This document shows positions 1 through 64,000 of a stretch of DNA of 64,000 nucleotides, one piece after another. Made by a program: the position numbers and the translations under genes. The notes under the pieces are model-generated. The model saw only the letters and a program-made list of their open reading frames with translations, had not been told where the DNA came from and did not search any database. Positions within the stretch are counted from its first letter, which is position 1. Each line of letters starts with the position of its first letter. Source of the stretch: a virus (lineage: Duplodnaviria > Heunggongvirae > Uroviricota > Caudoviricetes). The stretch lies in the IMG/VR virus record IMGVR_UViG_3300043080_000590, positions 258,386 to 322,385 of that record. One strand, given 5' to 3'.

Positions 1-2
1 GA

Positions 3-1556
3 TATGAATTGGATTTAAGTTTTAGAGAGAATATAGGTGCAAAATTAGATAAATCTGATGTTGCAACATTAGCTAAAATACAGGCATTGTGTGAATATTG
101 TCAAGCAATAATTTATACCACTGTTGAAGGAGATACTTTAGCAAATATTTCTGTTGATTTATATGGAACTTCTATTTATGCAAGTGAAATAAAATATTTA
201 AATGTTGGTACATTACAAAAATATTCGGCAAATGATTTAATAGATGTAGGTACAAAAATTTTAGTATTTAGTTATGATGTAAAAGATAGTAAAGCAAGAG
301 AAGAATATACTGATTTATTAACAAATTCATTTGTTTCTACATTGGCAACTACTTTATATAATGAACAAACAGGTATAATAGACGTTGTAAATATGATTGG
401 TGTTACAAATTCAATGCTTACAGACCCTCTTATACCTCAAGTATTGCCTAATGAAATAATTAGTTTTGTTTTATCCGATTGTGATTCAGGTATTTATAAT
501 TCAATAGATATGAACTCAGAAACATTTATGAATGTTTATGATAATTCAGGTGCAGATTTAAAAATGAAAAGAACTGTTCCTGAGATAGATTCAATAATAC
601 ATTTTGGAGTTAGAGTAGCACCAAGTACGACAACACCACTTATAAACGCAGGTTACAACTTAGAGTTGTTAGGACACTTAATATTAGCTAAATCTGCTGC
701 TAGTAGATTTACTGCAACATTGTCAATGGTTGAAAATCCTGATATAAGAGTAGGTAATCCTATTAGGTTATTTACTTATGACGAACATCCTCAAATGGAA
801 ACAGGATTATGGAGCACTGATACATATCCTGAGCAAAGTGTTTATTATATAAATTCTATAAGTAGAAGTATTAAGGCTGATGGTGTTTCCACTATGTCGA
901 TAGATTTAGTTGGCGGTAGAATGATGGGAGAGGAAAGTATATATGATAAAATGTCAGTATTGTATTTAGGTTTTTATGTAATGCCTAATATGAATGATGC
1001 AACAAGAGCTTTAGCTGAACAATATTATAGTGAAAACTGGGGTAAAATTACTTCATCTTCTGAGGTTTCACTTAGTACAAATAGTGATGGTTCAGGTGGT
1101 ACTGATGATGGTATAACGGCTGATAATTCAAATGCAGTAGGATATTGTTTCAATACTCTTAAAAATAGACTTGGAATTAATACGGCAGCGATTTGTGGGG
1201 TATTAGGCAATTTATGGGTTGAGAGTAAATTTAACCCTGCCGCTAGTAATAAAGGTTCTCATTTAGGTCTTGCACAATGGGATAGTGTAACTAGATACCC
1301 ACGAATGAAAAAATATTGTTCTGAAAATGGGTATGATTATAAAACGGTTAAAGGTCAAATAGAATATGTTTGTTATGAAATGAAAAATTCATATGTAAAT
1401 ACATATAATTATTTAAAAGGGCTATCTAATACAGAAAGTAGCGTAACAGATGCAGCCGATTATGTAAGACTTCATTATGAGGTATGTGATGAACAAGGAG
1501 CACCGCAAAGACGGTCGCAAGCACTAAATTACTGGAAAACATATAAAGAAAGTTAA
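3..1556 (+). CDS. Tail-associated protein, 5'-truncated by window edge; LysM-like domain followed by C-terminal phage tail lysozyme-like domain
   Basis: The frame is open from the window start. A LysM-like segment (GDTLANISVDLYG...) is present. The C-terminus (GNLWVESKFNP...GLAQWD) resembles the phage tail lysozyme fold. It sits in the XkdP-like position, upstream of the baseplate genes. Confidence 0.55.
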   Translation, partial: YELDLSFRENIGAKLDKSDVATLAKIQALCEYCQAIIYTTVEGDTLANISVDLYGTSIYASEIKYLNVGTLQKYSANDLIDVGTKILVFSYDVKDSKAREEYTDLLTNSFVSTLATTLYNEQTGIIDVVNMIGVTNSMLTDPLIPQVLPNEIISFVLSDCDSGIYNSIDMNSETFMNVYDNSGADLKMKRTVPEIDSIIHFGVRVAPSTTTPLINAGYNLELLGHLILAKSAASRFTATLSMVENPDIRVGNPIRLFTYDEHPQMETGLWSTDTYPEQSVYYINSISRSIKADGVSTMSIDLVGGRMMGEESIYDKMSVLYLGFYVMPNMNDATRALAEQYYSENWGKITSSSEVSLSTNSDGSGGTDDGITADNSNAVGYCFNTLKNRLGINTAAICGVLGNLWVESKFNPAASNKGSHLGLAQWDSVTRYPRMKKYCSENGYDYKTVKGQIEYVCYEMKNSYVNTYNYLKGLSNTESSVTDAADYVRLHYEVCDEQGAPQRRSQALNYWKTYKES

Positions 1557-1573
1557 AAAAGAGGTGAAGTTAT

Positions 1574-3565
1574 ATGGCAACAAATAGTACGCCAAGTCTA
1601 TATTTAACAAATGGAACAATTGTACAGCATAATTGTAATAATGAAATGTACGCTGCTGCCCGTGAGAGAATATCAAATACTTATGTTAAAGGGCAAAGTA
1701 ATCCTGATTTAAGATTAAGATATTGTACAATTTCTAATTATAGAGACCAAAATGATAATTTACCAGAAGAACCAACAAGTGATGATTTAACTGATTTTTT
1801 CTTAGATATGAAAGGTATATATAGGGGTGATACCCATTGTGTTATTACCTCTTGGCTTTCAGGTAATGAAGGTGGTGTTTCTGGACCAACTTACTTTGGT
1901 GCAGATTGGAATTTGGAAGAAAATCAAAGTTATGAATTAAATGATAGAAAGCAACAATATAGTACAAATTCAGCACTTCCTTGTGTTAATTTATCAAGTC
2001 CTTTTATTTGGACAGGAAATGGTAGACATTGTGGTATTGATTTTGTACCACCTAAAAATAGTTTAATTATAACAGGTAAAGTTGATACAGGACAACAAGT
2101 TATATTGGGATATACAGCGACTAATCCAGAAGTAATTACTCCTGTTTTAAAACCTGGTGAAGTTTCAATTTCAGGATATGGCAATAATTATATTTATTGG
2201 GGACAATCTGACAAGATAAATATTTATTGTAAAGCAGAAAAAGATGAAAAAGATTTAGATGACCCTGATTATATGAATGATAGAGAAAATTGTAAATATA
2301 ATTCTAGTGATTGTGAATTGCAAATAAATATAAATGCAAATGATAGATTTATAGAAATTCTTGCAACAGAAGATAATGTAGAAGAAACAGAGGAAGAAGA
2401 TACAAATTACGCAAAACATAATAAATATCCACGTAAACCTGATGGTAGATGCCAAACATTAATAGTAATAACGCCACAAGATGTTACTGTCACTTGTAGC
2501 GATGAGTTTGGTTGTATTTCAAAATATAAACAAGATTCAGAATCTATATATAAAACTGTTACTACTAATGATGGCTATTTAACAGAAGAGGAAATGACTT
2601 CTGAATATATAAAAAGAAATGTTGATATTGAAGAAATAAAAATTGAAGAAGAACTGTCTGAAATAGGTATATTAAGAAAAGTATATGTTCCTAATAGTGA
2701 AGATTATGTTCAAGAAGAAATAACTCCTGATAAAATAACTAAAACTGTATATAAAGACGAAGAAAATCGTTATACAAAGCACGAAATGGACTCAGAAACA
2801 ATAGTTAAAACGGTATATACAGACGAAGGAGACCATTATACTAAAGAATCAATATCAAGAGATGAAATAATTAAAGAAATGTATAGTGGTAATGAAGAAG
2901 ATGGTGCTTATACAAGAGAAAGATTGACAACAGATAGTATTAAACGAGAAGTATTTGTTGATGAAAATAATAATTCATTATTGGAAATGACAAATGAAAG
3001 TATGAGTAAAAAAGTTGTTAAAGGTACAGAAGTTGTTGAAGAAAATATTTATTATGGTGACGATGAAGATGCAGGTAAAATTGAAGATTATGACACAATC
3101 GATGAAGCAAAAACAACATTAAGAATACATAGAAAAGTTTATGATAAAAATGACGATAAAGATAAATTGATTACAATAGAAGATGTTCAAAATGATGTAA
3201 TAAGATTTAAAACAGGTTTCTTTAAAGTAGATGCTGATAAGATTGACCTTGCTGGTCTTACATTTGGTCAAGCTTCTGATGAACCATTAAAGATTGAAGC
3301 AGATGATATTTTAATTCACGCTAGTCATAACCTTGTTATTTCAGGTGAAAATAGAATTAGTATTTATAGTACTGAATTTAAAGAACCTGATGAGGGCGGT
3401 ACTGTTGCTGATGAAAGTATTGAATATGGTGGTCTTGGAGCAAAAGGTGGATTTGGTGATAATACAGGTCAATATGAACCAGCAGATTGTGAAAATGAAC
3501 ATAGAATCGATATTGTTACAAATTATCTTACAAAGAGCTTTCCACTGGGTGAATTAACAAGTTAA
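1574..3565 (+). CDS. Tail/baseplate structural protein (XkdQ-position) with internal acidic tandem repeats
   Basis: RBS GAGGTG lies upstream of the ATG. It is in operon with the baseplate genes. Imperfect repeats of about 22 aa (TKTVYKDEENRYTKHEMDSE / TVYTDEGDHYTKESISRDE) span nt 2560-2960. Confidence 0.45.
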   Translation: MATNSTPSLYLTNGTIVQHNCNNEMYAAARERISNTYVKGQSNPDLRLRYCTISNYRDQNDNLPEEPTSDDLTDFFLDMKGIYRGDTHCVITSWLSGNEGGVSGPTYFGADWNLEENQSYELNDRKQQYSTNSALPCVNLSSPFIWTGNGRHCGIDFVPPKNSLIITGKVDTGQQVILGYTATNPEVITPVLKPGEVSISGYGNNYIYWGQSDKINIYCKAEKDEKDLDDPDYMNDRENCKYNSSDCELQININANDRFIEILATEDNVEETEEEDTNYAKHNKYPRKPDGRCQTLIVITPQDVTVTCSDEFGCISKYKQDSESIYKTVTTNDGYLTEEEMTSEYIKRNVDIEEIKIEEELSEIGILRKVYVPNSEDYVQEEITPDKITKTVYKDEENRYTKHEMDSETIVKTVYTDEGDHYTKESISRDEIIKEMYSGNEEDGAYTRERLTTDSIKREVFVDENNNSLLEMTNESMSKKVVKGTEVVEENIYYGDDEDAGKIEDYDTIDEAKTTLRIHRKVYDKNDDKDKLITIEDVQNDVIRFKTGFFKVDADKIDLAGLTFGQASDEPLKIEADDILIHASHNLVISGENRISIYSTEFKEPDEGGTVADESIEYGGLGAKGGFGDNTGQYEPADCENEHRIDIVTNYLTKSFPLGELTS

Positions 3566-3584
3566 TATATTATTAAATTATTCA

Positions 3585-3621
3585 ATATCCCTTATTTCAT
3601 TTAATAAGGGATATTTTTATT
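3585..3621 (+). terminator. Rho-independent terminator
   Basis: Hairpin atatcccttat / ataagggatat followed by a T-run. Confidence 0.6.
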
Positions 3622-3692
3622 AAATTAAAATCACAAGTAATAGTTTTTTTATTTAATATATAAAAGAAAAATAATAAAAGGGTGGTTGCAAA

Positions 3693-4181
3693 ATGAGTTA
3701 TGATATTAAAGGGTTTAATGCTTGTAATCATACTGTAAATAATAAAATTTACGATTATCAACTTTGTCCTAAATGTTATGGTAAGGGATATTATTTTGAT
3801 GTGTATTTTGATAAAGAAGGAAAAATAGCTACAACAACTGATGAAGCCAAATTGCAACAAGAAATGTTAAAGGTTATAATAGACCATAAATATGACAATT
3901 TATTTCATCAAGATTGGGGTAGTCAGTTACATTCATTAATTGGTAGTAAAAACGATACAATAACAAAAAACAAAATAAAAATGTTAGCAAGACAAGCAGA
4001 AGAATATTTACAAAAAGTTCAAGTTGTAGAATTTAATGAAAATAATACATTAGAAGCAACAGAAATAATACAAGATATTGTATCTGTAAACGTAAAAGAA
4101 GTAGGCCCAACAGCTTATTTAATTTCAATAATTGTTTCTAATACGGTTGGAGATGTAATGTCACAGACATTAGAAATTTAA
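3693..4181 (+). CDS. Small baseplate protein (gp25/XkdS-like position)
   Basis: RBS AAGGGTGG. It is a 162-aa ORF immediately upstream of the baseplate-J-like gene. Confidence 0.4.
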   Translation: MSYDIKGFNACNHTVNNKIYDYQLCPKCYGKGYYFDVYFDKEGKIATTTDEAKLQQEMLKVIIDHKYDNLFHQDWGSQLHSLIGSKNDTITKNKIKMLARQAEEYLQKVQVVEFNENNTLEATEIIQDIVSVNVKEVGPTAYLISIIVSNTVGDVMSQTLEI

Positions 4182-4202
4182 AATTATAGGAGGTGAAATG
4201 AT

Positions 4203-7200
4203 TTGATAACTTTAAAAACATTAAACGAAGTTGTACAGGGAATGATAGACAATATACACGATAAAGTACCTAAGGCAGATACCAAGGAAGGTACTTTTTT
4301 AAGAGATGTTTTTATTGACCCTGTTGCAGATGAAGTTGTTGGTTTAAACTTTGATATGAAAATTATGGAAACAAACCAATCAATATTAACTGCTACTGAT
4401 GAAGATTTGGATAGATTGGCTTCAAATTATGGTATAACAAGAAATGAAGCAACAAAATCTTCTGGTTTTATAAGGTTTTATTTTAAATCAACAGATGTTG
4501 ATACTGTTATATATGCTAGTACGGTTGTACAAACAGTTCCAACATATGCAACAGCATCTAAATCATTTACTACAACTAATACAAAAGATATTTATTATGT
4601 AAGTGATAATACTACATTAGACCGTGAACAATATGAGTATTATCAAATAATAAATCTTTCAAATTTAACATTAGGAGATAGTGGATATTACTACTACGAT
4701 GTAGAAGCATTATCTTCTGATACAGGAAGTGCTTATAATGTTAGTGCGAATACAATAATAAGAAAAAGTTCTACACTAGATACCAATATATTAACATTTG
4801 GTAATACCATTGCTTTTACAGGTGGTTCTGATAATGAAACGGATATTTCATTAAGAATGAGAATTAGACTTGCATTATTAGGTGCTAACATTGGTACAAA
4901 ATATGGTTATTTATCTTATGTTTATAATTCAGATTATGTAGAAGATGTAAATGTTGTTTCTGCTGGTGATGCTGATATGCTAAGAGATTTAAATGATAGC
5001 TATGAACATTCAGGCGGTATGGTTGATATATATGTTAAAGGTAAAAAAGCAGATACAGCAACATTTACTTCAAAAATAAGTCTTAACAATCTTGGGTATA
5101 CAGATAGTTACGCATATACCCCATTGGTTATTAATTCAAAAAGAAAACCAATTATAGATATAAATTCAATTACATATAATAGAGTTTTAAGTGACGGTAC
5201 AACAACGACAAGATATTTAAGAAATGCTTCTAATTATGATTATGAAGCCACTTATACTAATTTAACTGAATTAGGCTCTACAATGTTGTTTGAAGATGCC
5301 GATATTGAAGTTACAAGACTTTCACAAATGAGTAAAATAATAGACGAACTTGAAGAAAAGATAAATGACCCACAACAAAATTTTTATGATTTTTTATATT
5401 TAGATTCAGAAAATTCTGCTGGCTATATAGGTGCAGATGGCTCTAATTTAAATGGATATGAACCTGAATATAATGGTTCTAATAAGAATTTTAATGTTTA
5501 TAGTAATTTTTTATATTGTTTACCAGATACAGATATAAAAGCTCCATTTACATATGCAATGTATTATAGATATCTTTATACAGAAAATGGAGATATTACA
5601 GAAGACCAAAAAAGATATTTTGCCATTAAATTTTCTTTTGGTGTTGGTGCTGGTGAAACTGTAACTAATAGTATAGTAAGAGATGAAAATGGTGTAACAT
5701 TATACTACTGTAATAAATCTATTGAAAATGTCGAAGATTTTTCAGAAGAATTAAAAAGATTAGAAGATGAAAATGGTAAGGAAATAAAATTGACTGGTCC
5801 AGTTTTTGATGATAATGGATATGTAGTTACAGAAGGTACAAAGTTTTATACACCTGATTATTCATATAACAACGAAGATGATTGTTATTATTATTCTGTC
5901 GATTCAAGTACTATACAAGACTTTATTGATAAATCTACATTAAGTGGTACAGAAGATTTAGAACAAGGCAATTATTTCTTTTATGTAAAATTTAGTGATG
6001 ATATTTATAGCGGTAATATTATGGGTGATAATTTTACAAGTTATACATCTTATGAATATTATACTATAAAGCAAGAATACATCCTTTATAAGGACGATTT
6101 AGGCGAATGGACTTTTTATACTATAAATGATGACGATTTTGTTTCAGGTGCAAGTATTGATGATAGAATGAAACAAATTATGTATAATATTTGTACTTCA
6201 AATATATCTAATAATATTGTTACAAAATTAACAACAGTTGATAAGTCTATTGATATAGACCAAGAAACTTATGTTGCAGACGTTCATGGTTATATAAAAG
6301 AATATTATGGTGATGGCGAGACAACTAATGATTATTATGAATATTACAATCTTAATTATGAGGGTAATCAAAAACTCCCATATAAATTTACAGTTCATAG
6401 AAATATATATAATGAAATTATTGCTATTGATTTTGTTTTCGCTGTTGAAGATATGGTAAATACTGATGCAGAAGCAGATGCTTTTTACTATTTTCCTAAT
6501 TATGAATATACAATTATTAGATGTTTAGATACTAAAACAAAATTGTATATTTATGAAAAACTAGAAACTCCTAATAAAAATTATTTTAAAGATACAAAAT
6601 TAACTTATTCTAATTTCTTTACTACTTCAAGTACATTATTAACTGAAACAGTAGAACCTTTAGTAAATCAAGGAGTAACAAGTTCTTCCGTGGCTGTTGT
6701 TATTCTTTCTGATTATATTACTGAAACAACTATGCAGAATAATATACTTTTACAATTGAGTAATTATAAAGATAAAATGTTTAATTATAAGTCAGATATT
6801 GATTTTGGTAATGAAACAACAAATACAATAAAAGTTTATAACAAACCATATGTATATGTACAATTAGAATTAACCAATGATGAAAAAATAGTAAATGTAA
6901 AAGTATATGTTAGTTCAATTCCCAATGTTGGTATTGTTAGTTGTCATTTGATTATATATAATACTAATTATGACGATAATGTTGTTGGTTTTATTGATGA
7001 AGAAGCAATTTATTCCACAGATAATAGTGATGCTGACATAAATAATGGAGAGTATTTAGAAAATTATACAATGGTAGACGGTATTATTGATATTACTATT
7101 AGTTCAGATGCTTCTATTTATTATAGAGAGGATAAAGATACTTGTATCTTTGAAAGGAATTTCTATAGAAAAAGTTATGAAAAAGATGGTGAAACTTGTT

Positions 7201-8042
7201 ATTCGACCATGGATTTAAATTTCTCACTCAGCAATATAAATATTTATAGTGTTGATGAAATTTTAATGAGTTATGAAGCAAAAGATGCGGATATTGTATT
7301 TGGTGGACTTGAATATCCATCAACAGTTCAATTTGCTGCTGAAAATGCAGTTATTGTTATGTTCTCTATTACAGAACATATCGTAAACAGTAAAATTTAT
7401 AAAATTGATATGACATTTCCACTTTCTTATTTGGATGTAGATTATCCTTTGGATGTTACATTTGTGAAAAAAGCTGATGAATTTTATGTAAGAAATTATA
7501 CTGTACCTGATTTTGCATTAATGGAAACGAATTCTAGTTTATATAGTGGCAGCATAATGTCAAATTATAGAATCAAGTGGTTTAATCCGTATAATATTCT
7601 TGATGATACAAATACTATTGGAACAAATTGTTATATAACAGTAAGTTATAATTATAATTCTTTAATTTATACATTACAACAAAAAATAGCTTCTGTTAAG
7701 TGTTTAACAGCAGATGTTTTAATAAAATCAGCAGAAGAATATCCATTAGAAATCTTATTAAGTGTTCAATTTGATGATACACAAGAAATTAGTGATACTA
7801 AAACAAATATCATTGATACATTAACAGAACAAATAAATGATAATTCTCAGTTAGGTACAACACTTAAAAAATCAGATATTATAGCAACAGTTCAAAGAAT
7901 GGACGGCGTTTATTATGTGGAATCTTCTGAAACTGAAATAAGAAAAATGCACGGAGAAGCTCAAAAAATAATTAAATTAAAAGGTAATCAATATTTTTAT
8001 TTAAGAAATATTGCCATTACAACTATTGAAGATACAGAATAA
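4203..8042 (+). CDS. Baseplate J-like protein, greatly extended (1279 aa)
   Basis: The N-terminal 250 aa resembles the Baseplate_J/gp6/XkdT family (…EGTFLRDVFIDPVADEV…LDRLASNYGITR…). A long C-terminal extension is rich in N, Y and D. Confidence 0.6.
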   Translation: MITLKTLNEVVQGMIDNIHDKVPKADTKEGTFLRDVFIDPVADEVVGLNFDMKIMETNQSILTATDEDLDRLASNYGITRNEATKSSGFIRFYFKSTDVDTVIYASTVVQTVPTYATASKSFTTTNTKDIYYVSDNTTLDREQYEYYQIINLSNLTLGDSGYYYYDVEALSSDTGSAYNVSANTIIRKSSTLDTNILTFGNTIAFTGGSDNETDISLRMRIRLALLGANIGTKYGYLSYVYNSDYVEDVNVVSAGDADMLRDLNDSYEHSGGMVDIYVKGKKADTATFTSKISLNNLGYTDSYAYTPLVINSKRKPIIDINSITYNRVLSDGTTTTRYLRNASNYDYEATYTNLTELGSTMLFEDADIEVTRLSQMSKIIDELEEKINDPQQNFYDFLYLDSENSAGYIGADGSNLNGYEPEYNGSNKNFNVYSNFLYCLPDTDIKAPFTYAMYYRYLYTENGDITEDQKRYFAIKFSFGVGAGETVTNSIVRDENGVTLYYCNKSIENVEDFSEELKRLEDENGKEIKLTGPVFDDNGYVVTEGTKFYTPDYSYNNEDDCYYYSVDSSTIQDFIDKSTLSGTEDLEQGNYFFYVKFSDDIYSGNIMGDNFTSYTSYEYYTIKQEYILYKDDLGEWTFYTINDDDFVSGASIDDRMKQIMYNICTSNISNNIVTKLTTVDKSIDIDQETYVADVHGYIKEYYGDGETTNDYYEYYNLNYEGNQKLPYKFTVHRNIYNEIIAIDFVFAVEDMVNTDAEADAFYYFPNYEYTIIRCLDTKTKLYIYEKLETPNKNYFKDTKLTYSNFFTTSSTLLTETVEPLVNQGVTSSSVAVVILSDYITETTMQNNILLQLSNYKDKMFNYKSDIDFGNETTNTIKVYNKPYVYVQLELTNDEKIVNVKVYVSSIPNVGIVSCHLIIYNTNYDDNVVGFIDEEAIYSTDNSDADINNGEYLENYTMVDGIIDITISSDASIYYREDKDTCIFERNFYRKSYEKDGETCYSTMDLNFSLSNINIYSVDEILMSYEAKDADIVFGGLEYPSTVQFAAENAVIVMFSITEHIVNSKIYKIDMTFPLSYLDVDYPLDVTFVKKADEFYVRNYTVPDFALMETNSSLYSGSIMSNYRIKWFNPYNILDDTNTIGTNCYITVSYNYNSLIYTLQQKIASVKCLTADVLIKSAEEYPLEILLSVQFDDTQEISDTKTNIIDTLTEQINDNSQLGTTLKKSDIIATVQRMDGVYYVESSETEIRKMHGEAQKIIKLKGNQYFYLRNIAITTIEDTE

Positions 8043-8056
8043 GAGGTGATGTTGTT

Positions 8057-11000
8057 TTGAATAATGGTATAAGATTAAATAGTTTTGATTATGGCATTAA
8101 TAATACATTAAGAAATAATATCACTTCTTCAACTGAACCTGTAACCGCATATAAAGCTTTATTTGAAGCACAATTTGATATAATTTTTGGTAATAGTGTT
8201 TCATTAGTTGATGGTTCTTTTTCAGGAACATTAAAAGGTATTCCTTTTAAAAATATTATTGATAGATTAAATTTTGTTTATTGTGTTTTTAAACAAGAAG
8301 GTTCTCAAACTGGCATAATGTCTGTTTCTAATGGAATGAAATTTTGTTATGATTTAAGTATTTTTGATAGCGAACACGTTAATAGTAATAGAACCATACC
8401 ATTTTATATGGAGAACAGAAAAACAAAAGAAGTAGATGAAATATTAAATGAATTACAAGAACAAAATTCTTATTTTGATACTATAATGAGTGAATACATT
8501 AGCTCATATTCTCAAAGAAATACCTTTGCAGATGTAAAAAGAGTATTATTTATGGAAGTTGATTTTTATATTCTTGTTATTAATCAAAATGGTTCAGAAT
8601 ATACTGATTGTAAATTATATAATCTTTTTGAATATTTAAAGGAATGTGCTAAAAATACTTATAGTGAAAGTACAGAAGAAGAATTTAAACAATATGAATT
8701 GGATATAAGAAATACAGACAATACTCTTGAATTATTTAACAGCGATAATTATTATTACAAATTAAATTATCCTAATCAAGAAATATTTGATGGAGATATA
8801 TTAAGTAGTATAGTTTCCAAAATGGAAAATTTATATTCAACATATTCTACAAATAGTATTACCTCTATTAAATACTGGTTGCCTTTTGTATCTCCTGATA
8901 GATTTAGTACTTATGTGAATGATGTTTATTCAAAAATAGAAGCTGATGGTAGAAAATTTTCTCATTATCCAAATGTAGTTGAATATTATTATTGCATTTT
9001 AATAAGTAGAATTACAGGGTATTTATTAACAGGTAATACTTTGTTAAGTGCTGATTTACGTTTGGGCGGTCCTAATGTAATGGATATTGAAAGTACATGG
9101 GCGAGATATATATTATTTCATTATAAATATGATAACTCAGAATTAACTGGTGGCATAAGACAATATTTTGCTTTTTATACTTTTTATAATGATAATTATT
9201 ATTCAGCAAAAGATACTTCAAACATATATATAGATAATAAATTTCATTATGAAGATATAAAGTATTTAACAGAAGGTAATTTACTTTATGACTTAAAAAA
9301 TGATGCTGAAAAAAATATAGTTTTTACTAATGAATGTAATTATTTTAAAGTATATTCTGAATATGAATCTTTAGAAGAAGGTGTATCAACTCAAAAAAAT
9401 AGTAATGCTTATGATGAAATACAAAATATGCTTTACTTATTAAAAGTAGATACATGGTCTTTTAAAAACAAATTATTTAGTGCTGATGAAGATACAAGTG
9501 GTTTAGTTGTTTTTAAAAGTAATATAAAAGATAGTCCTAGTAATTTTATTAAAAAACCTGATTATTATTTATATAGTCGTTTAGGTAATTATTCAATAGA
9601 TTTTAATTACTTAAAAGACGATGAAGATGTAGGTGACGGTGGATATAGTCAGATAAGTTTTTATGATAGTGAAGAATCCCAAACAGATAAATTATTTATT
9701 TTATGGAATTGTACAACTTCAAGAAGATTGTTGTATTCTCATTATACAAGAAGTTATTATAAATTTGTAATACCAAACGATAGTTTAGGTTATCTCACTT
9801 ATTCAGCTGCCACAGAAGAAGAAACAAAATTAACAGGTAATCTTTATATTTACTTTGATGATGATTTAGGTATTGTTTATATTAAAGAGCATAATGATTT
9901 ATCTGCCACTACATTAAAATTCTTAACTAATAAATATACTTCAATAAATAGTTATTTTCAAACAACAATAAAACATTTATTAAATATGTTGCCATTGTCA
10001 TATAATACAGAAATTATTGATACTAACTTTTATAAAATATTACGAACTGCGGCTATTCAACTTGCAGAAACAAAATATGGATTACAAAAAGTAAAACGTG
10101 GTATGTGGCTTAACGCTTTGGATGACGATGGAATAGAACAATGTGATGATGATTTACTATATAACAACTTTGGTAGTATGATAGATTTGCCTAAAAAAGC
10201 AAAATGGAGTTACGACCAATATAGAGCTATGATTAGTGCTGTATATGAGGTTCTTATAAAAGGACCAAATAAAGAAAGTATGCAGAACGCTATAAAGAAA
10301 TTCACAGGTTATGAAAACTATTTATATGAGTTATATAAAAATGACGAATATATCTTTTCTAATTTAACAGTAGATAAACAATTTAGATTTGCTGTGCAAA
10401 TATTAAAAGATTTAGATACTTATGATGATAGTGCTGAAATGATGGAAAATGTAAAATTTTTATTGGATATGATAAAACCTGCTCACACATTATACTTAAT
10501 ATATGTTGGTTTATCTTCAAGTGAAACAATAGATGTTACTAATAATTTTACAGACACAGATTTTTTTGAAAATGAAATGCTTTTAAGAGAAGCTACATTT
10601 GGTGCTGATGTTGATAGTGCTTTTCAATTATTCCCAAGTGAAAATACATTAAGTAGATTATTATTAAATGAAGATTATTGGAAAAATGTAAATGGTTGGG
10701 ATAGTACATATAATGGAACAACACAATATATGTGGTTGCAATATGTACAAGAAAAATTAAATGAAAAAAATGCACCCTATCGTAGATTGGCTGTTAATCA
10801 AAGTAAAGTTGAAGCTATATTTGCACAAGATATGTATGCTGATTTAAAAGAAATATATACAGATATAAGAAATAATACATATAATACTCTTAAAGAAGAT
10901 TTTGAAGCATTAATTACACCTCAAACTAGTGGAGAATATTATAGTTTACAATATGTAACGGAAGATTATCATTGCGAAAACACACTTGGATATGAAACTC

Positions 11001-11737
11001 ATTTAAAAGTAGATACTGATGTAAATGGATTCCAAAAATATATTGATTTAGACCCCGAACGTGATAAAATTACTGAAATAGCTAGTATACATAACGAAGA
11101 AAAATTAAAAATGGAATTAAACAAATATAATAAAAATAGCATAAAAAGAATGAATGTAGAGGGTACTAAACTTATATATTTTGAAAATAATGAATTTGTT
11201 GATATAAAAGACAAAGAAACAATTACAGTATATCAAAATGGTGTTTCAGTTACTTATAATGCTTTTGATTTTCTTGAATTAAATGATGAATATGCTTATG
11301 GTATAATATTAAATAACAATCTTATTACTTATGAAACTTCTGATATTTTTACTATTTTATATGTACCTGTTGGTCAATATGATAGTTTAAACGATAAAGA
11401 AATAAAAGAAGATTTTAATCAAGCTACAATATTTATGAGATTAGAAGATGCAAGGATAACAGACCCATTTAAATTAGCTTCAAATAATATGGGTTATACC
11501 ACAGAAGAAAAAATAGAAAAACTATGTTATGGTAAGTTAATTGGTGCAAAGAAAAACTTTAGAACTGCAAATAATATTGGTTATACAATGTTAGGTACAT
11601 TAAGAACAAAATTAAATTCAATTATGACTATTGATATGTCAAGTAGAAATAACAAACCTTTAACGGAAGAAGAATTAAAATGGATAGATATAATGAACGA
11701 ATATCAAGAATTAAAAGTTAATATAATAAACGAATAA
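8057..11737 (+). CDS. Large tail fibre / baseplate wedge protein (1226 aa)
   Basis: It lies immediately downstream of baseplate J in the same operon, with RBS GAGGTG. The size and composition are typical of a fibre protein. Confidence 0.45.
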   Translation: MNNGIRLNSFDYGINNTLRNNITSSTEPVTAYKALFEAQFDIIFGNSVSLVDGSFSGTLKGIPFKNIIDRLNFVYCVFKQEGSQTGIMSVSNGMKFCYDLSIFDSEHVNSNRTIPFYMENRKTKEVDEILNELQEQNSYFDTIMSEYISSYSQRNTFADVKRVLFMEVDFYILVINQNGSEYTDCKLYNLFEYLKECAKNTYSESTEEEFKQYELDIRNTDNTLELFNSDNYYYKLNYPNQEIFDGDILSSIVSKMENLYSTYSTNSITSIKYWLPFVSPDRFSTYVNDVYSKIEADGRKFSHYPNVVEYYYCILISRITGYLLTGNTLLSADLRLGGPNVMDIESTWARYILFHYKYDNSELTGGIRQYFAFYTFYNDNYYSAKDTSNIYIDNKFHYEDIKYLTEGNLLYDLKNDAEKNIVFTNECNYFKVYSEYESLEEGVSTQKNSNAYDEIQNMLYLLKVDTWSFKNKLFSADEDTSGLVVFKSNIKDSPSNFIKKPDYYLYSRLGNYSIDFNYLKDDEDVGDGGYSQISFYDSEESQTDKLFILWNCTTSRRLLYSHYTRSYYKFVIPNDSLGYLTYSAATEEETKLTGNLYIYFDDDLGIVYIKEHNDLSATTLKFLTNKYTSINSYFQTTIKHLLNMLPLSYNTEIIDTNFYKILRTAAIQLAETKYGLQKVKRGMWLNALDDDGIEQCDDDLLYNNFGSMIDLPKKAKWSYDQYRAMISAVYEVLIKGPNKESMQNAIKKFTGYENYLYELYKNDEYIFSNLTVDKQFRFAVQILKDLDTYDDSAEMMENVKFLLDMIKPAHTLYLIYVGLSSSETIDVTNNFTDTDFFENEMLLREATFGADVDSAFQLFPSENTLSRLLLNEDYWKNVNGWDSTYNGTTQYMWLQYVQEKLNEKNAPYRRLAVNQSKVEAIFAQDMYADLKEIYTDIRNNTYNTLKEDFEALITPQTSGEYYSLQYVTEDYHCENTLGYETHLKVDTDVNGFQKYIDLDPERDKITEIASIHNEEKLKMELNKYNKNSIKRMNVEGTKLIYFENNEFVDIKDKETITVYQNGVSVTYNAFDFLELNDEYAYGIILNNNLITYETSDIFTILYVPVGQYDSLNDKEIKEDFNQATIFMRLEDARITDPFKLASNNMGYTTEEKIEKLCYGKLIGAKKNFRTANNIGYTMLGTLRTKLNSIMTIDMSSRNNKPLTEEELKWIDIMNEYQELKVNIINE

Positions 11738-11769
11738 TTAAATGATTCTTTTTTTAGAATAAATGATTT

Positions 11770-11820
11770 AATGGTGGGTTTTATAGGAAAACTATCTAAT
11801 AAAACTCACCATTTTATTTA
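11770..11820 (+). terminator. Rho-independent terminator
   Basis: Long hairpin aatggtgggtttt...aaaactcaccatt followed by a T-rich tract. Confidence 0.5.
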
Positions 11821-11895
11821 TATTTAAATTAAGGTATTAAGTACAAATTTCTAATATATATAAAATTAATAAAATAAAGAAGGGGGGAAATAAAT

Positions 11896-13860
11896 ATGGC
11901 TTACGACCCAAGTTTTACAAGACCTGCTATTGGTAAGTATAGTGATGATAACGCATTTGTTTCTATTGTTGGCGGCTCTGATGCTTATTTATTAGAAGAT
12001 GAAGTCAATGAAATGCAGTGGATTCAATTCAACAAAAAAAGAGAAATGATGAAACAAATGAATACCAATGGTATGATAGTTGATAAAATTAAGCAAAGAA
12101 ATAGTAGTACGCCCTCATATACAATATATAAAAATAGTGAATATGCTACAAATTCTAATACATTCTTTGTTAAGAATTTTGATTATATTATAGATGGTTT
12201 GACAGCTAATATTTATGGTGCTGCATTAGCAAATAGTAATATTGATACTATTACAAGGGAAGGATATAATGAAATTGTTCTGCCTGAACCTGAAACAACA
12301 TCAGAATATTATTATGACTTTGTTTATTTAGAAGTTTATTTAAAAATAATTGATTTTACTAATGAAGCAACATCAGTTAATATTCCTACATATGGTGGTG
12401 TTAATAATAAAACCATTTCTTTTGATATGATAGACCCAAGAATATCATTAAGAACTTCAAAAAGAGTTCAATTACAGTGGAAAATTAGTTCTACAAGATT
12501 AACAACAGAACCTACTGTAAATAACATTGGTTCTATTATGACAAGTATCACTTCTAGCATTTCAAAAAGTAATATTAAATATGATTCAGAAGAAGAATAT
12601 TATTATTCTGAATCAACAGATGCTTCTCATTTAATAGGTGAAAGTAATGAAAAGGCAAGGATATATGCAATGCCTATGTTCTCTGTTTTAAGAACAAATT
12701 CAGCACTTATTGAGAAAGTTAATATAACAGATTTCAGAGATACTTCAAGAAGTAAAAATTGTATGAGTATTACTGATGAAGAACTTAATAATTATATTAA
12801 TAGAATTGAAAAACTTGAAGAAATATTAAATTATGTAGTTATTTCTACAAATAATGACCAAAAAGCTTATGGATTATCAATGAATAGACAAACAAGTAGT
12901 TTTGTTGGTTCTGATTCTGTTGAAGATGGTAAAACAATAGATATGTATACTGGTAGAGAAGTAAAGGTTACTAATTATGCAGAAGATGATAAAGATAATT
13001 ATGTATTTGCTATTGTTAATTTAGGTAATCATTATTGTGGTCAGGTGGGTGAAGTTTGGTGCTATCAAAAAATAGATACAACACCATCTGTATCAAATAC
13101 TTATGGTACGTATTGTGTTTGCAATTCAGGTAATAGCAGTATTTTGTTTAATGCTTTTGATTTTAATAAAAACAACCAAGAAATCACCTGTGGTATTGCG
13201 ACTTCAAATGGATTAAATGGTGTTGAAATTACCATACCAAGAACATTCTTAGAAACAAATAATATTGTATCTAGTAATGCTTTGGATAAATGTATTATAT
13301 ATGCAATTCCTCTTTATGAAGAAGATAAAAAACCAACAGAAGAAATTCCAAGTGTAGGTGATATCTTCTACGATTATAATGATGCTGAAAAAATTACAAC
13401 TACAAGTGATACCGTTCATTTCTATTTGTTTAACTCAGGTGCAACAGGAATTCCGTTGCAATGGTTTGTATTATATACAGGTAATTCAACAAACTTATCT
13501 ATGGGTAATATTATATTTGATGGTACTTCAAAAGTTGATGATGCTTTTGGTTATCATTATTGTAAAAAAGTTACAACCAATGGTTTTGGTTCAATAAATG
13601 TTTTATTAGGAACTCCAAGAAAAAAAGATTATATGAAATATTATAATCCTAATGATGTTGATGATGGTTATTCAATTGAAAGAGTTGAACAAATGCCCAA
13701 ATTGGGTGAAATATATATAGAACAAAATGATGATGTATTTATGATAAATACAAGTGGTAGAGGTATTAATGGTGATGCCGATACACAAATAAGATATTTA
13801 ATATTTAAAAATGCTTATCTTTTAGCATCAGATTCTGTTGATACAGTTACAGTAATTTAA
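11896..13860 (+). CDS. Tail fibre protein
   Basis: Strong RBS GAAGGGGGG. It is a 654-aa protein of fibre-like composition in the structural module. Confidence 0.4.
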   Translation: MAYDPSFTRPAIGKYSDDNAFVSIVGGSDAYLLEDEVNEMQWIQFNKKREMMKQMNTNGMIVDKIKQRNSSTPSYTIYKNSEYATNSNTFFVKNFDYIIDGLTANIYGAALANSNIDTITREGYNEIVLPEPETTSEYYYDFVYLEVYLKIIDFTNEATSVNIPTYGGVNNKTISFDMIDPRISLRTSKRVQLQWKISSTRLTTEPTVNNIGSIMTSITSSISKSNIKYDSEEEYYYSESTDASHLIGESNEKARIYAMPMFSVLRTNSALIEKVNITDFRDTSRSKNCMSITDEELNNYINRIEKLEEILNYVVISTNNDQKAYGLSMNRQTSSFVGSDSVEDGKTIDMYTGREVKVTNYAEDDKDNYVFAIVNLGNHYCGQVGEVWCYQKIDTTPSVSNTYGTYCVCNSGNSSILFNAFDFNKNNQEITCGIATSNGLNGVEITIPRTFLETNNIVSSNALDKCIIYAIPLYEEDKKPTEEIPSVGDIFYDYNDAEKITTTSDTVHFYLFNSGATGIPLQWFVLYTGNSTNLSMGNIIFDGTSKVDDAFGYHYCKKVTTNGFGSINVLLGTPRKKDYMKYYNPNDVDDGYSIERVEQMPKLGEIYIEQNDDVFMINTSGRGINGDADTQIRYLIFKNAYLLASDSVDTVTVI

Positions 13861-13881
13861 AAGTAAAGGGGTTAAAATATA

Positions 13882-14742
13882 ATGGATAATAAAGATACAT
13901 TTAAGACACCTACTGGTCAAATAAATATGACTTTATTTAAAGGTGATTACGATATTAAGACAGGTAAAATAACTGGTGAAATTTTACAAGAAAGTGAAGA
14001 CCATAATATTATTGTAAATATGGCTTCTGTACTTATGGCAAGTAGAATGTGCCCTAAAGGTTTAACAGAAACTTCTGATACTGTCGTTGCTATTCCTTGG
14101 GTTCAGACAGATGGTTATACAATAACAAACGCTAACGGTGAACAACAATATGTTTCTAATACTAATTCAGGTTCATCAGATGGTATTGGTGTTGTTTCTG
14201 CTTCAACAATTGGTACTGCTTCTGCTACATCTAATTATTCAGCAACACAAGCATCATACCCTTTTGGTTATGGTTTTCAATGCCTAGCTATTGGTAATGG
14301 TGATTATGGTATTAATACAGGTTGGTCTGATACAGAAAAGGCTACTTATTTGTTTAATCCTGAAACCAATAATCAACCTGCTGACCAAAAATTAAAAACA
14401 GGTCTTATTCATGAAATATTTAGAAAACAGATTACAAGTTGGTCTTTCTTAGATACAGAAGGTAATGTTTCTAATACAGAAACAAATATTTTAAAATTAA
14501 CTACATTATTTACAGCTGATGAAGCACCTGGTCAATATATTGTTGAAATGGGTTTGTTTGGTGGCGATGCTAATGTAGTTGATTATAATTCTATTACTAA
14601 TGCTGTTCATATTGATGAGTATTGTAAAGAAGGTAATGCAAACGGCAATAGAAAAGGTCATATGTTCAATTATAAGATTTTTAAATCTTGGAATAAAATT
14701 GAAGGTAGTTCATTATTAGTAAATTGGATTATAACATTCTAA
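13882..14742 (+). CDS. Tail fibre / receptor-binding protein
   Basis: RBS AAAGGGG. It is a 286-aa ORF at the end of the structural operon and is rich in G, S and T. Confidence 0.35.
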   Translation: MDNKDTFKTPTGQINMTLFKGDYDIKTGKITGEILQESEDHNIIVNMASVLMASRMCPKGLTETSDTVVAIPWVQTDGYTITNANGEQQYVSNTNSGSSDGIGVVSASTIGTASATSNYSATQASYPFGYGFQCLAIGNGDYGINTGWSDTEKATYLFNPETNNQPADQKLKTGLIHEIFRKQITSWSFLDTEGNVSNTETNILKLTTLFTADEAPGQYIVEMGLFGGDANVVDYNSITNAVHIDEYCKEGNANGNRKGHMFNYKIFKSWNKIEGSSLLVNWIITF

Positions 14743-14754
14743 AATAATAATTAA

Positions 14755-14783
14755 AGAGGTAGAAAAAATCTACCTCTTTTTTT
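14755..14783 (+). terminator. Rho-independent terminator closing the structural operon
   Basis: Hairpin agaggtag(aaaaaat)ctacctct followed by TTTTTT. Confidence 0.7.
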
Positions 14784-14793
14784 AAAAAAAGTG

Positions 14794-14822
14794 TTGACAA
14801 AACATAAAAAAAGTAGTATAAT
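14794..14822 (+). promoter_or_regulatory. Sigma-A-type promoter (TTGACA-17-TATAAT), member of a conserved promoter family
   Basis: TTGACA at 14794-14799 and TATAAT at 14817-14822, with a 17-nt spacer. Confidence 0.7.
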
Positions 14823-14854
14823 GTAAATACATTAAGAGATAGGAGGAATAAAGA

Positions 14855-15196
14855 ATGACAACTTCAATAAAAGATAAAGATATTATAGAATCCGAGATAT
14901 ATTCAATTTTGTATGGTTATGGTGCAACTGATGATTTTATTGAAAAAGTAATTGCAAGTGGTAAATGTTACTTGTGTGATAGTGTGGAAGATTTTTGTTT
15001 TGATGTTCTTAAAGAATTTCAGCCTGAATTGTATGATGCACTTTATAAAACAGATAAAACATTAGGTGTTGCACCAATAGATTATTTTGATATAGATAAA
15101 TATTTTCTTTTAATAAAAGAGAAATTTGATGAATTTTTATTCTATTCAAATCATAGTGATAGGGTTTTATTTATTGACAAGTATAGAAAGTTTTAA
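14855..15196 (+). CDS. Hypothetical protein (moron-like cassette)
   Basis: RBS AGGAGG upstream of the ATG. It is bracketed by a promoter and a terminator. Confidence 0.5.
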   Translation: MTTSIKDKDIIESEIYSILYGYGATDDFIEKVIASGKCYLCDSVEDFCFDVLKEFQPELYDALYKTDKTLGVAPIDYFDIDKYFLLIKEKFDEFLFYSNHSDRVLFIDKYRKF

Positions 15197-15230
15197 AAAA
15201 GAGGTGGCATTATTTACCACCTCTTTAATT
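15194..15230 (-). terminator. Bidirectional hairpin terminator
   Basis: Hairpin agaggtgg...ccacctct with T-runs on both sides. It is stronger when read on the minus strand. Confidence 0.5.
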
Positions 15231-15288
15231 ATTAGAACTTAATTATTAAAAACTATTTGTTAAAAAATAATTTATTAAAAAACGATTT

Positions 15289-15567
15289 TTAAAGAAATTC
15301 TTTAGCATCATCAATAAAATTAACAAACTTATTAAAACATTCTTTAATATTATCTAAATCATTAAGTGCGTTAATAGGAATAATAAAACCATTCTTTGAA
15401 GCACCTGAATAACCACCCTCAGTTGTTGCAATCTTAAATTGTCTTGCATTTAACTGTAATGTTCCCTTTTGCTTGTTTTCTTCTAAAGAAAATTTCCATT
15501 CTTTATCATCACTAACTTTATAACTTGTTGAAGCTAAAGTATTAAACTTTTCATTCCAATCAGCCAT
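15289..15567 (-). CDS. Hypothetical protein
   Basis: 92-aa ORF co-oriented with the helicase block. An RBS-like AGGAG lies upstream on the minus strand. Confidence 0.4.
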   Translation of the reverse strand: MADWNEKFNTLASTSYKVSDDKEWKFSLEENKQKGTLQLNARQFKIATTEGGYSGASKNGFIIPINALNDLDNIKECFNKFVNFIDDAKEFL

Positions 15568-15628
15568 TTTATTTCAACTCCTTAATTTTTATTTAATTAT
15601 TTATATTTATTTTTTTATTTTTTGTAAA

Positions 15629-18136
15629 TTACTTTTTTAATAATCTCATATCAAACTTTTTAATTTCCCAAGCTTCTTCTGTTCTATATAATTTTTCTCT
15701 TGTTCTGGCGTGTCTACGAAGCATAGGTGTATAATCTTGAAAATCAAACACAATAGCTCTTTTCTTTTCTTTACCTGTTTCAGGATTTTTATATAGTCTT
15801 AATACTCTACCCACTCTTTGAAAAGCTCTTGTGGAACTACGACCACCACCTGCTAATATCAAAATCTCTAAGTTAGGTATGTCAAGTCCTTCATCTGCTA
15901 TTGTACTACCTATTAAGATTTCTACAAAACCATCTCTTACACCTTGAATAACAGCCTTTCTTCTTACAGCATCATCCTTACCTGATAAAAATTCTACATT
16001 AGCAATTCTAACTAATTTATCTTTACCTGTCTTATCATCAGTTACTTGAACTGCTTTTTTTACTATTTCTATCTTTTTAGATAACATTTTTAATATTGTT
16101 TCTCCGTGTTCTACTTGTTGAATTAATATTAAGATAGGTGCGTGTTTTACTTCTCTCATTTTAACTGCTATACTAACAACAATTTGATTTCTTTCTATAT
16201 TATTAGCAATAGCTTCTTTATAAACTTTATTATAAGATTTACCTTGAAAAACTCTTTTGTAAGGAATAAAGTAAATAGTACAAGGCACTAAATATCCCCA
16301 TTCAATAAGTTTGCTTGCTGAAATATCATTTTCTTCTTTTCTTCTATCTAGTGCTGCTTCTAATAATAAATCAGCACCATCTTCTCTCCACGGAGTGGCT
16401 GATACACCAATTCTATAATAAGCATTTTTAGCCCATTTAGATATTTCTACAAATGTATTAGAACCTATATGATGACATTCATCAAATAAAATCATATTAG
16501 AATCTTTAATATCTTCTTCTGTTGTTGATTGAGCAGAATAAACAGTTATATCTCTTTTCTTGTTTATGCCACCACCAACAATACCTACTTCTTCCCCTAA
16601 AAACTTTCCAATTTCATCTTTTAGCTGTGTACATAAAGTTAATTTATCAGCAAAAATTGAAACAGGTCTAACATTAAACTTATCAATTAATCCTGCCATT
16701 ATAAATGTATTATGCGTTACTATAAAATCTTTACAAATAAATGTATGTAATGGACTATCTACTGCTATACACTTCATTTCAGACTTTGTAGGTAATGGAG
16801 TTATTGAAACAATTTTTAAAGCATTATAATGATGATTTTTGCCTATTCTTCTATTCTTAAATCTTTCAGTATGTTTTTTTGATGTAAATAATTTATCATC
16901 ACAGCCACGAACATGAATATACCACGTTTTGTTTCTATATCTATCACTATTAATTGTTCTTTTATCTAATACAATTTTCGCTCTATATCCAAGACTATTT
17001 AATAAAAATTGTACATCTTCTACTAATCGTTTGCTAACGGAACAATAAGTAATATGTCCTTTACTATTTACAGTACCATCTGTATCAAATAGTCCTTGTA
17101 AAAGTGCTATTCTGTCATTAACATCAGAAAATTTATATTCTTCGGGAATAAATTTATCTTCGCTTTTAATTCTTCCAAAAACCTTATGTATATAATCTCT
17201 TAAATTATCTTTTTTTCCACCGCAACCATATGTGTATTGAATCCTGTCTTTATGTCCATTTTTAAATTCTCCACCAAATTGTCTTGCTAAATCTTTTACT
17301 TTATTAATTACATCTTCCTCTGTATTTGTAAAAGTAATTTGTCTTTGAGAAAAGCCACCATCGCCTAATAATGCTCCCAATAAATATGGCGGTAAAAATA
17401 AATCTTTTTTCTCAAACTGAATTGGCTTACATACGGGAATGCTTAGAACTAAATTTCTTCCTGTTTTGATTTTATGATTGTTTAATATTTCTTCAACAGT
17501 TTTTACTTGCCATTTATTTTTTGAAAGATTGTCTCTTGTTGCAAATTTCCATAAATGATTTTTACAACATTTAATAGTTGTACCATCGTTAAATACTATT
17601 TCATATTCTTGTTGCTCACCTTGTGGATATTCTCCGATAACAGTTGTTTTATCTCCATTTTCATCAAAAACAATACTTCCTACGTGAATATCTTTTAATG
17701 GAACAAAACCATCAGGGGTTAGAATTGGCGTATCTAAGGGAATCGACTTGCCGCCGCCCGTACTGACCCTTACTATTTCCCTGTTTGAGGCGTTATCAAT
17801 TATTTTTTGTTGATAATCTCTCGCTTTTAACTCTACTTTTGAACCATCAGGTAAAGTCAAATATTCTTGTAATGCAAAATTAGCATTTTGTTCGGGTACT
17901 ACTCTTGTATCTGTTATTTTATATCCAATATTATTTTCTTCTAATATTTCATATACATAATTTAATAAACCAGTATAGGTCTTTTTTGTTTTTCTATTGT
18001 ACAAATGTCTTATTTGAATATATTCACAACCAAATTCTTTTACTTCAAAACTTAATTTTTCCCATATCTTTAATTCAATATCTTTTGAAAAACCAATCAA
18101 CTTTGAATATACATTATCAATTATAATTTCTGCCAT
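15629..18136 (-). CDS. SF2 (DExH) DNA/RNA helicase precursor containing an intein
   Basis: Walker A STGGGK|...|T is split by the intein. Motif II is DECHH and motif VI is QRVGRVLR. The extein is about 489 aa. Confidence 0.8.
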   Translation of the reverse strand: MAEIIIDNVYSKLIGFSKDIELKIWEKLSFEVKEFGCEYIQIRHLYNRKTKKTYTGLLNYVYEILEENNIGYKITDTRVVPEQNANFALQEYLTLPDGSKVELKARDYQQKIIDNASNREIVRVSTGGGKSIPLDTPILTPDGFVPLKDIHVGSIVFDENGDKTTVIGEYPQGEQQEYEIVFNDGTTIKCCKNHLWKFATRDNLSKNKWQVKTVEEILNNHKIKTGRNLVLSIPVCKPIQFEKKDLFLPPYLLGALLGDGGFSQRQITFTNTEEDVINKVKDLARQFGGEFKNGHKDRIQYTYGCGGKKDNLRDYIHKVFGRIKSEDKFIPEEYKFSDVNDRIALLQGLFDTDGTVNSKGHITYCSVSKRLVEDVQFLLNSLGYRAKIVLDKRTINSDRYRNKTWYIHVRGCDDKLFTSKKHTERFKNRRIGKNHHYNALKIVSITPLPTKSEMKCIAVDSPLHTFICKDFIVTHNTFIMAGLIDKFNVRPVSIFADKLTLCTQLKDEIGKFLGEEVGIVGGGINKKRDITVYSAQSTTEEDIKDSNMILFDECHHIGSNTFVEISKWAKNAYYRIGVSATPWREDGADLLLEAALDRRKEENDISASKLIEWGYLVPCTIYFIPYKRVFQGKSYNKVYKEAIANNIERNQIVVSIAVKMREVKHAPILILIQQVEHGETILKMLSKKIEIVKKAVQVTDDKTGKDKLVRIANVEFLSGKDDAVRRKAVIQGVRDGFVEILIGSTIADEGLDIPNLEILILAGGGRSSTRAFQRVGRVLRLYKNPETGKEKKRAIVFDFQDYTPMLRRHARTREKLYRTEEAWEIKKFDMRLLKK
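16709..17746 (-). other. Intein (346 aa) with LAGLIDADG homing endonuclease domain inside the helicase P-loop
   Basis: It begins with Ser (SIPLDTPILT...) directly after GGGK. It ends ...FIVTHN and is followed by Thr+1, which restores GKT. The two LAGLIDADG motifs are LLGALLGDGG and LLQGLFDTDGTV. Confidence 0.7.
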
Positions 18137-18158
18137 AACTTTTTCCTTTCCTTGTAAC

Positions 18159-18569
18159 TTAACTTAAACTTAGTATTATTAATGAAATTATTAAATATGT
18201 TTGAGATATAATAAAACGAATAAAAGAATATTTGGGATTAAATATATAATCTTCTATTCTATAACTTGTCATAAGATTTCCAAATAACATATCGTAAATT
18301 AACATACCGCAATACAAGTAGCCTAAACAGTCGATTATTACATTAGTTATTAAATAATTTACAAATAGAATTACTAATATAAACGCAACAATAGAAGAAA
18401 CATAAATATTTGTAATTATTTCATCACTATATTCACTACTTATCATTCTATCAATATGTTTTTTTACTGATTTATCAAAACTTTCTTTATCTATTGTGCT
18501 TTTAACATTCATACATTTATAGATAATAAGAAAAGCAAATAACATTTTAATTAAAAACATAAACATCAT
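18159..18569 (-). CDS. Small integral membrane protein
   Basis: 136 aa with 3-4 hydrophobic helices. Confidence 0.4.
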   Translation of the reverse strand: MMFMFLIKMLFAFLIIYKCMNVKSTIDKESFDKSVKKHIDRMISSEYSDEIITNIYVSSIVAFILVILFVNYLITNVIIDCLGYLYCGMLIYDMLFGNLMTSYRIEDYIFNPKYSFIRFIISQTYLIISLIILSLS

Positions 18570-18574
18570 TCTTT

Positions 18575-18946
18575 CTATATTATAATTACTTCTATTTCAT
18601 CTTCATAATGAAGAACTGTTTCAATCATATCATCATAATCATCTTCTAACCTATAAGGATAATCTTTTAATTTAACAAAACCTCTGCAATATCTAATCAT
18701 AAATTCTATATCAGCCATATTAACAGTAATTCTTTGCCAGTTATAATTAAATAAATGAGTTAATAAATCTTCTAAATCTCTGCGAGTATATAACTTCCAC
18801 CCGTTTTTACTTTTTCTTTCCAATCGAGGAATTACATTTCTATCTTCCCATTTTCTTATAGCCTTTGTAGTTTTATTTAATAAATTAGCTACGTCTGTTA
18901 TTGTATATGTTTCTTGTTTTAATATTTCTAACATTTTTCTTGTCAT
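18575..18946 (-). CDS. MerR-like HTH transcriptional regulator
   Basis: N-terminal segment ITDVANLLNKTTKAIRKWEDRNVIP matches the MerR-type helix-turn-helix. Confidence 0.5.
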   Translation of the reverse strand: MTRKMLEILKQETYTITDVANLLNKTTKAIRKWEDRNVIPRLERKSKNGWKLYTRRDLEDLLTHLFNYNWQRITVNMADIEFMIRYCRGFVKLKDYPYRLEDDYDDMIETVLHYEDEIEVIII

Positions 18947-19069
18947 ATTTAATCACCTAATTTATATATTGATAATTAAATGAAAAATTAAATATAAGTT
19001 AAAAAATAATTAAGAATAGATAGGCAATATATTTATTTAAAAATATGTTCTATTTTATAAATGAGGTGA

Positions 19070-19972
19070 TTGTATATGATAAATATAACAAAATGCACAA
19101 GTACAGCTAATACAACAGTTAAAAGTAATAGAAGTATTAAGTATATTGTTATTCATTACACAGCTGGCACAAGAAGTACTGCTGGTTCTGCTAAAGCAAT
19201 TGCTCAATATTTTGGCAGAAGTTCAACAGGTGCATCAGCAGATTTTATTGTAGATGATGCTACTATTGTTCAGTTTAATCCTGACCCCAAAAATCGTTAT
19301 TGCTGGTCAGTAGGTGGTAGCAAATATTCAAATCCTGCCACTTCCGTGGGTGCTACTTATTATAACAAGTGTACTAATTCTAACAGTATCAGTATTGAGA
19401 TGTGTAGTAGTAAAACTAATACATCAAGTTTACTTGCCAGTGACACGGACTGGTATATTACAGATGCTACAACAAATAATGCAGTAGAATTGACAAAGTA
19501 TTTGATGAACCTTTATAATATTCCTGCAAGCAATGTTATAATGCACCACCACGTTACAGGCAAGATTTGTCCTAATCCTTGGTGTGTGAATGAGAGCAGA
19601 CTTAGCAAGTGGAATGCTTTCAAAGCAAAATTAACAGGTACTACTGTTGAAAAAGAAGAAGTAAAAGAAACTAAGAAATTTATTTTTGTTAAAGCAAATA
19701 TTTTAGGCAAGAGCTGTGAAATTACAGGCTTTAATGAAAATGATGAAAATTGGGTAAAAATTACTTCTATTTTAGAAGCTTTAGGCTACACAACAAAGTG
19801 GAATAATACAAAAAAGAGAGCTATTGCTGTTAAAGACGGTAAAGAAACTTTTTTGGATATTAGAACATATATATCTGTTGATAGTATTTCTTTTGCTCCT
19901 CTTAGGGAGTTGTGTGAATTCTTGGGATTCACAGTAACTTGGAGTAAAGAAGACGGCATAATTGTAAAATAA
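19070..19972 (+). CDS. N-acetylmuramoyl-L-alanine amidase (endolysin) with C-terminal cell-wall-binding region
   Basis: Amidase_2/PGRP signatures are present: IVIHYTAG, ISIEMC and MHHHVTGKICPNP. RBS GAGGTG. Confidence 0.8.
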   Translation: MYMINITKCTSTANTTVKSNRSIKYIVIHYTAGTRSTAGSAKAIAQYFGRSSTGASADFIVDDATIVQFNPDPKNRYCWSVGGSKYSNPATSVGATYYNKCTNSNSISIEMCSSKTNTSSLLASDTDWYITDATTNNAVELTKYLMNLYNIPASNVIMHHHVTGKICPNPWCVNESRLSKWNAFKAKLTGTTVEKEEVKETKKFIFVKANILGKSCEITGFNENDENWVKITSILEALGYTTKWNNTKKRAIAVKDGKETFLDIRTYISVDSISFAPLRELCEFLGFTVTWSKEDGIIVK

Positions 19973-20003
19973 AATATACTAATTACTTCGATTGAAAAAA
20001 AGA

Positions 20004-20036
20004 AAAGGACTACATTTGTTTGTAGTCCTTTTTTAT
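20004..20036 (+). terminator. Rho-independent terminator after endolysin
   Basis: Hairpin aaaggactaca / tgtagtcctt followed by TTTTT. Confidence 0.7.
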
Positions 20037-20060
20037 ATATATGTAAAGTTTTTAATTTTT

Positions 20061-20653
20061 GATGATTTTTAAAATTATTAGTATTAATACGAAATTATAA
20101 TTGATAATGTATATTCAAAGTTAATATTTACTTTCCAGTATATTAGTATTAATACTTTATTTTTTAATAATTCAAAAACAGGTTGGGGCATATTTACTTT
20201 CCAGTATATTAGTATTAATACAATGCAGTGTTAGACGTTGCGACGGCTAAAGTCAAATTTACTTTCCAGTATATTAGTATTAATACTCAGTTACGTTGAA
20301 GCAAGGCAATAAGTCTTTTAATTTACTTTCCAGTATATTAGTATTAATACATTTTATATTAACCTCACTTGCAACAAGCCAATATAATTTACTTTCCAGT
20401 ATATTAGTATTAATACTAAATTCACCTCTTGTTACTCCTCATCATTAGTATCATTTACTTTCCAGTATATTAGTATTAATACGAAGAAATAATGTAACTT
20501 ACGATAAATCTACTTTATTTACTTTCCAGTATATTAGTATTAATACTTTTCAACTGGTGTAAATGCAATATTCACAGCATATTTACTTTCCAGTATATTA
20601 GTATTAATACCCGTTCAGTGTACAGTAGTACATTTTATTAGTATTTGAAATAC
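20061..20653. CRISPR. CRISPR array: 8 identical 30-nt repeats (ATTTACTTTCCAGTATATTAGTATTAATAC) plus degenerate repeats at both ends; about 9 spacers of 34-36 nt
   Basis: Perfect repeats start at 20126, 20192, 20257, 20321, 20387, 20453, 20517 and 20581, with a regular 64-66 nt period and unique spacers. The reverse complement GTATTAATACTAATATACTGGAAAGTAAAT ends in GTAAAT like clostridial type I-B repeats, so minus-strand transcription is possible. No cas genes are present in the window. Confidence 0.85.
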
Positions 20654-20850
20654 TAAATCTGTCGAACCCATTGAAAAGTTAATTCCAAATATTATTTTTT
20701 ATTCATTATTTACTTTATTCTCACAAAAACATAAGTAAATAAAGTGTTTTCAAACTTTCTGTCTATCTCTTAGTAATTTTACATTATTATACATCGACAG
20801 AATTAAAAAACTAAAAAAATAAAAAGTATTTATACTATAATATTGAATTT

Positions 20851-20985
20851 GGTGAGTGGTGGGCTTCTTAGGTCAAAGCGGTGCAAGTCTTAAAGTTCTA
20901 TCGCAAGTATTGAACGATATGTGAAGTGAACTACCCTCACCTTTCGGACGGTAAATCGCCCGAAGTCACCAACTAAGGGTGCTTA
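20851..20985. ncRNA. GC-rich island (about 50% GC in a 27% GC background) with nested helices; candidate structured non-coding RNA of unknown class
   Basis: GGTGAG-t-GG at 20851-20859 pairs with CC-CTCACC at 20933-20940. There is an internal hairpin ttcgg-acgg-taaat-cgcc-cgaa. A TATAAT-like box lies at 20836-20841 just upstream. No ORF is present. Confidence 0.3.
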
Positions 20986-21181
20986 TAAAAAATAGTTTTA
21001 AAAACTTTACAATATTATAATATAATATTTTCCTTAATTTGTCAAGTGTTTTTTGTAAAAAATTGTATTGTTAAAACGTCTCAGAATCAATTTTAAGACC
21101 TATAACGATTTATTGTGAATAAATATTAAGTAAACTATTTATACCCTCTTAAAATTGATTTTAAAACTATTTAAACAATAA

Positions 21182-21215
21182 AAACGTTGAGTAGAGTTAC
21201 CCAACGTTTTTTTTA
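21182..21215. terminator. Bidirectional rho-independent terminator
   Basis: Hairpin aacgttg...caacgtt is flanked by A-runs and T-runs on both strands. It sits at the 3' end of the minus-strand gene 21213-21545. Confidence 0.6.
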
Positions 21216-21545
21216 TTGTTGAACTTCATTATCTGTTTCTTCTGCAATTTCTCCCATTTCAGCTTTAACTGCTTCTTTATATTTATTAAAAAACATAGTA
21301 CAATAACTACCAAAGTTTGAAAAATCCGTGCCCATGCTACAATTCGGATTGAAAGGATTGTTAGAATCATTTCCTGGAAAGCAACTATCTGAAATTGTAA
21401 CATTGTTTTCATTTTCAAAACTTTTAATTGCAGTAGAAAAGTTATTCATTACTCTTATTAACTCATTTCTACATAAATCAAATTGACCTTCTAATTCTTG
21501 TGTATTAATCGCAGAAGTTTTCATCAATCTTTTCATTTTTAACAA
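21213..21545 (-). CDS. Hypothetical protein (110 aa)
   Basis: ORF in an intergenic island. It overlaps the spurious ORF 21197-21418 in the other frame. Confidence 0.4.
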   Translation of the reverse strand: MLKMKRLMKTSAINTQELEGQFDLCRNELIRVMNNFSTAIKSFENENNVTISDSCFPGNDSNNPFNPNCSMGTDFSNFGSYCTMFFNKYKEAVKAEMGEIAEETDNEVQQ

Positions 21546-22143
21546 CCTCTCTATTGATTATTTTATAAATAAATATACTACCTAACGAATTTCCCAAAGT
21601 TACAAATAAAATAAATGATATAGAATAAATATTTATTTTATTTGCTAAAAATATATAAAACATATCAGCAACACAGTGTTCAGCACCAATTAAAATAAAT
21701 ACTGCTATACATAATATTACTGCTACTATTTTCATTATTGCTTCATTACTTTTTTTATATACTTCAACTGCAATAAATATTAAAATACCGCATAAAAATG
21801 AAAAAAATAAAATTTCAAAAATAGTATAATTTAATTTCAACTCAACTATTGTTTCTATATTAATGGCTTTTATTTTACAAGTATTTCTATAACACAATGC
21901 TGTAATAAAACATCCAAGCAGATTTCCTATCCATATAATTAATAATTCTAAGGAATTTTCATTCTCAGTAATATAACCAATTTTCCCTGTATACAAATCT
22001 AATTTAAAAAAAAGTATTGTTAGTAATCCTATGGAAAATAAAAAACTGCCGATAATTTTGTCAGTGGATAAGAATACGATACTTGCAATACTAATCATAA
22101 TTCCTGCTAGAAATGCAGATAAAAATAAATTAAGAAATTTCAA
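21505..22143 (-). CDS. Polytopic membrane protein (about 6 TM), possible superinfection-exclusion or abortive-infection type
   Basis: 212 aa that are strongly hydrophobic. It is divergent from the replication module. Confidence 0.45.
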   Translation of the reverse strand: MKFLNLFLSAFLAGIMISIASIVFLSTDKIIGSFLFSIGLLTILFFKLDLYTGKIGYITENENSLELLIIWIGNLLGCFITALCYRNTCKIKAINIETIVELKLNYTIFEILFFSFLCGILIFIAVEVYKKSNEAIMKIVAVILCIAVFILIGAEHCVADMFYIFLANKINIYSISFILFVTLGNSLGSIFIYKIINREVVKNEKIDENFCD

Positions 22144-22149
22144 AATAAT

Positions 22150-22800
22150 CTCCCCTTGCTAAAATTATATCTTAATTTTTATATAAAATAATTTTCAAGT
22201 TTTATAGCAAGAAAAAATAGCTAAAATGACTTCTCTATCTATATTTAAAACTTAGTTTAATTTATCAAACTTTATTTTTATTTGGACATAGTTGAAGTTT
22301 TATCTGGACACTAAATAGATAAGTAATAAATTACTTATCATCTAAATAATTTTTTATATATTAATGAAATTAATTATAAAGTAATATTAATTATAATTAT
22401 ATTAAAAATTTATAATATACAATAATTAATATTAGATGTAATAATTATTAGTATAAGATATACAATTTTTAATATTAAACAAAATTATAAAAAATAATTC
22501 ATTAAAAAATTTATAAGATTTCAGTTTTAAAAAATATAAAGTTTTTTTATTTTTAGAAAAGATAGCAAAAAAGAAAGAACAGGAAGCGGAGAATGCTTCG
22601 CATTGCTCCGCTTAGTCACTTCGTGACTGAAATAACACTGATTTGTTTTGTTGCTTTCTTTCAAAAATAAGAATTGTTGTAATTTTACAATTTATTTAAT
22701 TTACAACCACATTTGTAATATTTTTAGTTTCCATTGAAAAAATTTTCACAAATTCATTATAATACAATCAAAAGCAAAAAAAACATAAGAAAGGTTGGTG
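22150..22800. promoter_or_regulatory. 650-nt non-coding control/origin-like region with direct repeats, palindromic operators, an AT-rich tract and a GC-rich nested hairpin
   Basis: A TGGACA direct repeat is present (atttggacatag / atctggacacta). A palindrome agataagtaat-aaa-ttacttatct lies at about 22318-22345. There is an extreme A+T tract at 22360-22520. A GC hairpin gcggagaatgcttcgcattgctccgc plus gtcacttcgtgac lies at 22585-22632, enclosed by gaaagaa/ttctttc. Inverted repeats ttgtaattttacaa and ttacaaccacatttgtaa lie at 22676-22722. Confidence 0.45.
22734..22763 (+). promoter_or_regulatory. Putative promoter (TTGAAA-18-TATAAT) for the replication operon
   Basis: TTGAAA at 22734-22739 and TATAAT at 22758-22763. 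Confidence 0.4.
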
Positions 22801-22807
22801 TGAAAAT

Positions 22808-24721
22808 ATGAATTATAAAAGAGATTGCAAAAGAAAGAATATATCTTATATATCAATGTCAAAGTATTTGTATTCTCTTGTATTACCAAAATGTAATATT
22901 GTTTTGGGTTCATATTTTACATCTATCTATTTTCAAATATATTTAAATGTTTGTCATGATAAAACATTAGAGTTATGGAAACATAATAAATGTTGGATAG
23001 GACAAGATACAATTTCTAAAATATTAAATTGTTCAAGACAAACAGTAAGTAAAACAATAAATTATTTACTTCAACTTAAACTTATTAGTAAAAGCAAAAG
23101 GGGATTACATAATGTTTATCAACTTGAAAATGATAACATTGAAGAAGAAATAAATTTAGATAAGTTTAATTCTTTTATTGAAACAGAATTATTAAAACTT
23201 GCAAAGGATTTAAAAAAAGATACTTTAAAAATTACAGAGAAATTTAATATTTTAAATTCAGAAGTAGCATATCATAAAGATGGTTTAAAGAAATTTCTTA
23301 CTAAAAAGAAGTTTTATGATACAAATAAGATAAGAAAAGAAATAGCAGAAATTGAAAAAGACAATCAAGGTATAACTATATTTTATTTGAATGATGTTTT
23401 AACAATAAACAATCATAAACAAAAATATAGAGCTATTAGAAATGGTATTAGTCAAAGTTCTATTAGTAAATATATAACTTATTGTGAAAAGCGAGGATTA
23501 TTAAATACTATGAATGAGAAAGTAGAAAAGAAAAAAGAATTTGAATGTCCTATTTGTAAAAATTCTTTTGATACAAATAGAAGTTTATGTATGCACATTT
23601 CAAAGACTAAAGAAAATAATCACATATTATTAAATAAACTTCGTCAAGTAGATAAAACAAAAACTATTTTAGAAGTTTATCTTAATAATAAATCACAGTT
23701 TACAGAAATGGAAGTTTCTTATAAAAATATTGAATGTGAAAATTGTTCAGGTAATTGTAGATTGTGTTACAAAGAATTCAAAGATGAGTTTAAAACTTGT
23801 TCACAAGATAGGAAAAAAGCTTTTGTTAAACAAGAACAAATGTATATTGTTTCTATTGATAAAAAAGAAAAAGCAAAAGTAGCAAAAGCTAAACAAAAGA
23901 AGAAAGATGATATCAATAGTGTTGGTAATTTGATGAAGTATTTTTATGATAAAACGCAAACATTATCACCAAGTTTTTCTAAGGAATGTGGTCAAATAAA
24001 AATTTTATTAAATAAAGGCTATACTGGCGATGAAATAAGAATTACTATGGATTATTTGATAGATAGAAAAAATGTAGATTTACGTTTTATTAATCGTTCT
24101 ATTGAAGATGCTTTAGTAGAGCAAAAATATAAGAATGAATTAAATATGTTAAATACAGCTCCGTATTTAGTAAATCTTTTTCATACTAAGTTAGGGGTTA
24201 AATTAAATTTATTCAATTTAGTTAAAGAAAGTAATAAGATACAACAAGTATTAGATGCAGGTTATTCAGCTTTAGATATTAAAAAAACAATTAAGTATAT
24301 GCAATATAAGGATATTAAAGTACTTAATTATATTCCTAATATGATTGAAGAAGCAATAGATTTTTATGCAGATAAATCATCTGAAAATAATGATAATAAG
24401 AAAATTGAAGATATTGTTAGTGAATTAAGGTTTAGTATGACTTCAATAGAAAATATTGAAGAAAAGTATAAAGAAACGGCATTAAAATGTGCAGAGAAAA
24501 TCTTTATAGATAAATCATACTTTAAAAAAGATTTAACTAAGTTTGAATGGGCTTATACTATTAAATTAAGGTTGACAAAAGATTTAATAAAAGATGGTAT
24601 TAATGAAAAGAATAATAAAAAATGGTTATGTGAAACAAATAATTGTAATTATTCTAAAGAAGATTTTATTAGTTGGCTTAAAACTCAATTTGAAAAAAAT
24701 AATATAGATTATATTTTATAA
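22808..24721 (+). CDS. Replication initiator/organiser-like protein (winged HTH, C2H2 zinc finger, DnaD-like C-terminal repeats)
   Basis: The HTH is QDTISKILNCSRQTVSKTINYL. The C2H2 finger is CPICKNSF...CMHISKTKENNH. It is the first gene of the loader and DnaB operon. RBS AAAGGTTGGTG. Confidence 0.45.
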   Translation: MNYKRDCKRKNISYISMSKYLYSLVLPKCNIVLGSYFTSIYFQIYLNVCHDKTLELWKHNKCWIGQDTISKILNCSRQTVSKTINYLLQLKLISKSKRGLHNVYQLENDNIEEEINLDKFNSFIETELLKLAKDLKKDTLKITEKFNILNSEVAYHKDGLKKFLTKKKFYDTNKIRKEIAEIEKDNQGITIFYLNDVLTINNHKQKYRAIRNGISQSSISKYITYCEKRGLLNTMNEKVEKKKEFECPICKNSFDTNRSLCMHISKTKENNHILLNKLRQVDKTKTILEVYLNNKSQFTEMEVSYKNIECENCSGNCRLCYKEFKDEFKTCSQDRKKAFVKQEQMYIVSIDKKEKAKVAKAKQKKKDDINSVGNLMKYFYDKTQTLSPSFSKECGQIKILLNKGYTGDEIRITMDYLIDRKNVDLRFINRSIEDALVEQKYKNELNMLNTAPYLVNLFHTKLGVKLNLFNLVKESNKIQQVLDAGYSALDIKKTIKYMQYKDIKVLNYIPNMIEEAIDFYADKSSENNDNKKIEDIVSELRFSMTSIENIEEKYKETALKCAEKIFIDKSYFKKDLTKFEWAYTIKLRLTKDLIKDGINEKNNKKWLCETNNCNYSKEDFISWLKTQFEKNNIDYIL

Positions 24722-24744
24722 AGAACAAGAAAGGAAGAATTATT

Positions 24745-25455
24745 ATGCTGTTTTATAATAAAGAAGAAAAAGAAAAATTAAAATCTAAGTGGAATAATGT
24801 CTTTGTTATAAATTGTACAAAATGTGAGGGTACAGGTTTTTATAATGAAGATGGTAAGACAAAACAATGTTCTTGTATGAAAAAAGCTATTAAATGTTAT
24901 AACTTAGAATTATCTAATATTCCAGTAGTTAATTTTAATGTTTCTAAAGATTCTGTTACTAAGAAAGTTAATTATAATTTTAATGATTACTTTGAAATTA
25001 TACAGAATGAGGTTTTTAAAACTAAAAATCTGTATTTATATAATATTTCATTTACTCTTAATAGTGAAATTGTAGCATATATAGCAAGGACTTTAATTGA
25101 TAAAGAAAATAAATTATCTAAGAAACAATTAAAGATACAATATGTTGTATATGAAGATTTAGTACAATTATCTTTAAAACAAAATTCGGATAAAGAAGCA
25201 AAAGATAGATTAAATGATTTATTCCGCAAGCCTGATGTTTTATTTATAGATAACGTGGGAGCTGAAACAGGTTTTGGTAATACAAGTAAGCATAATATTA
25301 AATTACTACAATTAATTCTTAAAACAAGATATAATGATGTTAAATCTACAATCATATCTTCAAAATTAAATTATTCAGACGTTGAAAAGTTTTACAGCGA
25401 AGATGTAATTGAAATGATTTCGACATATGATTTTGTAAAAGAAGTAGAATTATAA
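24745..25455 (+). CDS. DnaC/IstB-like helicase loader homologue lacking a Walker A motif; N-terminal Cys4 zinc ribbon
   Basis: A Walker-B-like LFIDNVGAE is present but no GxxxxGK[ST]. The Cys cluster is CTKCEGTG...CSC. It is positioned directly upstream of dnaB. Confidence 0.4.
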   Translation: MLFYNKEEKEKLKSKWNNVFVINCTKCEGTGFYNEDGKTKQCSCMKKAIKCYNLELSNIPVVNFNVSKDSVTKKVNYNFNDYFEIIQNEVFKTKNLYLYNISFTLNSEIVAYIARTLIDKENKLSKKQLKIQYVVYEDLVQLSLKQNSDKEAKDRLNDLFRKPDVLFIDNVGAETGFGNTSKHNIKLLQLILKTRYNDVKSTIISSKLNYSDVEKFYSEDVIEMISTYDFVKEVEL

Positions 25456-25483
25456 AAATAAATCATAATTTTAAGGTGATAAT

Positions 25484-26830
25484 ATGGACAATGTAATAGA
25501 GAAAAAGTTTTTAGCATACTTAATGTATGATAAAAAGTATATTTCTAAAGCAATAAATACAATAGAAATAACACCCAAGCATTTACAAACAACATATGCA
25601 GTATATAGTTTAATAAGAAAATATTTTGTAAAATATGGTGTTATTATTTCTGATGATGCAATAAATAGTTCTTTTAAAAAGAATAAAATTGATGATAAGA
25701 CGATAATAACGTATAAATCAATTTTTTCAGATATAAAATATTTTAATACTGATGAATTTTCAGATGGTGAATTTGAATCTATTTGTGATGAATTAGAAGA
25801 TAATTATAAAAGATTCGAAGTATTAGAATTAGCTGAATCAATTATTACTAAAGGAAGTAATTGTAGTGAAAAATCTTTCGATGAATTAAAAACTCAAATA
25901 AGTAAATTGTCTGTTCGTTTGAATACAGATAAAAGTAATGTAAAGGAAGAGGGTTCAATCCAAGAAAGAATAAAAGCAAGAAAAGAAAGATATGAGGAAA
26001 TAAAGAACAATCCTAGTATGATTGTTACTTATCCCACTGGATTTAGTAGAATTGATGATGAAAGCGGTGGATTTGCACCAAGTGAACTTATTTACATAAT
26101 AGGTAGAAAAGGTGATGGTAAATCTGTTTTAATGCTTAACTTAGCACACAATATGTGGATAAAAGGATTAAATGTTATATTATTTAGTTTGGAAGTTCCA
26201 CAAGAAGCTTATGAAAGAAGATTTGATGCAAGAGCTGCTGGTATTTCAAGTAATGGATTAAAATTTGGCAAGTTATCAGAAGATGAAGAAGAAGTATATA
26301 ATGATTATTTGCAAAAATTAAGTGAAGGCTTATCTATCAATGGAGATAAAGTTGGTACAATGTATATTATTGACGTACCACGTATGTGTACTCCATCTTT
26401 TTTAGCCGAGAAAGTAAAAGAAGTAGAATTAAAAATGGGAATAACATTTCATGTAGTTATTTCTGACTATGCAGGTATTATGCAACCAGATATGAAATTT
26501 GGTGAATTAAGATTAGACCAAGCAGAAATAGCATTGGAATTAAAACAATATGCAAGAACAACAGATAAGGTAGTAATAACCGCCGCACAGATGAACAGAA
26601 TAGGTAAAAATCAAAAGAAAACAGAAACAGATGCTATTGCTGAGTCTGATGCTATTGCAGACCATATAGATTGGGGTATTGCTATAAAAAAAGTTAGTGA
26701 ACAAATTGGCATAATAGAATCATTTAAAACAAGAGATGCTGCTCCTTTTGAGTTTCATTTTAATAGAAAGTTTAGTAAAATGTTAATTGAAGAATTAGAT
26801 GATGATATTAGTAACTGGGATAAAATGTAA
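25484..26830 (+). CDS. dnaB: Replicative DNA helicase, DnaB family
   Basis: Walker A GRKGDGKS, Walker B IIDV..., and the H4 motif ITAAQMNR. It has a DnaB-like N-terminal domain. Confidence 0.8.
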   Translation: MDNVIEKKFLAYLMYDKKYISKAINTIEITPKHLQTTYAVYSLIRKYFVKYGVIISDDAINSSFKKNKIDDKTIITYKSIFSDIKYFNTDEFSDGEFESICDELEDNYKRFEVLELAESIITKGSNCSEKSFDELKTQISKLSVRLNTDKSNVKEEGSIQERIKARKERYEEIKNNPSMIVTYPTGFSRIDDESGGFAPSELIYIIGRKGDGKSVLMLNLAHNMWIKGLNVILFSLEVPQEAYERRFDARAAGISSNGLKFGKLSEDEEEVYNDYLQKLSEGLSINGDKVGTMYIIDVPRMCTPSFLAEKVKEVELKMGITFHVVISDYAGIMQPDMKFGELRLDQAEIALELKQYARTTDKVVITAAQMNRIGKNQKKTETDAIAESDAIADHIDWGIAIKKVSEQIGIIESFKTRDAAPFEFHFNRKFSKMLIEELDDDISNWDKM

Positions 26831-26853
26831 TTTACAAAAAAGGAACGGTAAGA

Positions 26854-27432
26854 ATGGAATTTAAAAACAAAAAGTATTTATATGATTATGTAAAATCAGA
26901 AATAAATAATATGGCTTATATACAACAATTTGTACCTTTAAAGAAAACAGGATTAGTATTTAAAGGTAAATGTCCTTTTCATACAGAAAAGACTGCTTCT
27001 TTTACTGTTTATCCAACTGGTTATACAACTAAGAAAGGTGTTCAAAATTATACAAGCTTCTATTGCTTTGGTTGCGGAGCAGCAGGAGATATAATTAAAT
27101 TTAAACAGTTAAAAGATAATATTGATTCATATTCAGAAGCTGCCTTACAATTAGCAGAAGAATATGGATTAAATGTTGTTGATGAACAAGATGTAAAAAT
27201 GAATTATTTAAAAAATAAATTGTCTTTAGGTGATAATGAAAAACTTTTAAGTTTTGAAGATATCAATTTAACTTGCAGTATGATTATTCATAACTATTTA
27301 AAACACCATCCTAATGATATGAGTAAAGTAAATGATATATTTATTTATTTAGATAATGAATTAAATGAAAGAAATACTATTGAAGCACAAAGTCTAATTC
27401 AAGAAATTGATGATAAAGTAAATAATCTTTAA
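26854..27432 (+). CDS. DnaG-type primase zinc-binding (CHC2) domain protein; no TOPRIM or RNA-polymerase domain
   Basis: The CHC2 finger is CPFHTEKTASF...CFGCGAAGDIIKF. The protein is only 192 aa. Confidence 0.6.
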   Translation: MEFKNKKYLYDYVKSEINNMAYIQQFVPLKKTGLVFKGKCPFHTEKTASFTVYPTGYTTKKGVQNYTSFYCFGCGAAGDIIKFKQLKDNIDSYSEAALQLAEEYGLNVVDEQDVKMNYLKNKLSLGDNEKLLSFEDINLTCSMIIHNYLKHHPNDMSKVNDIFIYLDNELNERNTIEAQSLIQEIDDKVNNL

Positions 27433-27500
27433 ATAGTTTTGTAAATATAATATATTATCATATAGGCTCTTTTATTTGTTAAATAAAGGGCTTAAATTGT

Positions 27501-27890
27501 ATGGAGGGGTTAATATCTGTGTATAGTATTGATGAAACTGCTGAACGACTTGAAAATCTCATTCACGAAGATGCTATTGTTAGAAATGAAATAAGAAGAA
27601 TAGTTCATGGTTATTTTATAAATAATGTTGAGAAAGCTAAGAATAGTATTATATATGAAGAAAAAGACGGTACTTTTTATTTGAAGAAAAATTATAAAGA
27701 TATTATTTTAGAAGAAATTAAAAACAACGAAGAATTTTTAAATTTGGTTTCTAAAAGATATGAAAGATTATATGCTCCACCTATTTCTTTAAGTGAAATA
27801 AAGAATAAAATGAATATATTCAAAAGAAGTATATGTGATTTTAGTTTTGAAAAATCTAGTTTCTTAGCTTTCAAAAAATGTATTTGTTAA
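27501..27890 (+). CDS. Hypothetical protein
   Basis: 129-aa ORF with RBS GGAGGGG. Confidence 0.4.
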   Translation: MEGLISVYSIDETAERLENLIHEDAIVRNEIRRIVHGYFINNVEKAKNSIIYEEKDGTFYLKKNYKDIILEEIKNNEEFLNLVSKRYERLYAPPISLSEIKNKMNIFKRSICDFSFEKSSFLAFKKCIC

Positions 27891-27924
27891 TTGTTATATT
27901 CCTTAATTTTATTTATTTTTTATA

Positions 27925-27952
27925 AAAGCTGTTAAAATAACAGCTTTTTTTG
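27925..27952 (+). terminator. Rho-independent terminator
   Basis: Hairpin aaagctgtt(aaaat)aacagcttt followed by TTTTT. Confidence 0.65.
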
Positions 27953-27994
27953 TTTATAAGATTATAAATATTTTTTAGAAAGAAGGTAATACAC

Positions 27995-30250
27995 TTGATA
28001 ATCAAGACTTTACATTTAAAAGGTTTCACTTCATATATTGATTCTGAAATGACTTTTGATACAAATGATAAGTTTATTGCAACTATTACAGCTCCAAACG
28101 GTTCTGGTAAATCTTCTATACTTGAAGCTATTACTACTGCTTTATTTTATAGAGCAAGAGGTGTAGATAGTAGAGGTACAGGTATGGATGACCTAATAAA
28201 CAATGAATGTGATTCTTTTGAAATTACATTAGAGTTTATTATGGATAATAATGATTATAAAATAATTAGAAAGAAAACAAGAGGTGGAAAACATGAATTA
28301 GAGTTTTTTGTCAATAATGTATCTCAAACAGAAAAGATAAATGACACACAAGATAAGATAAATAAAGTTATTAAAATGAACTATGATACATTTTTAGATA
28401 CTGTTTGTATTGGACAGGGTAAGTCTGATAACTTTATGAAGAAAAAGCCTAATGAGAGAAAAGATGTATTTGTTGAAATTCTTAATTTAAATCAATTTGA
28501 AGTATTAGAAAAACATACTAAGGATTTAAAGAAAGAGTTATCTACACAACTTATTGAAAAAGAAAATACTTTATATTTGTTGCAGGACAGTGTAAGTAAA
28601 GAAGATGAATATAATTCCTTAATTACTCAATATTCTTCTTATGCTAAAGATTTTAATAATAAAATATTAGATAAGGAAATAGAATTAAAGAAAGTAAGAG
28701 AAGAAAAAGCTCAATATGATTTAATTATTAAACAGAACGAACAACTTTTAAATCATAAAAAGAATATTTATTCTTCTATCAACAATACAAAGAATAAAAT
28801 ATCTACTACTGAAAATAAAGTTAATTCTTTTAATACTAAAATAAATAATTTAAAAGTTAAGTTTGTTAATAATAAGAAGAATATTGTTAATTATCAAGAG
28901 AATATAAAAGAATATGAGGAAGAATTAAATAGTATTGTTATTGAAGAAACAAATGATGATAAGACTTCAATAAATAATCAGATAGAAGAAATATTACAAC
29001 ATAAGAATGATTTAGAAACAGAAAAGACACAGCACTTAACTAATATTAAATCATTTAAGAACCAAATTGCTGAATATAAAACACAGTATAATAATTTAAA
29101 TGAATATAATAAGGGTGAATGTGAATTTTGTGGTAATGAAATTACTGCTGAACATAAAGAAAAACATTTAAATGATTTAACTAAGAAGATAAATGCTCTT
29201 ACTGAGAATATTGAAGAAAATAATAAACTTTGCGAAGATATTGTTGGTAAGGTTAATGAATTAAAAACTAAATATGTTTCTTATAAAAATGCTTTAAATG
29301 ATATTGATGAAAAAGTAAAAGAAATAAATAAATTAAAAATACGACAAGAGAAATTAAATTCTGCTATTTCTAATTATACGGATAAGATAACTTCTTTAAA
29401 AGAAGAAATGGCTGAAATTAAAGAACAAAAGACAGAGTATGATAATGAAATTATTTCTTTAAATAAAGAAATAGAAGATTTAAAAAATGAATTAATAGAT
29501 TTTAACAAGCAGTATGAAGAATGTAGTGTTGAAGAAATTGAAACTAAAACATTTAATGATGGTGAGTTAGAATTTGATATTTCTAATTTAAGAGATAAAT
29601 TAGTAAAGGCTGAATCTAACAAAGCTGTTTATGAAGAAAAGATAGTGGAAATAAATAATAATAAACAGAAATTAAATGAAGTATTGAAAGAAATTGAAGA
29701 TATAACTACGCAAATATCTGACTATGAATCTTTAATTGAAGCTTTCGGTAAGAAAGGTATACAAGCTAATATTATTGCTAATGTATTACCTGATGTAGAG
29801 AATGAAATAAATGAAGTATTAGATGTTTTATTTAATAATTCTACTACAATAGAATTTATTACGCAGAAAGACGATAAGAAAACAAAAGCTAAGAAAGAAA
29901 TATCTTTAGAAACATTAGATATAGTTATTCACGATAAAGATAGAGATAGAAATTATGAAACTTATAGTGGTGGAGAAAAGTTCAGAATCGACTTTGCGTG
30001 TCATATAGGTATGGCTAAATTCTTAGCTAAGAGAGCTAAAGCTAATATAGAGTTCTTTATGATTGATGAGGGATTAGGTAGTCAAGATGATGAAGGTAGA
30101 GAGAATTTTATATTAACTGTAAATAAGTTAAGTGATATGTTTAAACAGATATTTATAATTACTCATATAGATGAAGTAAAGGATGCTTTTGATAAAAAGA
30201 TAATTATAAATAAAGATAATGTTTATGGCTCAAAAATTGAAGTACTTTAA
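27995..30250 (+). CDS. SbcC/Rad50-family SMC-like recombination ATPase
   Basis: Walker A APNGSGKSS, a long coiled coil, a zinc hook CEFC, the signature YSGGEKF and the Walker B/D-loop FFMIDEGLGSQDDE. Confidence 0.75.
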   Translation: MIIKTLHLKGFTSYIDSEMTFDTNDKFIATITAPNGSGKSSILEAITTALFYRARGVDSRGTGMDDLINNECDSFEITLEFIMDNNDYKIIRKKTRGGKHELEFFVNNVSQTEKINDTQDKINKVIKMNYDTFLDTVCIGQGKSDNFMKKKPNERKDVFVEILNLNQFEVLEKHTKDLKKELSTQLIEKENTLYLLQDSVSKEDEYNSLITQYSSYAKDFNNKILDKEIELKKVREEKAQYDLIIKQNEQLLNHKKNIYSSINNTKNKISTTENKVNSFNTKINNLKVKFVNNKKNIVNYQENIKEYEEELNSIVIEETNDDKTSINNQIEEILQHKNDLETEKTQHLTNIKSFKNQIAEYKTQYNNLNEYNKGECEFCGNEITAEHKEKHLNDLTKKINALTENIEENNKLCEDIVGKVNELKTKYVSYKNALNDIDEKVKEINKLKIRQEKLNSAISNYTDKITSLKEEMAEIKEQKTEYDNEIISLNKEIEDLKNELIDFNKQYEECSVEEIETKTFNDGELEFDISNLRDKLVKAESNKAVYEEKIVEINNNKQKLNEVLKEIEDITTQISDYESLIEAFGKKGIQANIIANVLPDVENEINEVLDVLFNNSTTIEFITQKDDKKTKAKKEISLETLDIVIHDKDRDRNYETYSGGEKFRIDFACHIGMAKFLAKRAKANIEFFMIDEGLGSQDDEGRENFILTVNKLSDMFKQIFIITHIDEVKDAFDKKIIINKDNVYGSKIEVL

Positions 30251-30374
30251 TTAGATTTTGTAAATTATAAATATATGAAATTATAATTATAGAGTTTTTT
30301 TGTTTTTAAGTTATAGATATAAGGTCGTAAAAAATAAAAAAATGAAAAAAATAAACATTTTTTGTTAAAAACAC

Positions 30375-30403
30375 TTGACAAAAAATGTATATTGTAGTAG
30401 AAT
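30375..30403 (+). promoter_or_regulatory. Sigma-A-type promoter (TTGACA-17-TAGAAT)
   Basis: TTGACA at 30375-30380 and TAGAAT at 30398-30403. It lies upstream of the HU gene. Confidence 0.55.
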
Positions 30404-30487
30404 GAAGCTATCAAATAGAAAACAATGTTTGATAAAGCAATAAAAAATCATTATACAAAAAAATAAAAAAGAAAGGAAATTAAAAAA

Positions 30488-30775
30488 ATGACAAAGAAAG
30501 AATTTGCACAGAAGGTAGCAGAAAGACTTGACACAACACAGGCAAATGCAGCAAGAAGCATTGATGCAGTTTTTGACATTCTTGCAGAAACATTAGAGGC
30601 TAATGATACATATAGCCAGCAGGGTTTTGGTACATTCAAGACTAAGAAGCAGGATGCCGCAACAAGAAGAAATCCTGCAACAGGTGAGGTTATGGAGTGT
30701 CCTGCAAAGTATGTTCCTAAGTTTTCTTATTCACCAAAGGTTAAGACTGCAATCGCAAGCATTACAGTTGAGTAA
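30488..30775 (+). CDS. hup: HU/IHF-family histone-like DNA-binding protein
   Basis: The GFGTFKTKKQDAATRRNPATGE arm motif is present. The gene is markedly more GC-rich than its surroundings. Confidence 0.85.
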   Translation: MTKKEFAQKVAERLDTTQANAARSIDAVFDILAETLEANDTYSQQGFGTFKTKKQDAATRRNPATGEVMECPAKYVPKFSYSPKVKTAIASITVE

Positions 30776-30814
30776 TTTGGTTATTAGCTATAAGTAAAAA
30801 CCTTCTTTCAAGAG

Positions 30815-30851
30815 AAATGTAGATAAGTATTTTGCTTATCTACATTTTTTA
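30815..30851 (+). terminator. Rho-independent terminator
   Basis: Hairpin atgtagataag(tattttg)cttatctacat followed by TTTTT. Confidence 0.7.
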
Positions 30852-30868
30852 TAACACAGAGGAATACT

Positions 30869-31615
30869 ATGAAAATATTAAAAAGATTATTACCAATTAT
30901 ATTTATTTTAATATTATGGGGTATAGGTAGTTTATTTACAAAACCTTTATTTTTACCATCGCCGATAAAAGTATTTAATACATTTATCTCTTTATTACAA
31001 AATGGTATGCTAGTAAAAGGGTTTGTATATTCATTTATTAGAATATCTATTGCAACATTATTATCAATGTCTATAAGTGTTATTTTATCTATTTTAATTA
31101 TGAATAGTAAAGTAATTGATGATTTAATGACACCTATAACGAATTTTTTAAGATATTTACCTATTACAGCATTTTATCCATTGTTAATGATGTGGTGCGG
31201 AATAAATGAAAGAATGAAAATAAGTTTTTTATTTTTAGCAACTTTTGTTTATTTTTTACCTACATTAGTTTTAACAATGAAAGATATAGACCAAAATCTA
31301 ATAGATACGGCATTAACAATAGGAGTTAAAAAATATCAGTTAGTATATAGAATAATCTTACCTTATTGCTTACCTGTTATTTGTAAGACTTATTTAATGA
31401 TGTATGGAATTGGTTGGACTTATATAGTGATTGCTGAAACAGTAAATGCTAAGTTTGGATTAGGGCATTTAATAAATGTTGCAACGTCAAGAGGTAGAAC
31501 TGACCAAGTATTTGTTGTATTGATAATAATTATTTTATTTAGTTATTTATTTGATACATTATGCTCTTATGTAATTGAAAAAATATTTAAATGGAAATAT
31601 ACAGAAAGGAAGTAA
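30869..31615 (+). CDS. ABC transporter permease, NitT/TauT (SsuC/TauC-like) family
   Basis: It has 6 TM helices and matches BPD_transp_1-type sequence (…IAETVNAKFGLGHLI…). Confidence 0.7.
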   Translation: MKILKRLLPIIFILILWGIGSLFTKPLFLPSPIKVFNTFISLLQNGMLVKGFVYSFIRISIATLLSMSISVILSILIMNSKVIDDLMTPITNFLRYLPITAFYPLLMMWCGINERMKISFLFLATFVYFLPTLVLTMKDIDQNLIDTALTIGVKKYQLVYRIILPYCLPVICKTYLMMYGIGWTYIVIAETVNAKFGLGHLINVATSRGRTDQVFVVLIIIILFSYLFDTLCSYVIEKIFKWKYTERK

Positions 31616-31619
31616 TATA

Positions 31620-32429
31620 ATGAATAATAAAAACAATAAAGATAAGTTTAATTTTTTAAAATCTATAATTATTATAGGTGTTATCGTTTTAATTTTAATT
31701 ATATTGTTACTTTGTTCAATAAGAGTTGTTCCTGGCGGTTCAACAGGTGTAGTAGTTAGATTAGGTGCAATACAAGAAGATACTTTAAAAGAAGGTTCAA
31801 GCTTTGTTACACCATTTATTACAAAAGTTGTTAAAATAAATAATAAAGTAGTAAGAACTGATGTAACAGGTACTTCTGCTTCTAAAGATTTACAAACAGT
31901 AACATTTACTGTATCTGTTAATTATCAAGTAATTCCTGAAAAGTCTGCTTACATATATAGAACATTAGGTGAAGATTACGAAAATGTAGCATTAAGACCT
32001 GCTGTACAAGAATGTGTAAAGTCTGTTGTATCTAAATATACAGCAGAAGAATGTATTACTAATAGACAAGAATTAAGTACTCAAATGAAAGAGGAATTAA
32101 ATCATAAAGTCTATGAGTATGGTATTGTTGTAGCAGATATAAATGTAATAAATTTTGATTTCTCAGCTGAATTTAATGCTGCAATTGAACAAAAAACTAC
32201 TGCACAGCAAAACGCTTTAAAGGCTGAACAAGATTTAGCAAGAATTAAAATAGAGGGAGAACAAAAGATTGCACAGGCAGAAGCTGAAGCAAAGGCAAAT
32301 GAGATTAAAAATGCTCAAATTACCGATAATACTTTAAAAATGAAGTTCATTGAAAAATGGAATGGTGAACTTCCTGCTGTTGTTGGTTCAGAGGATAATT
32401 TATTTAGTGTAGATAATTTCATAAAATAA
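31620..32429 (+). CDS. SPFH/band-7 (stomatin/prohibitin/HflC-like) membrane protein
   Basis: An N-terminal TM helix is followed by an SPFH core (VVPGGSTGVVVRLGA...) and a C-terminal A/E/Q-rich coiled coil. The start was moved to the ATG at 31620, after RBS GGAAG. The ORF-track start overlaps the permease. Confidence 0.7.
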   Translation: MNNKNNKDKFNFLKSIIIIGVIVLILIILLLCSIRVVPGGSTGVVVRLGAIQEDTLKEGSSFVTPFITKVVKINNKVVRTDVTGTSASKDLQTVTFTVSVNYQVIPEKSAYIYRTLGEDYENVALRPAVQECVKSVVSKYTAEECITNRQELSTQMKEELNHKVYEYGIVVADINVINFDFSAEFNAAIEQKTTAQQNALKAEQDLARIKIEGEQKIAQAEAEAKANEIKNAQITDNTLKMKFIEKWNGELPAVVGSEDNLFSVDNFIK

Positions 32430-32523
32430 TTTTTCAGACAAGAGGACTTACTAAAAGTCCTCTTATTTTTATATTTTAAATATTTATTTTAATTATAAAT
32501 AAATATAAGGAGCGTTTTTGTTT

Positions 32524-33642
32524 ATGAAAAATAGAATTTTAAAAAGATTATCTGCAATTAATTTGACAGATAAGGAAGAAAATTTTTTATTTTTACTTGA
32601 AGATTTAGATTTTGGTAAGGCTACAATTAATGATATAAGAAAAGAATTGTCAAATGGTGAGAAAACAATAAATGATATTGCTAAAGAATTAAAACTTACT
32701 GATGAGAAATTAGATGGTTTTGATTTAGGTGAGGATGAAAAAGCTAATAAAGATTCATTTAGTGCAGGTACTACTAAAGCACTTAAAGATTTTATTAAAG
32801 ATAATAGATTTCCAATAGAAGATTTAAAAGATATTGGTGATATGGTAAATAGTAGTAATACAGCTTTCTTTGAAAGTTTAGTAAAGGCTGATAGTAGAAA
32901 AGAATTTAGTGCTGATGTTTATATTAAAGCATTACAGTTAAATGACCAGTATAGTTCTGATAAGATGGATAAGCTTATTGTTTATCTTTCAAATGTTAAG
33001 AGAAAAGTAAGTTTAAATACTCTTGATTATTTTGAAAATATGTTTTTACCAGCAGATATTGAAAAACTTTCTGACGATAGATTTAAACATACTTTTATTG
33101 CAAGTGGTACACTTAATGCTGTTGCTTCTTTAGCAAAAGTTCCTAGGTCATCAGAATTAGTAAATGATATTATTACTGTAATGGTTGATTTTGACGTACA
33201 TCACGCAATTGCTAATATGGTTTATTGTTATTTGAAGAATAAGAATAATATGGACTTAATGGAAGAATTTTGCGAGGAAGTTCCAAGAGCAGACAAGGGT
33301 ACAGAAGATGATGCTGCTTGGAAAGTAATTAGAAGAATCCTTGCTGAAAATGATAGAAGTTTCGCAGAGTTTGTTTTGGATGATTTAGGTATTGTAAAGA
33401 AATTCTTAAATGATGATGAAGCAATGAAAGATATGGAAGATTTGTATGAGGAATACAAGGGCAATGCAACAAAGTTTAAGATTTTTAAAGATTGTCTTGC
33501 AGATGGCATAATTGATGAAGAAGAAATTTCAGAAATAATGTTCCAGAATGATACTGATAGAGAACATTTTGAGGATGAAGAAGAATATATCAATACATAT
33601 AGCAAGAGAAATAAAATTCGTATGAGAATGGGTAAAAGATAA
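32524..33642 (+). CDS. Acidic hypothetical protein
   Basis: About 372-aa ORF with RBS AAGGAG. Confidence 0.45.
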   Translation: MKNRILKRLSAINLTDKEENFLFLLEDLDFGKATINDIRKELSNGEKTINDIAKELKLTDEKLDGFDLGEDEKANKDSFSAGTTKALKDFIKDNRFPIEDLKDIGDMVNSSNTAFFESLVKADSRKEFSADVYIKALQLNDQYSSDKMDKLIVYLSNVKRKVSLNTLDYFENMFLPADIEKLSDDRFKHTFIASGTLNAVASLAKVPRSSELVNDIITVMVDFDVHHAIANMVYCYLKNKNNMDLMEEFCEEVPRADKGTEDDAAWKVIRRILAENDRSFAEFVLDDLGIVKKFLNDDEAMKDMEDLYEEYKGNATKFKIFKDCLADGIIDEEEISEIMFQNDTDREHFEDEEEYINTYSKRNKIRMRMGKR

Positions 33643-33659
33643 TTATATAAAATTATTAT

Positions 33660-33690
33660 AAGGGAACTTTATTGAGTTCCCTTTTTTATA
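33660..33690 (+). terminator. Rho-independent terminator; a second hairpin plus T-run lies at 33741-33772
   Basis: agggaact...agttccct followed by TTTTTT, then agtagttt...aaactact followed by TTTTTTTT. Confidence 0.65.
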
Positions 33691-33798
33691 TTTTGAAAAA
33701 TCATTCAATAATACTAAAAGAAAATATGTATAGTTTACTTAGTAGTTTAAAAAAACTACTTCTTTTTTTTATATTTTAAAAAAAGGTAGGTGATATAA

Positions 33799-34065
33799 AT
33801 GAATGAAAGTTTAACAGTAGAAATTTCTTCATATACAAAGGAAGATAAGCTTATTACAAGTGAAAAATTTGATATACCGCTTAAATTATTTAGTGACCAA
33901 ATGTTTATTCCTATTTTCTATAATGGTCTTAAAAAAACATATTATGACAATGATGTAATTGAAAATTATGAAGAAACACATAATGGTTTCTGTGAAGTTA
34001 CAATTAAGGCTTTTAATAAAAAATTAAATGCTAAAGTAGTAACAGATATAAAAAGAAACTTCTAA
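33799..34065 (+). CDS. Hypothetical protein (88 aa)
   Basis: RBS GGTAGGTG. Confidence 0.35.
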   Translation: MNESLTVEISSYTKEDKLITSEKFDIPLKLFSDQMFIPIFYNGLKKTYYDNDVIENYEETHNGFCEVTIKAFNKKLNAKVVTDIKRNF

Positions 34066-34083
34066 AAATAATTATTAAAAACA

Positions 34084-34112
34084 TTGACAATGTTTAAAAT
34101 TTGTTGTATAAT
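34084..34112 (+). promoter_or_regulatory. Sigma-A-type promoter (TTGACA-17-TATAAT)
   Basis: TTGACA at 34084-34089 and TATAAT at 34107-34112. It lies inside the ORF-track start of the ATPase gene, which implies a downstream start codon. Confidence 0.6.
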
Positions 34113-34154
34113 GAACTTGTTAAAATACCTATATTTTATGGAGGTACAACCGAA

Positions 34155-34751
34155 GTGATTATTAAAAATTTACATTTTCAATATGATAATAATATTGTTT
34201 TTGATAAATTAAATTTAAAATTTGAAGATAATCAAATAAATTGTATTGTTGGTAAATCTGGTGTAGGCAAATCTACATTATTAAAATGTATTGCAGGTTT
34301 GTTAAAATATAAGGGAGATATTTTAATAAATGATGAAAAAATAAATATTGATGATGTTTTTATGATGCACCAAAGCTATACTAATTTTCCTTGGCTTACT
34401 TGTTTAGATAATGTTTTATTCCCTATAAAAATAAAAAGAAAAATAAATAGTGAAGATAAACAGCAAGCTATTGATTTGTTAAATAAAGTAGGACTTAAAA
34501 ATAATTTAAATGATTATCCCAATCAATTATCAGGTGGTATGCAACAAAGACTAGCATTAGCAAGAACATTATTAATACAACCTAAAATATTACTTATGGA
34601 CGAACCATTATCCGCATTGGATAATAATACAAGAACTCAAATGCAAAACCTAATATTAGACTTACACAATTCTATACATAACACAATTATTCTTGTTACG
34701 CATAGTGAATATGAAGCTAAATTATTAGGTGATAAAATAACAAAATTATAA
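34155..34751 (+). CDS. ABC transporter ATP-binding protein (NitT/TauT family)
   Basis: Walker A GKSGVGKST, ABC signature LSGGMQQR and Walker B LLMDEP. The start is reassigned to the GTG at 34155, after GGAGGT. Confidence 0.75.
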   Translation: MIIKNLHFQYDNNIVFDKLNLKFEDNQINCIVGKSGVGKSTLLKCIAGLLKYKGDILINDEKINIDDVFMMHQSYTNFPWLTCLDNVLFPIKIKRKINSEDKQQAIDLLNKVGLKNNLNDYPNQLSGGMQQRLALARTLLIQPKILLMDEPLSALDNNTRTQMQNLILDLHNSIHNTIILVTHSEYEAKLLGDKITKL

Positions 34752-34771
34752 AAGAAAGGAAGTTTTTACTT

Positions 34772-35320
34772 ATGGCAAAAAGTTTATTTGAAAAATTAGG
34801 ATTGGTGGAAAGTGAACCTATACAACCTATTTCTTATGACGTTGAAGATATATCGTCTGATGATACAGAAGAAGAAATAGAAACAACAGATTTTAATGAG
34901 GAATTGATTTATCCTGATGAAATTTATAAAAATGCTAAATACGAAAATGAAAATAGTATTTATAAAATTCAGGAATTTAAAGAGGCATTACCTAAAACAA
35001 TGTCAACAGAAATGATGAAGCAATCAGTTTTGGGTATATTAAAACCTACTAACTTAGATGTAAATGATTTAATTGAAGATGGTAAGGCAAGAATAAATAT
35101 CTTAAATCATAATATAGCATCTCTTAATGCAGAAAAAAATGATTATGTAGATATTCTTTCAAAAGAAATTGCCGAATTACAGGCTAAGATAGAAAAGAAT
35201 AAAATTGATATAAATAATAAAGAAGTTTTCTCTGCAAAGCAATTAAGTGTAATTGAAGATGAAATTAATAAGATAAATAGTATAATTAATTTCATTAGTA
35301 GTTCTACGGAAGGAGAATAA
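34772..35320 (+). CDS. Acidic coiled-coil protein
   Basis: 182 aa. Confidence 0.4.
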   Translation: MAKSLFEKLGLVESEPIQPISYDVEDISSDDTEEEIETTDFNEELIYPDEIYKNAKYENENSIYKIQEFKEALPKTMSTEMMKQSVLGILKPTNLDVNDLIEDGKARINILNHNIASLNAEKNDYVDILSKEIAELQAKIEKNKIDINNKEVFSAKQLSVIEDEINKINSIINFISSSTEGE

Positions 35321-35323
35321 AAA

Positions 35324-36127
35324 ATGATTAATGGCACGTTATTTGGAATAGGTGCAGTATTAGCAATATTGGCAACAACCAAAGTTTTATTTCCTAATGC
35401 TAAATTATTTATTCTTATTGAAGGTTTCTTTAGTGGTTGGGTAGAAGATAAAACTAAAACCCCTGACGGAGCTAAAGCTGTATATAATAAAAAAATTCAA
35501 GAATTACAAGAATCATATAATAAGGCAAATGATACTTTACAAAAAGTAACAGGTAGAAAAATGACAATTCAAAAAGAATTAGATAGTTATACGGAAGAAT
35601 TATCTAGTATAGAAAAGAATTGTGAAGCGTTAGCAAAGAAACAAATGTTTGATAAGATAGAACCTTTATCAGAACGTAGAGAAGATATTCTTTTAGAAAT
35701 AGAGCAAAGGAAACACATTCTTGAAGAATTAATTCCGCAGGTTGAAGAAGCTAAAATGATAAATACTAAACTTCAAGAAAACCTTTCTAATATGAAAAAA
35801 GAAAAAGAGAGAATTTTAAGAGAATTAGAAACTAAGAAGCAAATGAAAGAAATCTATGATGAAATGGATGAACTTAAAAATGTTTCAACAACAAATCAGA
35901 TGATAAATACAGTTCGTGAAGGAGTTAAGGAGCTTTCAGAACAGGCTGAGGGTGCTAAAGAGATTTATAATAATAAAAAGTCTACTAAGTATGAAAGAGC
36001 CAAAGAAGAAGCTCAAAAAGCCATATCTTCTAATTATGTAGAAGAATTAAAAAAGAAATATGGTAATAATTCTACTAAGACAAATAGTGCTGAGGTAGAG
36101 AAACAAAAAGTAACTGTTAAAGCTTAA
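35324..36127 (+). CDS. Membrane-anchored long coiled-coil protein, PspA/IM30-like organisation
   Basis: An N-terminal TM helix is followed by about 230 aa of heptad-rich coiled coil. RBS GGAAGGAG. Confidence 0.3.
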   Translation: MINGTLFGIGAVLAILATTKVLFPNAKLFILIEGFFSGWVEDKTKTPDGAKAVYNKKIQELQESYNKANDTLQKVTGRKMTIQKELDSYTEELSSIEKNCEALAKKQMFDKIEPLSERREDILLEIEQRKHILEELIPQVEEAKMINTKLQENLSNMKKEKERILRELETKKQMKEIYDEMDELKNVSTTNQMINTVREGVKELSEQAEGAKEIYNNKKSTKYERAKEEAQKAISSNYVEELKKKYGNNSTKTNSAEVEKQKVTVKA

Positions 36128-36208
36128 TTTTGTTGTTTAGAGAAAAATTCTCTTTACATATATACTATTTATAATACTTTTTTAAAAAGAAAGGAGCAGT
36201 ACAAAACA

Positions 36209-37762
36209 ATGTTGAGATTGACAACAAAAGGGAAAATTGCCATTTTAATTTTGCTTTTAATTATTATTGGCGTAGCAGGATTCTTTGGTGTAAAAAAGGG
36301 TTGGATTAAGACAGGTAATATTAAAGAAAAGATTGAAAATATTACTTCTTCTGTTGGTTCAACAAGTAAGGCAAGTAAGAGTAAAACAACGCAGGAAAAG
36401 ACCAATGTAATCAATTTATCTTATGACGAATGGACAGGGTGGAAAGAGATTTTAGATGCTCAATCAAGAGGATATTATGATGAAGAAGGTATTACTGTTA
36501 ATATCAGTGTAATGAATGATGCTACTGATAGTTCTAATGCTTTAATTAGCGGAGATTTAGATGCAGCAGGTTATACTGTTAATAGATATGCTTTCTTAAT
36601 GGATAAATTCAAGCAGAACAATGTTGATGTTGCAATGCCTATTATTATTAATAGAAGTAGCGGAGGTGATGGCATTATTGCTGATGCTGATATCAATTCT
36701 ATTAAAGATTTAGTAGGTAAAAAGGTTGGTGTTCCAAGATTTAGCGAAGCACAAACTTTAGTTGAATGGTTTGTTTCTAAGTCTGATTTAACAGACGATG
36801 AAAAGAGTAAAATAGAATATGTATATTTTGATACACCTGACGAAACTGCAAGTGCTTATTTCGCAGGTGAAATAAATGCTGCTGCTACTTGGCAACCATA
36901 TTTAACACAAGCACAAGAAAGCACAGATAGTCATATTCTTATTGATACAAGCAATGCTACAAGTCTTGTATTGGACGGTATTGTATTTAGACAGGATTAT
37001 CTTGATGTAAATGCAGATACAGTTGAAAAGTTCATCAGAGCTACTTTAAAGGCTTATGATGATTACAACGATACTGATTATACAGCATTAAGAAATAATA
37101 TGTCTATGTTTTCAAGTATGAGTGATGAAGAAATTGCTGATACATTACCTGATGCAACATTATTAAATTGGAATGAAAATATGGAAGTATTAGCCGATGA
37201 AGCTGTTATTCTTTATAGAGATATGTCTAATATTTGGAATGATTTAGGAGAAACAGCTTATCCTGATATGGCAGAACAAGCATTTACTACTACATATATG
37301 AGTGCTTGTGAAGATTTAAAAACTGCTGATATAAAAACTGTTTCAGTTACAGCAGAACAAAAGGAAGAAGTTAAGAATAATTCAGATAATTATGATGCTT
37401 TAATAAATGCACAAGCAACAATTAACTTTAAGGCAAATTCAGCAGTATTTGCAGACCAAGAAGAAGCTGCTAAAGCATTAGACGAATTTGTTGATACTGC
37501 TAAAATGCTTGATGGTGCAATTATTATGATTGAGGGTAACTCAGCTAATACAAATGGTGCTACTGAAAATAGTGAGTTTGATATTAAACTTACAGAACAA
37601 AGAGCTAAGACTGTTGCTAATTATTTCATTAGTAAAGGTATTGATAGTTCAAGATTTATTACTGTTGGTAATGGTATTGGTAATCAGATAGCAGATAACT
37701 CCACAGAAGAAGGTAGAGCTAAGAATAGAAGAACTGATATTAAATTCATTATTGCTGAATAA
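36209..37762 (+). CDS. Fusion protein: NitT/TauT-family substrate-binding domain (NMT1/SsuA-like) plus C-terminal OmpA-like peptidoglycan-binding domain
   Basis: It has an N-terminal TM anchor. The SBP region is …DAAGYTVNRYAFLMDK…. The OmpA-C motif is TVANYFISKGIDSSRFITVGNGIGNQIADNSTEEGRAKNRRTDIKF. Confidence 0.65.
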   Translation: MLRLTTKGKIAILILLLIIIGVAGFFGVKKGWIKTGNIKEKIENITSSVGSTSKASKSKTTQEKTNVINLSYDEWTGWKEILDAQSRGYYDEEGITVNISVMNDATDSSNALISGDLDAAGYTVNRYAFLMDKFKQNNVDVAMPIIINRSSGGDGIIADADINSIKDLVGKKVGVPRFSEAQTLVEWFVSKSDLTDDEKSKIEYVYFDTPDETASAYFAGEINAAATWQPYLTQAQESTDSHILIDTSNATSLVLDGIVFRQDYLDVNADTVEKFIRATLKAYDDYNDTDYTALRNNMSMFSSMSDEEIADTLPDATLLNWNENMEVLADEAVILYRDMSNIWNDLGETAYPDMAEQAFTTTYMSACEDLKTADIKTVSVTAEQKEEVKNNSDNYDALINAQATINFKANSAVFADQEEAAKALDEFVDTAKMLDGAIIMIEGNSANTNGATENSEFDIKLTEQRAKTVANYFISKGIDSSRFITVGNGIGNQIADNSTEEGRAKNRRTDIKFIIAE

Positions 37763-37779
37763 TTATTCTAAATATTATA

Positions 37780-37815
37780 AAGACCTGATAATATTTCAGG
37801 TCTTTTTTATTTTTC
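37780..37815 (+). terminator. Rho-independent terminator
   Basis: Hairpin agacctga(taatattt)tcaggtct followed by TTTTTT. Confidence 0.7.
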
Positions 37816-37843
37816 TTAAAAGGACTTTTTTCGGGGGAATATT

Positions 37844-38680
37844 ATGGAAAGGTTAATTAAAGAAATTCCTAATAATACATTTCATAGATTGTTAAAAAGT
37901 GAATTAGAAGATAACGTAAAAGAAAAATTCTATTTCTGTATTAATGATAAAAAAGTTAGTATAGATAAAATTAATACTTTTAATACTGGAATTGTTTTTT
38001 ATTTTGATGGAAATAAAATTATTTGTTTAGATAATATTGATGAAGAAGAAATAACAGAATTATTTTCTAATGTAAAAGAATATTTAATAGATATATTTGA
38101 TAATTTCAATTATGAAATATATTCTAATAATAAAAAATTAGAAGTTGGCTTGTTAGATATTATACAAGAATTTAGTTCAGCAAAAACTTCAACAAATATA
38201 ATTAATCGTATATATAAAAATACTGAATTTACCCCTAATTCACTTGTTTTAGATTATGGTGGTGGCAAATATGACAGTTCTATTGAATATTTAGCTAAAA
38301 AAGATGTAACTGTTTTAGTTTATGACCCATATAATCAAACTTCTGAACATAATAAAAGAGTTCTTAATATTGTTGAAGAAAACAATGGTGCTGATTATGT
38401 TGTTTGTTCAAATGTATTAAATGTAATTAAAGAATGTTCTATTATTGAAAATATATTAGAAGATTTAGATAAATATTGTAAAAAAGGTGGCATCATTAGA
38501 ATTTGTGCTTGTGTTCTTGATGGTTCTAATAAAGCCAAACCTAATAAGAAAAATGATACATTTCAAAAGAACAAAAAAACAAAGTATTATAATGATTTAA
38601 TAAATAATTTTTTTGGAGATAAAGGTTATACTGTTGAAACAGTTAAAGACCATTCTGAAATTTTTAACATAAAAAAGTAG
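37844..38680 (+). CDS. Class I SAM-dependent methyltransferase-like protein
   Basis: Motif I-like LDYGGGKYD and a post-I acidic residue VLVYDPYN. Confidence 0.4.
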   Translation: MERLIKEIPNNTFHRLLKSELEDNVKEKFYFCINDKKVSIDKINTFNTGIVFYFDGNKIICLDNIDEEEITELFSNVKEYLIDIFDNFNYEIYSNNKKLEVGLLDIIQEFSSAKTSTNIINRIYKNTEFTPNSLVLDYGGGKYDSSIEYLAKKDVTVLVYDPYNQTSEHNKRVLNIVEENNGADYVVCSNVLNVIKECSIIENILEDLDKYCKKGGIIRICACVLDGSNKAKPNKKNDTFQKNKKTKYYNDLINNFFGDKGYTVETVKDHSEIFNIKK

Positions 38681-38687
38681 GTGAAAA

Positions 38688-39275
38688 ATGATGCTTGATA
38701 AAAAAGCCTTACTTTATACAAAAACAACAATAGTTGAGTTTTTAAGAGGTTATATATATAATTCAGAAAACTATGCACATCTATTGCCCGATAAGGTTAC
38801 TGTTGAAGATATACAAGCTATTAAAGTATATGATGGTACACCTGATGTATTAACAGACTTTCCTATGGTTGTTATTTCTGGTACGACAGGTAATGTACAA
38901 CAGCTAGGATTGGCTGATTTTAAACAAGAACAGTATAATGAATTTGGTGATGTAATAGGTTACTTATATGGTGGTAATTATACATTTAGTTTAACAATGG
39001 AATGTGCCTCTTTAAGTTCTTATATGAATGAATTTTTGGCAGACTTTTTAGTTTCTGCATTAAGAATATATTTGTATAGAAAGTTAGAACAAAAAGGCAT
39101 ACTCATTACTCAAATTAATTATAACGGTGATTCTACTGTTATGGATAAGAATAATGTAATATATATATCAAATGTAGGATTTTCAACATTTAATCAATGG
39201 TCAGAATATATTGACTTGCTTGACATTAAAAATGTTACTATTGATATGGATGTTGAAGATAAAACTAAAAAATAA
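38688..39275 (+). CDS. Hypothetical protein
   Basis: 195-aa ORF with RBS AGGTGA. Confidence 0.4.
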   Translation: MMLDKKALLYTKTTIVEFLRGYIYNSENYAHLLPDKVTVEDIQAIKVYDGTPDVLTDFPMVVISGTTGNVQQLGLADFKQEQYNEFGDVIGYLYGGNYTFSLTMECASLSSYMNEFLADFLVSALRIYLYRKLEQKGILITQINYNGDSTVMDKNNVIYISNVGFSTFNQWSEYIDLLDIKNVTIDMDVEDKTKK

Positions 39276-39283
39276 ATATTATT

Positions 39284-39316
39284 AGAGAGGAAATTGATTT
39301 TTCCTCTCTTTTCTTA
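39284..39316 (+). terminator. Rho-independent terminator
   Basis: Hairpin agagagg...cctctct followed by TTTTCTT. Confidence 0.65.
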
Positions 39317-39341
39317 TATATTAAAATGTAATGAAACAATA

Positions 39342-39370
39342 TTGACAAACAATAAAAAATATGGTATAAT
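39342..39370 (+). promoter_or_regulatory. Conserved-family promoter with extended -10 (TTGACA-17-TGgTATAAT)
   Basis: TTGACA at 39342-39347 and TGGTATAAT at 39362-39370. Confidence 0.7.
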
Positions 39371-39394
39371 AAAACATAAACAAGGAAATTAAAA

Positions 39395-40483
39395 ATGAAA
39401 ATATTAATAAGTTTTTTAAATCAAAATAGTAAAGATAAAATTATTTCACCTTTTGTTAATTATAAAGATTGTGCGGCTAATGATGATAATTTAATTATTC
39501 CAGGTATTTTAAAAATTGATTATTCATCAACAGGAATTAAATGTTATTGTTATTCTTTATATATTGCTGAAATAATTATTTCTTCTATATGTACGGTAAG
39601 TGTTTCAGAAGATAATAATAATGGAAATGTTGTATTTCCTAACAATTTAGATTCAATTATGTTGGATTGTAATATATTTAGTTTTAATAAAATATTAGAA
39701 CTTGCTGTTAATGGTACAACTAATTACATAAATACAGAGAAAGAACAAATAAAAGCAAATATGTCATTATCTCAATGGCTGTCTGCTGATATAAATGTTA
39801 ATGATGGTAAAGCACTTATTAAACTACAATGCAATAATTATAATGTTTCTGTTAGTGATAAATCAGCAAAAGTATTTTGTGATAGAATAAAAGAACATCC
39901 TTTAATATTTGCGGATAATTTAAAGAAATATTTTGATTTTGGTTCTGAAATAAAAATTGAACCTAAAATTGAATATATTTATTTTTATAAAATGCTTAAA
40001 TCTGATACTGGATATAAAAAATATTCTAATTTTATCAATGACAACAAAAATTTAAACTTCAAATATAATGCAGGGAAAGAATATACTTGTAATTTATCTG
40101 ATACAGGTAAGATTGAATTTAAACTTGTTGATATAGGAGATAAATATCCCAAAAGAATTATTTTTCAATCGGGGGAATATGATGATTTAAGCGTTTTAAC
40201 TAAGTTGAAGAAATATTTTAATATAAATAATATTTCAATTATTGCAAAGGTTAGTAATTTAAAACTGTCTTTAGATAGTCTTTTAAATAAATTGAATTTT
40301 TACAAGGACGAAGATTTTTTTGTTTTTGCTAATGTAAAAGATAATTTAAAAGCTACATATAATATTTATAACAATATTATGAACATTAGACAGGATATAA
40401 AAATTGATGAAATAGATACAATAGATAATGAAAAAAATAAAGTTGAGGAATTAATAGAGGAGTTTGTAAGTTATAATGAATAA
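39395..40483 (+). CDS. Hypothetical protein (362 aa)
   Basis: RBS AAGGAAA. Confidence 0.45.
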   Translation: MKILISFLNQNSKDKIISPFVNYKDCAANDDNLIIPGILKIDYSSTGIKCYCYSLYIAEIIISSICTVSVSEDNNNGNVVFPNNLDSIMLDCNIFSFNKILELAVNGTTNYINTEKEQIKANMSLSQWLSADINVNDGKALIKLQCNNYNVSVSDKSAKVFCDRIKEHPLIFADNLKKYFDFGSEIKIEPKIEYIYFYKMLKSDTGYKKYSNFINDNKNLNFKYNAGKEYTCNLSDTGKIEFKLVDIGDKYPKRIIFQSGEYDDLSVLTKLKKYFNINNISIIAKVSNLKLSLDSLLNKLNFYKDEDFFVFANVKDNLKATYNIYNNIMNIRQDIKIDEIDTIDNEKNKVEELIEEFVSYNE

Positions 40484-40503
40484 AATATAAGGAGCTGATA
40501 TTC

Positions 40504-41016
40504 GTGAAACAATATGTTTATTTTGTAAAAGCAGGTTTTTTAGGTAAACTCAGTGACGAAATACATTGTGAGTATGATAATTTAAACTTTGTAATAAATA
40601 ATGGTAATATATATAAGACAGAATTATTACATCTTAAATTAAATAAAGACTTTAATGAAACAACTTTTCATTTAAGTAGAAAAGTAAAAGAAAAATTATT
40701 TTTCTTAACTCCAAGAGGTATATCATTATGTATAGAAAAGATTTATACTAAGATAGACAAAAAACATATTAAGAACGAATATCATATTATATTAAAATAT
40801 CATGACATTGCATATACACCTATGACAGCTTATCTCGATAAAAAAATAAGTTTTGCAGAAATGAAAAAGATATATGCTGTTTTTAATGAATGTTCTAAAA
40901 AAGAAAAGTATATAGTTTTTGAAACAAAAAAAGAAGCTATAAAATATTGTAAAAGTTATAATTTGGAAATTGTTCAAAATTATTTAATAAACACAATAAG
41001 AGAAGTAGAATTGTAA
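40504..41016 (+). CDS. Hypothetical protein
   Basis: GTG start after AAGGAG. Confidence 0.4.
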   Translation: MKQYVYFVKAGFLGKLSDEIHCEYDNLNFVINNGNIYKTELLHLKLNKDFNETTFHLSRKVKEKLFFLTPRGISLCIEKIYTKIDKKHIKNEYHIILKYHDIAYTPMTAYLDKKISFAEMKKIYAVFNECSKKEKYIVFETKKEAIKYCKSYNLEIVQNYLINTIREVEL

Positions 41017-41043
41017 AAATAAAATGTAAAGGAAGAATTGATA

Positions 41044-41382
41044 GTGAAAATTTTGAAAATGGATAGTAAACCAATAAAAAATTACGAAAATCTATTTGTT
41101 TGTCATATAAATCAATTAGATAGTAATTTTACGGAAACAAATAAATGGTTGAATTGTTTTCTTATTATTCCTAATATAACTACGTTAGTAAAGACTAAGA
41201 AAAAGAATTCAGACCAATATTATTATATAATGATACACGATATAGTTAAGTTTAATACATTATGGGCAGGACTTTTAAATTTAGCAAAGCAACCTGTTGT
41301 TGTAGATACGATAGTAAGTAATAGATTAGTAGTATGGTTTTATAAAAAACTTTACTTTACTAAGGAGGCAAATATAAAATGA
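41044..41382 (+). CDS. Hypothetical protein
   Basis: The exact start is uncertain among TTG, GTG and ATG. The end overlaps the next gene (ATGA). Confidence 0.3.
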   Translation: MKILKMDSKPIKNYENLFVCHINQLDSNFTETNKWLNCFLIIPNITTLVKTKKKNSDQYYYIMIHDIVKFNTLWAGLLNLAKQPVVVDTIVSNRLVVWFYKKLYFTKEANIK

Positions 41383-42104
41383 TTTATTTAACAGGAGATA
41401 CACACGGTGATTTCAGAAGAATAATAAGATATGATTTAACTGATAAGGATTATATAATTGTATGTGGTGATTTTGGTATTTGGCATAAAGGTCAGAATGT
41501 CAGTTTCGATTATCTTGCTAAATTACCTTATAAAATATTATTTGTAGATGGTAATCATTCTAACTTTGATTGGTTAAAAGAATTTCCTATTGAAGATTGG
41601 AATGGTGGTAAAGTTCAATTCATAAGAAAGAATATTATTCATTTAATGCGTGGATATGTTTTTAACATTGAAGGTAAAACAATATTTACTTTCGGTGGTG
41701 CAAGGTCAGTAGATGTACAAGGTGGTATATTAGATAAAAATGACCCAGATTTTAAAAATAAAAAGTTGTTTGCAGAGAATACAGGCAGACCTTATAGAAT
41801 AGACCATGAATCTTGGTGGAAAGAAGAAATGCCTAATGAAGAAGAAATGAAACGTGGTATTGATAATCTTAATAAAATAAACAATAAAGTAGATTATGTG
41901 ATTACTCACGCTACTTCTGATTGTATATTAAAACAAATATCAGATTTCTTTACTGATGATTTAATTACTAATTATTTTGCTTTAATAAGAAATAAAATAA
42001 CTTTTGATAAATGGTATTTTGGTCATTATCATATTGATGAAAATATTACAGATAAAGATATTTGCTTATATTATAGAATAATAGAATTAGGTGAAACTTT
42101 ATAA
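41379..42104 (+). CDS. Calcineurin-like metallophosphoesterase (Ser/Thr phosphatase or Mre11-like core motifs)
   Basis: Motifs GDTHG, GDFG and GNHSN are present. The protein is 241 aa. Confidence 0.65.
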   Translation: MIYLTGDTHGDFRRIIRYDLTDKDYIIVCGDFGIWHKGQNVSFDYLAKLPYKILFVDGNHSNFDWLKEFPIEDWNGGKVQFIRKNIIHLMRGYVFNIEGKTIFTFGGARSVDVQGGILDKNDPDFKNKKLFAENTGRPYRIDHESWWKEEMPNEEEMKRGIDNLNKINNKVDYVITHATSDCILKQISDFFTDDLITNYFALIRNKITFDKWYFGHYHIDENITDKDICLYYRIIELGETL

Positions 42105-42123
42105 GTACGAAGGGAAGATAAAA

Positions 42124-42552
42124 ATGTATTATGTTTATTGTTCAAAAATCTATGAAAAGAAAAAGGTTAATAAAGAACTATTGAAAAGGTCAATAAGTGA
42201 TTTTATGTTAAATTTAAAAGATATAATACCTGTTTATCGTTATCTTGTAAGAACAGAAGATAAATCTTTAAAGTTTTTATTTAAACTAATGGGGTATCAA
42301 TTATTTTACCAACAAATTGATAATGACGATTTATATGACATACATATTTATAATGGACGAAACCGTGTAAGTGATTTAGAAACAACTGTTTCAGAATATC
42401 TTTATGTTGAAGATATTCTCTTATCAGACGATATTGTTTTTAAAGATAAAATCCTTAAAGGCGTATTGGTAAAAAATTTTGGTAATATTGTAGAAATACA
42501 AGATAACTTTAAAAATTGTCAATTTGAATATTTTTATTTAGAAAATAAATGA
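42124..42552 (+). CDS. Hypothetical protein
   Basis: Start set at the ATG after GAAGGGAAG. The ORF-track start overlaps the upstream gene. Confidence 0.4.
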   Translation: MYYVYCSKIYEKKKVNKELLKRSISDFMLNLKDIIPVYRYLVRTEDKSLKFLFKLMGYQLFYQQIDNDDLYDIHIYNGRNRVSDLETTVSEYLYVEDILLSDDIVFKDKILKGVLVKNFGNIVEIQDNFKNCQFEYFYLENK

Positions 42553-42561
42553 GGTTTTAAT

Positions 42562-42933
42562 ATGAAAGATTTAATTTTAGGTATAATTTTTATTTTAATG
42601 TGTGTTGCTTTTGATGATTTTATTTTTACTTTAATATTTGAATATATTAGAAGAATGATAAAAGTTAAGCATAAACATATATTGGTTTTTTCATTTTGTT
42701 TTGTATGTGCTGTATTTTATGTTATAACTATGTTTTTTATAACCAATATATTCGCAAAGTTATTTGTATCTGGTTTTTTGCTTGCTATTGTAAATATATT
42801 CCATTTAGAATTTCAGGATATATTTATAGAATATGATTGTAGCTTTTTTACAAGATGTATTGTTCAATTATTGTCTTGGGTTGTTTTATTCTTCTTGACA
42901 TTATTGTTCTTTTCAACACCTATAATTGTATAA
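42562..42933 (+). CDS. Small membrane protein (about 4 TM)
   Basis: 123 aa that are hydrophobic. Confidence 0.45.
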   Translation: MKDLILGIIFILMCVAFDDFIFTLIFEYIRRMIKVKHKHILVFSFCFVCAVFYVITMFFITNIFAKLFVSGFLLAIVNIFHLEFQDIFIEYDCSFFTRCIVQLLSWVVLFFLTLLFFSTPIIV

Positions 42934-42942
42934 AAATATTTT

Positions 42943-42973
42943 ACCCACGGTATTTTATCGTGGGTATTTTTAT
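42943..42973 (+). terminator. Rho-independent terminator
   Basis: acccacg(gtattttat)cgtgggt followed by a T-run. Confidence 0.65.
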
Positions 42974-42986
42974 ATTTTAAAATAAG

Positions 42987-43217
42987 GTGATAAAAATGGT
43001 TAAAGTTATAAAGTTAAATAAGAAAAAAATAGATTTGCAAGATATATTTGAAAATCATCAAGAACTTTTAGAACTGACAAGTAAATTATGTTTAAATGAA
43101 AATATAATGGATAAAGAAATTGCTGATAAAATAAATAGTTATTATGAAAAGTTAAATATTTTATATAATGACTTGTTTGATATTGGTATTAATATGGAAT
43201 TTTATAATAAAGTATGA
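42987..43217 (+). CDS. Hypothetical small protein
   Basis: 76 aa with RBS AAGGTGA. Confidence 0.35.
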   Translation: MIKMVKVIKLNKKKIDLQDIFENHQELLELTSKLCLNENIMDKEIADKINSYYEKLNILYNDLFDIGINMEFYNKV

Positions 43218-43284
43218 ATTTGAGGTTTAATTTTTAAAATTTTCCTTTTATATTATAAAAAACCTAATGAAAGGAAGATTGAAA

Positions 43285-43818
43285 ATGAAGAAGTATGATG
43301 TAAACAACAATTGTATTTATTACAAAGAAAAACAAGGAGTAACAACCACATCAAATTGGTGGGATTTGACTTTACCGCAGCAGGAAGTAAGTTTAACACA
43401 AGAAGATTATGATTTTTGTAACTGTTGCAAGGAAGTATATAATGCTAACGATATTGTTAATGTAGAAATTCCTTGTGAAAATAAGGTTGTTATCGTTACA
43501 TTTGCAGATGGCACTAAGATTAAGACAGTATGTGATGAACAGGACACATTCACATTAGAAATGGCTATTTCTATCGCTATTACTAAGAAGTTGCTTGGTG
43601 GTACAGGAGCTTATAATAGAGCAATTAAACAGGGTATAAATGCTTATAAGGATAGAATTAAGGCAGAAGAAAAACAAGCCGAAAATGATAGAATTTATTA
43701 TGCAAGAAAGGCTAAGAAGGAAGCTAAGAGAAAATTAAAAGAAGAAAAGAAAAGAGAACAGTTCAAAAATGATTTAACATCAGCTATTGTTGAAGCATTA
43801 AAGACGTTGGAAAAATAA
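43285..43818 (+). CDS. Hypothetical protein with Cys cluster and basic C-terminal tail
   Basis: Start at MKKYDV after AAAGGAAG. CNCC...C...C motifs are present. The C-terminus is K/E-rich. Confidence 0.4.
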   Translation: MKKYDVNNNCIYYKEKQGVTTTSNWWDLTLPQQEVSLTQEDYDFCNCCKEVYNANDIVNVEIPCENKVVIVTFADGTKIKTVCDEQDTFTLEMAISIAITKKLLGGTGAYNRAIKQGINAYKDRIKAEEKQAENDRIYYARKAKKEAKRKLKEEKKREQFKNDLTSAIVEALKTLEK

Positions 43819-43834
43819 TTTGGGGTGAATATAT

Positions 43835-44098
43835 ATGGAAAAAAGAGATGAGGTAATTAATTATTACTATAAGAAGTTAAAGCAATTACATAAAAGAGCT
43901 TTTCCTGAATTAACAGTAGGTCAGGTTATTAGTAAAGCCATCGAATATAATAATTCTTTCTATAAGGAAGAACTTACAGATATTGCTGATATGACCGAAG
44001 AAGAATTACTTAAATTATTTGAAGCGTTTGCTGAATATTATAATGAAAAGAAAAATTTGCAAGTAGAAGAAAATGAAGAGGAAGAAAAGGTAGAATAA
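43835..44098 (+). CDS. Hypothetical small protein
   Basis: 87 aa with RBS GGGGTGA. Confidence 0.35.
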   Translation: MEKRDEVINYYYKKLKQLHKRAFPELTVGQVISKAIEYNNSFYKEELTDIADMTEEELLKLFEAFAEYYNEKKNLQVEENEEEEKVE

Positions 44099-44379
44099 TG
44101 AAAAATTCTAAAGAGCAGGTATTTTTTTGTAAATGCGGTTGTCATAATGGCATTTGTTTTAAGTTTGATTATGATGAGGAATGTACTCCTACTTTGAATA
44201 TTTCTTTAGTAAATGATTTGTTTTATATAAATCAATTAGGATTTTTTAAAAGATTTATTGAAAAATTAAAGAAAATATATTGTATTATTTTCAATAAAGA
44301 ATATTATTACTTTGATATAGTTATCGAATACGAAGAAATTAATCGTTTAAAAGAAATAATAAATTGTATAGGAGAATAA
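44098..44379 (+). CDS. Hypothetical Cys-rich small protein
   Basis: Contains CKCGCHNGIC. It is translationally coupled to the upstream gene (TAATG). Confidence 0.35.
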   Translation: MKNSKEQVFFCKCGCHNGICFKFDYDEECTPTLNISLVNDLFYINQLGFFKRFIEKLKKIYCIIFNKEYYYFDIVIEYEEINRLKEIINCIGE

Positions 44380-44382
44380 AAA

Positions 44383-44610
44383 ATGTCTTTTGATGAATTA
44401 AGTTATGAGGAATTAACGGAAAAGTCTGTCGAGAAGTCAGATAGATTTGGCAGATGCTTTATTTGTAGGGGTACAACAAAGTATAAGGATTTTTGTTCTG
44501 ATTTATATGTTTGCTGCGAAGCTTGTTTAAAAGAAGAACTGAAATGGTTAGAACAAAATCAAGATGTTGAGGAAGAAAGTTTTATAGGAAAAATGAGAAG
44601 TTATTACTAA
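44383..44610 (+). CDS. Hypothetical zinc-ribbon small protein
   Basis: Contains CFICRG...CCEAC. Confidence 0.35.
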   Translation: MSFDELSYEELTEKSVEKSDRFGRCFICRGTTKYKDFCSDLYVCCEACLKEELKWLEQNQDVEEESFIGKMRSYY

Positions 44611-44616
44611 TATTAC

Positions 44617-44648
44617 AAGAGGAGGATTAATTGCCTCCTCTTTTTTAT
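44617..44648 (+). terminator. Rho-independent terminator
   Basis: aagaggagg(attaattg)cctcctctt followed by TTTTTT. Confidence 0.75.
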
Positions 44649-44658
44649 TAAAAAACAG

Positions 44659-44687
44659 TTGACAAAACATAAAAAATATGGTATAAT
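44659..44687 (+). promoter_or_regulatory. Conserved-family promoter with extended -10 (TTGACA-17-TGgTATAAT)
   Basis: TTGACA at 44659-44664 and TGGTATAAT at 44679-44687. Confidence 0.75.
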
Positions 44688-44718
44688 ATATGTAATCAAA
44701 TAAAAGGGAGAAAAATAA

Positions 44719-45012
44719 ATGAATAATGATGTACATAGTATAAATATGTTACTAATGGCAAAAGAAATAATACGATATGAAATACAAGAAGTTTTAGATA
44801 ATGAAAATGATTTACCAACTCATATATTCTTTTGGTTGAAATATCATTTTGACTCTGCTTATCCAGTAGTCGCTATGGAAAGTATTTTAAATAGTGAGGG
44901 TAAAGAAAGCGAATATTATAAAACTTTTAGTTCTTATAAACAAGTAATAGATATTTTTAAAAGACAATTAATTACAACAAGTATGAACTTGCAAGCTGAA
45001 CAAAACAATTGA
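44719..45012 (+). CDS. Hypothetical protein
   Basis: 97 aa with RBS AAGGGAG. Confidence 0.4.
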   Translation: MNNDVHSINMLLMAKEIIRYEIQEVLDNENDLPTHIFFWLKYHFDSAYPVVAMESILNSEGKESEYYKTFSSYKQVIDIFKRQLITTSMNLQAEQNN

Positions 45013-45043
45013 ATTTAAAAAATTATGAAAGGGGATTTGATTT

Positions 45044-45208
45044 ATGGAATATATTATTGTTGGTGCTATAGTTATTTGTGCGATACATCTTTTAGTAGTT
45101 GGCATAGATAATATTATAAATAATAGAATATCTTTGCATACAATAGCTTGGGTATTCTTAATCATTGTGACATATATTTTATATAAATGGAATCCCTTGG
45201 GATTGTAA
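45044..45208 (+). CDS. Unlisted small membrane peptide (54 aa)
   Basis: The ATG at 45044 follows AAAGGGGA. It has two hydrophobic segments (MEYIIVGAIVICAIHLLVVG...). It is absent from the ORF track, which appears to use a 60-aa cut-off. Confidence 0.35.
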   Translation: MEYIIVGAIVICAIHLLVVGIDNIINNRISLHTIAWVFLIIVTYILYKWNPLGL

Positions 45209-45217
45209 GGTGAATTT

Positions 45218-45760
45218 ATGAGAAAATATGCTAATAACGAAGAAGTTTTCGAATATTATTCTATTCCATACAAATATCCATATTTAAGTGATGCTCAAAT
45301 TTTTGTTTATTTATATACAGAAGAAATAGATAAAGATTTAGTTTCTCAATATATGGATGAACCACAATTTTTAATGAACTTATACAAGTTCTTGTCAGGA
45401 GGAGATAAAATTGAGTTAATAAAGAAAATAACAAGATTATGGAAATTACTTGATTTAAATGATAATGACGAATTTATATTTTTTCAGTCAATAGTTTTCT
45501 TGTCTAATATAAATAAAAAATTATACTGTCAAGGATATAATATATACTGTGATATTGATGTACTTGTAAATCAGTTACCATTTCTTTTATTCAAGACAAG
45601 CGAAAGACGTGAAGAAATTATAAATAATGTACAGATGTATGCTTCAGACGATACTAATAATAGTATGGACTATCAACTAAATATGCTATTTGCAGAACTT
45701 TCTGTTCTTATTGGCAAAGAACATATTAAGATTTATTCACTGCTTTTAAATAAACAATGA
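45218..45760 (+). CDS. Hypothetical protein
   Basis: 180 aa with RBS AAGGTGA. Confidence 0.4.
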   Translation: MRKYANNEEVFEYYSIPYKYPYLSDAQIFVYLYTEEIDKDLVSQYMDEPQFLMNLYKFLSGGDKIELIKKITRLWKLLDLNDNDEFIFFQSIVFLSNINKKLYCQGYNIYCDIDVLVNQLPFLLFKTSERREEIINNVQMYASDDTNNSMDYQLNMLFAELSVLIGKEHIKIYSLLLNKQ

Positions 45761-46268
45761 GAGGTGTTGAATAATATGTATTTGAATTTAACGGACGTTT
45801 TTGACATAGGATGTAATATAGATTGTAATTCTGATTATCTAATAGATAATTTTGATTGGTATGATTTTTGTTATAATCATATTGATTATTATTATGACGA
45901 TGATAATTGTGTAGAGGATTATGATTTTTCAATTTATGAAAAGAAAGATTTAAATATACTGAAAAGTTATTTAACTAATTGTATTGAATTTCCTAATAAT
46001 GGAGATATTCAAAAGTGTTTGGATTTATTTAAAGTTAGAAATATCTCTGAACTTAAAGACAATTATTTAAAAGAACTTAGTCTTTTCCGAGTTACAGACA
46101 ATGTTGAGGAAATTGTTGCAACAATAAAGAATTGTTGTAATTTCAATGTAGAGAGGTTAAAGAAATCAGTTGTAGATACTATTATTGAAATAAGGCAACC
46201 GCAATCTCACTGGCTTTAGACGGTGGGTTAAGGTTGCCAAAAGTATAAAATTGTAGTATAATCTTATT

Positions 46269-46673
46269 ATGGAAGTATGGAAATCAAAGAACAGACACAA
46301 GTATTTATTACAATATCATATAATCTTTGTATGTAAATACAGAAAGAAATTATTTACATTTGATAGAATATTAGATGACATAAAACAGTTTTCGTATGAG
46401 ATATGTCAAAAACACAGTGTAATAATTAAATATATGGAAACTGATAAAGACCATATCCATTATATGATAGAAACAGAACCAACGATGTCTGTTAGTAAAA
46501 TAGTAAATCTTATGAAAAGTTATACAACATATCATATATGGAAACGCTATTCGGTTTATTTAAGAAAACGCTATTGGAAAGAAAATACTTTTTGGACTAA
46601 TGGATGTTTTGCTTGCAGTGTAGGAAATGTTTCGGAAGAAATGTTAAAAGAATATATAGAAAATCAAGGTTAA
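46269..46673 (+). CDS. tnpA: IS200-like Y1 transposase TnpA
   Basis: 134 aa. The HxH motif is HIHYMIE and the catalytic Tyr region is YTTYHIWKRY. Confidence 0.8.
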   Translation: MEVWKSKNRHKYLLQYHIIFVCKYRKKLFTFDRILDDIKQFSYEICQKHSVIIKYMETDKDHIHYMIETEPTMSVSKIVNLMKSYTTYHIWKRYSVYLRKRYWKENTFWTNGCFACSVGNVSEEMLKEYIENQG

Positions 46674-46680
46674 AAAGGCG

Positions 46681-47794
46681 GTGACAGCGATGTTAAAGGC
46701 ATACAAATACAGGATTTATCCCAATGAAGAACAAAAGATATTGTTAGCAAAAACATTCGGCTGTTGCCGTTTTGTTTATAATAAAACACTTGCATACCGT
46801 AAAGAAAAATATGATAGTGAAAGAAAGTCTGTTAGTAAAACAGATTGTAATAATTACTGCAACAGAGAATTAAAGACAGCATATGAATGGCTGAAAGAAG
46901 TGGATAAATTTGCCCTTACCAATGCTGTTTACAATATGGATAATGCTTATCAAAAATTTTTTAAGGAACATACAGGCTATCCTAAATTTAAAAGTAAGCA
47001 CGACAATAACAAATCATATACAACCAATTATACCAATGGTAATATTGACGTAGATTTTGAGAACGGAAGAATAAAACTCCCAAAACTTAAACAAGTAAAG
47101 GCAAAACTACACAGAGTTTTTGACGGACAAATAAAATCAGCCACAGTTTCACAAGTACCGAGCGGAAAATTTTTTGTATCTGTTCTGGTGGAAACCGAGC
47201 ATAAAGAACTTCCACATAAACAAACGAATATTGGGTTAGATTTAGGAATTAAGGATTTGTGTATAACATCTAATGGTAAAATTTATAAAAATCCTAAAGT
47301 AATAAAAAGGTATGAGAAAATGTTGACAAAGTTGCAAAGACAACTTGCACACAAAAAAAGAGGAAGTAATAATTATTATAAAGCAAGGAAACGGGCTGCA
47401 TTGTGTTATGAAAGAATAAAAAATACAAGAAAAGATTATTTGCATAAAATTTCAAAAGAGATTATAAGCGAAAACCAAGTTATAGTTTCAGAAGATTTGC
47501 AAATAAAAAATATGATGAAAAACGATAATCTTTCAAAAAATATAGCTGATGTATCATGGTATGATTTGACAAGGCAGTTGGAATATAAAGCAAAATGGAA
47601 TGGCAGAGAATACGTTAAAGTAGATACTTTTTATGCAAGCAGTCAAATTTGTTCCGAATGTGGATATAAGAACGCAGAAGTAAAGGATTTGTCTGTTAGA
47701 AAAATGGATATGTCCGAAATGCGGAAAAGAGCATAACAGAGATACAAATGCAGCAAAAAATATATTAGCGGAAGGACTAAGACAAATAGCATAA
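46681..47794 (+). pseudogene. tnpB: IS605 OrfB/TnpB (RuvC-like, Zn finger) with +1 frameshift in an A-run near 47700-47710
   Basis: The ORF stops after ...[15 protein letters not shown]. The +1 frame continues [29 protein letters not shown], which is the canonical TnpB zinc-finger end, down to the stop at 47792-47794. Confidence 0.7.
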
Positions 47795-47901
47795 AACAAA
47801 TATATAGGGCAGGAACTGTCCGAATTTACGCCTGTGGAGATAGTAGGTTGCGAGGTCTGAGAAACAGGAAGCCCGTTGGCTTTAGACAACGGGTAGTTCA
47901 C
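47795..47901 (+). ncRNA. Putative TnpB omega-RNA (right-end element RNA) scaffold
   Basis: A GC-rich structured right end lies directly 3' of tnpB (…gcccgttggctttagacaacgggtag…). By the known architecture of TnpB systems, the guide would be the about 16 nt immediately downstream (atttatacaactaatg). Confidence 0.4.
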
Positions 47902-48118
47902 ATTTATACAACTAATGAAGATGCTATAAATACTATAATAGTTAATATTGGTGAAGATTATGTAAATGATTTTAAAGAAAAGTATTATTCAGAAAAATAT
48001 TATTAATATAATTTAAATGTTGTAAGGCAGGTAATGTAACAGTTATCTGCTTTTTTTGTATATAAAATATATTCTTTTTTAATAGATTTATTTTTTTAAT
48101 AAAAAGGTGGGTAATATA

Positions 48119-48634
48119 ATGAAAAGATTATTAAAGAAAGCATCTAAATCTTTGAATTTAGATTTGAATGCTGTTTTTAATCTTTGCAATAGTGAAGATT
48201 GCTTTGATTATATTGAAGATAATTTCAATTGGTACGATTTTTGCTCAGACTACGTAGAATATGAATATGACGAAAATTCAGTAGATACTTATGATATTAC
48301 AATTAGTGAAAATTCAGTATTAAGAATTGTTAAAGAGTTTTTAGAAGAAAATATTGTTTTTCCTAGTAATATTCAAGAATGTTTAGACTTATTTAAAGAC
48401 AATAATTTATCTGAACTTAAAAATACATATTTAAAAAATTGTGATATCTTTGATTATTTAAATGATGAAGAAGCTATTGAAGAAATTAAACAAATTAGTG
48501 GTTTTAATGCAGAAAAATTAAAAAAGGCTGTATTGAATTGTCTTGTTGAATCTTGGATTTTTGCAGAAAAATATGGTCAAGTAGAAAGAAACATAATTGA
48601 AATAGGTAATGAATACGCAGACGAATTTAAATAA
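48119..48634 (+). CDS. Hypothetical protein, intact paralog of the IS-interrupted gene
   Basis: RBS AAAGGTGG. Conserved motifs N(F)xWYDFC and ...ECLDLFK...LSELK are shared with 45764. Confidence 0.5.
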   Translation: MKRLLKKASKSLNLDLNAVFNLCNSEDCFDYIEDNFNWYDFCSDYVEYEYDENSVDTYDITISENSVLRIVKEFLEENIVFPSNIQECLDLFKDNNLSELKNTYLKNCDIFDYLNDEEAIEEIKQISGFNAEKLKKAVLNCLVESWIFAEKYGQVERNIIEIGNEYADEFK

Positions 48635-48789
48635 GAGGAAATTTGCAGTTTTGAATGTTATCTTAACATATAAAAATTCTTCTTTAAAAAAATAATTATA
48701 TTTTTATATAAGTAGGTAAATAAAATGTTTACCTACTTATTTTTTGTGCGTAAACATATTATTAAATTATTTTATAAGGAGGAAATAAT

Positions 48790-49047
48790 ATGGATATGGA
48801 TTTACATATTAAAACTTTTAATAAATCTCAAATGAATGAGATATTAAAATTATTAGCTTGGATGGAGCTGTGTGGTAATATTGGTCATTGTTCAGATTTT
48901 ACAGTAAGATTTGATGGCGATGGTCAAGCTAATTTAAAAGTTAGTTTCGATAATGAAGCTATACAAAATTCTTATGATGAAATGAGAAGAAAGTCACTTA
49001 GACAATATGATGAAAGTAGTAAAGAACCAAAGTTTATTATTGAGTAA
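48790..49047 (+). CDS. Hypothetical small protein
   Basis: 85 aa with RBS AAGGAGG. Confidence 0.4.
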   Translation: MDMDLHIKTFNKSQMNEILKLLAWMELCGNIGHCSDFTVRFDGDGQANLKVSFDNEAIQNSYDEMRRKSLRQYDESSKEPKFIIE

Positions 49048-49062
49048 AGGAGGAACAAAGTT

Positions 49063-50019
49063 TTGATTTTAGAAAATCAAACAGTTGTTATTCAATGGAC
49101 GGGGCGTAATAGAAAAGAATATGAGGAATTAGGATATATCTTTACTAAATTTGGAGACCCGTTAGAAATTAAAGTAGAACATTTACATAAAGGTTCTCAT
49201 GAAGAAGTTTGGTATGAATGTGATAATTGTCAAAAAAAAGATAAAAGAGAATATAGAAAACTTCTTAAACAAGATATACATTATTGTAAAAAATGTTGTA
49301 CAATTAGACGAGAAGAAACTTGTATGAAAAAATATGGAGTAAAAAATACATTTCAGAGTGAAGAAAAAAAGGAAAAAATGCGACAAACTTGGAATAGAAA
49401 ATATGGAGTAGATAGCCCTTTAAAAAATAAAGAAATACACGATAAAGTAGAAGCAACCTGTATGAAAAAATATGGGGTAAAAAATACTTTTCAAGTAAAA
49501 GAGTTTCAAGAAAAAGGTAGACAGACAATAATTGAACGCTATGGAGAAGATTATTATAAAGAAAAAGCACTTACAATGATAAGAGCTTTAAATAATAAAA
49601 ATAGCTCAACAAGAACTTCTAATAATCAAGCAAGTATTTGTAATTGGACAAATGGTACTTTAAATTATAGAGTAAATAAATATTCTTTAGATATTAGAGT
49701 AAATGATAATTTGTATATTGAATACGATGGTTCAGGACATACATTACCTGTTATTTTAAAACAAGTTTCTAAAAAAGTTTTTAAGAAAAAAGAATTATAC
49801 AGAAACAAATATATGGAAAACTTGGGATATAAACTTATAAGGGTTATTAATCGTCAAGATGTTGATTTAAATAAAGATGAATTTTTAAAGTTATATAATT
49901 TCTGTGTTGATTATCTTAAAAATACAAATTATAAATGGATAAAAATTTATTATGACAAACAAATTGTTATAAGTAATATTTTTAAAAAAACTTTTGAAGA
50001 GGTGATAAATAATGAGTAA
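49063..50019 (+). CDS. Putative free-standing homing-endonuclease-like protein: N-terminal triplicated KYGVxNTFQ modules plus C-terminal Vsr/DUF559-like (PD-(D/E)xK) nuclease domain
   Basis: Three repeats of C(M)KKYGVKNTFQ... are present. The C-terminal segment YIEYDGSGH...ENLGYKLIRV resembles the DUF559/Vsr fold. It abuts the gyrB start, and the stop and start overlap. Confidence 0.45.
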   Translation: MILENQTVVIQWTGRNRKEYEELGYIFTKFGDPLEIKVEHLHKGSHEEVWYECDNCQKKDKREYRKLLKQDIHYCKKCCTIRREETCMKKYGVKNTFQSEEKKEKMRQTWNRKYGVDSPLKNKEIHDKVEATCMKKYGVKNTFQVKEFQEKGRQTIIERYGEDYYKEKALTMIRALNNKNSSTRTSNNQASICNWTNGTLNYRVNKYSLDIRVNDNLYIEYDGSGHTLPVILKQVSKKVFKKKELYRNKYMENLGYKLIRVINRQDVDLNKDEFLKLYNFCVDYLKNTNYKWIKIYYDKQIVISNIFKKTFEEVINNE

Positions 50020-50329
50020 TAATTATGATGTTGGGCAAATATCGTCTTTGGAAGGATTAAAATCCGTGCAATGTAAGCCAGCCATGTATGTAGGTTCTAC
50101 CTCCCAAGATGGTGTAAACCAAATAATTTATGAAGTATGGGATAATTCATTTGATGAATACAATGCAGGGTATGGAAATAGTGTTGATGTTCTTATTGAT
50201 AAGGACAATTATATAACTATTGAAGACCACGGTAGAGGTATTCCTGTTGGACCTCATGCTACTTGGAAAAATCCCGATGGTACACCGCAAGATACATTAA
50301 CAGGCGTATTAACAAGATTACACTCAGGT
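50012..50329 (+). CDS. gyrB: DNA gyrase subunit B, exon 1 (ATPase N-terminus, ends ...TRLHSG)
   Basis: Sequence ...VQCKPAMYVGSTS...EVWDNSFDE...EDHGRGIPV... is GyrB-like. The ORF stops 5 codons into intron 1. Confidence 0.8.
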
Positions 50330-50661
50330 AAGGGAATGATTGCTTGAGTATAAAACCACTTTAATTGAATTTTATATAAATAAAAATAATATAAAATTGC
50401 TGGAAACCTCTAAGATTTAAATTACTACAACATAATCGGAAATGATAGGTGTGAAAGTTAAAAAAATTTAAAATACATGAGCAATCAGCAGCCAAAATTC
50501 TAAGTATGATTAAGTTATATATGAATAAGGTTCAACGACTATCGAAAACGTAAGAAATATTTTTACAAGTGAGTAGAGTACATATATGAAAATATATGGA
50601 AACGAGTGGCACATTTTTTATGTGAAGATATAGTCTAATTTATATTGAAAAATATAAGTTG
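50330..50661 (+). ncRNA. Group I intron 1 (ORF-less, 332 nt)
   Basis: P1 forms between exon CUCAGGU and the IGS GCUUGAG at 50343-50349, with a U-G wobble at the splice site. Core elements are P aattgctggaaa (50393), Q aatcagcagcc (50481), R gttcaacgactatcg (50529) and S aagatatagtct (50624). The 3' terminal nucleotide is G, and the spliced product reads LHSG|GKLF. Confidence 0.8.
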
Positions 50662-51658
50662 GGTAAATTATTTGCTAATGGGGAATCAGGATATTTTAGT
50701 ACGATAGGCACGTATGGTCTGGGAGCAAAACTTACTAACGCTTTATCTGATGATTTTATCGCTAAAGTGAAAAGAAATGGTAGAATTTATCGGCAAACAT
50801 TTAAAAAAGGTAGACCTACCTCTGATGTTGAAATTATTGGTACTGTTGATTTAAATGATACAGGAACTAAAATTACGTTTCATCCTGACTCTACAATATT
50901 TAAAACGACAATTCAACCAAATGATAAAAAATTACAAAACAGACTTGATGAAATAACTTCTTTAAATACTAATTTAAAAGTTAATTATAAAAATGAATTG
51001 GCTAATGTAGATACAACATTTTATTATCCTAATGGTATCGCTGATTATATAAATAAGAAGTTGTTAAAAGATAAAAAACTTTTGTTCGAAGAACCAATTT
51101 ATTATTCAAGTGAATACGTGGATAATGATGAAACTATTAAAGTTGAATTTTCTTTAATGTATGTTGATGATGTGGAAAGTAATGAAATTATTAAAACATT
51201 TGCTAATAATGTATCAACAAAAGAACACGGTACACATTTAGTAGGTTTTAAAGAGGGTTACAAAGAAGCTATTAATCAATATTCAATAAGTAAAAAATGG
51301 ATAACCGAACCCATTGAGATTAAATATCTAATGGATAATATTTGTTTAATTGTATCTGTTAAGTTAAGAGAATGTGAGCTTGATGGACAAACAAAAAATA
51401 AATTAGGTAATTTAATAGCTAAAGATGGTGTTGCTAATGTTGTTAAAGAATACTTTAATAAATTAAGTAAAGAACAACAAGTAGTAATACAAACAATAGT
51501 TGAAAGAGCTAATAAAGTAAAAGAAGCAGAAGAAGCTGCAAGGAGAGCAAGAATAAACACAAGGACTGCTAATAAAATAAAGAAAATAGCATTACCTGGT
51601 AAACTTGCTGATTGTAGTAGCAATAAAGGATATAGTGAGTTATTCTTAGTTGAAGGAG
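50662..51658 (+). CDS. gyrB: DNA gyrase subunit B, exon 2 (…GKLFANGESGY…LADCSSNKGYSELFLVEG)
   Basis: GyrB ATPase-transducer and the start of TOPRIM. The ORF-track ORF is 50659-51666. The exact 3' boundary is uncertain by 1-2 nt. Confidence 0.75.
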
Positions 51659-52038
51659 TAGCCTAAGGCAGAAACTCCCTATTAAGTAGTAATATTTAAT
51701 AGAAAATTTCTTTAATTGCTGGAAGTTCCTAAAATTAATTATACCTTATAAAAGGTTGCGAAAGTAGAAAAAAATAATTAAATGATATATGGTGATAGTA
51801 AACCTAAGTATTATAAGAAATAATAATTTCTAACAATGGATAATCAGCAACAAAATATATAAATAAAAAATATATATGTTCAACGACTATGCTTTAAAAA
51901 GCAGTAGGATAAAAGTTTATCTGAAATGGGAAAATACTTAAATGTTTAAGTATATGATATAGTCTATGCACTAATGAAAGTTAGTGAAAAACTAAATGTT
52001 TTTATTATAGTTTAACAAACTATGGTTAATGTAATTAG
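51659..52038 (+). ncRNA. Group I intron 2 (ORF-less, about 380 nt), same subfamily as intron 1
   Basis: Core elements are P aattgctggaag (51711), Q aatcagcaac (51843), R gttcaacgactatgc (51879) and S atgatatagtcta (51954). The 3' end is G at 52038. The 5' junction is placed by protein homology (EG|DSAGG). Confidence 0.7.
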
Positions 52039-52106
52039 ATTCTGCTGGTGGTTCAGCAAAGAACGCAAGATATAGAGAATTTCAAGCTATATTACCATTA
52101 AGAGGT
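52039..52106 (+). CDS. gyrB: DNA gyrase subunit B, exon 3 ((D)[22 protein letters not shown])
   Basis: 68-nt micro-exon encoding the invariant [16 protein letters not shown] segment. It is absent from the ORF track. Confidence 0.75.
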
Positions 52107-52416
52107 AAGGAATTTGCCTCTACATTTCTAACTGTTTGATATAACAGGGTATGCTTAAAAACGATTTAAATTCGTTTTAAGGCTTGCTAACGAGGAAAGC
52201 TTAACATTATACATATAAGTCAAAATATGTTCAGGTGAAGTCAATCTCGTGCGAAATATAGCGATTTAATAATCGCTGTTCGTGTATCGACTATCCTAAG
52301 TTAGATTAGGAGTACAGGTTTTATAAAACTTGGAAATGGAATGACCGTTTTAAAAAGTTTGACAAACTTATAGGCTAAGAAATAGTCAGTGCTATTAGAA
52401 ATAATAGATTATAATG
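52107..52416 (+). ncRNA. Group I intron 3 (ORF-less, 310 nt), different subfamily
   Basis: P1 forms between exon AGAGGU and the IGS GCCUCU at 52116-52121, with a U-G wobble at the splice site. The 3' terminal nucleotide is G at 52416. The spliced product reads LRG|KILNTEKA. Confidence 0.7.
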
Positions 52417-53216
52417 AAAATCCTTAATACTGAAAAAGCCAGTTTTGAAAAAGCATTAAATTCAGATGTTATTAAATCATTTATTGCTGCAATAGGAACA
52501 GGTATAGGAAAGAATTTTAATATAGATAAATGTAGATATGATAAAATAATTATGATGTGTTTTACAGAAGATACGCAAGTAAAACTTTTAAATGGTACAA
52601 ATCCAACTTTTAAAGAATTAGTTGAAATGGAAGAAAAAAATCCCAATCAAACTTATGAAGTTTATTCAAAAAATAGTAATGGAAAAATTGTACACGGTAA
52701 AGCACATAACCCAAGAATTACAAGTTATATTCACGAATTAGTTGAGTTGACATTAAATAATAATGAGGTTGTTAAATGTACAAGAAATCATTTATTTATG
52801 CTTAATGATGGTACATATAAAGAAGCTCAATTATTAACGACAGAAGATTGTTTAATGAGTATGCAGGAAGAATGTAATAGGATTATTAATAAACAAATTG
52901 TTACTCTTGACCATTTAATTCCTGTCTATGATATAACAGTAGAGGAATATCATAACTTTGCTTTAAATAGTGGTGTGTTTGTTCATAACTGTGATGCGGA
53001 CGTTGACGGTTATCATATCTCAAACTTAATTTTAACTTTTATATATAATTATATGCGACCTTTAATTGAAAATGGTTATATATATTTAACAGTACCACCT
53101 CTTTATAAAGTTATTACTAAAAAGGAAAGTCTTTATATAAGAGATGATATTGAGTTAAAAGAATATAAAAAGAAACACCCAAGAGAAAATTTAGAAGTAC
53201 AAAGATTTAAGGGGCT
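52417..53216 (+). CDS. gyrB: DNA gyrase subunit B, exon 4 (TOPRIM), containing a mini-intein
   Basis: Sequence KILNTEKASF...IGTGIGKNF...KIIMM[intein]CDADVDG...PPLYKV...QRFKGL. The ORF-track ORF is 52414-53250. Confidence 0.8.
52558..52989 (+). other. Mini-intein (144 aa, no endonuclease domain) in the GyrB TOPRIM motif
   Basis: It starts CFTEDTQVKL with Cys1. Block-B-like CTRNH is present. It ends GVFVHN and is followed by Cys+1. Removing it restores IIMM-CDADVDG, matching the conserved IIMTDADVDG motif. Confidence 0.75.
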
Positions 53217-53587
53217 AACTCTTTGTCCTGACCCCTATTCATTTTATTAAGTAAGTTTAATACTTGCAAACGGAAAGAGCCTAAGTATGTTTAGAAAAAT
53301 ATTTTTGTAATAATTTAAAATATTTTTGCAATATAAGGTAATCCCGTGGGAAGATATTTAGAAAATATTTTTTTAGAAAGTGTTTTTTAGAAAGTGTTTT
53401 TAAATAATTATTTTTTAAATATAGCCTGTACAGACTAAAGGTAGGAAACCTTGTAGGAATAAATTAAATTCCGAAACAGTGAATAGTTATATTATGTTGG
53501 TATTGTTTTTATAAATCTTTAAATACTGTTAAAATAATATAAATAAAGATATAGTCGGCGGTTTATAGAAATATAAATTAAACGCAT
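53217..53587 (+). ncRNA. Group I intron 4 (ORF-less, about 371 nt)
   Basis: P1 forms between exon AAGGGGCU and the IGS GACCCCU at 53230-53236, with U53216 wobble-paired to G53230. An S-like aagatatagtcgg lies at 53546 and R-like gtacagactaaa and P-like aatcccgtgggaag are present. It contains a 15-nt tandem repeat at 53377-53406. Confidence 0.65.
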
Positions 53588-53774
53588 AGGAGAAATGGAT
53601 TACGAAGAACTCAAAGTCACTACAATGGACCCAGCAACAAGAGTGTTAGAAAAGATTGCTATTGATGATGTTGAAGAAATGGTAGAAGCATTTAATGTAT
53701 GTATGGGAAGTAATGTAGAGATAAGAAGAAAATTTATTGAAGAAAACGCTCAGTCAGTAAATTTAGATAATTAA
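53588..53774 (+). CDS. gyrB: DNA gyrase subunit B, exon 5 (C-terminus (L)GEMDYEELKVTTMDPATRVLEKIAIDD...FIEENAQSVNLDN)
   Basis: It matches the conserved GyrB C-terminus GLGEMNxEQLWETTMDP...RRxFIEENA. It is absent from the ORF track. The 5' boundary is uncertain by 1-3 nt. Confidence 0.7.
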
Positions 53775-53822
53775 AATTGTTTTATATCGTATTTTTACTA
53801 TAAATAAAACAAGGAGTGTTGG

Positions 53823-54032
53823 ATGATGAATAAAATCAAAAATAGATTAAATAAATTTGCAGCTGATGAAGAATGGACAGTTGAAACAGCTTGGGATAAG
53901 TTGTTAGATTTAGGTGTAAGTGAAGAAACATTACAGGTAGTAACAGACATAAATGGTTATAGATTGGATGTACTTGAAGATGTTCTTTATGCAACACAAG
54001 GTTATCATTCTTTTGACCAACTTGATGATTAA
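53823..54032 (+). CDS. Hypothetical small acidic protein
   Basis: 69 aa with RBS AAGGAG. Confidence 0.4.
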   Translation: MMNKIKNRLNKFAADEEWTVETAWDKLLDLGVSEETLQVVTDINGYRLDVLEDVLYATQGYHSFDQLDD

Positions 54033-54042
54033 TTATTTTAAT

Positions 54043-54078
54043 AAAGTCTTACTTTTTTAGTAAGGCTTTATTTTTTTA
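54043..54078 (+). terminator. Rho-independent terminator
   Basis: aaagtcttac(ttttttag)taaggcttta followed by TTTTTTT. Confidence 0.65.
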
Positions 54079-54127
54079 TTTAAAAATAATATAATAAATC
54101 AAATAATTTAAAAAAGGAGATAATTTT

Positions 54128-54499
54128 ATGAGTTTGGCAAATATTTTAACAGAAGCAGTAGAACTTAATGTTATACCTAATGATAAGAAACTTTATGTTG
54201 TATATGATATTAATGAAGTAAAGTTTGATAATGAATTACACCCTAAATTATTAGATTGGTTAAATGAAGATTGTTACAAAAATTGTGATTATATTGCATT
54301 TCTTATTTATTTTTTTGATATAAAGGGTAATAATTACAATCCTGTTATACTTACAAATGGAAGATTACAAATTGTAAATTATTCGGCAGTAGGAATGTAT
54401 TCTTATGATGATTTTTATAATGCTAAGATATTTAATAATAAAAATATTTTTGTTAATAACGGTGTTAATATTATTAATAGAGGCATTGACAAAGAATAA
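54128..54499 (+). CDS. Hypothetical protein
   Basis: 123 aa with RBS AAGGAG. Confidence 0.4.
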   Translation: MSLANILTEAVELNVIPNDKKLYVVYDINEVKFDNELHPKLLDWLNEDCYKNCDYIAFLIYFFDIKGNNYNPVILTNGRLQIVNYSAVGMYSYDDFYNAKIFNNKNIFVNNGVNIINRGIDKE

Positions 54500-54514
54500 A
54501 AAATATGGTATAAT
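54486..54514 (+). promoter_or_regulatory. Conserved-family promoter with extended -10 (TTGACA-17-TGgTATAAT)
   Basis: TTGACA at 54486-54491 and TGGTATAAT at 54506-54514. Confidence 0.7.
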
Positions 54515-54534
54515 GAAGTAAGGTGATAATGATT

Positions 54535-54693
54535 GATGAATAAAACAAAAGAAATAATTATTTCACTTGTTTATTTTTTAATAATACTAATAGTGGCGAT
54601 TTTTTATAGTGTATTAGAATTTGCAATACTAGTTATCTTTCTCTTTTGTTTTGCAATTTATTTAATATACAATTTTATAAAAAAGAAAGGGTA
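54535..54693 (+). CDS. Unlisted small membrane peptide (52 aa)
   Basis: The ATG follows AAGGTGA. It has two TM-like segments and is the first ORF after the promoter at 54486. Confidence 0.35.
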
Positions 54694-54701
54694 AATTTTA
54701 A

Positions 54702-55337
54702 ATGTATAAAATTATAATATTTAATACAATATTTAGTATAGTATTAGGTTTTTTAATATTATCAACGTATAAACTTGTTCGTTATAATAAACCTTTAGAA
54801 AATAAAGTTGCTACTATTTTTTCGTCTTTTGTTATTGGATATTTATATTATTATTTAATACAAACCATTCCAATAACCTTTAATTATTTTGTAATTGCTT
54901 TAAGTAGTATTATATTTTCATACTTAGTTGCTCGTTTAATTGATACACGGGTTGTCAATAAAATTATAGAGATTTTAAAAATAAGAAGGACAAGTAATCC
55001 TATAATTTGGACGGATTTAATTGATATGAAAAATACAATGAAGTTAGAAATAAAAATGTCTGATGGATATAAATATATAGGCTATATGGGTGTTACTGAG
55101 GAATACAATCAAACTCCTATGGTATCTTTATATGGTTATAAAGTTTTTAATATTCAAAATGAAATAATAGCAGACTATTCAAAGATTCCTAATAGATTGA
55201 TTGTTTTGAATACTGCAAAAGCAACTTCTATTGAAGTTATATATGGAAAGAATACTATCAAAGGAAAAGAATATAAAGAGTTTTTAGAAAACATAAAAGA
55301 TGAAGATTATAATTATGTATTTGAGAAAGGAGAATGA
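54702..55337 (+). CDS. Membrane-anchored hypothetical protein
   Basis: 211 aa with N-terminal TM helices. Confidence 0.4.
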   Translation: MYKIIIFNTIFSIVLGFLILSTYKLVRYNKPLENKVATIFSSFVIGYLYYYLIQTIPITFNYFVIALSSIIFSYLVARLIDTRVVNKIIEILKIRRTSNPIIWTDLIDMKNTMKLEIKMSDGYKYIGYMGVTEEYNQTPMVSLYGYKVFNIQNEIIADYSKIPNRLIVLNTAKATSIEVIYGKNTIKGKEYKEFLENIKDEDYNYVFEKGE

Positions 55338-55805
55338 GTGTTGAGAAAAGTAGCTATTTATACAGATGGAGCTTGTTCAGGAAATCCTGGCAAAGGTGGA
55401 TATGCTTTTATTTTAAGAACTAAGATTGAAGATAAAATACACGAAAAATCTTTTAGTAAAGGCTATCAAATGACAACTAATAATAGAATGGAACTATTAG
55501 GTGTTATAGATGCTTTATCAAGATTAAAATATCCTTGTGAGGTAACTGTTTATTGTGATAGTCAGTATGTAGTAAATGCAATAAATAAGAATTGGTTGCA
55601 AAGTTGGATAAATAATAATTGGAAAAATGGCACGGTTAAAAATATTGATTTATGGAAAAAACTTTTACCTCTTTTAGGAGAACATACAGTAAAGTTTGTA
55701 TGGGTAAAAGGTCATAGTGACAATGTTTTCAATAATAGATGTGATGAATTAGCTGTACAGGCTATGAGTGGTGAACTATTTATTGACGAGGGATATAATA
55801 AATAG
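55338..55805 (+). CDS. rnhA: Ribonuclease HI
   Basis: Motifs VAIYTDGACSGNPG, NNRMEL, VYCDSQYV and VKGHSD..N.CDELA are present. The GTG start follows AAAGGAG. Confidence 0.8.
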   Translation: MLRKVAIYTDGACSGNPGKGGYAFILRTKIEDKIHEKSFSKGYQMTTNNRMELLGVIDALSRLKYPCEVTVYCDSQYVVNAINKNWLQSWINNNWKNGTVKNIDLWKKLLPLLGEHTVKFVWVKGHSDNVFNNRCDELAVQAMSGELFIDEGYNK

Positions 55806-55824
55806 AAAGAAAGGAGTAATATTT

Positions 55825-56007
55825 ATGCAAACACCTGAATTAGAATTTCAATATAAACAAGTTGTTCATAAGGAAACAGGAAAATTATTTACTGTATATA
55901 ATGTAAGAGATAAAAATGGTTTTCCATTTTTCTTAATATTTGATAATAATGAATGGAAATATGTTTCTGCTAAATATTTTACTCCTATGGTATGGAGAAA
56001 TATATAA
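55825..56007 (+). CDS. Hypothetical small protein
   Basis: The ATG follows AAAGGAG. The ORF-track start at 55768 lies inside rnhA. Confidence 0.4.
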   Translation: MQTPELEFQYKQVVHKETGKLFTVYNVRDKNGFPFFLIFDNNEWKYVSAKYFTPMVWRNI

Positions 56008-56019
56008 GGAATTGATGTT

Positions 56020-56502
56020 ATGCAAATAAACAAACAAAATAAAATATGTTTCTTTTGTGATAATTGTTTTAATACTTATTTTATTGATTTGAACGTAAAA
56101 AATCATAATTTAGAATATCCTTATATATTTGTTTCAATGTATTGTACTAATTGTGAATCAGAAGGTAATGTTTTTGAAGTTGATGAAAATATTATTGATA
56201 GTATTGCTTTGCTTAATAAAAAAGGTTATACTACAAGATATTCCTGTGGTGGTCATGAATATGAGGATGATTCAGCAGGATATATTCAATTCGAAAGTAG
56301 TATGAAAAATAAAGAGATATTTACAACATTACCTGAGAGTTGGATATTAGAAGATTTAACAAATAAAAAGGATATTTATAAATCTTACATAATACGACAA
56401 AAAGATAAATTAAGTAAGCATTTTACTAATGAACAATTATTAAAAGTAAATAATGAATTATATGATTGGGTAGTAAGTTTGCCAAATATAAGAAAGGGAT
56501 AA
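56020..56502 (+). CDS. Hypothetical Cys-rich protein
   Basis: 160 aa with CFFCDNC and CTNC motifs. Confidence 0.4.
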   Translation: MQINKQNKICFFCDNCFNTYFIDLNVKNHNLEYPYIFVSMYCTNCESEGNVFEVDENIIDSIALLNKKGYTTRYSCGGHEYEDDSAGYIQFESSMKNKEIFTTLPESWILEDLTNKKDIYKSYIIRQKDKLSKHFTNEQLLKVNNELYDWVVSLPNIRKG

Positions 56503-56504
56503 AA

Positions 56505-56729
56505 ATGAGAGATAAAAATAGATTGTATGACTTTTATGATGAATTAAGAGATATACATATAAAATATTTTCCTGACTTAAGATTTACACAACTTGTTGAG
56601 GTTGTTAATAATTATATAACTAAATATCACTATGTAGATTCTTTTTATGTAGAAGAAAAAGCTTTTATTGGATATTTAAAACAATATACAAAACAAGTGT
56701 TCGGTGATAAATATGAAGAAAGAGAGTAG
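56505..56729 (+). CDS. Hypothetical small protein
   Basis: The ATG follows AAGGGA. Confidence 0.35.
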   Translation: MRDKNRLYDFYDELRDIHIKYFPDLRFTQLVEVVNNYITKYHYVDSFYVEEKAFIGYLKQYTKQVFGDKYEERE

Positions 56730-56752
56730 AAAACTACCCTCTTTCTTTTTAT
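56721..56752 (+). terminator. Convergent terminator hairpin
   Basis: agagagtag(aaaa)ctaccctct followed by TTCTTTTT. Confidence 0.55.
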
Positions 56753-57330
56753 TCTCCTAAAAGTTTATTTATTTCTTCTAATCTTGCAAGTAACTTGTTT
56801 TTTTCTTCGATGAGTTTATCTCTATCAGTTTTATCTTCAATAACTTCAACTTTTACATTTTCATCAGGATTTTCAAGATACTTCTTATAAAGATGCTCAG
56901 AAACATTTATAAGCTCCATCACTGTTCCTTTGTCAATAGAAGAACCCCAATATTTAGCACTACCGCCACTATCAATGTTACCTGAGATAAGAGCTACATC
57001 ATCATCTGTAATATATCCACCACTATCTCTACTTGTAGCGTGGCAAAGTATCTTACCAAACATTGTAATATCTCCACGTTCTTCCCAAGCATCTTCCAAA
57101 AATGTAAGTCTGAGTTTCAACTTATTACAATCAACTTCATCAGTTTTACCATATACGTCAAACATTATGTTCCTGCACCGTTCTACAAATTCTTTAGGAA
57201 TTGACCAACACTTTTTTGAAGCGTTCCATCTTGCACCGCCAATACCTTTAATCTTTTTTACAAAATCTGCATTATATGGTGTGAATATATTAGCCTTTTC
57301 TTCTTCTACTTTAATCATTAAATCTGTCAT
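56749..57330 (-). CDS. Hypothetical protein (193 aa), coiled-coil C-terminus
   Basis: It is driven by the minus-strand conserved promoter at 57382-57410. Confidence 0.45.
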   Translation of the reverse strand: MTDLMIKVEEEKANIFTPYNADFVKKIKGIGGARWNASKKCWSIPKEFVERCRNIMFDVYGKTDEVDCNKLKLRLTFLEDAWEERGDITMFGKILCHATSRDSGGYITDDDVALISGNIDSGGSAKYWGSSIDKGTVMELINVSEHLYKKYLENPDENVKVEVIEDKTDRDKLIEEKNKLLARLEEINKLLGE

Positions 57331-57381
57331 AATTATTATCTCCTTAAAAAAGTTTTAATGTTTTTGTTTTACTGTAAGTAT

Positions 57382-57410
57382 ATTATACCATACTTTTTAT
57401 CATTTGTCAA
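57382..57410 (-). promoter_or_regulatory. Conserved-family promoter on minus strand (TTGACA-17-TGgTATAAT)
   Basis: The reverse complement reads TTGACAAATGATAAAAAGTATGGTATAAT. Confidence 0.7.
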
Positions 57411-57623
57411 GTATTTTTAGTAATTTTGTGATTTAAATAAAAAATATAAGGAGCAATTGAAATGAAAAAATTGGTTGGAAAAGTCTGCTAATATTAGTAT
57501 ATACAAAGCTGTTGGTAATGTAAAAATTATTGTTAATAATTTTATTGAAGATATTTTAACTGCTTTATGATGAAGAATTAATTAATGATAATTATGCGTT
57601 GTATTTATTAGGTGAATTTAAGA

Positions 57624-57655
57624 AAGGGTGGATTTTATTCCACCCTTTTATTTTT
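57624..57655. terminator. Hairpin terminator
   Basis: aagggtgga(ttttatt)ccaccctt followed by a T-run. Confidence 0.55.
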
Positions 57656-58229
57656 AAAGTTTTGTTTCAGTATAACTTGCAAAGTATGGTGCTACCATAT
57701 TTTCATATACCATAAGGTGTTCTTTTTTTAAAGTGTCTGCAAGCCAACTTAAAACGCAATTTTCATCATAAGCTTCTTTTGAAATTGATTTAGAATTGCA
57801 TATATTGTTTTTTAATCTGTTTATTTTTACTCTATTGAGATTGATAAAAGCCATAAAATCTTCAAAGTAGATATATGGACTCATTCCTAACTCATTAAGT
57901 TTTGTGTTACATTCAACTACTCTTTGAATAAGAGAAACAAATATAGAATCCTTACCATAAGTATTTATAATATTTAAAAACGTATTAATAGTTTCAGTAT
58001 CTTCTATAAGATTGTTAATTCTTAAAAATCTAAGACTTCTCCAATATTTAACATCATATTTAGCATATATTTCAAAATGCTCAGGCTTATTACCATAAAT
58101 AGTCAAACAATCCGTTCCCATACTTTTAATGTCTTTTATTTGTTTTTCGTTTAACATAGGTTTAATTGATTCAAACAATTTTAATACCAATAATTTTTCA
58201 TTATTTTCGTTTGTTTTTGATTTTTCCAT
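57654..58229 (-). CDS. Hypothetical protein, paralog A of a tandem pair
   Basis: The start is reassigned to MEKSK after AAGGAGG, because the ORF-track start at 58289 overlaps its own promoter. Confidence 0.5.
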   Translation of the reverse strand: MEKSKTNENNEKLLVLKLFESIKPMLNEKQIKDIKSMGTDCLTIYGNKPEHFEIYAKYDVKYWRSLRFLRINNLIEDTETINTFLNIINTYGKDSIFVSLIQRVVECNTKLNELGMSPYIYFEDFMAFINLNRVKINRLKNNICNSKSISKEAYDENCVLSWLADTLKKEHLMVYENMVAPYFASYTETKL

Positions 58230-58260
58230 TATAAATCCTCCTTTATTGTTTTCTAAGTGT

Positions 58261-58289
58261 ATTATACTATATTTTTTATTATTTGTCAA
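58261..58289 (-). promoter_or_regulatory. Conserved-family promoter on minus strand
   Basis: The reverse complement reads TTGACAAATAATAAAAAATATAGTATAAT. Confidence 0.65.
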
Positions 58290-58305
58290 TATTTTTTTAT
58301 AAAAA

Positions 58306-58328
58306 AGAGTGGATTATATCCACTCTTT
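58306..58328 (-). terminator. Rho-independent terminator (minus strand)
   Basis: The reverse complement reads hairpin agagtgga...tccactct followed by TTTTTT. Confidence 0.6.
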
Positions 58329-58925
58329 AAATACTTCTTTTCATTTCATAACTCGGAAAATATGGTGCTACTATATTTTCATATATCATTAGATGCTCTT
58401 TTTTATGTAACTTGTAAGCCAATTTAAAACGCAATTTTCATCATATAATAACTTTGACGGTGCGTGAGAAGAATTAGAATTTTCTGTCAATCTAATTATA
58501 TCATTCTTGTTTTCTACAAGGAATGAAATTAAATCATCAAAATATATATAGTTGCTTAATCCTAAATAATTAAGTTTTATATTACATTCAACAACTCTTT
58601 TAACAAGACAGACAAATATTGATGTTTCTCCAAATTCCTCTACAAGTTCTAAAAACTTAGTAATACTTGTTGTATCAAAAATATTATTGTTCTTGAAAAA
58701 TCTTACATGATACCAGTACTTAAAATCATAGTTAGAATATATTTTAAAATCTTCTGGTTTTGAACCAAAATCTAATAAACAATCCACTCTTTGATTTTCA
58801 ATATCTTTTATTTGTTTTTTATTTAATATAGGCTTTATAGTTTTAAATAATTTAGTGCTTTTTTTTATTATTTCTTTTGATATGAATATTTCTTTTGATA
58901 CAAAATCATAGTACATTTTAAACAT
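58323..58925 (-). pseudogene. Paralog B of the tandem pair with a frameshift near 58390-58400
   Basis: The ORF ends ...TSYIKKSI at 58389. The next frame encodes HLMIYENIVAPYFPSYEMKRSI, which is homologous to the paralog A C-terminus EHLMVYENMVAPYFASYTETKL. Confidence 0.5.
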
Positions 58926-58949
58926 CCCCTTTTTGAATTTATTGAGTAT

Positions 58950-58978
58950 ATTATACTATATTTTTTATCATTAGTCAA
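58950..58978 (-). promoter_or_regulatory. Conserved-family promoter on minus strand (TTGACT-17-TATAAT)
   Basis: The reverse complement reads TTGACTAATGATAAAAAATATAGTATAAT. Confidence 0.65.
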
Positions 58979-59051
58979 GTATGTTAAAAATTTTTTTTAT
59001 TAAAAAAAATAAATATTTCAATTATATAAGAAAAAAGCGAGGTGAAAAAGA

Positions 59052-59522
59052 ATGAGTAAGTATAGTGGAAAATGTGATTTCTGTGATATGATTGAAATTC
59101 ACGGTATAGACAAAATATTGAATAGCAGAGTTTTTGTTGGTGACGAAGAAGTATTTTTAAAATCAGAAAAAGATTGTATTAAATATTATCCTTATGTTGT
59201 TTCTACTTCTCATACAGATAAAGACGGTGGTACATTTCATTTAACAGATAGGTCTTGGGTAGATATTGAAGAAGAAGGAATGTTGAAAATTTATTTAAAT
59301 ATATTTATTAGATACTTTAATAAATGCCAAAGAAATAATATAGAATATAAGATAGAAGATGCTGTTAAGCAAACATTAAGTAGTGATGAAAAAGCCGTTT
59401 TAGAATTAGCTAATAGAGTAAAAGATAATGGTAAAAAAGCTACTTATGAAGGTGTACATTTAAAATTGTATGATTATTATAGAAATGAGTTGAAAAAGAA
59501 ATTAGAAGAAAGTATTGAATAA
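59052..59522 (+). CDS. Hypothetical protein
   Basis: 156 aa with RBS GAGGTGA. Confidence 0.4.
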   Translation: MSKYSGKCDFCDMIEIHGIDKILNSRVFVGDEEVFLKSEKDCIKYYPYVVSTSHTDKDGGTFHLTDRSWVDIEEEGMLKIYLNIFIRYFNKCQRNNIEYKIEDAVKQTLSSDEKAVLELANRVKDNGKKATYEGVHLKLYDYYRNELKKKLEESIE

Positions 59523-59567
59523 TTATATTAAATTATTTATTAATTAAAAAATATAGGGGGAATAATA

Positions 59568-59849
59568 ATGGAAAATAAAAAGAGTAGTATTTTTACAAAG
59601 ATAGTTCTTTATGTTCTTGTCTTTCTAATTGGCGGTGCTATTGCTTGTGCTTCTACTGTTTATGTATATAGCTCAAAAACTTTTGCTATTGAAGTATTTG
59701 ACGAAGATAATAATTATTTATCCACAATAACAGAAAGATGGAGAAGCTGTCAGATAAAGAATAATTCTATTGTTGCTATTAAATCAGATAATAGTACAGA
59801 AGAAATTGGTTTTGGAGAAGGTAGTGTAATAATAAGACCTATTGAATAA
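59568..59849 (+). CDS. Small membrane-anchored protein
   Basis: 93 aa with RBS GGGGGA and an N-terminal TM helix. Confidence 0.4.
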   Translation: MENKKSSIFTKIVLYVLVFLIGGAIACASTVYVYSSKTFAIEVFDEDNNYLSTITERWRSCQIKNNSIVAIKSDNSTEEIGFGEGSVIIRPIE

Positions 59850-59853
59850 TTTA

Positions 59854-59882
59854 AAGAGAGGATAATTTCCTCTCTTTTTTAT
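59854..59882. terminator. Bidirectional terminator
   Basis: aagagagg(ataattt)cctctctt followed by TTTTTT. Confidence 0.65.
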
Positions 59883-60325
59883 TTTCTTAAATACTCATTG
59901 GCTAATAATAAAAACTCCATAGGGTCAGAAATGATTTTCCTCTTATTATCATTAATTACTTTTACAGATTTATTTTTAGGTAAACTTAAAAAATGATGTA
60001 AACAAACAGTTATATCTTTATTATTAGCTATTTTAAAAAGTAAAGGAATACAATTATCTCCACAATTAGAAATATTAAAAATCATTTTAGGTTTAGAGTA
60101 AATAAGTATTAATGTTTTTACTCCCATAGAAAGATTTATAGGAGAAAATGTACCTAAAATATCGTTTTTTATAATATTATTATCTATAACTTCTGAATTA
60201 TCTATTTCTTTAATCATTCTTTTTACAAAATTATCAGAAAACCATTTATCTTTATAAGAATTATTAAAATATAAATCTGTATTATATATTTCGTCTTTAT
60301 GACTTCCAAAATATATTTTAAGCAT
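59879..60325 (-). CDS. Hypothetical protein (148 aa), divergent partner of the AAA ATPase
   Basis: ORF on the minus strand. Confidence 0.4.
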   Translation of the reverse strand: MLKIYFGSHKDEIYNTDLYFNNSYKDKWFSDNFVKRMIKEIDNSEVIDNNIIKNDILGTFSPINLSMGVKTLILIYSKPKMIFNISNCGDNCIPLLFKIANNKDITVCLHHFLSLPKNKSVKVINDNKRKIISDPMEFLLLANEYLRK

Positions 60326-60419
60326 TTAAAAACACTTCCTTTCTTTTAATAATATTTATTTTAATAAACTTTCTTAATATATATTTATATATAGATTTAA
60401 ATAATTGAGGTGTAAGATA

Positions 60420-61376
60420 ATGAGTGATAAACAAAATTTAGATATATTTAGCTCTCCTAAGAGATTATATGAAAAATTAAATGAGAATGGGTATATATGT
60501 ACGAAAGAGTTAGCTTTAATTGTTTATTTAGCATATAAGTTAGATAGACCTATAAATCTTGCAGGTTTACCTGGTTGTGGTAAAACAGAGATAGCTAAAC
60601 AGGTAGCATTTTTAATGAATGGTACAGACCCCATTAGATTACAATGCTATGATGGACTTAGTGCAGAAGAAGCATTATATTCTTGGAATTATCAAAAACA
60701 ATTATTATATATTGAAGCTAATAAGAATAATCAAGATTGGGAAGCTATGGAGAATGATTTATATTCAGAAAAATTTATTTCTCCACGTCCATTATATAAA
60801 GCAATTACATCTGATAAGAAAGAAGTATTGTTAATTGATGAAATAGATAAAGCCGATGAAGATTTTGAATCTTTTTTATTAGAGTTTCTTGCAGAACAAC
60901 AAATATCAATAGCTGAGAATAAAACAATAAAAGCTAAGAATAAACCATTGGTTTTTATTACTTGTAACGATAAAAGAGAACTTTCAGAGGCATTTAAAAG
61001 AAGATGTTTATTTCTATATATCGATTATCCATCTGTAGAAGAAGAAATAAAAATAGTGTTAGCTCACGTTCCTAATATAAATAATTTATTAGTATCACAG
61101 ATAGTTACGTTTGTAGATAAAATAAGAAATGATAAATTAAAAAAAGCTCCGTCTATTTCAGAAACTATTGACTGGGCAAAAACATTAGTTACTTTAAATG
61201 TAAAAGAATTATCTCCATCTGTTATTAAGCAAACAATGAATGTGTTATTAAAAACTCAATCTGATATTGAAATAGGCAATAGAAAAACTAATCAATATTA
61301 TAAAGAATTACCTAAAGAATCTATTGTTAAGATAGATACAGTAGAAGATGTTAGTGATGATGAATGGAATTTTTAA
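60420..61376 (+). CDS. MoxR/AAA_5-like AAA+ ATPase
   Basis: Walker A LAGLPGCGKTE and Walker B LLIDEIDKAD are present. The ATG start at 60420 follows GAGGTG. The ORF track uses the TTG at 60405. Confidence 0.65.
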   Translation: MSDKQNLDIFSSPKRLYEKLNENGYICTKELALIVYLAYKLDRPINLAGLPGCGKTEIAKQVAFLMNGTDPIRLQCYDGLSAEEALYSWNYQKQLLYIEANKNNQDWEAMENDLYSEKFISPRPLYKAITSDKKEVLLIDEIDKADEDFESFLLEFLAEQQISIAENKTIKAKNKPLVFITCNDKRELSEAFKRRCLFLYIDYPSVEEEIKIVLAHVPNINNLLVSQIVTFVDKIRNDKLKKAPSISETIDWAKTLVTLNVKELSPSVIKQTMNVLLKTQSDIEIGNRKTNQYYKELPKESIVKIDTVEDVSDDEWNF

Positions 61377-61383
61377 AAAACAC

Positions 61384-61411
61384 TTGACAAAATATAAAAG
61401 TGTAGTATAAT
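61384..61411 (+). promoter_or_regulatory. Conserved-family promoter (TTGACA-16-TATAAT)
   Basis: TTGACA at 61384-61389 and TATAAT at 61406-61411. Confidence 0.6.
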
Positions 61412-61470
61412 ATAATTATAAAAAAGTAATAACATGTATTATTTATTTAATAAAAAAGGAGATAATAAAA

Positions 61471-61968
61471 ATGAAAAGATTAGCAGATAATGAAGAAAGT
61501 TCTTGGTTAGGAATAATTGAAGCAAATGAAAATAAAATTATTGATGCAATAGCAGAAGCTTATGCTATAACAATAAGACGTTCAGACCTCAAAGCAACTG
61601 TTAGTATCGATGACGAAGGTAATGTAGAAGTATGGACACAGCCACAAGGTGGAACTTCTTTCAATAGTAGAGAAGATGTAATAGATTTGTGTAATATTGA
61701 AAATGTTAATTATGAACTTGTAATTAGCGATAAAGATTTTAAAGCGGAATTAAAAGATAGTTTGTCAGAAGAAGATTTTGCAGAAATTGAAGAATATGTA
61801 AAAGAAAATGATTGTTCTTATATAGAAGCAGTTGAGGACTACTTTGATGAATATATTGATTTGCTTCACGCATTAGAAGGTGAAGAAATTGAATACGAAG
61901 CAACCGAAGGTGCAAGAGATTATGCTAATGTTAAGTATGATGATATAGTTGCAGAGTGGATGTATTAA
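61471..61968 (+). CDS. Highly acidic hypothetical protein
   Basis: 165 aa with RBS AAAGGAG. Confidence 0.4.
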   Translation: MKRLADNEESSWLGIIEANENKIIDAIAEAYAITIRRSDLKATVSIDDEGNVEVWTQPQGGTSFNSREDVIDLCNIENVNYELVISDKDFKAELKDSLSEEDFAEIEEYVKENDCSYIEAVEDYFDEYIDLLHALEGEEIEYEATEGARDYANVKYDDIVAEWMY

Positions 61969-61983
61969 AAAAAATAAATTTTT

Positions 61984-62013
61984 AAGGGTATGTTTTATAC
62001 ATACCTTTTTTTA
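61984..62013 (+). terminator. Rho-independent terminator
   Basis: aagggtatg(ttttata)catacctt followed by TTTTTT. Confidence 0.65.
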
Positions 62014-62085
62014 TTGCAAAAATTAACAAAAAGTAAGATTCTTAATATTAAATAATAAGATGTTTGTATAAAAGGAAGTGAAGAA

Positions 62086-62394
62086 ATGACAGCTGAAACA
62101 AAACAAGGTATTATTTTTAATAGAATGGAGAAGGAGCTAAATATTTTTAAAAACTCTATATTTTGCAAGAGTAAAAAAACTATTGAAAATAATAATTATG
62201 AATATTTTGTAAAAAAGTGTATAGTTGATTGTTTTGATTTGTTTTCTTTTAATATTAAAATATTAAACAATTTAATGGATAAAGATACACCGTTACAATA
62301 TTTGTACGATACATACCTTGCTGATTGTGAAGTTAATGTTCTTTTTTTCTTTAAAGATTATATCAACAAAACAGGAGAAATTAAAGATGGTTGA
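62086..62394 (+). CDS. Hypothetical protein
   Basis: 102 aa with RBS AAGGAAG. Confidence 0.4.
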   Translation: MTAETKQGIIFNRMEKELNIFKNSIFCKSKKTIENNNYEYFVKKCIVDCFDLFSFNIKILNNLMDKDTPLQYLYDTYLADCEVNVLFFFKDYINKTGEIKDG

Positions 62395-63415
62395 ATTAAT
62401 AAATGGTGATTGCATAAAAAAAATGAAGAATATACCAAGTAAATCAATAGATTTAATTTTATGTGATTTACCTGATATAAAAAATAATAATATTTATAGT
62501 ACGGATAAGACCATTCCACTTAATAAGTTATGGAAGCAATACAACAGAATAATTAAAGATAATGGTGTAATTGTTTTATTCAGTCAAGAACCATATAGTT
62601 CATTATTAAGAATTAGCAACTTAAAAATGTATAAATACGATTTTGTATGGGTGAAAGATACAAAAACTAATTTTATGAATTGTAACTATCAGCCATTAAA
62701 CAACTTAGAATATATATCTGTATTTTCTAAAGCTACAGCTTGTAAATCAGATAATATAATAAAATACAATCCTCAATTCACAATAGAAAATAATTCAAAA
62801 ATATACCCTTACAATACTTTATTTTATGATACTGTTAAACCAAGTAAAAAAATACATCCACAAGAAAAACCAATTGATTTATTAGAATATTTAATAAAAA
62901 CATTTACTGATAAAAACGATTTAGTGTTAGACAACTGTATGGGCAGTGGAAGTACAGGCATTGCTTGTATTAATACTAATAGAAATTTTATAGGAATAGA
63001 AAAGGATAAGAATTATTACATAAAAGCAAGTAATAGAATTGAAGACTATAAAAATAGTATTTTATTAACTCAGGCAGTGAATGTAACAGTTGATTATATT
63101 AACGAAGATTATGAAGAATATGATGAAAATTATGATGAAGAAGAAAACATTGAAGATAGTGTTCAAGATTTTGAAATAAATTGTTTTGAATTACCTAAAC
63201 GTGATATTGAAGATATTTCAGAAGATATTAAAAATGATGAAATACAATTAGGAAATAATTATTTTTTTAGAAAACCTGAGCAATTAGATAAGGTAGAATT
63301 TATTTCTTTTAAAAAACCTTACGATGAGTATTCAGAACCATTTAATTCTGAAAGATTTGAAAATATTTTTGAAAAGGAAAGGTTTTATGAAGAAAAGCCT
63401 TTAGAAAGAAAATAA
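62387..63415 (+). CDS. DNA methyltransferase (N6_N4_Mtase family, beta-class) with atypical DLPD in place of DPPY and an acidic C-terminal tail
   Basis: The SAM motif is LVLDNCMGSGSTGIAC. A DLILCDLPD segment occupies the usual position of DPPY. Confidence 0.55.
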   Translation: MVELINGDCIKKMKNIPSKSIDLILCDLPDIKNNNIYSTDKTIPLNKLWKQYNRIIKDNGVIVLFSQEPYSSLLRISNLKMYKYDFVWVKDTKTNFMNCNYQPLNNLEYISVFSKATACKSDNIIKYNPQFTIENNSKIYPYNTLFYDTVKPSKKIHPQEKPIDLLEYLIKTFTDKNDLVLDNCMGSGSTGIACINTNRNFIGIEKDKNYYIKASNRIEDYKNSILLTQAVNVTVDYINEDYEEYDENYDEEENIEDSVQDFEINCFELPKRDIEDISEDIKNDEIQLGNNYFFRKPEQLDKVEFISFKKPYDEYSEPFNSERFENIFEKERFYEEKPLERK

Positions 63416-63423
63416 TTAGAAGG

Positions 63424-64000
63424 GAAATAAAACATGAAATTATATAACAAAGATTGTTTAGAAGTTTTAAATAGATTAGAAGATAATTCAATAGATTTAT
63501 TGATTACTGACCCCCCCTATCCCGTAACTTCAAGAGGTTCAGCAGGTAATAGTGGTGGTATGATGCAGAAAGATGTAAATAAAAAAGGTAAGGTTTTTCA
63601 ATTTAATGATATTAAATGTGAAGATTATGCACCTGAATTTTTTAGAATATTAAAAGACGGTAGCCATTGTTATGTAATGACTAATCACGTTAATTTAATT
63701 AATATGCTTAATACTTTTACTAATTGTGGTTTTCATTTTATTAAATGCTTAATTTGGAATAAAGGCAATAAGATTATGGGTCAGTATTATATGTCACAAT
63801 TTGAATACATACTCTTTTTTAGAAAAGGCAAAGGCGTAAAAATAAATAATTGTGGTACATCTGATATTTTATCTATTCCTAATAAAAAGAAAAAAGATGA
63901 GAATGGAAAGAACTTGCACGATACAGAAAAACCAGTTGAGCTTATGGAAATATTAGTTGGTAATTCAAGTAAAGAAAATGATACAGTTATTGACCCATTT
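63424..64000 (+). CDS. DNA methyltransferase (N6-adenine/N4-cytosine, DPPY motif), 3'-truncated by window edge
   Basis: The DPPY motif is IDLLITDPPYPV. The ATG follows GAAGGGAAA. The frame is open to the window end. Confidence 0.65.

Follow-up and report, generated by a model that had tools for sequence, protein, structure and literature searches.

A GyrB/ParE-like topoisomerase gene in five pieces, with four predicted group I introns and a mini-intein, in a very large phage

The locus at 50012-53774 of the 64-kb stretch of DNA analysed here (the window) is very probably one gene, expressed through RNA and protein splicing, with which a very large phage encodes a type IIA topoisomerase B subunit resembling GyrB/ParE. 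As far as the sequence can tell, the five-piece gene with four group I introns and a small intein is confirmed as real, and we infer that the introns and the intein are actually spliced. The initial annotation had proposed a gene in five exons, separated by four group I introns without ORFs and holding a mini-intein at the TOPRIM DxDxD motif, with expression needing both RNA and protein splicing, and our analysis supports this interpretation. The features are listed below, where R1 denotes a covariance model built from the introns of nine relatives only, with no window sequence.

49063..50019, + strand: free-standing homing-endonuclease-like gene, 318 aa (PHROG 12131 'homing endonuclease', E = 1.4e-35)
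50012..50329, + strand: exon 1, 318 nt, aa 1-106, N-terminal part of the GHKL ATPase, ending ...LHSG
50330..50661, + strand: intron 1, predicted ORF-less group I, 332 nt (Rfam RF00028, R1, same-site homologues)
50662..51658, + strand: exon 2, 997 nt, remaining ATPase domain and transducer domain, ending ...LVEG plus 1 nt
51659..52038, + strand: intron 2, predicted ORF-less group I, 380 nt (R1, partial Rfam, jumbo-phage similarity)
52039..52106, + strand: exon 3, 68 nt, part of TOPRIM, (D) plus 22 residues
52107..52416, + strand: intron 3, predicted ORF-less td-like (IA2-type) group I, 310 nt
52417..53215, + strand: exon 4, TOPRIM DxDxD region and C-terminal domain, holding the intein, ending ...RFKG plus the first base(s) of a Leu codon
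52558..52989, + strand: mini-intein, 144 aa, no endonuclease domain
53216..53586, + strand: intron 4, predicted ORF-less td-like group I, 371 nt (R1, partial Rfam, same-site relatives)
53587..53774, + strand: exon 5, remainder of the Leu codon, GEMDYEEL..., DNA_gyraseB_C (stop codon 53772-53774)

When 50012-50329, 50662-51658, 52039-52106, 52417-53216 and 53588-53774 are joined, they form an in-frame sequence of 2370 nt encoding 789 aa and a stop. The joined product carries the Pfam domains HATPase_c, DNA_gyraseB, Toprim, DNA_gyraseB_C and Intein_splicing, and hence the complete set for a type IIA topoisomerase B subunit; without the intein, the 645-aa product matches the NCBIfam GyrB/ParE models from end to end. 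Alignment with uninterrupted relatives (66-77% identity) requires no indel at any of the four junctions, HSG|GKLF, VEG|DSAGG, PLRG|KILN and KGL|GEM. The expectation that a complete GyrB appears only after removal of four intervening sequences was borne out by the in-frame join, the full domain set and the clean junctions, and the spliced, intein-free pieces do reassemble. The name gyrB is only approximate: the domains are those of GyrB/ParE, but the joined protein scores below both the gyrB and parE equivalog cut-offs of NCBIfam, and no GyrA partner was found within the 64-kb window. The initial annotation presumes the gene to be essential. The nearest annotated relative is in Bacillus phage G (49% identity).

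The start codon lies 6 nt downstream of a Shine-Dalgarno sequence (AGGTGA) and within an 8-nt overlap with the end of the homing-endonuclease-like gene. That gene matches Pfam DUF7487 (E = 3.5e-19), its C-terminus is weakly DUF559-like, and homologues with 50-53% identity lie directly 5' of the same topoisomerase gene in three metagenomic relatives (L005, L007 and L009). Exon 2 is identical to the database protein P0121 (JGI name 'DNA gyrase subunit B'), for which the longest contig is 502,690 bp. No start codon lies within exon 3, whose proposed status as a genuine exon was upheld by matches to phage G gp252 (blastn) and to relative L050 (tblastn, 69% identity). Since this exon lacks a start codon and contributes indispensable TOPRIM residues, RNA splicing would be required for any functional product. 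Exon 4 ends at 53215 or 53216, owing to a junction ambiguity of 1 nt.

Judged by sequence, each of the four gaps is an IA-type group I intron and ORF-less, the longest ORF inside any of them being at most 44 aa. When both strands of the 64 kb were scanned with R1, only four matches were obtained, one per gap and all on the + strand (78.9, 55.9, 31.5 and 20.1 bits; E = 8e-15, 6e-10, 9e-5 and 0.02). The Rfam RF00028 model, which had been suggested as a check, passed its gathering score for intron 1 alone, with introns 2, 3 and 4 below threshold. Covariation supports the structure of the intron family: 89% of cells are paired, compared with 31-40% when the partners are slid, and 16 pairs have double changes, a level reached by none of 500 shuffles. 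The J8/7-P7 signature GAWATAGTC occurs five times in the window against 1.03 expected; four of the five copies are on the + strand, one close to the 3' end of each gap. The guide sequences of the introns are complementary to both flanking exons, and for introns 1, 3 and 4 homologous introns exist at the same sites in metagenomic relatives, some of them with LAGLIDADG or GIY-YIG genes.

Introns 1 and 3 have canonical splice sites. Intron 1 ends in G, and its P1 of 8 bp (ACUCAGGU/GCUUGAGU) places U.G at the splice site; the intron scores 52.6 bits against the gathering score of 50 in RF00028 (E = 1.7e-10, 50356-50657), and its core matches R1 at 50534-50635 (E = 0.024). Its same-site homologues are an ORF-less intron of 257 nt in L050 and one of about 1.36 kb with a LAGLIDADG ORF in L014 (70.6% identity over 170 nt). 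In intron 3, P1 (AGAGGU/GCCUCU) contains the U.G pair, the last base is G, and P10 covers 9 nt with a single mismatch. This intron matches R1 at 52240-52389 (78.9 bits, E = 7.6e-15) and Rfam with 16.9 bits (E = 0.04), and when compared with the same-site intron of L050 it shows compensatory changes in P4, P6, P7.1, P7.2 and P9. The cores of introns 3 and 4 have a td-like layout: P4 is ACGRGG/CYCGU, P7 is followed by the hairpins P7.1 and P7.2, and J8/7 reads AAGAWAUAGUC.

The 5' splice site of intron 2 is non-canonical. The 5' junction that keeps the frame puts G at -1, opposite C (GGAG/CUCC), and the junctions restoring EGDSAGG allow only G (with C) or A (with U) at this position, never U.G, whereas U.G is present in its jumbo-phage relatives and in the site-2 intron of L050, to which intron 2 has no homology. 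Its P10 is UUCUGC/GCAGAA. The match to R1 spans 51884-51964 (31.5 bits, E = 9e-5), and that to Rfam is partial (24 bits, E = 4e-4). Over the 135 nt at its 5' end, intron 2 is 71-78% identical to gene-splitting sequences in the jumbo phages LPJP1 (in rpoB), S6 and MarsHill (in a prohead protease gene annotated as split, with a LAGLIDADG ORF). The P, Q, R and S boxes common to introns 1 and 2 were found exactly as first quoted, and introns 1, 2 and 3 all end in G, as had been noted.

Intron 4 departs further from its family. Homology places it at 53216-53586, 1 nt upstream of the 53217-53587 first given, with an identical mRNA; there is no terminal G at either placement. It has C.A at the 5' splice site and A as the terminal base, compared with U.G and G in all eight other family members, so that it differs from them at three positions: -1 has changed from U to C, and both its partner in the guide sequence and the last intron base have changed from G to A. 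The U-G wobble first reported for introns 1, 3 and 4 accordingly stands for introns 1 and 3, while in intron 4 it is available only at a shifted junction beside the C.A mismatch. The G-binding P7 pair is the same as in the family, two members of which have a GIY-YIG ORF in P6; in intron 4 the P6 loop is enlarged by some 100 nt of inserted AT-rich sequence, which includes a 14-nt tandem repeat at 53357-53401. The R1 match is at 53337-53558 (55.9 bits, E = 5.8e-10), the Rfam match is partial (E = 0.0065), and the 3' half is 85-86% identical to introns that L003, L005 and L009 have at this site. In the Tetrahymena intron, a model ribozyme, a terminal A impairs exon ligation. Given the non-canonical splice-site nucleotides of introns 2 and 4 and the effect of a terminal A in model ribozymes, one or both of these introns could splice poorly or not at all.

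This leads to the alternative that the elements are genuine but that intron 2 and/or intron 4, with mutated splice-site nucleotides, no longer splice accurately, so that little or no full-length topoisomerase is made and the gene is becoming a pseudogene. The three substitutions of intron 4 fall exactly on the three splice-defining positions, the cleavage site of intron 2 is G-C and not U.G, the homing-endonuclease ORFs have all been lost, consistent with a late stage of the homing cycle, and the GyrA partner is absent nearby although present in relatives L002 and L014. We consider this decay unlikely, because all five exons have remained intact, free of frameshifts and stops, and are 66-77% identical to relatives over the full length. 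In addition, the double change from U.G to C.A retains the wobble geometry and looks like selection keeping P1, and the guide sequence of intron 2 keeps 4+6 bp of complementarity to this very junction. A precedent for the terminal A is the hexacoral mitochondrial group I intron ND5-717, which ends in A rather than G and is spliced in vivo (PMC6545197), although it is mitochondrial, giant, obligatory and probably host-factor dependent, and unrelated to intron 4 in sequence and context.

Intron 4 might instead use canonical bases 1-2 nt away, 5' ...GGGGCU|AAC (U.G) and 3' ...AAACG|CAUAGG (terminal G), the sole junctions combining U.G with a terminal G, which happen to be in frame. The mRNA would then be 3 nt longer, the exon 4-exon 5 junction gaining CAU compared with GGGGCUAGGAG without it, and the protein would read K-G-L-I-G-E-M. 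Such a shift seems quite improbable, as it adds a residue to the near-universal KGLGEM, an insertion seen in no relative, and leaves 3 unpaired nt between the 3' splice site and the family-conserved P10. That the gene is simply split, with separate polypeptides assembling non-covalently like T4 gp39/gp60 and gaps that are spacers or remnants rather than active introns, is very hard to credit. T4-type phages do split this enzyme, according to the account in bioRxiv 10.1101/2022.08.31.505936, the pieces come out of gene callers as individual ORFs, and exon 5 has an in-frame ATG after AGGAG. However, this AGGAG is 2 nt from the ATG, itself codes for G-E and is kept in all relatives; exon 2 has only a TTG start and no ribosome-binding site; the 22 codons of exon 3 have no start codon; and the spacers hold conserved, covarying ribozyme cores.

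In the spliced-gene reading that we prefer, selfish elements would have colonised the topoisomerase gene at its most conserved motifs. The whole locus would yield one precursor transcript, in which four IA-type ribozymes would fold, with P1 formed with the upstream exon and a P3-P9 core including P7.1/P7.2. The introns would excise themselves by guanosine-initiated two-step transesterification, with the downstream exon aligned by P10, giving a 2370-nt mRNA and a 789-aa precursor. The class-1 mini-intein would then be removed through an N-S acyl shift at Cys1, trans-thioesterification to Cys+1, Asn cyclisation and an S-N shift, restoring IIMM-CDADVDG in a 645-aa enzyme. Since neither introns nor intein contain endonuclease genes, while same-site relatives have LAGLIDADG, GIY-YIG or HNH, the elements are probably late-stage, immobile descendants of homing elements.

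The mini-intein described at first, with Cys1, a C-terminal His-Asn and Cys+1 in the TOPRIM DADVDG motif, was located at the listed coordinates and passes the domain models: Pfam Intein_splicing (36.2 bits, cut-off 35.8) and NCBIfam intein_Nterm (40.8 against 24.5) and intein_Cterm (35.3 against 15.6). Block B reads T-R-N-H, and mini-inteins of solved structure, among them Npu DnaE and Spl DnaX, are distant matches. The classical GyrB intein is known from cyanobacteria, haloarchaea and others as a single 'gyrB' allele (PMC4071816), with 33 bacterial GyrB inteins counted in PMC4760082. The window intein shares the HINT family with it (42-46% identity to P0001, P0017, P0237 and P0239; 45% to the P0001 mini-intein, E = 6e-40, at another insertion site), as well as the C-terminus ...HNFAL..G.FVHN. 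All the classical inteins lie at EGDSAGG|C...HN|S(A/T)K with Ser at +1, whereas ours lies about 65 residues downstream, at IIMM|C...HN|CDADVDG with Cys at +1, a site occupied in no other protein of the search. A family known from the classical GyrB site is found here at a different one, which is apparently unreported.

The architecture is a dense case of a habit already known in big phages (Twort, SPbeta, crAss-like, Jug). The introns of phage T4 td, nrdB and nrdD and other phage group I introns of subgroup IA2 (reviewed in PMC3984707, PMC2988022 and PMC11878797) resemble those of the window in being of self-splicing type, at conserved motifs of genes for DNA or nucleotide metabolism, with ORFs, where the relatives have them, in a peripheral loop (GIY-YIG in P6). 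Here, however, the interrupted gene encodes a topoisomerase B subunit and is not td, nrd or a DNA polymerase gene, and its four introns are all ORF-less, two with non-canonical splice-site nucleotides. Staphylococcus phage Twort orf142, in the account of Landthaler & Shub 1999 given in PMC11878797, has three group I introns in one gene and exon skipping; it shares stacked introns and short internal exons between two ribozymes with our locus, which has four introns and an intein and for which splicing is predicted. Skipping of exon 3, whose 68 nt are not divisible by 3, would shift the frame. B. subtilis prophage SPbeta bnrdE, as cited from Lazarevic 1998 in PMC8270828, likewise requires RNA and protein splicing of one gene, with one intron and one intein compared with four and one in a different host gene here.

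Jug and crAss-like gut phages share the very large genome and the fragmented genes: numerous group I introns, inteins and free-standing homing endonucleases routinely break up their essential genes. The mean for a Jug genome is 18.5 group I introns, and 37 of 76 predicted introns of Jug phages have metatranscriptome read support (PMC12880540). The window belongs to a different lineage, the Jug introns average about 206 nt against 310-380 nt, and a topoisomerase B gene of this architecture is not described in that paper. The description of the stack as unusually dense holds only in a relative sense, given these Jug counts and the five introns in the same gene of L050, a metagenomic relative (Logan SRR12711153 contig) with an exon 2 63% identical to ours. 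L050 has introns at all four window sites, those at sites 1, 3 and 4 being homologous to the window's, and a fifth at aa 512/513 in place of the intein. Its site-2 intron belongs to a different (td-like) family, lies 1 nt upstream, and has the canonical U.G and terminal G.

Joining the five exons of the topoisomerase gene at 50012-53774 (+) gives a single open frame of 2370 nt (789 codons), in which the Pfam domains HATPase_c, DNA_gyraseB, Toprim, DNA_gyraseB_C and Intein_splicing were identified. After removal of a 144-aa insert, the 645-aa product was matched end to end by the NCBIfam GyrB and ParE models, and from the Pfam domains and the GyrB model alignment the B-subunit architecture is complete (GHKL ATPase, transducer, TOPRIM and C-terminal tail). 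The equivalog cut-offs, which divide gyrase from topoisomerase IV, are reached by neither score: 611 bits against 882 for the gyrB equivalog TIGR01059, and 557 bits against 900 for the parE equivalog. Because both scores are under these cut-offs, we consider that the product is best called, on its sequence, a GyrB/ParE-like phage type IIA topoisomerase B subunit; the phage G homologue is annotated as 'DNA topoisomerase II large subunit'.

All four junctions (HSG|GKLF, VEG|DSAGG, PLRG|KILN and KGL|GEM) align with zero indels to relatives of 66-77% identity, and likewise to the uninterrupted Bacillus phage G gp252 (49% identity). The homologues without introns used for colinearity were phage G gp252 and P0001/L002 (a database protein and a contig carrying a related gene). 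The 68-nt exon 3 was matched independently by phage G DNA and by an exon of a relative. The five in-frame segments read in the initial annotation are borne out by the open frame, the domain set and the indel-free junctions, and the spliced, intein-excised protein does align to GyrB over its whole length, though under the equivalog cut-offs. Because gene callers fragment the gene and skip exon 3 altogether, as had been predicted for ORF finders, the locus is also of use for annotation.

With the Rfam group I model RF00028, which had been proposed as a check on all four gaps, intron 1 scored 52.6 bits, above the gathering score of 50, whereas introns 2, 3 and 4 gave sub-threshold matches (E = 4e-4, 0.04 and 0.0065) on the + strand, covering the P8-J8/7-P7-P9 half only. 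On the loci of nine relatives, which clearly hold introns, the same model returned nothing at E <= 0.01. Because all the introns in these loci were missed, RF00028 is insensitive to AT-rich IA introns, and its silence on introns 2-4 is therefore weak evidence. A covariance model, R1, was built from nine introns of relatives with zero window sequence; it represents the core only (P6, P7, P7.1, P7.2 and P8), and its P8 column is misaligned (48% paired) and was given no weight. On both strands of the whole window, R1 matched only in the four gaps, all on the + strand.

Introns of the topoisomerase gene and their R1 matches
50330-50661 (+), intron 1: 20.1 bits, E = 0.02
51659-52038 (+), intron 2: 31.5 bits, E = 9e-5
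52107-52416 (+), intron 3: 78.9 bits, E = 8e-15
53216-53586 (+), intron 4: 55.9 bits, E = 6e-10

In the covariation behind R1, 89% of cells are paired, compared with 31-40% when the partners are slid. Within the td-like family, which has the core layout of the phage T4 td intron (IA2-type) and to which the relatives of introns 3 and 4 belong, double changes were found at 16 of the 25 pairs, a result equalled by none of 500 shuffles; P6, P7.1 and P7.2 are 97-100% paired, and RNAalifold independently recovered P4, P5, P6, P7, P7.1 and P7.2. The subgroup IA hairpins P7.1/P7.2 covary in this family and align in introns 2, 3 and 4 in the R1 alignments; subgroup IA, as reportedly defined by Michel & Westhof (1990), is marked by a further pair of hairpins separating P7 from P3'. 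The window holds 5 copies of the J8/7-P7 signature GAWATAGTC, where 1.03 would be expected, and 4 of the copies lie close to the 3' ends of the gaps. No ORF longer than 44 aa was found inside any gap. RF00028 for intron 1, R1 for all four, the lack of long ORFs and the colinear exons together uphold the earlier reading of four ORF-less group I introns: judged from sequence, the four gaps are group I introns, and they are predicted to self-splice. The sole GATATAGTC match outside the four introns, at 9642-9650 (+) within a 1226-aa ORF, is probably due to chance, since neither R1 nor Rfam matches there.

Introns 1 and 3 have canonical junctions, in which the U of the 5' exon is paired with G, the terminal nucleotide is G, and the guide sequence runs on to pair with the 3' exon as P10 (P1 pairings: ACUCAGGU/GCUUGAGU in intron 1 and AGAGGU/GCCUCU in intron 3). 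Intron 2 also has a terminal G, with P1 GGAG/CUCC and P10 UUCUGC/GCAGAA, and the terminal G first noted in introns 1, 2 and 3 is confirmed at the boundaries of the joined segments. At the only junctions of intron 2 that restore EGDSAGG, the -1 base forms a G-C or an A-U pair instead of the U.G of its jumbo-phage relatives. A 5' splice site after U 51659 was rejected, as each matching 3' site leads to a frameshift, a stop, or a D->V change together with a terminal A.

For intron 4, all eight relatives read ...GGGU|UAAC...G|U(A/U)(A/G)GG; their splice site has U.G, their last intron base is G, and their P10 is UAGGA/UCCUG. In the window the sequence is ...GGGGC|UAAC...CGCA|UAGGAG, with A at the pairing guide-sequence position; compared with the relatives, U.G is replaced by C.A, a double change that keeps the wobble geometry, and the terminal G by A. 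On the exon side, the changed codon still encodes Leu. The window and the relatives share the same G-binding P7 pair, and an altered G-binding site as the cause of the terminal A was rejected because the P7 sequences are identical. The junction of the initial annotation, 1 nt downstream (53217-53587), gives the same mRNA, with U.G beside C.A and a terminal U. The U-G wobble claimed for introns 1, 3 and 4 thus stands for introns 1 and 3, but in intron 4 it is present only at this shifted junction. At both junctions that restore KGLGEM the terminal base is A or U; the predicted exon 4-5 join under the non-canonical junction is GGGGCUAGGAG. A third option, GGGGCU|...AAACG|CAUAGG, would have both canonical nucleotides and stay in frame, but it would place an extra Ile inside KGLGEM; its predicted exon 4-5 join is GGGGCUCAUAGGAG. 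Crude P1+P10 complementarity was 12-14 of 16 compared with 8-12 in cross-controls, which is just above and supportive at most. Hexacoral ND5-717, a natural spliced intron ending in A, provides a precedent for intron 4 (PMC6545197).

The remaining interruption is a protein insert.

Insert in the TOPRIM region
52558-52989 (+), mini-intein with Cys1, block B T-R-N-H (KC-T-R-N-H-LFML), GVFVHN|C and Cys+1

The Pfam model PF14890 was barely passed (36.2 against a cut-off of 35.8), and both TIGR01445 (40.8 against 24.5) and TIGR01443 (35.3 against 15.6) were passed; solved mini-inteins are distant matches, and 144 aa leave no room for an endonuclease. Removal of the insert joins IIMM to CDADVDG, where relatives have IIMM(T/C)DADxDG. 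The domain models, the catalytic residues and the restored motif all agree with the mini-intein originally placed in the DADVDG motif. The insert is, from these features, a class 1 HINT-fold intein, for which protein splicing is predicted. Several intein-less relatives naturally have MCDADxDG, and the required Cys+1 therefore pre-exists in the clade.

The nearest relatives of the insert, at 42-46% identity (P0001, E = 6e-40), come from GyrB homologues; some are mini-inteins and others bear HNH, and all lie at EGDSAGG|C...HN|S(A/T)K, which is the classical gyrB intein allele site, haloarchaeal example included. A single gyrB intein allele is listed in PMC4071816. When the intein was searched together with its flanks, IIMM|...|CDADVDG turned out to be occupied by an intein in no further protein. 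Membership of the intein family is clear from these alignments, and the donor is not narrowed to one site: transfer specifically from the other GyrB site was rejected, as similar scores were obtained with inteins from GyrA, from a caspase-like protein and from others. In the intron-less, intein-bearing relative, the GyrA-like gene nearby (L002 7996-10376) likewise has an HNH-containing intein.

Protein searches and contig look-ups indicate that the gene was repeatedly invaded across a clade of phage homologues, and three of the window's intron sites are occupied by homologous introns in related contigs (L0xx; L050 is metagenomic, Logan SRR12711153).

Homologous introns at the sites of the window's introns
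Site 1, aa 106: ORF-less homologue in L050; in L014-16, a 1.36-kb version that includes a LAGLIDADG ORF
Site 3, aa 461: homologous intron in L050, where P4, P6, P7.1, P7.2 and P9 show compensatory changes
Site 4, aa 583/584: homologous intron in L003, L004, L005, L006, L009, L010-13, L014-16 and L050

The gene in L050 has five introns, four at the window's sites and a fifth (putative) at aa 512/513. At the latter position L003, L005-L009 and L050 have an intervening sequence of ~330-370 nt, which falls within the DADVDG codons at a distance of four codons from the window's intein (52558). The site-2 intron of L050 lies 1 nt upstream of intron 2 and belongs to another (td-like) family. Intron 2 itself resembles sequences splitting rpoB of Listeria phage LPJP1 and the prohead protease gene of the Staphylococcus jumbo phages S6 and MarsHill, the latter annotated in MarsHill as a joined CDS that encloses a LAGLIDADG gene. 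In the EG|DSAGG|S region two intron families (EG|DSAGG, 1 nt apart) and an intein (GG|S) are found within five codons, while an intein at MM|C and a putative intron at DAD|VDG are four codons apart. These two regions look like hot spots of competing selfish elements. At aa 434 of P0005 (L009), whose cluster has 14 members, EGLSAAG takes the place of the near-universal EGDSAGG; this stretch is uninterrupted (GAA GGA TTA AGT), and the Asp beside the catalytic Glu is therefore not invariant in the clade.

The site-4 introns of L003 and L014 have a GIY-YIG ORF in the P6 loop. The same loop of intron 4 holds an AT-rich insert of ~100 nt, missing from short family members, which bears ~3 tandem copies of a 14-nt unit, TTTAGAAAGTGTTT, at 53357-53401. 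In the window's introns no trace was found, the protein level included, of the GIY-YIG or LAGLIDADG genes of relatives. The locus had no megablast match among 50,697 phage records, a look-up of the exon 2 protein itself yielded no contig, and neither a protein-guided scan nor an intron-core pattern scan of IMG/VR returned any; the scan of a single metagenome gave one close relative only, which ends at aa 441.

The ordinary account, RNA self-splicing followed by protein splicing, is the best-supported by these comparisons. One precursor RNA would undergo four guanosine-initiated self-splicing reactions, the spliced mRNA would be translated into a 789-aa precursor, and class-1 protein splicing would restore the DxDxD motif; the introns and the intein would be ORF-less descendants of homing elements. 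Expression of separate polypeptides from the gene pieces is unlikely, as exon 3 lacks a start codon and the AGGAG ahead of exon 5, just 2 nt from ATG, is conserved coding sequence. Exon skipping like that of Twort would shift the frame because exon 3 is 68 nt.

The non-canonical junctions can be read in two further ways. Partial decay, in which intron 2 or 4 splices poorly, appears improbable to us, given that the exons are intact and that the C.A change in intron 4 looks compensatory. Tentative, and less likely than not, is a joint reading in which introns 2 and 4 would be active, accurate ribozymes without two near-universal splice-site rules, and the mini-intein would occupy a second, previously unrecorded GyrB site (the DxDxD metal-binding motif), ectopically acquired from the classical-site family. 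Intron 4 would then use C.A for U.G and a terminal A for G, and intron 2 would cleave after G-C (or A-U). If this were true, the two introns would exemplify, in natural phage sequences, a relaxed splice-site chemistry; functional junctions in introns 2 and 4 would have a bearing on ribozyme splice-site recognition.

When compared with known systems, the locus resembles Twort, SPbeta bnrdE and the Jug phages. Group I introns in phage replication genes are already established. Several introns occur in one phage gene in Twort, where exon skipping is also cited (PMC11878797), and an intron and an intein lie within one gene in SPbeta bnrdE (PMC8270828). Jug phages have 18.5 introns per genome on average, with essential genes fragmented wholesale and metatranscriptome support (PMC12880540). 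The locus is a dense example of an established kind, and no new kind of system. What may be new is a topoisomerase B gene hosting five or six elements, the occupation of the DxDxD site by an intein, and the apparently non-canonical splice-site nucleotides of two introns. The locus amounts to a compact, natural inventory of selfish elements moving through a single enzyme: an intron or intein strikes each of five conserved B-subunit motifs, and the same hot spots hold different elements in different phages. It is also relevant to the homing cycle, as the same intron coexists with and without an ORF among relatives.

The window is phage DNA, encoding a baseplate wedge protein, helicases and an SbcC-like nuclease. 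The exon 2 ORF exactly matches a JGI protein on a 502,690-bp contig, and the source is therefore a very large phage. Neither a GyrA-like partner (tblastn) nor tRNAs were found in the 64-kb window. A further candidate mobile element directly precedes the gene.

ORF upstream of the topoisomerase gene
49063-50019 (+), homing-endonuclease-like ORF: PHROG 12131, E = 1.4e-35; Pfam DUF7487; weak DUF559-like C-terminus

Its end overlaps the topoisomerase start by 8 nt, its N-terminal half carries a repeated CMKKYGVKNTFQ motif, and homologues of 50-53% identity lie directly upstream of the same gene in L005, L007 and L009; we infer that it is a free-standing homing endonuclease linked to the locus. About 2.3 kb upstream of the locus, a 351-aa ORF at 46681-47736 (+) matches the PHROG 'transposase' family phrog_506 (E = 1e-118) and is another mobile element. 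Elsewhere, an 835-aa ORF at 15629-18136 (-) matches helicase and large-terminase PHROG families over different parts, and may be a fusion or the carrier of an inserted element.
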